Source: Methanobacteriota archaeon
GTDB taxonomy: Archaea; Thermoplasmatota; E2; DHVEG-1
Length of the DNA: 36,722 nucleotides
Direction of reading: 5' to 3'
Assembly (NCBI GenBank): GCA_026394435.1
Contig: JAPKYG010000119.1
Location: 1 to 36,722 of the forward strand
A program made the position numbers and the translations under genes. Below the pieces are notes generated by a model. That model searched no databases. It was given only the letters and a program-made list of their open reading frames with translations, and was not told the DNA's origin. Shown one piece after another: positions 1 to 36,722 of the stretch (positions within the stretch are counted from its first letter, which is position 1; every line of letters starts with the position of its first letter).

Positions 1-24
1 AAAAAGATTTTCGCGTATCCCTCT

Positions 25-411
25 CTACTTTAATTCAAGAACACCTTTCACAAAGTCGATGTGAAGATCGCAATCCCTCAGAAAACTCAATCCTATTAAA
101 CCATCAACACGGCTGGTCTCAGGAAGATCATGAACCATCACCTGGCAACGTCGCACCGTTCTTTTAACCACGGTCATGGACTCAACAGTTATCAATGGAG
201 TATGAATCTGACCGTTTGCAGTGTTCACTGCAACAAGCGTTTTAGAGAATGCAGGTGTGTACCCGAGCTCTTCAGCGACATGCCACGGAATCATACAATA
301 GGTCGCACCAGTATCAAGCACCATTTTCAATCGGCGTTTCACGCTCCCATGGGTAACAGTCACGAAAAGAACGATACCAAAGTCCTGGGGATTGAACGGT
401 ATTTTTACCAT
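25..411 (-). CDS. Retropepsin-like (clan AA) aspartic protease, single-domain
   Basis: The translated ORF contains the catalytic motif LDTGAT (D-T-G-A). Its C-terminal GLIGLSFL...IDF resembles bacterial/archaeal retropepsin-like Asp_protease_2 proteins. The track start at 438 is a TTG. The in-frame ATG at 411-409 (MVKIPFNPQ...) overlaps the stop of the upstream gene by 7 nt, as in an operon. Confidence 0.75.
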   Translation of the reverse strand: MVKIPFNPQDFGIVLFVTVTHGSVKRRLKMVLDTGATYCMIPWHVAEELGYTPAFSKTLVAVNTANGQIHTPLITVESMTVVKRTVRRCQVMVHDLPETSRVDGLIGLSFLRDCDLHIDFVKGVLELK

Positions 412-662
412 CGTCTCATGATCCCAGCGGAGAAACAAAACGCATATCCTTTCTTTGGAATTTTCCCGGAATAAAAGAGAGCAAGGTCTGCTTTCAGTTT
501 CTTTGATTTTTTAACAACATTCTCTTTCACGGGATTATGTTCGAGGAGGTTCCCCTCAACAGGATTGCCATACCTATCCTCTTTTGTCACCTCGACAAGG
601 AGCCATTCCTCAGAATATCGTTTTTCTAAATCCTTTATGCGTTCTGCCATATTTTTCTCCAT
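405..662 (-). CDS. Small hypothetical protein, partner of the retropepsin-like protease (DUF5678-like by recollection, unverified)
   Basis: 85-aa ORF with an ATG start (an alternative ATG is at 650). It is translationally coupled to the protease gene. A TATA-like gtttaaatag lies on the minus strand at 690-681, about 24 nt upstream of the ATG. The pattern EEWLLVEV...G..VEG...H.....VVKKSKKLK...LFYSGKIP resembles small proteins I recall being paired with these proteases. Confidence 0.6.
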   Translation of the reverse strand: MEKNMAERIKDLEKRYSEEWLLVEVTKEDRYGNPVEGNLLEHNPVKENVVKKSKKLKADLALFYSGKIPKKGYAFCFSAGIMRRW

Positions 663-850
663 CTATCAAAGCTATTATCCCTATTTAAACAATACGATAT
701 GGTATTTCTGCGACAACGATTTGTTCCTTGTAATCAAATAATGTTTAACCTTTCAAATACTCGCAGGTTAAGAAAAACAGGTGCAATTATGCACATAAAA
801 ATCCTTTCATTTATACTCAATCTAGATCTTCCTTTTTACGCCCAATTTGA

Positions 851-1090
851 GAACCCGTCGATGATACTATGCGTAGTAATCAACCCCGCTCCCAACTCGG
901 AAACCTCGCAAATCCCAAAGTTGTCACCAAACAACCACCTCGTCGACCATGAAAACTACCACTTCATCAATCCAGAAAAATCAGGAGAAAAACATTTCCC
1001 ACCTTCGTCACCTTCGCATTTCCCAAGTTCGTCACCTGATTCTTTTCCTATATATGTCACCTGATGTTTCCCGAATTTATCATCTGATCG
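851..1090 (+). repeat. Intercassette repeat element, copy A (with four tandem ~24 nt sub-repeats at 993-1090)
   Basis: Shares GAACCCGTCGAT..ATGCGTAGTAAYCAAC, AAACCTCNCAAATCCCAAA, CTCGTCGAYCATSAAAAC and AAYCAGGAGAAAAA blocks with copy C (2914-3220). It also shares about 100 nt at roughly 90% identity with copy D (for example 993-1037 versus 4319-4363, 41/45 identical by hand alignment). Confidence 0.85.
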
Positions 1091-1211
1091 ACGTCCAAAA
1101 GACAAGACGCGACTGCTTTCCAAAACGGGGATCTCTAACGCTCTTATTTTATACCCTTATTGACGAGGTCAGTTATTTGTACAAAGTCGTAAACTTTATG
1201 TAGACAAGAAA

Positions 1212-1223
1212 CGTATAAAGTAT
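1212..1223 (+). promoter_or_regulatory. Putative archaeal TATA box for the PIN cassette (leaderless mRNA)
   Basis: cgtataaagtat is centred about 23 nt upstream of the ATG at 1240. There is no Shine-Dalgarno sequence in between. Confidence 0.35.
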
Positions 1224-1239
1224 TGTAGGAAGGCCATAT

Positions 1240-1713
1240 ATGGCAATAAAAACAAAAATCTATGTCGATACCTCAGTAATTGGTGGAATATTCGATAGCG
1301 AATTTGACACATGGTCAAAGATATTGTTTCAAGAATTTAAAAACGGACGGAAAATAGTTATTCTTTCAGATTTAACACTGAGAGAGATCGAAGACGCCCC
1401 GCACCATGTGAGAACAATACTTGAGGAAATACCAGATAAACATAAACAGTTCGTCATATTAAATGACGAAGCAAAAGAACTCGCCAGCCATTACCTTAAA
1501 GAGGGGGCGATAGCTAAAAAATATTTGATTGACGCGCAGCATATCGCAATCGCTACAGTATATCGCGTAGATGTCCTTGTTAGTTGGAATTTCAAACATA
1601 TCGTTAATTTGGAGAAAATTCGATTTTACAACTCTATTAATCTTAAATATGGATATCCAATGATAGAGATACGAAGCCCGCGGGAGGTGCTCCATGAAGA
1701 AGAAAGAGTTTGA
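1240..1713 (+). CDS. vapC: PIN-domain ribonuclease (VapC-like toxin)
   Basis: N-terminal IYVDTSVIGG carries the first acidic PIN residue. LREIED, IDAQHIAIAT and the C-terminal SWNFKHIV are spaced as expected for a PIN fold. 157 aa. Confidence 0.8.
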   Translation: MAIKTKIYVDTSVIGGIFDSEFDTWSKILFQEFKNGRKIVILSDLTLREIEDAPHHVRTILEEIPDKHKQFVILNDEAKELASHYLKEGAIAKKYLIDAQHIAIATVYRVDVLVSWNFKHIVNLEKIRFYNSINLKYGYPMIEIRSPREVLHEEERV

Positions 1714-1828
1714 TGCGGTTCTTATGATGCGGAGGATCCGGGAGAGTCTCAGTGCCACCTACACGAATCCCCGTGTTGAAGAAAAAGAACTAGAAGAAAT
1801 ACGGAAAAAATATGGCATTATCGTATAG
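1694..1828 (+). CDS. Mini-ORF (44 aa), possible cognate partner/antitoxin of the PIN protein
   Basis: This ORF is not in the ORF track because it is too short. The ATG at 1694 overlaps the PIN gene end by 20 nt. Hand translation gives MKKKEFDAVLMMRRIRESLSATYTNPRVEEKELEEIRKKYGIIV, with a stop at 1826-1828. It is a charged, helical-looking peptide in operon position. Confidence 0.45.
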   Translation: MKKKEFDAVLMMRRIRESLSATYTNPRVEEKELEEIRKKYGIIV

Positions 1829-1989
1829 TATCTAAGGCTATTTCAATGCGTTTCCCATCTGAAACAGTTTCACTGATAAGTATCCCCTGGGCAATATACT
1901 GATCTATCAACAACTGGAACGAAAAATCTCTCATCGCTCAGACCTTCTTTTCTTGTAGAACGACAACGAGAGCGTCACATCACACCATA

Positions 1990-2088
1990 GAACCCATCGA
2001 AATCCCACACACCCGACATTTCCCACAGTCGTCGCCTGCATCATTTCCCATATCCGTCATCTAACGTTCTTCCCAAAGTGGGTGTTTC
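1990..2088 (+). repeat. Intercassette repeat element, copy B (short variant)
   Basis: GAACCCATCGAAATCCCA joins the 5' and core blocks of the element. The tandem pair at 2017-2062 (CATTTCCCACAGTCGTCGCCTGCATCATTTCCCATATCCGTCATCT) matches 4400-4445 of copy D at about 83% by hand alignment. Confidence 0.8.
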
Positions 2089-2237
2089 AATTGTCTTCCT
2101 CTTTCAATCTGCGATCTTTTCCTATTGCATGACCATCGTTCGAATGCTGTGGTTTTATCGTTTAACAGAGCGGGTTTTTCCTCAGCAACACCCTCACAAG
2201 AGCAAAATTATTTAAACAACGACCATCCATACTTGTT

Positions 2238-2480
2238 GTGGTAAAAGATATGAGTGATTTAGAAATTAAGCTCCCAAAGATACTCGAAGGAGAAAAACCG
2301 AGACTTGAACAAAACATCAAGGATCTCGTAATATTTGAAGTGAAACGAAAGAAATTACTCGCGTTCATGGATGAGGTTATGAGAGGTACAAAACAACTTT
2401 CTGACCGCGACTTGGTCAAATTTGGCAGAGAACTCAAACAGGGTAGATTTAAGAAACTGAAGAAACAAGGGCTCGTCTAA
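2238..2480 (+). CDS. Small VapB-like antitoxin candidate (partner of the downstream PIN gene)
   Basis: 80-aa charged ORF ending 1 nt before the PIN start at 2482. A TATA-like ttatttaaac at 2208-2217 is centred about 25 nt upstream of the GTG at 2238. An alternative ATG is at 2250. Confidence 0.6.
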   Translation: MVKDMSDLEIKLPKILEGEKPRLEQNIKDLVIFEVKRKKLLAFMDEVMRGTKQLSDRDLVKFGRELKQGRFKKLKKQGLV

Positions 2481-2481
2481 A

Positions 2482-2891
2482 ATGAGAGTAGTCGTGAACA
2501 CCAACATCCTCTTTTCATTCTTCAATAAAAAATCCAAAGCCCGGGAATATGCTATACACTCCCTTCGTTAGAATTATATGCTCCGTCATTTGCGCTGGAC
2601 GAACTTGGAGAACATAAAGAAGAAATAATGGAAAAATTCTCCTTATCAACGATACAATTTTCTCTTATCATAAAGTTCTTACATACTGTTGTGAACTTTG
2701 TGAAAAACGAAGAATATGCATCGTTTCTTTCAGAAGCTAAAGAGGTATCACCGGATCCAGATGATATTGATTTCTTTGCGTTGTCATTCAAGCTCCATTG
2801 CATTCTTTGGTCGAATGATGTTGCTCTGAAGAAACAATCTCGCATAACAGTGGTTTCCACCAAAGAACTCGTTGAACAATATAGATGGTAA
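2482..2891 (+). pseudogene. vapC: PIN-domain toxin gene interrupted by a frameshift
   Basis: The ATG at 2482 gives MRVVVNTNILFSFFNKKSKAREYAIHSLR and then a TAG at 2569-2571. The -1 frame is open from 2529 and reads ...LELYAPSFALDELGEHKEEIMEKFSL...PDPDDIDFFALSFKLHCILWSNDVALKK... up to 2891. The two parts together make one normal PIN domain. The frames overlap in 2529-2568, which contains an A6 run (2527-2532) and a CCC run (2561-2563). Confidence 0.7.
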
Positions 2892-2892
2892 T

Positions 2893-2900
2893 TTTTTTTA
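2893..2900 (+). terminator. Oligo-T tract right after the PIN stop (archaeal-type terminator candidate)
   Basis: taa-ttttttttta: a run of eight T directly downstream of the stop at 2889-2891. Confidence 0.35.
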
Positions 2901-2913
2901 TACCCCACGTCGT

Positions 2914-3220
2914 GAACCCGTCGATAAAGATATGCGTAGTAACCAACAGCACCAGCACAGAGACCAACCAAATCAATAGAAAAACCAGGAAATTCACAAG
3001 TCGAAAACCTCACAAATCCCAAATCCGTTAACTGAAAATCGTCTCGTCGATCATCAAAACAATCACGGTAGTAACCAGTAAAAACCAGGAGAAAAATTGT
3101 TCTCATTTTCGGTGCTTTCCCGTTTCCCAAACCCGGTGCTTGATGTTTCCTCTGTTCATTCCTCGCTTCCTGAGGGAATTTCCCAAAGTCGTCACCTAAC
3201 CCCCCCTGTCCTCGTCACTT
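2914..3220 (+). repeat. Intercassette repeat element, copy C (expanded variant)
   Basis: Starts 23 nt after the PIN stop with GAACCCGTCGATAAAGATATGCGTAGTAACCAAC. It contains AAACCTCACAAATCCCAAAT (3005-3024), CGTCTCGTCGATCATCAAAAC (3039-3059) and AACCAGGAGAAAAA (3083-3096). It also has degenerate TTTCCC repeats at 3113-3176 and a clean core, AATTTCCCAAAGTCGTCACCT, at 3178-3198. Confidence 0.8.
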
Positions 3221-3467
3221 TTCAACTCTCATACATTATCACAAAATACCGTATTTATGATAATAAATTATCATAAAATTTTTCATGTGTGCTTCATCTG
3301 GGTTAAGCGCTCAAAATGTTTGGTGGCGAACTCTTGTATCGAAAAAAACAGAATCACCAGAACAATGATTTTAACATTCTAAAAACGAGACAAAACGAAG
3401 CATTCCTGTCACGAGTATGACTGGTCGTAGACTCACCCTCCGTCAATTTCTTATACTCGTTCTTGTA

Positions 3468-3479
3468 TTAATTTAAATA
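3468..3479 (+). promoter_or_regulatory. Putative TATA box of the MNT/HEPN operon
   Basis: ttaatttaaata is centred about 25 nt upstream of the ATG at 3500. It overlaps the upstream ATG at 3479, which argues for 3500 as the real, leaderless start. Confidence 0.4.
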
Positions 3480-3499
3480 TGCTCACCTCTGAAGCCATC

Positions 3500-3781
3500 A
3501 TGAAAACCCTAAATCAGCACCGTACAGAAATTCAACAATATGGAGTGAGACGAATCGGTTTATTTGGTTCATTCAGGACAAACAATCAACACCAAAAAAG
3601 TGATATCGACATCCTCGTTGAATTTAAAAGAGGAAAAAAAACATTTGACAACTATATGGAATTAAAATTTTTCTTAGAACGATCATTTCGTCGTCCTGTG
3701 GATCTCGTAGTTAAAGAAGCAGTAAAACTTGAATTAAAGCCCTCAATTTTAAAGAGTGTACGCTATGCCACGGGATTTTAA
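3500..3781 (+). CDS. mntA: MNT-type minimal nucleotidyltransferase (MntA-like antitoxin)
   Basis: GLFGSFRTN...SDIDILVEF matches the GS...DxD signature of the minimal nucleotidyltransferase fold. The track ORF begins at the ATG at 3479. I prefer 3500 because of the TATA position. Confidence 0.85.
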   Translation: MKTLNQHRTEIQQYGVRRIGLFGSFRTNNQHQKSDIDILVEFKRGKKTFDNYMELKFFLERSFRRPVDLVVKEAVKLELKPSILKSVRYATGF

Positions 3782-4109
3782 AGTATTTCTCAAAGATATC
3801 CTTCAGGCCATTGAAAGGATCGAAGAGTACACCAAGGATCTATCGTTTGAGGATTTTTATAAAAACCAGTTAGTTCAAGATGGTGTGGTACGAAATCTTG
3901 AAATCATTGGCGAAGCAGTCAAACACCTACCAAAAGATGTACAAAAGAAGCACCCTCACGTAGAATGGAAAAAAATTGCAGGCTTACGCGATATTTTAAT
4001 TCATGCGTATTTTGGAATTGATCATGATATCATATGGGATGTTGTAACGAACAAGATTCCTGAGTTAAAAGAACAGGTTTTACGGATTCTTTCAAAAAGG
4101 AAAAAATGA
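3765..4109 (+). CDS. hepT: HEPN-domain (DUF86/HepT-like) toxin
   Basis: RNLEIIGEAVKHLP contains the Rx4-6H HEPN motif. The size and the overlap with the MNT gene are typical of the MNT-HEPN pair. The ATG at 3765 (MPRDFKVFLKDI...) is preferred over the track GTG at 3756. Confidence 0.85.
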   Translation: MPRDFKVFLKDILQAIERIEEYTKDLSFEDFYKNQLVQDGVVRNLEIIGEAVKHLPKDVQKKHPHVEWKKIAGLRDILIHAYFGIDHDIIWDVVTNKIPELKEQVLRILSKRKK

Positions 4110-4227
4110 TACTGTCCTTATTTAGTAAATTAAACCTCTCAGAAAAAAGAAAAAAAATACACTATTCGCACGCAACACCGCGTTCAACGAAAGAATACAC
4201 ACACCATCACTAATCAAAAATCATACA

Positions 4228-4496
4228 AAACCCGCTAATTCCCAAAGTCGTCACCAAAAAAACCCTCAATGACCAGTAAAACCACAACCTCAGCAATCCA
4301 GAAAAACCAGGAGAAAAACATTTCCCACCTTCGTCGTCTAAGCATTTCCCAAGTTCGTCACCTAAAAACAGGTTCGTTGATATTCTGTCCTGGAGAGCGG
4401 ATTTCCCAAAGTCGTCGCCTGCGTCATTTCCCATATTTGGCACCTACCAGTTCCAATACTCAGCCCCCAACATTTTCCACTAGAGATGTCACCTCA
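4228..4496 (+). repeat. Intercassette repeat element, copy D (with at least 5 tandem core motifs)
   Basis: AAACCCGCTAATTCCCAAAGTCGTCACCA is followed by AATCCAGAAAAACCAGGAGAAAAA. Core motifs lie at 4319-4339, 4343-4363, 4400-4420 and 4425-4445, with a degenerate one at about 4472-4496. Confidence 0.85.
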
Positions 4497-4948
4497 ACAC
4501 GACAAGCAATGCAGACGAAAAAACAGAAAAACAATCTCAGAAAACAAGGATTCTTCATCTATGACTTAGAGGACTGGAAGTACAATAGAGAAACACCAAC
4601 ACAAAATTTAAAAAAAATGAGAATGAACTTTGATGAAAAAAAGAAGAAACGGCTACACGTCGTTCTCCCAACGTTAGGGCTGATCCCGATACGTATCAGA
4701 CATTTCTTTAATCTTCAGGAGGTGTCCATCCTTTGAAATTTTCACGACTACAACCATAAGTATTCTCCGTTACAGAAAACGTTTTTTTTTGGCATGATAC
4801 CAATACGTCGGTCATGAACCTATCAAACGCTTCCCTAATCATTATACCATACCATTCCCCCTTGGTCTCATTCAAACTCAACACCACTCAACGAAAGAAA
4901 ACACCCTTTCCATTACTTAACCTTTTTTCCAAAATGTGACCAAAACAG

Positions 4949-4956
4949 TTATATTT
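4949..4956 (+). promoter_or_regulatory. Putative TATA box of the abiE operon
   Basis: ttatattt is centred about 25 nt upstream of the ATG at 4978, with no SD sequence (leaderless pattern). Confidence 0.4.
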
Positions 4957-4977
4957 GTGAAAAAACATTAAGTAACT

Positions 4978-5775
4978 ATGTTCACATCAATGTCGAGCTT
5001 GGAGCAGCAACTCTATTTTACCCTTGGCGGAAAAAACCAGCGAGTATTCACCCTACAAGATATTATCGATATCCTGAATATTTCTCCACAGCATGCCCGT
5101 AATCTTGCATCAAAAATGATTAAAAAACAAGTAGCTGAACGAGTAAAACCAGGCCTTTTCGTCCGTATACCCGAATCAATAATTTTAGACAAACAACTCT
5201 ATAAAGAAGATGCAGTACTCATAGCAGCAAAATCGTTTGATAAAGCATTTCTTTCACACTATACCGCTCTTTCGTTCTATGGACTTGCAGAACGATATAC
5301 AACTCAAATATACGTGACTATACCACAACACCAACGCAACATCCTCTATCACGAGATCACCATCAAATTCATTCATGTGATACCTCACAGATTTTTTGGT
5401 ATAACAACAATGGAGTATTCCAATGAAAAGATTCCTATATCTGATCAAGAACGGACTATTCTTGACATCGTTAATAAACCAAAATATGCGGGAGGTTGGA
5501 CTGAAAGCATCACCTGCCTCCAAAATCTTGAACAGATAAACTGGAATAATCTTCTCTCACATATCAAAAGATTTGAGAACAAGGTACTCGCCCGTCGTAT
5601 CGGATATATCCTGGATAATCTGGAAAACATTTCATTTCCGGAAAAAATAAAAAACGAGATCAAAAAATACAGCGGAAACAATATTTACTATTTCGATTCA
5701 ACACGAAAAGGAGTCCTGAAACAAGAGTGGAACATCGTAGTGCCAAGAACAATAACAGAGGCGTTTCATGCTTAA
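4978..5775 (+). CDS. abiEi: AbiEi-family antitoxin/transcriptional regulator (type IV TA)
   Basis: The N-terminal wHTH-like segment is FTLQDIIDILNISPQHARNLASKMIKKQVAERVKPGLF. A roughly 170-aa C-terminal domain follows. The gene overlaps the downstream DUF1814 nucleotidyltransferase gene by 8 nt, which is the canonical AbiEi-AbiEii arrangement. Confidence 0.8.
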   Translation: MFTSMSSLEQQLYFTLGGKNQRVFTLQDIIDILNISPQHARNLASKMIKKQVAERVKPGLFVRIPESIILDKQLYKEDAVLIAAKSFDKAFLSHYTALSFYGLAERYTTQIYVTIPQHQRNILYHEITIKFIHVIPHRFFGITTMEYSNEKIPISDQERTILDIVNKPKYAGGWTESITCLQNLEQINWNNLLSHIKRFENKVLARRIGYILDNLENISFPEKIKNEIKKYSGNNIYYFDSTRKGVLKQEWNIVVPRTITEAFHA

Positions 5776-6730
5776 CAGAAGAGATTTCGAGAAAATACAA
5801 CAAAAAACCGGTTTCAACCTTGATCTCTTAGAAAAAACATATCACCTCACTCGGGTCCTTAACGAGATGGAAAAGATCGAAGCTCTCTCAAAAAATCTCA
5901 CTCTGAAAGGCGGAACTGCACTCAATTTCCTCCATCTCGACATCCCCAGACTCTCCATCGATATCGACCTAAACTTTACTGGGTCTACTGAACACGAAGA
6001 CATGAAGACAACACGTCCCATCATTACACAATTGATACAAACTCTGGGTGGAAAGCTTGGGTATGACATAAAAGAAAAAGATTCATCATACATCATCTCA
6101 CGACACAACCTTCAATATACGACACTTAGAAACACAAAGGATCACATAAAGATCAAAATAAACTATCTCGATCGCATTCCGATTGACAAGATCAGAACAA
6201 AAAAGTTCCCATCGGTTTTTACAGATATCCCCCTATTCTCAGTACCGACATATTCGTTAGAGGAACTTACTGCACAAAAAATAAAAGCGTGTATAGAACG
6301 AACAGCACCAAGAGATATCTTCGATGTATCTTGCCTCTCACAACAAAACATCGCTATGACAAAGACAAGAAAATATACAGCGGTGTATTATTGTTTAATT
6401 GAAAAAGACAGAACAACAGATGTCGTAGAAAGAATAGAAGACTATGATCTAGAAAAAATACATCAAGAACTCAGACAATTTATACGAGGCAATGAACAGT
6501 TTGATGCAGAAAAAATACGAAAAAGTGCAACAGATTTCCTTAAGCAGATGTTATCATTTACAGTAAAAGAACAAAAATTTATTGATACGTTTCACAAAGA
6601 ACAAAAAATCGTTCCTGAACTGCTGTTCAAAGATAAACCTATACTTGCACATCATCCAGCTCTCATATATCAGCTGGAATTACTCAAAAAGGAACAAACC
6701 AGCGCACGAGAGAAGAAAAAAACTCTATGA
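5768..6730 (+). CDS. abiEii: AbiEii/AbiGii-family nucleotidyltransferase toxin (DUF1814)
   Basis: LKGGTALNFLH...RLSIDIDLNF matches the GGTAL / S.DLD nucleotidyltransferase signature of the family. 320 aa. Confidence 0.85.
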   Translation: MLNRRDFEKIQQKTGFNLDLLEKTYHLTRVLNEMEKIEALSKNLTLKGGTALNFLHLDIPRLSIDIDLNFTGSTEHEDMKTTRPIITQLIQTLGGKLGYDIKEKDSSYIISRHNLQYTTLRNTKDHIKIKINYLDRIPIDKIRTKKFPSVFTDIPLFSVPTYSLEELTAQKIKACIERTAPRDIFDVSCLSQQNIAMTKTRKYTAVYYCLIEKDRTTDVVERIEDYDLEKIHQELRQFIRGNEQFDAEKIRKSATDFLKQMLSFTVKEQKFIDTFHKEQKIVPELLFKDKPILAHHPALIYQLELLKKEQTSAREKKKTL

Positions 6731-6826
6731 GATAAGGAATTACTAAAAATTTTGTGAAAATTGAACGGAAACTTTTTCATATAAAGATGGATTAACGAAA
6801 GTGAATCATAGACGAGGGAGTGATAA

Positions 6827-7138
6827 ATGACCATTAAAGAAGGATATCTCTCAGATGATGGAACAGAAATTGACCAAACAACAGTACCCACACCCACCTT
6901 ATGCCTCTCCTGTCTGAAGAATAACGACGCCACAGAAGAAGTATCCTGCATGATAAACCGCATGGACCAGATGAAGGAGACAAAATCTGGAGAAAGGTTC
7001 CTTTGTTTCGCCTATGAACCAAATGACCCTTCGATAAACAAAAAAAAGGTACTTCAGGATATGGACAAGTGTTGGATGGAACAGAACCGAAAATACCTGG
7101 CGCAAAAAAAGAAAAGAATCGTAACAAAAAAACAATAA
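6827..7138 (+). CDS. Cys-rich small protein of unknown function
   Basis: A good SD sequence, GGGAGTGAT (6815-6823), lies 3 nt upstream of the ATG. A TATA-like tcatataaag is at 6777-6786. Cys pattern CLSC...C...FLCFAY, with a Lys-rich tail. I recall similar GYL.dDG.EI...P.P.LC..C...R.DQ...F.CFAYEP proteins but cannot name the family. Confidence 0.6.
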   Translation: MTIKEGYLSDDGTEIDQTTVPTPTLCLSCLKNNDATEEVSCMINRMDQMKETKSGERFLCFAYEPNDPSINKKKVLQDMDKCWMEQNRKYLAQKKKRIVTKKQ

Positions 7139-7234
7139 CTCCTGTATTAAAAAAAACAGAATCACCGGAAAAAGGATGTTAAACGGACGTGCAGAATAAG
7201 AACATATATCTTAGAGAAAAATCAGATTATACCA

Positions 7235-8485
7235 TCATATGAAATAATGCGGGACACAGCCAACTTTTGTATTTTCTATTTGTTTTACACAAAATTCTTT
7301 TTCTGTGAAAACTAACGCTCGTTTTGGCTTGTATGATTTAAGAAAACTATGAAAGCTTTTCCCTGGTTTTTTCTGACTTTTCACTTCTATAGGTACTACG
7401 CGTCTATCAACGTGTAAAATAAAATCAACTTCAGCTTTTCCTGTTGTACGCCAGTAATTGATTTTTCCCTCGAAGTTCTTTGCCAGTTCATTAAAAATAA
7501 AATTTTCTAGTATGATTCCTTTATCCATTCTGCTATCCAAAGGCAGAAAATTGTTGAGGATGGAATTTCTCAAACCAAGATCATTGAAATAGATTTTTCT
7601 TGCCTTTTTTAACTCCGTTGTCAAATTTTTATAATATGGTGAAAGAAGAGAAATGATAGACGTATTTGATAAAATCAATAAGTAATTTTCAATTGTTTTA
7701 AAATCCATATGCATCTCACTCATAATTGAGGAGATTTCAAGTAAGGAACCATTATTAAAACTGAGATAATTAAGTACATTTTTGAATTTTTCAAGATGCA
7801 TGATATTGAAAAAAAAGAACACGTCTTTTTCAAGATAGGTTCTGGTAAGATTTTTAAGTAATTCCATTTTTACTGCAGTATCTTCTTCTTTTACAATAGC
7901 AGGATATCCTCCAAAGAGGAGATATTCCTGCAGCAGGGATTTGAGTTCTTGTTGAAAAACAGGCTCAGTTTCAATTGTTTCTTCTTTTTCCATGAGAAAG
8001 TCTTGTACTGATTTTTTATAATCTATGAAGACCTTGTGGAGATCCTTTGCCCTCCATAGTAAAAATTCCTCGAAGTCAAGCGGTGGGAGTTCAAAGTACA
8101 CTGCTCTTCCCACGAGGTGTTTGCCGATTTCAACTTTTATATCAAAGGATCCGGAGCCAGTGACAAAGAGTTTTATTTTATCAGAAAACATATCGTAAAT
8201 AAGTTTTATGTTTTTCCCAGCATTCTTGCTGTATTGTGCTTCATCAATAAAAAGAAGGGATTTTTTGTTTTCAACATATCTTTTTACAAACTCTTTGGGA
8301 TTTTTTTCAAATCCTTGGAGCATTTCCTCGTCTTCAAGTGTTACGTAGTGCCCCCCGAGTTTCTCGTTTAGATGTAAAAATACTGTTGTTTTTCCGCTTT
8401 GTCTTGGTCCTTTTATGAGTATGGTTTCTTTTCTTTTTACCCATTTTTCTAGGTTTTCGTCTATTTTTCTGGGATAGTACTCCAT
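7235..8485 (-). CDS. AAA+ ATPase of the AAA_14/DUF4143 (COG1373) type
   Basis: Walker A is GPRQSGKTT and Walker B is LLFIDEAQ. The C-terminal region ends in a restriction-endonuclease-like ...GKAEVDFIL...PIEVKS segment typical of the family. 416 aa. Confidence 0.85.
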   Translation of the reverse strand: MEYYPRKIDENLEKWVKRKETILIKGPRQSGKTTVFLHLNEKLGGHYVTLEDEEMLQGFEKNPKEFVKRYVENKKSLLFIDEAQYSKNAGKNIKLIYDMFSDKIKLFVTGSGSFDIKVEIGKHLVGRAVYFELPPLDFEEFLLWRAKDLHKVFIDYKKSVQDFLMEKEETIETEPVFQQELKSLLQEYLLFGGYPAIVKEEDTAVKMELLKNLTRTYLEKDVFFFFNIMHLEKFKNVLNYLSFNNGSLLEISSIMSEMHMDFKTIENYLLILSNTSIISLLSPYYKNLTTELKKARKIYFNDLGLRNSILNNFLPLDSRMDKGIILENFIFNELAKNFEGKINYWRTTGKAEVDFILHVDRRVVPIEVKSQKKPGKSFHSFLKSYKPKRALVFTEKEFCVKQIENTKVGCVPHYFI

Positions 8486-8890
8486 GAATAATAGAATTAT
8501 CTATGGAGTTAATAACCTTTTCTCACCTAGGGTTAAAAAAATATCTCCTCATTTGAACGTAACACTGAAAATGTTTAGATGGGCTTGGTAGAAACCAATC
8601 CGGAATCAGGGATAGGAGAAAAAAAGGATTTTAATTCATTAAAAAAATTAGAAGTAACAGCTACTCGTCTTCATCCCAACGATACGACTGATCCCGATAT
8701 TTATCAGACACTTCTTTAATCCTTATGAGAGTTCCTTTTTTTGAGATTTTCACGAATTCAACCATCGTATCACCTGTTCAGGTAAGAGAACCTCTTCGCC
8801 ATGACACCATGAGGGGTTCATTACTGTTGAAACGCTTTCTTACCATATTGTAGTTGCTTTGCCAGTATTTAAATTTTTTCAAAAAAATAA

Positions 8891-9361
8891 TTATTGTCGT
8901 ATTCGTTCATTTTTCTTCTCTTGAAGTTCCGTAAATGAAACCGAAGACGCAATATCAGTTCCTTTTCCATCCAGCGAAGAGAAACCGTGATCGGTTCCCT
9001 TGAACGGCTCTCCAAGAGTTCCGATACCGGTTCCGGTTTTTTCGTTCACACGAGCGCTCCTCGCAACATCCAAAAACAACCCCTCTTCATCTAACACCTT
9101 CCGTCCCTGAATGTTTCCGGTAGACACTGTCTCGCCCTTCTGTTCTTTCAGCAGCGCAACAAGAGACACCATGCCAACCACACAGACAACCCAGATAAAA
9201 ACAAGAACAGCAATATCACCGTACTGTTCTCTATAGCGGTTCACCTGTATTGTTATTGATTTATTCTCGGAAAAAAAAGCCAACAAGGTTCGATACGTAA
9301 TCAAGAATAAACCACCGATACCGACAAGATACCCTGGTACAATAAGCAGTTTTTTCTTCAT
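8891..9361 (-). CDS. Hypothetical membrane protein (two predicted TM helices)
   Basis: ATG start. Hydrophobic segments are LLIVPGYLVGIGGLFLITY and IAVLVFIWVVCVVGMVSLVALL, followed by a hydrophilic tail. It is divergent from the surface-protein gene. Confidence 0.55.
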   Translation of the reverse strand: MKKKLLIVPGYLVGIGGLFLITYRTLLAFFSENKSITIQVNRYREQYGDIAVLVFIWVVCVVGMVSLVALLKEQKGETVSTGNIQGRKVLDEEGLFLDVARSARVNEKTGTGIGTLGEPFKGTDHGFSSLDGKGTDIASSVSFTELQEKKNERIRQ

Positions 9362-9582
9362 GGGATCCCCACCGGTGAATACCCTAAATATTATATAAAT
9401 TTCTTGTAAAAATACCTGTTTTTCTCCCCAAAGGACTCACATATTTTTATAAAAAATAAATATAAAAATAACCGAACAGAGCAGATACGAACTGTACAGA
9501 CCCTGGATAACAGTTGTACAACAGGAGCTTAATAAGCGAACAAACAAAACAAGAGAACAATAAGAAAAAGGACGGAGATACC

Positions 9583-11472
9583 ATGTCAAAAAATATATTC
9601 TTTGAAAGAAATAAGAATCGGTTCGTAAAAAAACCGGCTCTCTATGTAACCGCAGTCATCCTCATAGCAATATGTTTCGCACCGCTTGCGAGCTCCTGTG
9701 TACCACAACCGGGAATACAGCTCATCAAAACAGGTCCAACCTACGGCTATGTAGGAGAGGACATAACCTACACCTATAGCGTCAGCAACACAGAAAACAT
9801 GCCGCTCAGCGATGTTACAGTCACGGACGATTCCTGCGGACCGGTGAACTACGTCTGCGGTGATAAGAACCAAAACGGAAAACTAGACAATTCAGAGACC
9901 TGGCTCTTCACCTGCACCTACCCACCGAGTTTCACGTTCCCTGACCCCTTGACCAACACAGCAACCGCGTCCGGGACCTGGGGCGACCAGACTGCACAAG
10001 ACACAGACCCTTACACCCTGTACCCGTTCATCCTCCGCAAAAATGTTCTTCTCTACTGGGAAGGCGAGAATATTGACTACACAGACCCAGACACTCAATT
10101 CACCATGAGAATGTCACAAGGGGAAGAAAACCTTGACACGTTTCTCGTTAACGAATCTACCCCCGTCTATCTCTGGCTCAGCCAAGGAACCTACCACTTC
10201 ACTGAAGTAGACGTTCCCCAAGGATACATCTCCGCCTATGAAACCATCACGTTTTCCACCGGAGAAACCTACCCAGATTTCTCCCAGCTGAACATCATCA
10301 CCTTTGATCTCAGCATTGAAAAAACCGGGTTAGAGACCTGCTACCCCGACGATCAAATAACTTATAACTACACCGTCCGAAACAAGGGACCCGCAAGCGT
10401 CATCCCTGCCCTCCTGGATGACCTATGCGGTACTCCCGTCTATACCAGCGGAGACATCGATTCCGATGGACTGATTGATCCTTCTGAAACCTGGACCTAT
10501 GACGCAACCTATACCGTCAATACTGAACCAGGGAGCATCATCATAAACACCGTCACCGTCACTGACGCAGAAGGAGCGAACCGAGCTGCTGAACAATGGT
10601 GGCTCGGCGGAGACGTCAACCTCAGCAATAATGCCGCGAACTGGTCGGTCGCCGTCATTCCACAGCCCGAAGAACCGGAGGAGCCACAAGAACCCGAAGA
10701 GCCAGAAGAACCAGAGCAACCAGACGAACCAGAGGAACCAACAGAACCTGAAGAACCACAAGAACCAGAACAACCAGAAGAACCTCTACAACCCGCAACC
10801 ACCCGCTCACACTCCTACCACTATGGTGATATCGCACCCGTCGCGGATGCATCCGGCCCCTACAACGCCATGTACAACGAGGAAATCATATTCAACGGTT
10901 CACACAGCTACGACCCAGACGGAATCATCATACACTACGGCTGGTCATTCGGAGACGGAGAAACCACCAACGGTGAAAAAGTAACACATACCTATGCTGA
11001 CGCAGGGATATATCAAGTAATATTAACGGTCGTTGATAATCTCGGAGTCTCAGATACCGACGTGACGAATGCCAGCATCGTGATACCGAATAGACCGCCA
11101 GCAACTCCACTGATAGCAGGCCCAGTGAACGGAACGACAAACACAGAATACTCCTATGTATTCGGATCTACAGATACAGACAACGACGACATCACCTACA
11201 TCATCAACTGGGGCGACGGATCAACCTTCGAGACTGGATTCCTATCCAATGGGCAGTATTTCTCCCTGATTCACCGCTGGGATTCAAAAGGAGAGTATAC
11301 CATAACAGTGACTGCGTCAGATGGCGAATTCACAACATCATCTGAACTGGTAGTCACGATTCATGAGACGCTCATCGCAGACAACATCGCAATCATCGCC
11401 TTAGGCCTCTTAGCCCTAATCGTGTTGATAGCAATTCTGCTCTATTCCAAAACAAAAAAGAAAAATAAATAA
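9583..11472 (+). CDS. Cell-surface protein: signal anchor, two DUF11-like repeat domains, Pro/Glu-rich linker, two PKD domains, C-terminal TM anchor
   Basis: The ATG at 9583 is preceded by GGAGA, whereas the track start at 9514 is a TTG. DUF11-like segments: GEDITYTYSVSNTENMPLSDVTVTDD and DDQITYNYTVRNKG. PKD signatures: WSFGDGETT..HTY...GIYQVILTVVD and INWGDGST...GEYTITVTASDG. The C-terminus is IAIIALGLLALIVLIAILLY followed by KTKKKNK. Confidence 0.85.
   Translation: MSKNIFFERNKNRFVKKPALYVTAVILIAICFAPLASSCVPQPGIQLIKTGPTYGYVGEDITYTYSVSNTENMPLSDVTVTDDSCGPVNYVCGDKNQNGKLDNSETWLFTCTYPPSFTFPDPLTNTATASGTWGDQTAQDTDPYTLYPFILRKNVLLYWEGENIDYTDPDTQFTMRMSQGEENLDTFLVNESTPVYLWLSQGTYHFTEVDVPQGYISAYETITFSTGETYPDFSQLNIITFDLSIEKTGLETCYPDDQITYNYTVRNKGPASVIPALLDDLCGTPVYTSGDIDSDGLIDPSETWTYDATYTVNTEPGSIIINTVTVTDAEGANRAAEQWWLGGDVNLSNNAANWSVAVIPQPEEPEEPQEPEEPEEPEQPDEPEEPTEPEEPQEPEQPEEPLQPATTRSHSYHYGDIAPVADASGPYNAMYNEEIIFNGSHSYDPDGIIIHYGWSFGDGETTNGEKVTHTYADAGIYQVILTVVDNLGVSDTDVTNASIVIPNRPPATPLIAGPVNGTTNTEYSYVFGSTDTDNDDITYIINWGDGSTFETGFLSNGQYFSLIHRWDSKGEYTITVTASDGEFTTSSELVVTIHETLIADNIAIIALGLLALIVLIAILLYSKTKKKNK
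10666..10791 (+). repeat. Coding tandem repeat, 9-nt period (14 x Pro-Glu-Glu-like tripeptides)
   Basis: CCN-GAR-GAR-type units encode PEEPEEPQEPEEPEEPEQPDEPEEPTEPEEPQEPEQPEEP. They generate spurious ORFs in other frames and on the opposite strand. Confidence 0.9.
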
Positions 11473-11615
11473 ACCCCTCTGCTTCCCCCTCTTCTCTCTT
11501 TTTATTTTTATCATTTTCATCTGTTTTTTTAAAAAAAATTCCACCGACTTCATCCGTATTTCTCAAAAGCAAGAAAAAAGAAAAAAAAGGAACGAAACCG
11601 CACGTCCGTGAAGCA

Positions 11616-11852
11616 TTACGAGGTATGTTTCCCCCGCGGAGGAACTGGTTTCCGGGAATACTCTTGCGTTTCAGGAACCGGAGGTTCCTGTCCGATTCCC
11701 ACGACACAGACATCCAATACGCCCTTCTGACCAAGCTCCATAATCAGCTGATCAAACGGATCCTTCTTGTTCAAAACCTTCCTATACTTTACATCTGAGC
11801 CTTTCTGATGACTCTTTTCACCCACCACCATCTGAGGCATCTCCCTAGACAT
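11616..11852 (-). CDS. Hypothetical small protein
   Basis: A TATA-like ggttttataaacac on the minus strand sits just upstream of the ATG at 11852 (MSREMPQMVVGEK...). I recognise no domain. Confidence 0.35.
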   Translation of the reverse strand: MSREMPQMVVGEKSHQKGSDVKYRKVLNKKDPFDQLIMELGQKGVLDVCVVGIGQEPPVPETQEYSRKPVPPRGKHTS

Positions 11853-11920
11853 AAATAACGACAAAGTGTTTATAAAACCTTACATAAAAAAAAATGATGA
11901 AAAAAAGAAAAAAATGCGTT

Positions 11921-12265
11921 TTAGGGGTTAAACCATCCGCGGAATGACACAAAGATGTACATGTGTCCTATGAAACCGGTAAATGAGCTCGGTATTTCTA
12001 CGGGTTGCATTCTGAGGATCCCGTATGAGCGTTCCCCGGTAATACTAATCGTTGAATAGTGGAGTCGTATGGCGAAGAAATGATATGTTTTTCCACCGTC
12101 GGATGTTCGTTTGAACAACACAATTCCACGAACGGTCGTTCGACCCAACAGTCCACTAGTGGTCGTTTGTGGTTCTGAGGCAATAGTGGTTGCCAAGGCG
12201 GTGATAGGGAGTAAAGTTACCAGCAGCATAACGCTTACCATTATGCCTACGAGCTTTCTCTTCAT
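11921..12265 (-). CDS. Hypothetical secreted protein (N-terminal signal peptide)
   Basis: MKRKLVGIMVSVMLLVTLLPITALA is a signal-peptide-like N-terminus. 114 aa, no recognised domain. Confidence 0.5.
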   Translation of the reverse strand: MKRKLVGIMVSVMLLVTLLPITALATTIASEPQTTTSGLLGRTTVRGIVLFKRTSDGGKTYHFFAIRLHYSTISITGERSYGILRMQPVEIPSSFTGFIGHMYIFVSFRGWFNP

Positions 12266-12473
12266 GGTTCTGAATCACGTTCCATAATTTTATAATAGTA
12301 TTATAATTTACTGAATATATTAATCTTTCGTCATTACGGATTCCTCTGAGAAAAACGAAAAAACCAGGAGAAGAAATAAGATAAGAATCATCAGATATTC
12401 TCATCGTTCTTCCTCGTATGGTTTATCTCTGAACAGTAAAGATAAATAACTCGTGCCTCTTCCAGGTCCCCAT

Positions 12474-13352
12474 ATGAAGATTCAAACGGAATGTCTCCCC
12501 TGTTTATTGAAACGGATCCTCTTTGAAACAGAGCTTAGCACTAAAGAAAAGAAGCGCCAGACAAAAGCATTACGTACCGCATGCAAACTCCTCGCAGAAC
12601 ACTATGACCCTGAAGAATGCAGCGCTACCATTGCGACGAAGGTACACAAAGGCGTCTATGAAACATTACAGGACAAAGACCCATATACAGGGCTGAAACA
12701 CACCAGCAACCTCATCGCTACCTCACTGGTACCTACAATCGAAGGACTCATCAAAACCTCACCAGACCCCCTCAAGACCAGCTTGATCTGCTCAATCATC
12801 GGGAACATCATGGATTTCGGCATCGACGGTTCGAGTACCCATCCACAGATGCTCGAAGAAGTCTTTGACAGGCTTTACACTGAAGGACTCGGGTATGACG
12901 ACTATCAAAAACTCAGAAATCTTCTGAAAAACGCATCACATCTCGTGCTGTTTACCGATAACTGCGGGGAGATCGTGTTTGACAAAATCCTCTGCCGAGA
13001 ACTGAAACACTTCAACCCTACATTGCACATCACCGCGGTAGTCAAAGGCGAACCGATATTAAGTGACGCAACAGCAGAGGATGCCAAAGAAATAAAACTT
13101 CACGAGGTCATCGATGAGCTGTTTACCACCGGGTGTTTTGCGGTCGGCGTTGATTTCCACAAGCTCCCTGCCGAGGTAACATCAGCATTGAAACACGCGG
13201 ATGTGATCATCGCCAAGGGCATGGCTAACTATGAATCCTTTTCTGAAACGATCTTCAGACCTATTGCATATCTGCTCCGAACAAAATGCAATGCGATCGC
13301 ACGCTCGATGAACCTTCCTCGGAACATCAGTGCGATAAAACTCTACGAATAA
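12474..13352 (+). CDS. DUF89 / ARMT1-like damage-control phosphatase
   Basis: DNCGEIVFDKIL and KGMANYE match the DN.GE...D and KG.aNYE metal-site motifs of DUF89. The ATG at 12474 (MKIQTECLPCLLKR) is preferred over the track GTG at 12453. Confidence 0.85.
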   Translation: MKIQTECLPCLLKRILFETELSTKEKKRQTKALRTACKLLAEHYDPEECSATIATKVHKGVYETLQDKDPYTGLKHTSNLIATSLVPTIEGLIKTSPDPLKTSLICSIIGNIMDFGIDGSSTHPQMLEEVFDRLYTEGLGYDDYQKLRNLLKNASHLVLFTDNCGEIVFDKILCRELKHFNPTLHITAVVKGEPILSDATAEDAKEIKLHEVIDELFTTGCFAVGVDFHKLPAEVTSALKHADVIIAKGMANYESFSETIFRPIAYLLRTKCNAIARSMNLPRNISAIKLYE

Positions 13353-13562
13353 AAAACAAGAACCAAAATATCAATTTTTTTTGAACTCTACAGTCCAATC
13401 ATTTGTTCATTCTCGTTTTTCAGGCGTGCTTACCGGGCAGTGTCAAGACAGTCCTAGCAGTCGAGTCATTCCAAGAGCATCATGACTGTGGAGGGTAAAA
13501 TATCCCTTAAAAGCTCTATTATAAGGAAAAGTATTTATATTATTAAAAGAATAATTATAATT

Positions 13563-13703
13563 ATGGGTGAACTATTGGGGAAAAAAGAAGTCAAAGAGCT
13601 CTACAAAGATGCGATCGTCTTGCATTTACTCAGAGAGGGCTATAGCGAATACAGAGCAGAAGCTGAAGCACGCCGACGAATGATGCGCGATGACATGCTC
13701 TAA
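13563..13703 (+). CDS. Hypothetical small protein (46 aa)
   Basis: The internal ATG of track ORF 13482..13703 is preceded by AT-rich TATA-like sequence. A T-run follows the stop (gcttgcttttttta). No domain recognised. Confidence 0.3.
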   Translation: MGELLGKKEVKELYKDAIVLHLLREGYSEYRAEAEARRRMMRDDML

Positions 13704-13907
13704 TCGTGCTTGCTTTTTTTATAAAACACGATGATTCATTAGAGAAAAGAAGTCAGAGAAAATGGGAGGTAGGAAGGATCTGGAAGGGGTTTTAGGAGAG
13801 ATGGAAGGAAAAGGAAGTAAAAATAACTCCAGATCCTCTTAAGTTATACTTTGTCAAATGTTATATATAAACATTCTTAGTGAAAATGTCAGACTGGAAA
13901 AATACCA

Positions 13908-14417
13908 CTACCTTCGACAGAGCGCAAACGCCTTCTCCACCGCCTCTTCCGCAGAACCAGCAACATACAACCGGGACTCGGACGCTTTCATCAAATTCCC
14001 AGACGCCAACTCATCAACACACCCACCAGTACCGGCCACCAACACCACAGGTTTCTCAAAAATCATCGCAAACGAAATCTCACTTAACGTACCCCACCGA
14101 CCACCAATCCCAATCACCACATCCGCCGCAGACACCACCAAAAAATTCCGACGCAGCCCCAGACCCGTAGACAACGGGATACCAACAAACTCATTTGCCT
14201 CATCCTTCGAATCAGGCAACAACCCAACCGTTACCCCTTTCATTTCTTTGGCACCTTTACAGGCTGCCTGCATCACACCACCACGACCACCACAGACAAG
14301 CACACCACCACGCTGCGCAATCCCACGACCAACACGCTCCGCAACCTCTAACGCAACAGAAGACAAATGCACATCGTCACCATCACTCCCACATACCGCA
14401 ACAAAGGTTTGCATCAA
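13908..14417 (-). CDS. TIGR00725 / LOG-like (SLOG) family protein
   Basis: VCGGRGGVMQAACKGAKE...GVTVGLLP...TGLGLRRNFLVVSAADVVIGIGGRWGTLSEI matches the Rossmann-like motifs of the TIGR00725/LOG family. Confidence 0.8.
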   Translation of the reverse strand: MMQTFVAVCGSDGDDVHLSSVALEVAERVGRGIAQRGGVLVCGGRGGVMQAACKGAKEMKGVTVGLLPDSKDEANEFVGIPLSTGLGLRRNFLVVSAADVVIGIGGRWGTLSEISFAMIFEKPVVLVAGTGGCVDELASGNLMKASESRLYVAGSAEEAVEKAFALCRR

Positions 14418-14476
14418 CGCAGGCTATCGGCTCACCATTTTTAACGGTTTTCACACCACGAAAAACTATTGCTGAT

Positions 14477-15838
14477 TTATTGCCCGGAATTATCAACATC
14501 AGAAACCGGAAAACACCGTGTCTTCCGCCCGGCCTTCACCACAGAAATCAGACCAGCCTGACCCAACACCTTGATATTATAATTAATCGTCTGCGGCTTC
14601 TGACCAAGCAATCGCGCGATTTCCTTCTGCGTCATCCCAGGCTGACTCCGAATAGACCCGATGATCCGGATCTGCAGATCAGTCAGCCGGAACCGCTCTG
14701 CTTTCGGGAAGTTCATCCCTGTAGGATAAAACGCCCGATACTTCAAACCCTCCCGACGTGACTGAATCAACTCGGTTTTTTCAAGGACACCGAGATGATA
14801 CGACAACGTACCATTCTTCACTCCAACCTTCCGCAGAATCTGATTATAATGCACCCCTGGGTTCGTCTTAATAAACCCATAGATCTGCCCACGGACAAAC
14901 TGATCGAGAACATCCTCCTTCTGAATCCGCGTATACAAAGGAAGCAACAATGTAAACATCAGGAGAAGCTTGTATTTCCCGCTCTCGGTAAACACCAGAA
15001 GACCAAACGCCAGCAACCCAAAACTAGCAGAAACAGCTGTTACCGGACCTTTATTCTTATTTACCCAGAGATACGAATGGCTGAGCTGCCCCTCATAATT
15101 CACAGCATATTGTTGAGTTGTCACATAGGTAAACCCCAGCGCATCGGAGACATTGACCATAAACCGGTACGTCCCGCTTTTTTTGTAATCATGCGCAACC
15201 GCGATCGTATCAGCGGCATATGTCCCATTGCTCCCATCACCCCAATCAATCCGGTAGTTGACCAGAGCTACATCTGGATTCTCCCTCGCCAGCTCAAAAA
15301 ACACCACCTGAACACTGTAAACATCTAACTCCTGAATCGATTGTATGAAGTTTGTCTTGACTGTGAAATTTTGCAGGGGAGAAACAACTACTGAAGATAC
15401 ACCGAGCACCTCAGATTGTTGTGGAACACTAATAACCGGTTTTTCTTCATAATAAGATATCGTACTCCCCTCAGGCAGGATGCTGGTCTCCTCAGACGAT
15501 TTAATGGCAAGACGATCATCGGGAAGCTTCACTGCGATACTCTCCGCAGGTAATTCAACCATGCTTTTCATCGCCCCATTCAGAATAATTGTGCTTGTGG
15601 TTAACGTAGGGTCAGAAACAATCGCGGTATAATTCATGTTTGTAGTCTGATCACTCAGCTGAAGAGAACTCAATGAACTATGAAGTGTCCCCGTGTCTGC
15701 AGAGGAAATAATCACAGGCATGTCTAAAAAAACACATAATATAAGAGCCGTAGCTACCATTAAAAAACCGAAATAGTTACTTCTCTTCACTGAAGAGGCA
15801 CTGTGTAGGGGCATAGTCCTTCTTTTTTTCTCCGTCAT
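14477..15838 (-). CDS. Membrane-tethered regulator: N-terminal anchor, extracellular PKD-like domain, TM helices, two cytoplasmic ArsR/MarR-like wHTH domains
   Basis: N-terminal TM is YFGFLMVATALILCVFL. The PKD-like signature is IDWGDGSNGTY...HDYKKSGTYRFMVNVSD. Further TMs are VSASFGLLAFGLLVF and YKLLLMFTLLLPLY. The wHTH segments are NPGVHYNQILRKVGVKNGTLSYHLGVLEKTELI and QPGMTQKEIARLLGQKPQTINYNIKVLGQAGLI. Confidence 0.8.
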   Translation of the reverse strand: MTEKKRRTMPLHSASSVKRSNYFGFLMVATALILCVFLDMPVIISSADTGTLHSSLSSLQLSDQTTNMNYTAIVSDPTLTTSTIILNGAMKSMVELPAESIAVKLPDDRLAIKSSEETSILPEGSTISYYEEKPVISVPQQSEVLGVSSVVVSPLQNFTVKTNFIQSIQELDVYSVQVVFFELARENPDVALVNYRIDWGDGSNGTYAADTIAVAHDYKKSGTYRFMVNVSDALGFTYVTTQQYAVNYEGQLSHSYLWVNKNKGPVTAVSASFGLLAFGLLVFTESGKYKLLLMFTLLLPLYTRIQKEDVLDQFVRGQIYGFIKTNPGVHYNQILRKVGVKNGTLSYHLGVLEKTELIQSRREGLKYRAFYPTGMNFPKAERFRLTDLQIRIIGSIRSQPGMTQKEIARLLGQKPQTINYNIKVLGQAGLISVVKAGRKTRCFPVSDVDNSGQ

Positions 15839-16142
15839 TTATACTTAAGAACCGCTCCATATTTATATGTTTTGAAACAAAGCTTTGATTGTTTATTGAG
15901 TCTCTTCATTTGAAAGCTAGGGAGAAAATCAGATATACAAAATGGTAAAAAAATAATATTTCTCTGTTTAAATGAGAAAATTATATATACTGATTATCTA
16001 TAAATAATAAATGGATAGGAAAATTGCCGAAAAATATACTATTCCATCTTAAGCAATACAAATATAATAATTGAATGAAGAAATATCTTTAAAGTAGTAA
16101 ATAGAGTAAAAGTTGAGACGTAAAGACCATCAAAGCGATAAT

Positions 16143-17087
16143 ATGACAAAGAATATAAAAAACATAGGAATATTTTTCATAATGCTCCTAATTTTATTTA
16201 CATCTTTTACAACAATTGTTAACGGTAAAAATAATTTAAATAATGATAATTTTCAAAATGTTGAAAAAATAACTAACAATACACTTTTCCAACCAACAGA
16301 AAACATAAATCTAAAACAAGATATATCAGAAATAAATGATATTACAAAAAATTATTGGGCAGTGCTAATAGGGTTAAATGATTACCCTGGTTATGCAAAT
16401 GATTTACCATATAGTATAAATGAAATAACAAGCTTCCAAAAAACCTTGCTTAATACGAGAAACTGGAAACAATCAAATATTAAAATAATAACGGATAATA
16501 ATGCTACAAATGCATCTTTTATTAATGCGATAAAATGGCTTGATGAAAACGAGGATTCAAATGATCTATCTATTTTTTACTTTGCAGGTCATGGATCACG
16601 TAATTCTAATGGTCATGAATATATAAAATTATATGATGCACAAATAACAGATGAAGAATTAGATAAACAATTAGACAATCTTGAAGGAAAAGTAATCGTT
16701 ATCCTTGACAGCTGCAAGAGCGGAGGATTTATTGAAGAATTACACCAAAATAAAAGAGTAATATTAACAGCTTGTAGCAAAGATGAATTAGCATATCAGG
16801 ATCATAACTTACAAAGTGGTATTTTTGGTTATTTTTTAAATATAACTCTTGATAAACTTGCAAAATCCGCTGAGATGGCATTTTTATTTACGTATCCCCT
16901 TTGTGTTTATTACAGTAAAAAAATAAGTGAACAGTATCATACTAACTTCACATTCCATCCTATTAAAGATGATAGTAATATTGGTTTATCAAAAATCATT
17001 ACTTGGCGTAAATTCTTACCTATTTCATCAGGATTTTTAACATACTTTAAGATTAAATCTAGTGAATCAAAAATTTGGATTCTCTAA
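16143..17087 (+). CDS. Caspase-fold (clan CD, C14/C13-like) cysteine peptidase with N-terminal signal anchor
   Basis: The His-Cys dyad context is FYFAGHGS and VIVILDSCKSGGF, preceded by YWAVLIGLNDYPG...NDLPYS. The N-terminal hydrophobic segment is IGIFFIMLLILFTSFTTIV. The ATG at 16143 is preferred over the track TTG at 16113. The gene is strikingly AT-rich. Confidence 0.8.
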   Translation: MTKNIKNIGIFFIMLLILFTSFTTIVNGKNNLNNDNFQNVEKITNNTLFQPTENINLKQDISEINDITKNYWAVLIGLNDYPGYANDLPYSINEITSFQKTLLNTRNWKQSNIKIITDNNATNASFINAIKWLDENEDSNDLSIFYFAGHGSRNSNGHEYIKLYDAQITDEELDKQLDNLEGKVIVILDSCKSGGFIEELHQNKRVILTACSKDELAYQDHNLQSGIFGYFLNITLDKLAKSAEMAFLFTYPLCVYYSKKISEQYHTNFTFHPIKDDSNIGLSKIITWRKFLPISSGFLTYFKIKSSESKIWIL

Positions 17088-17369
17088 GTCACAAAATTAA
17101 AAAATTCTAAGATTAAGACCTCGGTAGCTAACATTCCTCAGAACTCTTTCCCTTTTTCGCTACAGTGATATCCTCCATCTGGTTAATGTTTCTTCTGGCA
17201 AGAGCGTCAATTTTCCCGGGTTTTGTTTTATTCATATGTATCGACAGATTTCATGTGTCTACAATACGTAATAATCTCCTTTTGCAAAAATCCACCTCCC
17301 TATAACACCGCCAATAAACCTAAATAGCCAGCCGATATTACGAGCAAAACGCAGAGGAGCATCCCACGT

Positions 17370-18431
17370 ATGGCAACACAACTTGTCAAATGTCCCACAT
17401 GCAAAACCACAATTACGGTCTCTGGAGAATCTGGTGAAAAAATCTTTCTTACCTGCCCCCAGTGCAATCAAAAAGGAGCTTTTATCATCCCTGAAGAAAA
17501 AAGTGCAAAAACGATGGGAACAAATGAAGCGACTATCGAAGTCAATGGTCTGACAAAATCATATAACCATTTCACCGCGGTCAATAACGTCTCCTTCGCC
17601 GTTAAAAAAGGAGAAATCTTTGGGTTTCTCGGACCAAACGGCGCGGGGAAAACCACGACCATCAAAGCCATGCTTGACTTGATCCATGCGAACACCGGAA
17701 CCATTAAAATCAACGGCATCGACGTACGAACACACGGCAAAGAAGCAAAGAAATACGTCGGGTACATGCCGGAGAAAGTCGCATTCTATGATAACCTCAC
17801 TGCATTGCAGAACCTGCGTTTTTATGCAGAAATAAAACACGCACCCAAAGAGGAATGCATACATCTTATCGAAGAATTCGGCCTTGGTGACACCGGGAAA
17901 AAAAGAGTCGGGAAGTTCTCCAAAGGAATGGTCCAACGACTCGGCATGGCACGGGCTATCCTCGGCAATCCCCCGATCCTGATCCTCGATGAGCCAAGCG
18001 GCGGGTTAGACCCGCGTGGCGTCGTTTTAATCCGAGATAAAATCCTTGAAATGAAAAAGAAAGGAACAACTATTTTTGTTTCATCCCACATTCTCAGTGA
18101 AATCCAGGAGATCTGTGATCGCGTCGGCATCATCAATAAAGGACTCCTTGTCGCACAAGACACCGTTGAGGGACTCAGCAAAAAACTGAATCTGAAACCA
18201 CAAATCACGGTAACGGTAGGCTCTATGTCAGCGAAAATTGAAAACGCAGTCAAGAAACTCCCAGGGGTCGACAGTGTTAAAACCCAAGGAAACACTCTTG
18301 AAATCGTCTGCGACGGAACCATGAAAGCAAAAGTCATCCTGGCGATATCAACCGCTGGCGGAAACATCCAAAACATTCAAACAAAAGAACCCTCCCTTGA
18401 AGAAGTTTTCATGCGATACACGGAGGCATAG
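17370..18431 (+). CDS. ABC transporter ATP-binding protein with N-terminal zinc-ribbon extension
   Basis: Walker A is GPNGAGKTT, the signature-like motif is FSKGMVQRLGMA and Walker B is ILILDEPSGGLD. The N-terminal CPTCK...17 aa...CPQCN forms a 4-Cys ribbon. Confidence 0.9.
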   Translation: MATQLVKCPTCKTTITVSGESGEKIFLTCPQCNQKGAFIIPEEKSAKTMGTNEATIEVNGLTKSYNHFTAVNNVSFAVKKGEIFGFLGPNGAGKTTTIKAMLDLIHANTGTIKINGIDVRTHGKEAKKYVGYMPEKVAFYDNLTALQNLRFYAEIKHAPKEECIHLIEEFGLGDTGKKRVGKFSKGMVQRLGMARAILGNPPILILDEPSGGLDPRGVVLIRDKILEMKKKGTTIFVSSHILSEIQEICDRVGIINKGLLVAQDTVEGLSKKLNLKPQITVTVGSMSAKIENAVKKLPGVDSVKTQGNTLEIVCDGTMKAKVILAISTAGGNIQNIQTKEPSLEEVFMRYTEA

Positions 18432-18433
18432 GA

Positions 18434-19279
18434 ATGCAAACCAACGTTATTCTCAGCATCGCAAAAAAAGAAATCATGGATAATATCCGGAACAAATGGA
18501 TCATCCTGGTTTCCGTGATGTTCGCACTTCTCACCCTGGTTGTCTCCTATTTTGGCTCACTTGCAAGTCGTGGATGGCAAGACCTTGGCTTCACCATTTC
18601 AGGTATGGCAAATCTTGTGACCTTTTTAGTACCCATCATCGCACTCATGCTCGCATATGCAGCAATCATCGGAGAAATCGAACGAGGATCCATGAACTCG
18701 CTTCTCTCGCTGTCCGCAACCAGATTTGAAATCATCATCGGAAAATTCCTTGGCCTGGCAGGTGTCCTTTGCTTCACGATTATAATAGGGTTCGGAGCAG
18801 CTGGCCTGATGATAGCAGCCAATGTCTCTAATGTCAACTACGCTGATTACGGTATCTTCATTGGCGCAACCATGCTCCTTGGATTGGTGTTTTTAAGCGT
18901 GGCGTTGTTCTTCTCTACAATCTTCAATAAGCGGTCGACCGCGATGGGTGGCGCAATCTTCCTGTGGTTCCTCTTCAACATTATTCTTCCCATTGTTTTT
19001 ATTGGATTACTTGCGGCCACTATCGACATAACGAAGTTTGCACTAGGGAATCCGATTGTTGTACCAGACTGGTACCATGCCCTTAATTTGTTTAATCCAA
19101 CATCGGTGTACTCGTCTCTCCTCACGATCGCAATTGGTCCGGTCTCCTCGATGAACGCCTCCTCGATGATTCCAGCACCCGCCTGGTACTCCAGCGGACT
19201 TCTCATTGGCGTCCTCCTTGCCGGGATCATTGTCTTTTTCGTCCTCGCGGTTTGGAGGTTCCAACGAAAAGACATCTAA
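18434..19279 (+). CDS. ABC-2 family transporter permease
   Basis: Starts 3 nt after the ATPase stop. It has about six hydrophobic helices and an N-terminus (IAKKEIMDNIRNKW) typical of ABC-2/NosY-like permeases. Confidence 0.8.
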   Translation: MQTNVILSIAKKEIMDNIRNKWIILVSVMFALLTLVVSYFGSLASRGWQDLGFTISGMANLVTFLVPIIALMLAYAAIIGEIERGSMNSLLSLSATRFEIIIGKFLGLAGVLCFTIIIGFGAAGLMIAANVSNVNYADYGIFIGATMLLGLVFLSVALFFSTIFNKRSTAMGGAIFLWFLFNIILPIVFIGLLAATIDITKFALGNPIVVPDWYHALNLFNPTSVYSSLLTIAIGPVSSMNASSMIPAPAWYSSGLLIGVLLAGIIVFFVLAVWRFQRKDI

Positions 19280-19346
19280 CCTACCCATAAATCTTATAAA
19301 TACCACTTTGTTTTCCTACCATTCATCAACACTGGGGAACCAGCCT

Positions 19347-19712
19347 ATGGCACGACATGTAGAAAAAACGAATCCAGCGCTTATCACCCTTATTGTGGGG
19401 TTAAAAAAGACCGCGTATGAGAACGATGCGCCGATCTGGAAAGATATCGCAGAGCGATTAGAAAAACCATTACGGAATTGGTCTGAGGTTAATTTAAATC
19501 GTATTAGCATGTATGTTCATGAGAAAGAAACCGCGCTAATCCCTGGAAAAGTACTATCAACAGGGAAGTTAACGAAGAAGGTTTCCATTGCCGCCTGGTC
19601 ATTCTCAGAGAAGGCTCATGAGAAAATCAAGAAAGCAGGTGGCAAGACACTTTCCATCGAAGAGCTTGTGAAACACAATCCGAAAGGAAAAGATGTAAGG
19701 ATACTGGGATAA
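19347..19712 (+). CDS. rpl18e: 50S ribosomal protein L18e
   Basis: TNPALITLI..LKK......APIWKDIAERL.KP......VNL..I........IPGKVL..G.L.KKV.IAA.SFSE.A.EKI.KAGG....IEEL...NPKG matches archaeal L18e. The true ATG is at 19347, inside the longer track ORF. Confidence 0.9.
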   Translation: MARHVEKTNPALITLIVGLKKTAYENDAPIWKDIAERLEKPLRNWSEVNLNRISMYVHEKETALIPGKVLSTGKLTKKVSIAAWSFSEKAHEKIKKAGGKTLSIEELVKHNPKGKDVRILG

Positions 19713-19714
19713 CC

Positions 19715-20137
19715 ATGGTAGCAATCATAGATGCAGAAGGCGCAGTACTCGGACGACTTTGTACTGCAGTAGCGAAACGTCTCCTGAACGGCGAAGAGAT
19801 AGCCGTCATACATAGTGAGAAAGCAATCGTAACCGGTAAGAAAGATATGATTAAAGCACATTATAAACATGAACGAGAGGTTGGTACCTACCGGAAAGGT
19901 CCGTTCTACCCACGGATGCCTGATCGGATATTGAAACGAACGATTCGCGGCATGATCCCCTATCAGGAGCCTCATGGGAGAACAGCATTTAAAAGACTGA
20001 AATGCTATATAGGAGTACCAAAGGAGTTCCAAGGAAAATCCTTTGAGAAAATCACCGCTGCTGAAAAGCACCCTGCTGATTATATGACGTTGCAAGAAGT
20101 ATCACAATTTTTAGGAGCGAAGGTGTACTATGGCTAA
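19715..20137 (+). CDS. rpl13: 50S ribosomal protein L13
   Basis: IDAEGAVLGRL...IRGMIP... matches archaeal L13. Its operon position is between L18e and S9. Confidence 0.95.
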   Translation: MVAIIDAEGAVLGRLCTAVAKRLLNGEEIAVIHSEKAIVTGKKDMIKAHYKHEREVGTYRKGPFYPRMPDRILKRTIRGMIPYQEPHGRTAFKRLKCYIGVPKEFQGKSFEKITAAEKHPADYMTLQEVSQFLGAKVYYG

Positions 20138-20534
20138 GAAAGTTGTCAATACCACGGGGAAACGAAAAACATCGATAGCAAAAACAACCGTGGCAAAAGG
20201 CGCTGGTCGCGTCCGTATTAACAATATGCCTGTTGAGTTTTATGAGCCAGCAATCGCTCGATGGAAGATCATGGAGCCACTGAAACTCGCAGAACACCAT
20301 GCCAGCACGGTAGATATTGATGTCAACGTCAGTGGCGGTGGGTTCATGAGCCAGGCAAACGCAATACGAACCGCGATAGCAAAAGGCCTTGTGGAATACA
20401 CCGGGGACCCTGCGTTACGCCTCTCATTCCTTGGCTATGATAGAGATTTACTCGTGAGTGACTCACGGATTAAAGAAAGTAAAAAGCCTCTCGGGCGTGG
20501 TGCTCGAAAGAAAAGGCAGAAATCATACAGGTGA
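20130..20534 (+). CDS. rps9: 30S ribosomal protein S9
   Basis: GKRKTSIA...SGGG.MSQA.A.R.AIAK.L...........D..LL..D.R..E.KK.G..GAR...QKSYR is a canonical S9 C-terminus. Confidence 0.95.
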
Positions 20535-20538
20535 TCAA

Positions 20539-20763
20539 GTGATTATCCCTATTCGATGTTTTACCTGCGGAAACGTAATTTCCTCCATCTACGATGAATA
20601 TAAGAAACGGTGTGAGATGTATCAGAAGGCGATTGCTGCTGGTGAAAAACCAAAAGAAACCCCGCAGAAGATTCTCGATGACCTTGGTGCAGAGCGGTAC
20701 TGTTGCCGACGGATGATTATTTCTCAGGTTGACCTCCTCAAAGAAGCAGCGCCGTACGAATAA
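20539..20763 (+). CDS. rpoN: DNA-directed RNA polymerase subunit N (Rpo10/RpoN)
   Basis: (M/V)[10 protein letters not shown]...ERYCCRRM is the Zn-binding signature of archaeal RpoN / eukaryotic Rpb10. It starts at the GTG at 20539, 5 nt after the S9 stop. It has a short internal insertion relative to the roughly 65-aa norm. Confidence 0.9.
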
Positions 20764-21248
20764 ATCTCAACGATCAAAAAACAACTGTCCGCTGGGGCGT
20801 TGTAAAGGCTGCCTCAAAATTTTTCTTTTCTTTAAGAGCGTATTATTTTGATTACGTATTTGTATAAACTGAACATCGCCATGGTGAACAATCCTGCCAC
20901 AAACCCTATCAAGGCAAAGGTAATGGCAGTCATCTTTATCGCCTTTCCACCTTAGAAGAAAAAAGTTCGTGTGTGTGTTTTTCCGTGTTCATTGTCATTT
21001 TTCGTCCCTTCAAACAAATAATGATATATTATATCATGATATTATTTGTCATTGCTTGTATTTATAATTTTCCCGAAAAAATAACAAAAACTCTCACACC
21101 ATCGCAAATAATATAACATACCATCACATATCATCACAAAGGGGTGAATGTGGATGCAAAAAACACTATTCGATTTCTTTGAACCTGATGGTGAAAAAAA
21201 TAAGCGGACAACAACCGCAGCAAAATAAAAACAAGAGTTGTTCCCTTG

Positions 21249-22004
21249 TTAAATTTTAGGGGTACGATTCTCCCAGAGCCGCCACAGCGCAACACACAAA
21301 ACAACGGCAAAGAGAACAAAACACCCAAGAGCGATATAAAGGTACATCGGATTTTGATACACAGCCTGAATAACTCCTTGTGATTGATCAACCACGAAAC
21401 GACTACCATCACCAGCGGTGAGAGGCCCGGAATCAGAGGTTTTTTCAATGACAGTAAGCTCTTTTCCCAGAGGAATCCCTTGAGTATACGCAAGTTTCGC
21501 CCTCATTAAAAAAGTCTGAAAGAAATCAGGGAGGCCTGGTGGTACCGATACACCTTCGACCCAACCATTTCCAGCTTGAAGGAAATTGCCATTATCAACT
21601 AGGCCTTTACTCGACAACACCGCCTGATCACCCATCGTATACAGATTATACCCTATGACCGTACCTTTAATGTACCAGATCAGCTGAATAATACCTATCC
21701 ACAAAGCAACAAACGTAGTCGTAAACAGTATCACAATCTTCGTATTCTCCGGATGCAACAGACTCTCTCCCTTCCACGTCAGTTTATAGTACACCCACTT
21801 ATGACCATCACGCTCACTTCTCTTAATCAATCCTGCCTCATGCAGTTTCGCAAGATGCTCATGCAACGTTGCCTTATTCAGATTCGAGACTTTCGCAATC
21901 TCATTCAGCCCCATATTCTTCCCATCAAGGGTCTTAAGAATATCGAGTCTCGTATCAGACGCAAGTGCCTTGAATGTCTCTCGATCCAACGTGATCTTTG
22001 TCAT
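21249..22004 (-). CDS. Membrane-tethered ArsR-type wHTH regulator (N-terminal HTH, TM, extracytoplasmic domain, C-terminal TM)
   Basis: The ArsR-type HTH is FKALASDTRLDILKTLDGKNMGLNEIAKVSNLNKATLHEHLAKLHEAGLI. TM helices are IVILFTTTFVALWIGIIQLIWYI and LYIALGCFVLFAVVLCVALW. The ATG at 22004 is preferred over the track TTG at 22019. Confidence 0.75.
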   Translation of the reverse strand: MTKITLDRETFKALASDTRLDILKTLDGKNMGLNEIAKVSNLNKATLHEHLAKLHEAGLIKRSERDGHKWVYYKLTWKGESLLHPENTKIVILFTTTFVALWIGIIQLIWYIKGTVIGYNLYTMGDQAVLSSKGLVDNGNFLQAGNGWVEGVSVPPGLPDFFQTFLMRAKLAYTQGIPLGKELTVIEKTSDSGPLTAGDGSRFVVDQSQGVIQAVYQNPMYLYIALGCFVLFAVVLCVALWRLWENRTPKI

Positions 22005-22156
22005 ATTTCCTATAACCAATTATCTCTTACAACCTTTAAATACTGTATGTTTACGTTCGGTTTTTCCCAAACGATACATCTCCCGTAGCGGCGATTCTCC
22101 CCTTATGAACAAAATGTAAAATTATAAATCACACAGAACCATTACCCCCCTCTTGT

Positions 22157-22687
22157 ATGAAGAAGGACACACTTATCCAACACCTCAAAGAATGCGGAGC
22201 GATCAAGTTCGGACGGTTCGTACTCACTTCAGGAGCAATCAGCGACTACTATATCGACATAAAGAAAGCAAGTACAGAACCAAAAATCCTCAAAATCATC
22301 GCACAACAGATGAGCGATTACACAAAAGGCTATGATATGCTCGCAGGAATGGAGCTAGGAGCAGTACCCCTCGTAGTGGCACTCGCGCTAGAAACCGGGA
22401 TTCCGTATGTGATCATCAGAAAAGAAAAACGAGAGCACGGCACCGGAAAACAGATCGAGGGTGGCGATGTCAAAGGAAAAAGCGTGCTCATCGTTGAAGA
22501 TGTCACAACCAGTGGCGGTTCCGTGGTAAAAGCCATTCAGATTCTCCGAGAGAATAACGCTGAAGTCGAAAAAGTCCTCGTCGTCGTAGATCGGGAGACT
22601 GGCGCACGAGAGCAGCTCCAGAAACTAGAAGTCGAGTTCATTCCATTAGTCTCAGTCAGTGAAATCCTCAAAAACAAAAAACACTAA
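22157..22687 (+). CDS. pyrE: Orotate phosphoribosyltransferase
   Basis: The PRPP-binding motif is VLIVEDVTTSGGS. The N-terminus (FG.F.L.SG..S.YYID) and the size match archaeal PyrE. Confidence 0.9.
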   Translation: MKKDTLIQHLKECGAIKFGRFVLTSGAISDYYIDIKKASTEPKILKIIAQQMSDYTKGYDMLAGMELGAVPLVVALALETGIPYVIIRKEKREHGTGKQIEGGDVKGKSVLIVEDVTTSGGSVVKAIQILRENNAEVEKVLVVVDRETGAREQLQKLEVEFIPLVSVSEILKNKKH

Positions 22688-22727
22688 AAAACCATATTCG
22701 GATTTAAAAAATAGATAGGGGAAAACT

Positions 22728-24062
22728 ATGAATGTATTAGTCGTTGGTGGTGGCGCAAGAGAACATGCAATCTGCGATGCGATAGCTCGATCAGAACAGG
22801 CGACACTGTATGCCGTGATGAATAACCTTAACCCGGGTATTGAGAAGCTAGCTGTTGATTACCTCCTGAAAAAGGAAACACTAGTAAATGATGTTGTTTC
22901 CTATGCGAAGAAGAAAAATATTGATATCGCGTTAATCGGACCTGAAGCACCCCTGGAGGCGGGGCTCGCTGATGCACTGACCAAGAACGGCATCAATGCG
23001 TGTGCCCCTAAAAAAAACGCGGCACGGATTGAAACAGACAAGGTATGGATGCGCAATCTCCTCACGAAATACAAGATTCCTGGCCAACTTCACCATAAAA
23101 GCTTTACCGACGCCGAGCAGGCAAAAAAGTTCATTGAAGAACTAAACGCCCAGGTCGCGATCAAACCTATTGGTCTTACCGGTGGAAAAGGCGTCCATGT
23201 CGCAGGCGATCATTTCAACGGCACCGATGAAGCCATGGCCTATGTAACAGAAGTCATCCAGAATAAAATCGGTGGAGCCGCTAAAGTCCTCATCGAAGAA
23301 AAAGCGGTGGGCGAAGAATTTACCCTGCAAGCATTCACCGATGGATCGCATCTTGCTCCACTACCAGCGGTACAGGATCATAAGCGATTATTACCTGACG
23401 AGAAAGGCCCAAACACCGGCGGCATGGGATCGTACTCCTGCGCCAATGGACTGTTACCATTTCTCACCCAATACGAATACGCTGAAGGCGTCTCTATTTT
23501 ACAGAAAATCGTCAGCACCCTCGCAAAAGAAAAATGCACATACATTGGTCCCATCTACGGACAGTTCATCCTCACCGCAAACGGAGTGAAAATCATTGAG
23601 GTGAACGCACGGTTTGGCGACCCTGAGGCCATGAACGTCCTCCCTTTACTAGAAACCGATTTCATGGAAGTCTGCACCGCAATGCTCGATGGAACACTTT
23701 CCAAAAAAGATATACAGATGGAGAAGAAATCAACGGTATGCAAATATGTTGTCCCTGAAGGGTACGGCATAAAAAGCATGATTGGAGAAAAAATAGAAGT
23801 CAACGAGAACGCGATACGACAAGAAGGTGCGATGCTTTTCTATGCATCCGTCACCAAGAAAAATAATTACATCATGACCGGGTCATCACGATCTCTCGCT
23901 GTCGTCGGCATTACCGATGAACTCGCAGCAGCAGAAAAGATCTGTGAGCAGGCATTAACCCATATCAAAGGTGATCATCTCTTCATCCGCCATGATATTG
24001 GAACGAAAAAACTTCTTGAAAAACGCGTTCGTCATATGAAGGAGATACGGGGAAAGAAATGA
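22728..24062 (+). CDS. purD: Phosphoribosylamine--glycine ligase
   Basis: MNVLVVGGGAREHAI, an ATP-grasp core and NARFGDPE match PurD. Confidence 0.95.
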   Translation: MNVLVVGGGAREHAICDAIARSEQATLYAVMNNLNPGIEKLAVDYLLKKETLVNDVVSYAKKKNIDIALIGPEAPLEAGLADALTKNGINACAPKKNAARIETDKVWMRNLLTKYKIPGQLHHKSFTDAEQAKKFIEELNAQVAIKPIGLTGGKGVHVAGDHFNGTDEAMAYVTEVIQNKIGGAAKVLIEEKAVGEEFTLQAFTDGSHLAPLPAVQDHKRLLPDEKGPNTGGMGSYSCANGLLPFLTQYEYAEGVSILQKIVSTLAKEKCTYIGPIYGQFILTANGVKIIEVNARFGDPEAMNVLPLLETDFMEVCTAMLDGTLSKKDIQMEKKSTVCKYVVPEGYGIKSMIGEKIEVNENAIRQEGAMLFYASVTKKNNYIMTGSSRSLAVVGITDELAAAEKICEQALTHIKGDHLFIRHDIGTKKLLEKRVRHMKEIRGKK

Positions 24063-24832
24063 AACAAGAAATCTTCGTGTATTTTATCGGAACCGCAGGA
24101 TCAGGAAAATCCACGTTAACCGCATCAATGCAACAATGGTGTAAAGAACGCGGGTTAGACGCAATCATAGTCAATCTTGACCCTGGCGCAGAAAACCTCC
24201 CTTATCAACCTGATGTCGACATCAGGGACTGGATCTCACTGCGAGAGGTAATGGATACAAACAAACTCGGACCAAATGGTGCACAGATCGCCTGCGCTGA
24301 CATGATCGCACTCAACACCGGTGATGTCAAGGAAAGCATCAACTCATTCAAAGCAGACTATATCCTCTTAGATACCCCCGGGCAACTGGAGCTGTTCGTG
24401 TTCCGAGAAGCAGGAAAATATACCGTGAAGTTCCTCAGCCCAGAAAAATCAGTGATTTGCTACCTCCTTGACCCAATGCTAGCAAAAACAGCATCAGGGT
24501 TTGTCTCACAGCTACTACTTGCGATCACCACGAACTTCCGCTTAAGTCAACCACAAATAAATATCCTCAGCAAAACAGATTTACTCTCAAAAAAAGAATT
24601 AGAGCTTATTCAAAGATGGTCAAGTGACCCTGATGAAATCTACGAGGCGCTGTGTAGCGAAGAAGCATCCGTACATCGAGAGCTGAGCGAGCAGATACTT
24701 CACCTCATCAAACATATTGGTGGGTACACACGACTTATCCCGACCTCAAAAAAGAATTATTTCGGTATCGAAGACATCTATACCAATCTCCAACAGCAAT
24801 TTGAAGGCGGAGAAGACCTGTTAAAAGATTGA
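24059..24832 (+). CDS. GPN-loop GTPase
   Basis: The P-loop is GTAGSGKST. The GPN motif is KLGPNGA, and DTPGQ.E is also present. It overlaps the purD stop (ATGA). Confidence 0.85.
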   Translation: MKQEIFVYFIGTAGSGKSTLTASMQQWCKERGLDAIIVNLDPGAENLPYQPDVDIRDWISLREVMDTNKLGPNGAQIACADMIALNTGDVKESINSFKADYILLDTPGQLELFVFREAGKYTVKFLSPEKSVICYLLDPMLAKTASGFVSQLLLAITTNFRLSQPQINILSKTDLLSKKELELIQRWSSDPDEIYEALCSEEASVHRELSEQILHLIKHIGGYTRLIPTSKKNYFGIEDIYTNLQQQFEGGEDLLKD

Positions 24833-24833
24833 T

Positions 24834-25772
24834 TTATGTTGATTTAAGCGTCCCCAGCACCGGCTCAAAAATAAACCCTTTATCCATCAATGACGTTAAT
24901 GCTTCCTCGATAGAATTCTCATCCAAGCCTTGTTTCTTACATTTCTCTACGATACTATCCCACGGAGCACCCTCTGCACCCTCAATTTCCTTGATGGTAT
25001 CTAACACAACAGTCTCGGGGTCCCCTGCAACTTCAGACGCAGCTACAGGTTGCTCTCCCTCTTGTTTTTTCGGTTTCTTTTGCTCTTTTTTTGATTCTTT
25101 TTTCCGTTCTTTAATCTCCAGTTTCTCTTCTTTTCGAACCTCTTCGAATTTCTCTGATGCGACAGGGACAATGTATTGCAATGACTCGCGGATAAGCGCC
25201 GCATACTTATTCACATCGATTGAGCCATATTTTTTCAATGCAGCGACAATCCCTTCCGATAATTCACGATTGTATCCAAGTTTTTTAAGGTCGTACACGT
25301 TCGGCTGCGTCATCTTCATTGCTTCAATGATCGCGCTAATACGCTGTTTCGTCTGCATGCAGGTTTCAATGATCCATCGGTCCCGCGCCTCCGCATTCAC
25401 CTCACGCACCAACTCAGGACGTAACGACACATACATCGTACCTTCCTCAGGGATATATGTTCGTACCTTCCCGATAATCGCAACAAATGCAGGAACCTCA
25501 ATGCTCTGCAACTTGTTTGTCGCTTCCTGCTGATACTGCCCTGAATAAATCGTAAACACACCGGTCGGGTCTGACAAATGCGCTCGCAGATACTCCCCAC
25601 CCTCCGTAACGCTCTCCACATCAGTCAACACCCCTGTAATAAACACCCGATTTACTTTACTGCCCAGGGGCGTTACCACATAGGAGGGTACCTTTTCGCC
25701 ACTGCCCTTAATCTCGATTGATGCATCATTGTACTCCGCAGCAAAAATCCGCCATGCGGGCTCTCGTCTCAT
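24834..25772 (-). CDS. RPA-associated OB-fold protein (Rpap, COG3390-like) with acidic/basic linker and C-terminal wHTH-like domain
   Basis: It overlaps the stop of the upstream RPA gene by 4 nt. The N-terminus (PAWRIFAAEYN....E....GEK.PSYV.TPLG.KVNRVFI.GVLTDVE) resembles the RPA-associated proteins encoded next to rpa in Euryarchaeota. Confidence 0.7.
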   Translation of the reverse strand: MRREPAWRIFAAEYNDASIEIKGSGEKVPSYVVTPLGSKVNRVFITGVLTDVESVTEGGEYLRAHLSDPTGVFTIYSGQYQQEATNKLQSIEVPAFVAIIGKVRTYIPEEGTMYVSLRPELVREVNAEARDRWIIETCMQTKQRISAIIEAMKMTQPNVYDLKKLGYNRELSEGIVAALKKYGSIDVNKYAALIRESLQYIVPVASEKFEEVRKEEKLEIKERKKESKKEQKKPKKQEGEQPVAASEVAGDPETVVLDTIKEIEGAEGAPWDSIVEKCKKQGLDENSIEEALTSLMDKGFIFEPVLGTLKST

Positions 25773-27058
25773 AGCAACTCCTCCAACTCCTGAGACAATC
25801 GTTCTGCTTCCGCGGCAACATTAAAATCAGCACGTTTCGCATCGCGAACAATCAAGGTCACCCCGAACTGATCACCCAAAGCATTCCCCTGTAAACTAAT
25901 CCGATGACCAAATAACATGCTATTCATTTCTTCAATAAGGCCATCATCATTTGAGGAAACATTCATGGTTTTGCCAAGAAGTTTTTCAGTAACCTCCTTT
26001 CCAAGGATCGCGCTCACCGAACCGGCTCCATCATCAATGACCAGTTTCATCCGCAAATCAGCCTTTCCTTCGACAGTCCCATGCACCGCGCATGTGCCAT
26101 CCTGGATAACCCGGTTGCACTCCGGACATCGCTGCACCAGCCCAGAGCCTTTCCGAATCTCAATGACGGTTCCTTCCACTTCAACATCCAAGGCACCGTT
26201 CCGATCCACCAGCTCAGACAGCACTATTTTTTGTGTTTTTACGTCTTTTTTTGAAATCATATTCGCATCAAGTTTCTCCACGGTTGCCTTCTCATCAAAC
26301 GTGAACTGTGGAATACCCTTCCAGGCTTTCACATACCCTCCAGAAATCTTCACCACAGCGCCTTCTTTTAGCTTAAAATCGTACCATGCGGTAAATTGTG
26401 CCTTCCCCGTCTCATCACCAAGTATTCCTGAGAAAACCTTCTTTTTCTGACCCGAAATCTCCACGTCACGGTCTTTTATCTCAAGGATTCGCGCGGTCAC
26501 CTCAACAGAACTCAGACCACCGCGTAACTCTTTTACCTTGTACTCCCGTGGCTCCGCGTTCACCTCAGGAACCTCTGACGCATCCGTCTTCTTAATTTTG
26601 GTTCGATCACCGAAATTCACTTTCACGCTCCCTTGCCATTCTTTCGTATATGCGTTTGTGATATCCACAACTGTGCCTTTTTCAAGTTCAAAATCCTTCC
26701 ACGCGGTAAACTGAATCGTCCCACTTTCATCACCGAGGATGCCATAGAATATCTTCCGCGCTTCCCCCTTCACCTGTATCTCCCGAGGATTTACTGAAAC
26801 AACACGACAGAGCACATGAACACTCTGTTGATTCGGCTTTAAATCAACAACCAAGGTACGCTCTGAAGACGGCGGCTGCATATATCCACCACCAAACTTC
26901 TTCACCAGTGTCTGCTTCGCATGATCAGGAGGGACACCATATTCCAAAAACTTCTTCAACTCTTTTTCCAGTTCATCCCGACTTACTTCTTTTCCTGATG
27001 TCTCACGAAGTGCTTCAAGAATATCATCAATCTGGTGTTCAATATTATCCTCAGACAT
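25769..27058 (-). CDS. rpa: Replication protein A (ssDNA-binding, three OB folds plus zinc finger)
   Basis: Two near-duplicate OB folds are present (...IFYGILGDESGTIQFTAWKDF... and ...VFSGILGDETGKAQFTAWYDF...). A third OB fold is interrupted by CPECNRVIQDGTCAVHG. The ATG at 27058 (MSEDNIEHQ) is preferred. The track N-terminal extension runs into the fhs gene. Confidence 0.85.
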   Translation of the reverse strand: MSEDNIEHQIDDILEALRETSGKEVSRDELEKELKKFLEYGVPPDHAKQTLVKKFGGGYMQPPSSERTLVVDLKPNQQSVHVLCRVVSVNPREIQVKGEARKIFYGILGDESGTIQFTAWKDFELEKGTVVDITNAYTKEWQGSVKVNFGDRTKIKKTDASEVPEVNAEPREYKVKELRGGLSSVEVTARILEIKDRDVEISGQKKKVFSGILGDETGKAQFTAWYDFKLKEGAVVKISGGYVKAWKGIPQFTFDEKATVEKLDANMISKKDVKTQKIVLSELVDRNGALDVEVEGTVIEIRKGSGLVQRCPECNRVIQDGTCAVHGTVEGKADLRMKLVIDDGAGSVSAILGKEVTEKLLGKTMNVSSNDDGLIEEMNSMLFGHRISLQGNALGDQFGVTLIVRDAKRADFNVAAEAERLSQELEELL

Positions 27059-27140
27059 AAAGGATTCCTCGCCCAATTTTGATAATCGTTGTTGTATATA
27101 TAAAGAGTACTGTAGTACTAATAACATCAAAAAAACAAGC

Positions 27141-28790
27141 TCAGGATAATCCAATGATATTACCGTTCTTATCAATATCCATGAACTCGGACTGAGGGTG
27201 CGGGGGAAGACCTGGCATGGTCGTAATTTTCCCGGTCATTGGCACCAAAAATCCGGCACCCGCGGAGAACTTGATATCCCGGACCGTGATCTTAAAACCA
27301 GTCGGCCTGCCTAGCAATAGTGGATTATCAGACAAGGAGTATGGTGTCTTCGCAATACAAATAGGAAGTGAATCAAGCCCGAGCTCCACACACAGTTTAA
27401 TGTCACTTTCTGCGTTCACGGAATATCCAACCCTATCCGCACCGTACATCTTCTTTGCAATTATTTCGATCTTCTCTTTCACCGGGAGATCAAGATCATA
27501 CAAATACGTGAAACGAGAAGGTGTGTTATGAATCAAATTAATCAGCTTCCCCGCAAGCTCAATTCCACCTTCGCCACCATTCCCCCAGACATCAACAACT
27601 GCACAGGACACCTGTTTTTTAGAGCAAAAATCTTCAACATAATCAAATTCTTCATTGGTATCATCAGCGAACTGATTGATCGCGACAATCACCGGGACCT
27701 GAAACCAGGAGATGTTTTCAAGGTGTTTTTCAAGGTTTCCAAGCCCTTTCTGAAGAGCCTTACGATCATTTCCTTCACCATGTCGTTTCAACGCCCTTAT
27801 ACTTACCACGAGCACAACCGCATCAGGGATAAGGTTCCCAGTTCGACAGACGATATCGAAGAATTTCTCCGCACCAAGCTCAGAGCCAAACCCAGCTTCG
27901 GTCACAAAATAATCAGCAAGACGCAACCCCATCATATCCGCAATAAGACTATTGGTTCCATGTGCAATATTTGCGAAGGGACCCCCATGGACAAACGCAG
28001 GGACACCCTCGACGGTCTGCACCAGATTGGGCATGATCGCATCCTTCAGTAATACCGTCATCGCACCCACTGCTTTCAGATCAGCGGCAGTCACCGGCTT
28101 GTTATCATAGGTATAAGCAACAATGATGCGACTGAGCCGATTCCGTAAATCATTCAAATCCTTGGACAGACACAGGATTGCCATGATCTCAGAGGCTGGT
28201 GTAATCGAAAACTCAATCTCATGAGGAACACCGTCAGAAGGTCCACCAAGCCCAACAACGACTTTGCGTAAAGACCGATCACTGATATCCAGAACCCGCG
28301 GCCAGACAATAAACCGAGGATCAATATGAAACAGGTCACCATGATGAATATGATTATCAAGTAAACTTGCCAGAAGGTTATGTGCACTCGTAATCGCATG
28401 CATATCGCCAGTGAAATGAAGATTAATATCCTCCATCGGAAGAACCTGCGCATACCCTCCACCGGTAGCACCCCCTTTCTTTCCCATAATCGGGCCCATC
28501 GATGGTTCCCGGATCCCCAGCATGGTTTTTTTCCCGAGCTGTGCAAGCGCTTGTGCCAACCCGATCGTCACCGTTGTTTTCCCCTCACCACTCGACGTCG
28601 GATTAATCGTCGTTACAAGAATCAGCTTTCCCTGTTTCTGCTGTTTTACTCGCTTCAGTACGTCCAGGGAAACCTTTGCTTTGGAGCGACCCCAGCAGAA
28701 GTACTCGTCCTCATGAATCCCTGCTTTTGCAGCAATATCTTCTATAGGAAGAAGAGGAATAGAGCGTGCAATTTCGATATCGGTTTTCAT
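27141..28790 (-). CDS. fhs: Formate--tetrahydrofolate ligase
   Basis: MKTDIEIA..., PTSSGEGKTT, and full-length resemblance to FTHFS. 549 aa. Confidence 0.95.
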   Translation of the reverse strand: MKTDIEIARSIPLLPIEDIAAKAGIHEDEYFCWGRSKAKVSLDVLKRVKQQKQGKLILVTTINPTSSGEGKTTVTIGLAQALAQLGKKTMLGIREPSMGPIMGKKGGATGGGYAQVLPMEDINLHFTGDMHAITSAHNLLASLLDNHIHHGDLFHIDPRFIVWPRVLDISDRSLRKVVVGLGGPSDGVPHEIEFSITPASEIMAILCLSKDLNDLRNRLSRIIVAYTYDNKPVTAADLKAVGAMTVLLKDAIMPNLVQTVEGVPAFVHGGPFANIAHGTNSLIADMMGLRLADYFVTEAGFGSELGAEKFFDIVCRTGNLIPDAVVLVVSIRALKRHGEGNDRKALQKGLGNLEKHLENISWFQVPVIVAINQFADDTNEEFDYVEDFCSKKQVSCAVVDVWGNGGEGGIELAGKLINLIHNTPSRFTYLYDLDLPVKEKIEIIAKKMYGADRVGYSVNAESDIKLCVELGLDSLPICIAKTPYSLSDNPLLLGRPTGFKITVRDIKFSAGAGFLVPMTGKITTMPGLPPHPQSEFMDIDKNGNIIGLS

Positions 28791-28885
28791 ACAATGACAG
28801 GCACGATATCATGTTTCCTGTTAAAAAAGATGTTCGCTCAAACAATGAGGTAAAAAATCGAAAGAGGACCACCATACGAGAATAT

Positions 28886-29290
28886 TCATATGACGTGGGT
28901 TTTTCGAGTGGTCCATGCTGTCTCAGGTAATGAGGAATAAATAGTGTGAGAGTCGTATGAGGGTACATTCCTATTCTTCATTCTGATGCGCCTCTCCTTC
29001 GTTTTCGTTTCGGGTGAGAAAATCGCATTTTTCTGAAACTCCCAATAACGAATCCGCCAGTTCGTCCCATCACACAGAAGAGCCTCATCTCGCCGGGTGT
29101 TCAGGATTCCTTCTGATTCCAAACGGTAAAACAAGCGTCGATCAGAATGATCAAGCATATTATCAATAATACAGTCATCATATCCGAACATATCCATGAC
29201 GATCTCAGCGTATCGTCGTGCTTCTTTTTCGTCAACATTAAGCTTTCTTTGGATTGTTTTTGCGAGTGCATTCAAGGTGACAAGCGGCAT
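28886..29290 (-). CDS. Conserved hypothetical protein
   Basis: 134-aa ORF with an ATG start and its own AT-rich upstream region. No motif I can name with confidence. Confidence 0.55.
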   Translation of the reverse strand: MPLVTLNALAKTIQRKLNVDEKEARRYAEIVMDMFGYDDCIIDNMLDHSDRRLFYRLESEGILNTRRDEALLCDGTNWRIRYWEFQKNAIFSPETKTKERRIRMKNRNVPSYDSHTIYSSLPETAWTTRKTHVI

Positions 29291-29449
29291 AGTATTTCTC
29301 CTTTCTTCTTCAATAGTATAAATTTATCTTTAATAGTATATATAATTTTCCCTTCTTTAGCCTCTTTTACTATATTCGCCCAATCCAGCCGCTCTTGCAC
29401 TCAATAAATATTATAACACATATGAACCATACACCAACGAGTTGTTCCT

Positions 29450-30283
29450 ATGAAACTTGCACTCATCTCCGCACGACCAACCATCGCAAATAAAACAAAA
29501 AACATTCAAATCATGGAGAAATACATCAATAAAATAAAAGCAGACATCTACATCTTCGGTGAGTATTTCCTATCAGGGGATCGCTGCAAAGACGAATTCA
29601 GGGACCTTGCAGAACCACTGAATGGACCATCCATCCAATACCTTAAAAAAATCGCAAAAGACAAACAATGTTACATCGTTTTTGGAATGCCAACCAAAGA
29701 TGACAAGGTTGATGGTCTCATCTACAATGCATCAGTGTTAATTCATCCAAATGGCACAGTAGACGCGTATAAAAAATGGTTCCTGCCAACCGCTGGGCCT
29801 TTCGAAGAAAAAATTTTCTTCGACCAAGGTGAAGAACTCCCCGTCTTCAACACCACCTTTGGAAAAATTGGGTTGCTCATCTGCTATGACCTCAACTTCC
29901 CGGAACTTGCAAAAGCACTCACCTTACAAGGAGCTGACCTCCTTATCTGCATCTCCGCGTCACCATCAACCACCAGAAAATACTTTGAAACATTACTCCC
30001 AGCGCGCGCATTAGAAAACACGGTTTTCGTCGCTTACGTCAACCTCGCAGGAAACCAAGAAGACCTTATTTATTGGGCAGGCTCACAAGTCTATGACCCC
30101 TTGGGAAACCTCATCATCAAAGCACCCTACTTTACAGAAAGCATAATCACCTGCGACATTAACCTGAAACAACTAGAACCAGCACGGGCACGACGACCAG
30201 TATTACGAGACATAAGACCAGAAATCTACCAAGACCTCTACCAGTTCTCACGATTTCATACAAAAAAAGAACCCAAGGAGTAG
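29450..30283 (+). CDS. Carbon-nitrogen hydrolase (nitrilase superfamily)
   Basis: The catalytic Cys context is GLLICYDLNFPE. An upstream FGEY (Glu) and YKKWFLP (Lys) fit the E-K-C triad spacing. Confidence 0.85.
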   Translation: MKLALISARPTIANKTKNIQIMEKYINKIKADIYIFGEYFLSGDRCKDEFRDLAEPLNGPSIQYLKKIAKDKQCYIVFGMPTKDDKVDGLIYNASVLIHPNGTVDAYKKWFLPTAGPFEEKIFFDQGEELPVFNTTFGKIGLLICYDLNFPELAKALTLQGADLLICISASPSTTRKYFETLLPARALENTVFVAYVNLAGNQEDLIYWAGSQVYDPLGNLIIKAPYFTESIITCDINLKQLEPARARRPVLRDIRPEIYQDLYQFSRFHTKKEPKE

Positions 30284-30411
30284 AACAATCTTCATCTCAC
30301 CTATGTTCTGATTCTGGAGACAACTCTTGTTTTTTTTTACAAAAAGTATATACATGAAAAAAACATTCAGGGAACCTGTTTCAATTCCGGTTAACTGGGC
30401 GGGGCGAACCT

Positions 30412-31269
30412 TTGAAGCAACACAATGAAGAATTTGTCAGAAAATTAGACCTTACTTCAGTGAAAATTAGAAAGCATATCATTGAAATGTTATATCGAGC
30501 AAAATCGGGGCATCCGGGTGGCTCCCTTTCTGCGGTAGAAGCAATCGTTGCCCTCTATTTCCACCACATGAACCATAACCCGAAAAACCCGAAAGATCCA
30601 AACAGGGACCGGTTCGTATTAAGCAAAGGTCACGCTGCTCCGACACTGTATGCAGCGCTTGCAGAGTGCGGATATTTCGATGTAAAAGAACTGCTTCTTC
30701 TCAGACAAATCAATTGCATGTTACAAGGACATCCCGTATGCACACACATTCCGGGCGTTGAAGCATCAACCGGGTCTCTTGGCCACGGACTCTCGTTCGC
30801 AAACGGGATAGCCTTGGCAGGGAAACTTGATAAAAAAGACTACCGTGTCTACGTCATGGTCGGAGACGGGGAAACCAACGAAGGACAAATCTGGGAAGCA
30901 GCAGCATCAGCATCCCATTATAAACTCGATAACCTCACTGCACTCATTGACAGGAACTTCTTACAAATAGATGGGAACACCGAAGATGTTCTCCGTCTGG
31001 AATCAGTACGGGATCGATGGAGCTCTTTTGGTTGGTATGTCCTTGAAGTTGATGGGCATGATATCGAAGAAATCATCGACGCACTCCTCACCGCAAGTGA
31101 ACAGAAAAACCAACCGACCATGATCATTTTGAATACTGTGAAAGGGAAAGGTATTTCATTTATGGAAAACAACATCGACTTCCATGGTGTACCTCCAAAC
31201 GAGATGGAATATAAACTCGCAATGAAGGAACTTGATACTGTACAGAAAGCACTGGAGGCAACCCTGTGA
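30412..31269 (+). CDS. Transketolase, N-terminal (TPP-binding) subunit
   Basis: SGHPGGSLS, LSKGHA and GDGE.NEGQ.WEA are present. No in-frame ATG is available, so the start is the TTG at 30412 (alternative GTG at 30460). Confidence 0.9.
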   Translation: MKQHNEEFVRKLDLTSVKIRKHIIEMLYRAKSGHPGGSLSAVEAIVALYFHHMNHNPKNPKDPNRDRFVLSKGHAAPTLYAALAECGYFDVKELLLLRQINCMLQGHPVCTHIPGVEASTGSLGHGLSFANGIALAGKLDKKDYRVYVMVGDGETNEGQIWEAAASASHYKLDNLTALIDRNFLQIDGNTEDVLRLESVRDRWSSFGWYVLEVDGHDIEEIIDALLTASEQKNQPTMIILNTVKGKGISFMENNIDFHGVPPNEMEYKLAMKELDTVQKALEATL

Positions 31270-32213
31270 ATAAAAAAGAGATGGCAAACCCTCGGGACGC
31301 TTACGGAGAAACTTTGGTAGAACTTGGGGGAAAATACCGCGATATCGTCGTACTCGACGCAGATCTTTCAAAGTCAACAAAAACCATTTTGTTTGCAAAG
31401 AAATACCCAGAGCGGTTTTTTGAGATGGGGATCGCCGAGGCAAACATGATCTCTACTGCTGCTGGGCTTGCATCTTGCGGGAAAATCCCCTTTGCCAGTA
31501 GCTTTGCTGTTTTTGCAACCGGCAGGGTCTACGACCAGATTCGCATTGATGTTGCGTACTCGAGAGCGAACGTGAAAATTTTTGCGACCCATGGGGGAAT
31601 CAGCGTTGGAAAAGACGGTGCGAGTCATCAGATGATCGAGGATCTCACGTTGATGCGAGTGCTCCCTAACATGACCGTGCTTGCACCGAGCGATGCGATA
31701 CAGACACGACGGCTTGTCGAACTGATGGCGACAACCGAAGGCCCGATGTACGCTCGAATCGGACGCGCAAACGCACCAGTCCTCTATAAAAAAGAAGACC
31801 TCAAGGACATCAAGATCGGAAAAGGACTCGTCGTCAAAGATGGATCTGATGTTAGTATCATTGCGTGTGGTACGATGGTAGCCCAAGCAGTAGATGCACA
31901 GGAAAAATTATCTCAAGATGGGGTTTCTGCTCGTGTAGTTGACATGTATACCATTAAACCACTTGATGAAAAACTTGTAATAAAATGCGCCCGGGAAACC
32001 AACGCAATCCTGACCGTGGAAGAACATTCGGTGATCGGAGGATTAGGGGGTGCGGTAAGCGAAGTCCTTGCAGAAAACGGTTCGCCAACCAAGTTTAAAC
32101 GGATGGGTGTACAAGATATGTTCTGTGAATCAGGCGAACCTGAGGAACTGTTTGAAAAATATGGATTAAGTACACCTCATATAGTGAAGACCGTAAAAAA
32201 ACTCATAAAATAA
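31266..32213 (+). CDS. Transketolase, C-terminal (pyrimidine-binding) subunit
   Basis: FFEMGIAEANM, HGGISVGKDGASHQ and the EEHSVIGGLG motifs are present. The GTG at 31266 overlaps the upstream stop (GTGA). An alternative ATG is at 31281. Confidence 0.9.
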   Translation: MNKKEMANPRDAYGETLVELGGKYRDIVVLDADLSKSTKTILFAKKYPERFFEMGIAEANMISTAAGLASCGKIPFASSFAVFATGRVYDQIRIDVAYSRANVKIFATHGGISVGKDGASHQMIEDLTLMRVLPNMTVLAPSDAIQTRRLVELMATTEGPMYARIGRANAPVLYKKEDLKDIKIGKGLVVKDGSDVSIIACGTMVAQAVDAQEKLSQDGVSARVVDMYTIKPLDEKLVIKCARETNAILTVEEHSVIGGLGGAVSEVLAENGSPTKFKRMGVQDMFCESGEPEELFEKYGLSTPHIVKTVKKLIK

Positions 32214-32411
32214 GCAGAGAATACGGTTTTTGAGGTAATTCAAAGTTGAATTTTTTAGCTTTTTTTATTGACTAAAAAGTAGCGGGTATTCTTACTTTTT
32301 GTAAGTTTTTCTATTAGATATAATAACACGGTATGTTTAAATATAATCATTGCAACAGTATATCATATATAATTTTAAATAAGACCGATGAAAGAGTATA
32401 ACGATTGAGGT

Positions 32412-33563
32412 ATGGTGGAAGGAAAGATGACACGCACACTCAGCAGGATTATTCTCACACTCATGGCACTTCTTTTTGTTAGTCAACTCCCGTTCTTTTC
32501 CACACACGCCCAAGAAACAACACCCAACGACCCCATCGTCATCGAAGAAAACCCTGATCTCCTCATCATTCTCTCCCCCCAATATGAAAGAGACACTGAT
32601 ATTCACACCGCAATAAATTCCTACATCACAGCCGTATACAACGATCTTGGCTGGACCTCCCGAATTATCCCAATACATGAAGATGAAAACAACTACCAAC
32701 AAATTGACAACATCATTGAAACCACCTACAACAATCACCCTGTGAAAGCCTGCATCATGGTCGGTGAAGACCTCGACACCGCACTCGGCGGAGACTGCGG
32801 CTACCTTGAACAACCCAGCACGCTACCCTGGTCCACCCTCGGAGGAACAACCACCTATGAACTCACCGAACAAGGCATCATCTGCAAACCAACCACTCTG
32901 AATATCTGTATTTCCCTTCTCTACCCAACCCATGAGCTTTCCTACGAACAAAAGAAAGCATCCATCATCTCCGCATTTCACAAATTCACCATCCAAAGAC
33001 ACACCACAAACCCAAACAGCATCCGAGTCTTCGAAAGCTCCGACCTCAACACCGACTCTAAAGCAATTTACCAAAAACTCAGTGATCACGGAACCCTCTC
33101 ATATACCGAAGATGCTACAGATCCAGATATCAGCGCATCACTCACAAAACCATACACTGCATACTTCGTACACGGCCACTCCACCCCAGCAGGAACCGAT
33201 GTCAACGCACAAAAAAACATCGGATGGTTCACGGCAGAAACCCTTGACACCTTACAGACACCGTTCTTTGGAGCAGACGGATGCTACGCTGGCGGCTGGT
33301 GGTCCAACCAACAAGACAACAACAAGCTAGATTCCAGCATCGATGGCTCTTGGTACGGTTCAAAAATCTTCACCAGCAAACATATTCAAGTCATGGCTCT
33401 CGGCCTTCTCTCCCAAAACGGGTTTTCCACACCGGTCAGTTTCCTTGAGAATGTCTTCTCCGAGCTTTTGACAGGAATAACACTTGCAGAAGCAATGATC
33501 GGAGACACCTGTATTGGTGATTTCATCGTCGTCGGAGACCCAACATTTCATTTTACCATATAA
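32412..33563 (+). CDS. Secreted protein, probable gingipain-like (peptidase C25-like, clan CD) cysteine peptidase
   Basis: The signal peptide is TRTLSRIILTLMALLFVSQLPFFSTHA. The N-terminal region LLIILSPQY...INSYITAV...GWTSRIIPI...IDNIIETTY......ACIMVGED resembles the C25 layout. The candidate dyad is FVHGHS / FFGADGCYAGGW. The assignment is by pattern only. Confidence 0.55.
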   Translation: MVEGKMTRTLSRIILTLMALLFVSQLPFFSTHAQETTPNDPIVIEENPDLLIILSPQYERDTDIHTAINSYITAVYNDLGWTSRIIPIHEDENNYQQIDNIIETTYNNHPVKACIMVGEDLDTALGGDCGYLEQPSTLPWSTLGGTTTYELTEQGIICKPTTLNICISLLYPTHELSYEQKKASIISAFHKFTIQRHTTNPNSIRVFESSDLNTDSKAIYQKLSDHGTLSYTEDATDPDISASLTKPYTAYFVHGHSTPAGTDVNAQKNIGWFTAETLDTLQTPFFGADGCYAGGWWSNQQDNNKLDSSIDGSWYGSKIFTSKHIQVMALGLLSQNGFSTPVSFLENVFSELLTGITLAEAMIGDTCIGDFIVVGDPTFHFTI

Positions 33564-33634
33564 ACGAGATGGGCTACTGTATCAATTAACTTTTAATACT
33601 CTCATACCTATATTTATATAGTAGCTTGAATAAA

Positions 33635-35629
33635 ATGACGAGAGAAAACTTCCCTTCATTTATCCCTGCAGAAAAAACCATTCCAGAATTAACGATTAAA
33701 GCCATACTGGTGGGGATATTCCTCGCCATCGTTCTTGGAGCAGCAAACGCATACCTCGGACTCTACGCAGGAATGACGGTTTCTGCAATCATCCCTGGCG
33801 CAGTCATGGCTCTCGCATTGATGAAACCATTCAAACCAACGATTCTCGAAGTCAACATCGCAACCATGGGCGCATCAGCAGGGGAGTGTATCGCAGCAGG
33901 AGTCATCTTCACCATCCCAGCCCTTATTTTAGTAGGAGCATGGACCGAGATACACTACCTAGAAACAACGTTCATCTCGCTCATTGGAGGAATACTTGGT
34001 GTCCTCTGGATGGTCCCTCTCCGACGAGCGCTCGTCGTCAAAACAGATCTTCCGTTCCCTGAAGGAATCGCGGTCGCAGCGGTTCTCACGACAACAGTCG
34101 GCGGAGAACAAGTCGAGAAAAAAGACCGTGTGAGCGGGATCTGGCTTGTCATTGGCGCTCTAGCCGCAGCACTATTCAAATTCGGACAACTGTCGCTCAA
34201 TCTCTTTCGCGATACCATCGATGGCATGGTCAGCATCGGAAAATACGCGATTTTTGGAAAAGAGCATGAAGCATGGTTCTACGGTGGAACCACCACGTCA
34301 CCTGCACTCCTTGCCGTCGGATGGATCATCGGACCACGGATCTCATCTTATGTACTCGTAGGAGGGCTGTTCGGTTGGGTCATTATAGCACCGCTCCTTA
34401 TCCTCGTCACCGGACTCCCAGCCCCAACCACAGAATACACCGGATTAGGTACCCTGATCGGAGGGTTCTACACCATCTGGGGTGAACAGGTACGATACAT
34501 CGGTGTCGGAACAATGCTCATTGGTGGCCTCTGGGCCGTGTACTCCATTCGAACAAACCTTGTCGACAGCGTCAAAGAAGCAGCAATGGGATTACGAAAA
34601 CAGGGATCGAAAACACAAAAACGCACCGAACAAGATTTGAACTACAAACTCGTTTTTATAGCCATTGGAGCAATGGTATTGCCGATTTTTGTGTTATACC
34701 AGCTACTCTCGGGGCTCATGGGCATTTCGATTATTATGGCGATTCTTACCATTTTTCTCGCATTCATCGCCAGCGCACTCGCAGGATACCTCACCGGTCT
34801 TGTCGGCTCTTCCAACTGCCCAATCTCAGGAGTAACGGTCACCATACTTCTTATTGTCAGCTTACTTATGCTTGGACTCGGAGCAACAGGATTACAAGGA
34901 ATGGCAATCGTGATTTTCATCTCCGCGGTCGTCTGCATCGGCGGATCAATCTCCGGAGATCTGCTGCAAACCATGGCATCCGGTCAAATGATCGGAGCAA
35001 CACCAAAGAAACTACAGATCTCGATGATCTTCGGAGTGGTTGCAATCTCTGCCGTGGTCGGAATCGTCATCGGTGTGTTACACCAGGCGTTTACTATTGG
35101 CAGCACGAAACTTCCAGCTCCACAAGCATTCCTCATGAAAGGAATCGTTCAAGGAATCCTAGGAGGAAACATGCTCTGGCCGTACGTGGTTGCCGGCGCG
35201 GTACTCGCGTTCGTCCTCATCCTCATTGAACTCCCAGTGCTTCCAGTTGCAATTGGAATCTATCTCCCATTTACTCTTTCCGTCCCGATCTTCATCGGCG
35301 GAGGCATCCGCTACATGACCGATGCGGTCCTAAAGAAGAAATACGGGAGCGCGGAAGAGGAAGAACTCAGCGACTGGGAGCTTGCCATCAAACAAACCGG
35401 GGTCACACCAAAGGAAAAAGCGATACGAACCGGACTCTTATTCACCGCAGGACTTGTCGCTGGCGAAGCATTAATGGGCGTAGTCGTCGCAGTCCTCATT
35501 GTGCTCGGGATTCAGCTTGCAATCTTCGAAACCGCACCCTGGTGGCCAGGACTCCTCGTGTTCGTATACATCGGTGCACTTCTTGCATATATCCCGATAC
35601 GAGAAATTATATCTAACAAAAAACACTGA
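33635..35629 (+). CDS. OPT-family oligopeptide transporter
   Basis: About 16 hydrophobic helices. The N-terminus (ELTIKAILVGI.LA.VLGAANAYLGLYAGMTVSA.IP) is typical of the OPT superfamily. The ATG at 33635 is preferred over the track TTG at 33626. Confidence 0.9.
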   Translation: MTRENFPSFIPAEKTIPELTIKAILVGIFLAIVLGAANAYLGLYAGMTVSAIIPGAVMALALMKPFKPTILEVNIATMGASAGECIAAGVIFTIPALILVGAWTEIHYLETTFISLIGGILGVLWMVPLRRALVVKTDLPFPEGIAVAAVLTTTVGGEQVEKKDRVSGIWLVIGALAAALFKFGQLSLNLFRDTIDGMVSIGKYAIFGKEHEAWFYGGTTTSPALLAVGWIIGPRISSYVLVGGLFGWVIIAPLLILVTGLPAPTTEYTGLGTLIGGFYTIWGEQVRYIGVGTMLIGGLWAVYSIRTNLVDSVKEAAMGLRKQGSKTQKRTEQDLNYKLVFIAIGAMVLPIFVLYQLLSGLMGISIIMAILTIFLAFIASALAGYLTGLVGSSNCPISGVTVTILLIVSLLMLGLGATGLQGMAIVIFISAVVCIGGSISGDLLQTMASGQMIGATPKKLQISMIFGVVAISAVVGIVIGVLHQAFTIGSTKLPAPQAFLMKGIVQGILGGNMLWPYVVAGAVLAFVLILIELPVLPVAIGIYLPFTLSVPIFIGGGIRYMTDAVLKKKYGSAEEEELSDWELAIKQTGVTPKEKAIRTGLLFTAGLVAGEALMGVVVAVLIVLGIQLAIFETAPWWPGLLVFVYIGALLAYIPIREIISNKKH

Positions 35630-35708
35630 AATAAAGACATCTACTTTACTTCATACAGATTATTGGAGAAGTATTAAAGCTGACTTAGGTATATTATAGA
35701 CTTGATAG

Positions 35709-35736
35709 TGTAATGTCAACCGACATCGCTAACGTT
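35709..35736. repeat. IS481-like left terminal inverted repeat
   Basis: See the mobile element entry. It overlaps the transposase stop codon region. Confidence 0.7.
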
Positions 35737-36637
35737 CATAATAGAATGATGCTGGTATTCCCTCAACACCAAGGGAATATCGTACATTGTTGAACCATTC
35801 TATGTATTCAGACAGAAGAAGTGAAACGTTTTCGAAAACCTTGTCAAGGACAAGATACTCTTCTTTGAGATTGCGAATAGCCCGTTCAACCTTTCCCTTG
35901 GTTTCTGGATAATATGGAGGTGCGGGTTCATATTTCACCTTGTTTGTCTTGCACCAGCGTTTGAGATCATTGCTTTTAAACTGGGATCCGTTGTCGCAGA
36001 GGAGACGTTTGGGACCTCCATATCTTTTCACTGCCCATTCCAAGGCAGTGACCACCTCTTCTTTCTTGATGGAGGTATAGAGTCCGCAGTAGATAATGAA
36101 CCGTGAATGGTCATCAATAATCACCAGTGCATACAACCGTTTTCCATCAAGGAGAAACGGTCCTTTGATGTCGATCTGCCAAAGGCCATTTGGTTTTCGT
36201 GCCCTGAAATATTTCCAATCCTTTTTGTTCCTCTGGTATGGAGAACCATTCCGTCTGTGTTTTTTCAGAATGATATTCACGGTTTGGCGACTAAGGTTCA
36301 CTGATTGCCAGTCACTGCCGGTAATCGTAGTAAGCAAATGGTGAATGTATCCCGGTGGACATCGAAGATTAAGAGATATCCTGTATGTACCCCAGTTGAA
36401 AGAATCACGGAGGACGATGATAGCATTTTCAATCTCTTGTGTTACCTTTGAGTATGTTTTCAATGGTCGTTGTGAACGGCTTCTGTAACTGTCTTTTCCA
36501 GGATGGTATGCTCGTTTCCTCCATTTCCATACCACCCATCGACTGACACCGAAGATAGCAGCGATGTCTTTGATTTTGTATCCTTTTTTGTAAGCTTTAA
36601 CAATACGTCTTCGTATTTCAGGTGTAAGTGATCCCAT
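35729..36637 (-). CDS. IS481-family DDE transposase (HTH plus rve integrase core)
   Basis: The N-terminal HTH is YKIKDIAAIFGVSRWVVWKW. The DDE core is WQIDIKGPF, VIIDDHSRF, LCDNGSQFKS and PYYPETKGKVERAIRNLKEE. Confidence 0.9.
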   Translation of the reverse strand: MGSLTPEIRRRIVKAYKKGYKIKDIAAIFGVSRWVVWKWRKRAYHPGKDSYRSRSQRPLKTYSKVTQEIENAIIVLRDSFNWGTYRISLNLRCPPGYIHHLLTTITGSDWQSVNLSRQTVNIILKKHRRNGSPYQRNKKDWKYFRARKPNGLWQIDIKGPFLLDGKRLYALVIIDDHSRFIIYCGLYTSIKKEEVVTALEWAVKRYGGPKRLLCDNGSQFKSNDLKRWCKTNKVKYEPAPPYYPETKGKVERAIRNLKEEYLVLDKVFENVSLLLSEYIEWFNNVRYSLGVEGIPASFYYER

Positions 36638-36694
36638 CCCTCTTCATCCCAAGATTAGGGATGTGATCACTTCATTGTTAATGTTTTTTACAAA

Positions 36695-36722
36695 AATGTT
36701 GGCGATGTCACTTTACTTTACA
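36695..36722. repeat. IS481-like right terminal inverted repeat (coincides with the last base of the window)
   Basis: See the mobile element entry. Confidence 0.7.

Follow-up and report, generated by a model that had tools for sequence, protein, structure and literature searches.

Chromosomal integrons and CALINs (attC arrays without an integrase) hold small cassettes, largely of toxin-antitoxin (TA) or defence type and enriched in TA modules, between co-oriented repeats, and integrons have also been described from archaea (Ghaly et al. 2022, PMC9668308). Relatives differ in which cassettes they carry and in what order, the junctions lying within the repeat, and the 5' part of the attC site moves with the upstream cassette. 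In the shufflon of IncI plasmids, short, asymmetric, multicopy sfx sites with about 19 conserved bp and no dyad symmetry rearrange the intervening gene segments; they act in inverted orientation, so that segments are inverted, and Rci is encoded adjacent to them. Xer-dependent modules (IMEX and the pdif modules of Acinetobacter) and arrays that accrete in tandem at att sites (tycheposon or tRNA-fragment arrays, for example) carry cargo, often TA or defence genes, bounded by repeated recombination sites; their recombinase is encoded elsewhere and the arrays grow by successive insertions. In sites of the dif type, a 6-bp spacer separates inverted arms of 11 bp (PMC2958812). Plasmid iterons (RepA-type iterons and parC-type centromeres) are asymmetric head-to-tail sites of 19-22 bp at a phasing of about 22-25 bp, and REP/BIME, ERIC, Correia and BOX repeats are lineage-specific, non-coding, intergenic, high-copy rearrangement hotspots, palindromic or with terminal inverted repeats, that occur in both orientations.

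Here we analysed a 36,722-nt stretch of a Thermoplasmatota contig (the window), in which an earlier note had recognised TA cassettes separated by homologous repeats and laid out like an integron array. The layout and the mobility of the cassettes were borne out, but integron identity was not: the repeats belong to a lineage-specific, non-coding, strand-polar and previously undescribed family, here termed the iteron element, whose array is integron-like in layout but not an integron.

Anatomy of the iteron element and its copies in the window

The canonical element spans about 300 bp and comprises a 5' block followed by 1-8 head-to-tail copies of a 19-bp bipartite motif, TTTCCCA-N3-TCGTC-R-CCT, with a period of 23-25 nt. 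TTTCCCA, TCGTC and CCT are near-invariant (at least 90%) across iterons; positions 8, 10 and 16 and the spacers are variable, even between iterons within one element, and the iteron variants stand in a fixed order along the element. Such position-specific conservation among paralogous iterons points to selection on a binding site rather than mere homology, and, judged from the sequence comparison, the bipartite motif itself is under constraint. The best-conserved stretch of the element is ATTTCCCAAAGTCGTCGCCTGCATCATTTCCCA, and the longest near-identical stretch between copies is about 33 nt.

Four homologous intergenic repeats in the same orientation had been reported in the window, and all four were recovered (Table 1). 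The core TTTCCCAAAGTCGTCACCT occurs seven times at three or fewer mismatches, compared with 0.02 expected in shuffled sequence, always on the plus strand and within 995-4420. An HMM of the element trained on 55 copies, none of them from the window, matches exactly four places, all on the plus strand, and finds none between 4.5 and 36.7 kb. Gapless repeat families were detected at 901-1037, 3005-3141 and 4227-4363, and at 841-884 and 2904-2947. Copies A and D are homologous as proposed, the earlier figure of about 90% over roughly 100 nt being slightly generous (84.8% over 138 nt by BLAST); A and C share 71.7% over 138 nt and B and D 94% over 36 nt. Copy B, described before as a deletion variant, indeed matches the HMM only over its 3' portion, where the iterons lie. 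The GAACCCGTCGAT..ATGCGTAGTAA block (851 and 2914), previously counted as a shared part of the element, is instead a separate module outside the canonical element and may encode a small minus-strand peptide. The window also contains a second repeat class, which starts with a 'GATGAAAAAAAGAAGAAACG' module found directly 3' of iterons at other loci, and a further repeat pair (3329-3374 and 7137-7182, 85%).

Table 1. Coordinates of elements, cassettes and neighbouring features in the window
Feature	Position	Strand	Description	HMM match
Upstream opposite-strand cassette	25-662	-	retropepsin-like aspartyl protease (25-438); 85-aa ORF (405-662)	
Element A	851-1085	+	far-5' block 851-884; canonical part from about 898; I1 (iteron-like, in 5' block) 911-929; iterons 995-1013, 1019-1037; degenerate 1043-1062, 1067-1085	898-1037 plus 1016-1089
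Cassette 1	1086-1989	+	PIN-like, 157 aa (1240-1713; weak Pfam match, E 0.009); 44-aa ORF (1694-1828); own TATA-like box	
Element B	1990-2090	+	truncated; short 5' remnant; iterons 2019-2037, 2044-2062; degenerate 2070-2090	2016-2097, E 1e-13; model positions 202-281 only
Cassette 2	2091-2913	+	80-aa VapB-like ORF (2238-2480); frameshifted PIN_2 pseudogene (2483-2891)	
Possible small hydrophobic peptide gene	2903-2997	-	GTG..NFLVFLLIWLVSVLVLLVTTHIFIDGFTT; underlies the 'GAACCCGTCGAT..ATGCGTAGTAAYCAAC' block of the earlier note; degenerate copy at 836-934	
Element C	2914-3250	+	canonical part 2998-3250: diverged 5' block and iterons, perfect iteron 3179-3197, then 3' block AACCCC..CTCGTCACTTTTCAACTCTCATACATTATCAC common to many other copies	2998-3230, E 3e-42
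Cassette 3	3251-4210	+	MNT nucleotidyltransferase (3479-3781); HepT/HEPN RNase (3756-4109)	
Element D	4211-4496	+	most complete (canonical) copy; I1 4238-4256; 5' block ends in CCAGGAGAAAAAC; iterons 4321-4339, 4345-4363; 38-nt spacer; 4402-4420, 4427-4445; degenerate to 4494	4211-4483, E 5e-73
Cassette 4	4497-7182	+	AbiEi (4978-5775); AbiEii (5768-6730); 103-aa Cys-rich ORF (6827-7138)	
Second repeat class	4636-4757	+	79% identical to 8642-8765	
AAA_14/DUF4143 ATPase	7235-8485	-	PADLOC candidate defence family PDC-S01	

The cassette contents proposed earlier (PIN with a mini-ORF, VapB-like with PIN, MNT/HEPN and AbiEi/AbiEii) are backed by Pfam (NTP_transf_2 and HepT for cassette 3), except that the PIN gene of cassette 2 has an in-frame stop near 2570, which is also present in the independent assembly L001. 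Cassettes have their own promoters and carry either TA modules or candidate defence genes (PDC-S01, PDC-S27, PDC-M05, AbiE, MNT/HepT and PIN). The most frequent cassette type across arrays of the family is PDC-S01, of which the loci contain 39 copies. A pair similar to the opposite-strand cassette (a small ORF and an aspartyl-protease-like ORF) lies between two elements in the other orientation at locus L014, and the block of cassette 4 is followed on its 3' side by a next element in other loci, though not in the window. The array also continues past the 5' edge, as had been supposed: at locus L092 a further partial element precedes position 1 by about 75-130 nt.

Distribution and polarity of the family

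We found 145 elements at 77 loci, in two MAGs of Thermoplasmata and in about 70 contigs from sediment metagenomes, the loci being drawn from related populations and not independent samples. All 68 adjacent element pairs are co-oriented, whatever strand the neighbouring genes use, and lie 1.2 kb apart in the median; no inverted copy occurs among the 145 elements. Copies of the element occur in variable islands only, rather than along the whole chromosome.

Neighbouring genes have no orientation preference relative to the element (36 plus and 36 minus upstream; 26 plus and 46 minus downstream), and the co-orientation of cassette genes with the element, regarded before as a trait of the array, is a local coincidence. 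Because element orientation shows no dependence on gene strand, the repeats are not duplicates of a promoter or operator. A regulatory element in the wider sense (operator, upstream activating site or terminator) duplicated along with cassettes would agree with the intergenic position, with the resemblance of iterons to transcription-factor sites and with the placement of each window copy 150-480 nt upstream of a plus-strand cassette; yet we consider it very improbable, because genes lie on either strand both upstream and downstream across the family, one element is common to unrelated cassette families, and the left and right parts of a single element belong to different cassettes.

The same gene-independent orientation, together with the tandem same-direction architecture of the sites, could be expected of polar chromosomal protein-binding arrays, which would block replication forks or SMC complexes, or insulate horizontally acquired defence genes as silencers or boundaries; forks stalled at bound arrays would then give rise to recombination as a by-product. 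Of the 39 loci that reach 5 kb or more, 33 have flanks with negative GC skew on the strand along which the element is oriented, among them loci with most genes on the opposite strand, and the skew of the window is monotonic and negative. However, these loci are not independent, the skew is opposite in six, and elements occur only in variable islands and are absent from 4.5-36.7 kb of the window, which makes this explanation improbable.

Gain, loss and reordering of cassettes at iterons

The 5' block of an element goes with the upstream cassette, and the sequence directly 3' of the last iteron is part of the downstream cassette. The 47 types of 5' block and 49 types of the 120 nt that follow the last iteron form 85 combinations, and 12 left and 17 right types have several partners at the iteron zone, whereas adjacent control junctions are nearly one-to-one (multi-partner types 3/5 and 6/4) and junctions inside cassettes give 0-4 multi-partner types. 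Multiple partners remain among the 25 flank combinations that were replicated in independent contigs, so that these are not assembly chimeras. One cassette (cassette X) was found in 5 different contexts; its start invariably lies directly 3' of an iteron (...CCT, then GATTGTTC) and its end within the iterons of the next element, whose 5' block is specific to cassette X. At the window's own locus, L092 and L093 lack 1038-2017 with the PIN cassette and have one canonical element instead; window positions 1-1037 are 99.7% and 97.4% identical to them, respectively, and identity goes down to 91% beyond the iterons. In the MAG contig L010, the genes of the window are present in a different cassette order, cassette 3 (97.6% identity) lying at a different place in the locus. 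Cassettes are therefore gained, lost and reordered between related genomes with the crossover, resolvable no finer than one iteron, within the iteron zone, and the element is tied to cassette boundaries, as the earlier note had suggested. Some rearrangements end outside any element (L012 versus L057; window 1828 versus L010).

These crossovers might also arise if the elements were passive dispersed repeats, with another primary role or none, that are shuffled by homologous recombination or gene conversion between repeats of about 100-300 bp, co-orientation persisting since a crossover between copies in opposite orientation would turn a chromosome segment round. Copies resemble each other most within the iterons, and RadA-dependent homologous recombination would therefore also focus crossovers there; breakpoints indeed fall at the 33-nt stretch, the variation in iteron number fits unequal crossing-over, the search for a recombinase in the neighbourhood was negative, and some breakpoints lie outside elements. 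On the other hand, the motif conservation points to a selected binding site, crossovers are rare in the 5' blocks, which have equal length and 70-85% identity, and the lack of inverted copies across genomic contexts is stronger than selection against inversions alone predicts. We regard this account as possible but rather unlikely.

Comparison with integrons and other systems

The window yielded neither IntI nor another site-specific recombinase, in agreement with the earlier reading, and none was found in 0.51 Mb of element-bearing loci. The elements contain no attC hairpin or inverted repeat on either strand, GTTRRRY is not enriched in them, and there is no GTTRRRY/RYYYAAC core pair and no dif-like site; the array is thus not an integron. 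In contrast to integrons, it has tandem direct 19-bp iterons and cassettes with promoters of their own and either gene orientation, and elements also stand single at several genomic sites. Classical tyrosine and serine recombinase core sites are dyad-symmetric, and dyad symmetry is absent from the element site. Unlike Xer modules, the elements show neither dif-type structure nor tRNA fragments, and unlike sfx sites they are all direct, lead to gain, loss or reordering, and have no adjacent recombinase. Their bipartite motif, as in plasmid iterons, would fit a monomer that has two DNA-binding lobes, but the elements are numerous per locus (up to 7), occur on three or more contigs of one MAG and lie at cassette junctions, with no rep or par gene detected by Pfam among about 70 neighbouring proteins and no match to the elements in phage, plasmid and viral collections. 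They also differ from REP-type families in being unstructured (no conserved fold and no Rfam match), strictly co-oriented and limited to variable islands.

Several same-direction sites of 19-22 bp resemble Tn7 or Mu ends, DDE_5 IS copies adjoin elements in a few loci, and one forward frame with 8-aa ISHLRHLR repeats is open in 53/72 copies, which could suggest that the elements are what is left of a transposable element or its termini (a MITE, an IS or a Tn7-like end carrying several transposase sites), or else a protein-coding gene made of repeats. Such an origin is hardly credible, as no partner end in the opposite orientation exists anywhere, inverted repeats and phage, plasmid or viral matches are lacking, and stops in 19/72 copies, an unconserved ATG and the absence of codon periodicity (variability by codon position 0.556/0.504/0.62) argue against a coding gene. 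The elements were not found to be IS or MITE ends.

Proposed mechanism of cassette exchange

Recombination at protein-bound iterons is the most likely mechanism. We propose, with slightly less than even confidence, that the iteron element marks the borders of exchangeable defence/TA cassettes, which are exchanged via protein-bound iterons and a putative trans-acting factor. Counted against a protein-driven exchange were the failure to find a recombinase, the lack of dyad symmetry, the high identity of iterons (which would also draw homologous crossovers), the breakpoints outside elements, the absence of circular cassette contigs and the relatedness of the loci.

Under the proposed exchange, iterons would be bound by a sequence-specific protein whose gene lies elsewhere in the genome; every iteron has two conserved half-sites spaced by about one helical turn, which would suit a monomer bound in a fixed direction. 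This putative protein would act on double-stranded DNA and make directly repeated elements recombine, which would excise a cassette plus one hybrid element, and the excised cassette could re-insert at any other element. Recombination between direct elements would automatically keep all elements co-oriented. The iteron system may work like an integron or CALIN array in the hypervariable regions of a sediment Thermoplasmata clade, with different sites and possibly different enzymology.

Small modules of the window and the element between them

The window carries archaeal genes (ribosomal protein, RPA-like, purine biosynthesis, and transketolase genes), and its nearest public relative is 'Thermoplasmata archaeon Bin3_14.8m' (JADBLO01), with 85-98% identity over common segments. 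Pfam analysis resolves its first 7 kb into small self-contained modules. The PIN_2 gene has a 2-nt insertion relative to intact homologues, which causes a frameshift with a stop near 2570; since an independent Logan contig (L001) carries the identical lesion, it is a real pseudogene rather than a sequencing error. Four spacers between or beside these modules, A (851-1085), B (1990-2090), C (2914-3250), and D (4211-4496), had been described in the earlier note as homologous, and this is confirmed by two results: the core TTTCCCAAAGTCGTCACCT occurs seven times in the window at no more than three mismatches, only on the plus strand (0.02 expected), and an HMM trained solely on element copies from outside the window gives exactly four matches, all on the plus strand, leaving the remaining 32 kb empty.

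Features of the window, with strand and basis of assignment
Feature	Position	Strand	Basis
Retropepsin-like protease and 85-aa ORF	25-662	-	Pfam
Element match A	898-1089	+	HMM
PIN and 44-aa ORF	1240-1828	+	Pfam
Element match B	2016-2097	+	HMM
80-aa VapB-like ORF and PIN_2	2238-2891	+	Pfam
PIN_2 pseudogene	2483-2891	+	Pfam
GAACCCGTCGAT-N5-ATGCGTAGTAA block	2903-2997; degenerate copy 836-934	-	22 copies in loci
Element match C	2998-3230	+	HMM
MNT and HepT	3479-4109	+	Pfam
Element match D	4211-4483	+	HMM, E 5e-73
AbiEi and AbiEii	4978-6730	+	Pfam
103-aa Cys-rich protein	6827-7138	+	No Pfam or PADLOC match
AAA_14/DUF4143 ATPase	7235-8485	-	PADLOC candidate PDC-S01, E 4e-87
Large surface protein ORF	9514-11472		
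GC trough spanning 324-aa secreted ORF	16000-17100		Motifs read from translation
302-aa ORF, integrase-core (rve-type) IS transposase-like	35729-36637	-	Read from translation
Intergenic repeat pair 1	4636-4757; 8642-8765		79%
Intergenic repeat pair 2	3329-3374; 7137-7182		85%

Some other features of the window are noted here. The sharp GC trough (26% versus ~43%) spans a secreted ORF whose His and Cys motifs resemble those of caspase/legumain, and this region is probably a separate horizontal acquisition. The surface protein ORF contains a Pro/Glu-rich linker (PEEPEEPQEPEEP...) at 10700-10800, and homologues of this protein and of pilin-like genes often form the left borders of arrays. The rve-type ORF at the far end of the window is unrelated to the element, with no HMM match nearby.

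Anatomy of the element

The layout of the element was derived from a gap-free alignment of 60 canonical copies. The canonical element (~300 bp) starts with a 5' block (...ATCGACCATGAAAAC...CAGGAGAAAAAC) and continues with two iterons at 24-nt distance, i.e., head-to-tail copies of a 19-bp bipartite motif (TTTCCCA-N3-TCGTC-R-CCT), and a ~38-nt spacer (GGTTCGTTGAT...), after which come its best-conserved stretch (ATTTCCCAAAGTCGTCGCCTGCATCATTTCCCA), 1-3 more iterons, and often a 3' block (AACCCC..CTCGTCACTTTT..ATACATTATCAC). Iterons follow one another with periods of 23, 24, or 25 nt, or else at fixed distances of 57, 84, or 108 nt. Among 364 distinct iteron instances, TTTCCCA, TCGTC, and CCT are each at least 90% conserved, and positions 8, 10, and 16 and the inter-iteron spacers are variable, a pattern indicating a bipartite asymmetric site with roughly one helical turn between its two halves. 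Because the bipartite motif is conserved position by position among paralogous iterons, we infer that a sequence-specific protein binds them.

The plus strand of the element consists of 31% C and 14% G. Of 72 copies, 53 are free of stops in one forward frame (frame 0); nevertheless, a protein-coding repeat is ruled out by the lack of codon periodicity, as variability by codon position (0.556/0.504/0.62) tracks the DNA motif and successive iterons fall in different frames, and the element is therefore non-coding. A structured non-coding RNA is also rejected: Rfam gave no match in the elements, either for the whole window at gathering thresholds or over 700-5000 at E<=1, and the consensus of 55 copies has no conserved fold on either strand (-2.2 / -3.7 kcal/mol). 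When both strands of A and D were folded as single-stranded DNA and RNA, they did no better than shuffled sequences (z = +2.0, +0.7, -1.2, and -0.1), the plus strand of D being less structured than its shuffled controls (z = +2.0). No inverted repeat of at least 9 nt within 40 nt is conserved across the four window copies, and no tRNA or tmRNA att sites were found.

The block GAACCCGTCGAT-N5-ATGCGTAGTAA, which had been counted among the shared sequences of A and C, is indeed present in both but is a separate module found upstream of ~15% of elements. Its minus strand reads as a hydrophobic peptide of ~32 aa (V-[NK]-[FY]-LVFLLIWLV..VTTHI.IDGFTT), with a 6-nt indel that keeps the frame in one copy. 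The block possibly encodes a small hydrophobic peptide, which could be a small membrane protein or type-I-toxin-like product adjoining some elements. The two intergenic repeat pairs of the table are unrelated to the iteron element. The first includes a 'GATGAAAAAAAGAAGAAACG' module that elsewhere lies directly 3' of iterons, and the repeat bearing it occurs twice in MAG contig L010, on both sides of a rearranged block.

Distribution, polarity, and cassette content of the family

Scanning 185,579 species genomes for tandem iterons yielded five loci in two Thermoplasmata MAGs and one further match in a Gemmatimonadetes genome, which was judged to be due to chance, and 76 metagenome contigs, mostly from one sediment sample series, also contain them. 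A viral or plasmid origin is ruled out, as no tandem motif was found in the viral contigs of IMG/VR (the single motif gave six isolated chance matches) and the element had no BLAST match in plasmid and phage collections. The cleaned set comprises 145 elements in 77 loci (0.51 Mb). Each element has 1-8 iterons, and the largest arrays contain seven elements, the median distance between elements being 1.2 kb.

All adjacent pairs of elements are co-oriented (68/68), and no opposite-strand motif match occurs in any of the 77 loci. By contrast, genes beside elements lie on either strand (upstream 36 plus and 36 minus; downstream 26 plus and 46 minus), which rules out that the element is a promoter, an operator, or a terminator. 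Co-orientation, which had been ascribed to both elements and cassettes, thus holds for the elements across the family, and that of the genes is a local coincidence of the window. The cumulative GC skew of the window declines monotonically over all 36.7 kb, i.e., its plus strand is C-rich. Of the 39 element-bearing loci with a length of 5 kb or more, 33 have flanks with negative GC skew when read in element orientation, regardless of gene strand and even where genes mostly run opposite; the loci do not represent independent samples. These data hint at a link between the polarity of elements and the direction of replication, and they suggest an alternative in which the element is a polar roadblock or boundary site and recombination is a by-product.

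Genes between elements are toxin-antitoxin (TA) modules and candidate defence genes according to Pfam and PADLOC. AAA_14/DUF4143 ATPases (PDC-S01) are by far the commonest cassette (39 copies in both orientations, often several per array), and others include ATPase_2/DUF234 (PDC-S27), HEPN with wHTH-MNT (PDC-M05), AbiE, MNT/HepT, PIN/VapB, RelE-like, and Fic genes. Genes for DpnI, Dam methylase, HNH, and UvrD-like proteins are found near arrays. The 103-aa Cys-rich protein, which has a basic tail and might bind DNA, has nine homologues in the loci; its gene is always on the strand of the element and lies directly upstream of it in 4/9 loci, and in several other loci it adjoins conserved non-cassette genes. 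Four loci from different contexts (L015, L067, L041, and L017) have DDE_5-family IS copies no more than a few hundred nt away from elements, one of them inserted ~100 nt past the iterons and breaking a HEPN cassette, and such IS may have an insertion preference for the surroundings of elements.

Cassette exchange at the iterons

The exchange of cassettes takes place at the iterons: the 5' part of each element goes with the cassette upstream of it, and what follows the iterons goes with the cassette downstream. Cassette X, a unit of two unannotated genes, was found in five different neighbourhoods, where its conserved block always starts directly after an iteron (junction ...GTCGTCGCCT/GATTGTTCATATC), spans both genes together with the next element's 5' block, which is specific to X, and ends within the iterons of that element. 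Family-wide typing of the flanks gave 47 types of 5' blocks and 49 types of the 120 nt past the last iteron, which occur in 85 combinations with 12 left and 17 right types having multiple partners. The corresponding numbers of multi-partner types are 3 and 5 at the control junction between upstream cassette and 5' block, 6 and 4 at that just past the element, and 0-4 at pseudo-junctions within cassettes. Assembly chimeras are rejected as the source of shuffling since arrangements are replicated in independent contigs: 25 flank combinations recur in at least two such contigs and are still multi-partner.

Rearrangements of the window itself were also observed. Two contigs, L092 and L093, are 99.7% and 97.4% identical to positions 1-1037 but lack the PIN cassette (1038-2017), and the protease pair is linked straight to the VapB-like cassette by a single canonical element, identity dropping to 91% beyond the iterons. 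In L010, the PIN, MNT/HepT, 103-aa, and surface-protein genes of the window are present in altered order and cassette X replaces the VapB/PIN_2 cassette. The presence/absence and reordering of cassettes at the repeats, which the earlier note had proposed to look for in relatives, are therefore borne out. Protein look-up with PIN reached short contigs only, and the protease (ATG start) allowed extension upstream; a partial element in L092 ~75-130 nt past the 5' edge of the window, followed by a surface-protein gene, indicates that the array continues upstream, as had been supposed. No circular cassette contigs were found by terminal overlaps.

Crossover mapping by gapless extension is coarse and resolves to within about one iteron only, and in some rearrangements one of the two ends does not fall in an element. 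RadA-type homologous recombination between iterons would be expected to give a similar picture, because no other near-identical stretches are as long as the iterons, and crossovers can be placed no finer than one iteron.

Comparison with integrons and other known systems

Integrons are recognized by an adjacent intI gene (a tyrosine recombinase with the IntI-specific insertion) and attI, and by attC sites, imperfect inverted repeats (R''-L'' ... L'-R') that form a bottom-strand hairpin and carry an RYYYAAC ... GTTRRRY core pair at cassette boundaries. The integron-like array initially proposed for this region stands as far as organization and cassette behaviour are concerned, in that a co-oriented array of sites delimits discrete cassettes variable between relatives, but not with respect to IntI, hairpin attC, or the core pair. 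No Phage_integrase or other recombinase was found by Pfam in the cassette-region ORFs of the window, in accordance with the first reading, or in ~70 neighbouring locus proteins, and a catalytic-motif regex gave no match in 301 proteins of 150 aa or longer, although a distant intI may lie elsewhere in the genome; these searches yielded only DDE_5 and rve transposases, a PD-(D/E)XK protein, HNH, DpnI, Dam, and similar proteins. No attC-like hairpin exists in A or D (both strands) or in the family consensus, and attC is rejected because the elements fold no better than shuffles and have no conserved inverted repeats. GTTRRRY occurs 56 times in the window (76 expected) and is absent from the plus strand within A-D, and RYYYAAC appears only as a lone ACCTAAC / ATCTAAC at two iteron ends, so the core pair that could not be seen by eye is truly missing. 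The sedentary integron/CALIN is the closest functional match, yet every molecular hallmark of it fails here. The array is integron-like in organization and behaviour but is not an integron; archaeal integrons have been reported, with canonical IntI and attC (PMC9668308).

Several other systems were compared. A CRISPR array, which has identical 24-48-nt repeats separated by unique spacers of similar length, is excluded: the iterons abut or sit at fixed distances without unique spacers, and no Rfam CRISPR repeat was matched. MITEs and IS ends have terminal inverted repeats, produce target-site duplications, and occur in both orientations; they are ruled out by the absence of terminal inverted repeats and of opposite-strand motifs in any locus. 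Iterons of origins and plasmids are tandem and direct, as here, and adjoin a rep gene and an AT-rich unwinding region, with one cluster per replicon; Pfam identified no rep gene in the set of neighbouring proteins that was scanned, and the several element copies per locus argue against an origin. Plasmid Rep/partition iterons and the asymmetric sfx sites of shufflons resemble the elements in iteron architecture, but the genomic behaviour of the elements differs from both. A dif-type site consists of 28 bp with two 11-bp inverted arms and a 6-bp spacer between them (PMC2958812), and Xer/dif-dependent modules (IMEX, pdif) are excluded as the iteron is asymmetric and has no conserved inverted repeat.

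Possible mechanism and implications

We tentatively favour, at somewhat less than an even chance, a mechanism in which a trans-encoded protein factor mediates recombination at the iterons, because motif conservation implies a binding protein and strict co-orientation independent of gene strand fits sites that recombine in direct orientation. Such recombination would excise a cassette circle, which could then be re-inserted. Against it stand the failure to find a recombinase near any array, a site without the dyad symmetry of classical cores, the similar picture expected of RadA-type recombination, and the ends of some rearrangements outside elements. The more specific proposal of a new archaeal cassette-capture system, with polar 19-bp iterons as sites, a trans-encoded enzyme moving defence cassettes, and replication-oriented arrays, appears rather unlikely; its recombination sites would be the iterons, neither hairpins nor dyad-symmetric cores, and an enzyme such as an asymmetric-site recombinase or a replication-coupled strand-specific nickase would excise and insert cassettes.

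The papers searched for the iteron sequence and Thermoplasmata cassette arrays contained no description of the motif or arrangement, and the element is a real, undescribed repeat family delimiting shuffled defence/TA cassettes. To our knowledge, integrons are the sole well-understood platform for stockpiling and shuffling single-gene cassettes, and their chemistry (IntI on folded attC) is regarded as unique. The arrays, which belong to an archaeal lineage that is uncultivated, reach the same genome-level outcome with a wholly different site architecture. Should the iterons be acted on by a dedicated protein, cassette capture would have been solved a second time, independently and with a new kind of recombination site, and this would explain the diversification of archaeal defence islands. 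Even if only homologous recombination is involved, a concrete repeat family structures a defence island, and its iteron motif allows such islands to be located in metagenomes.
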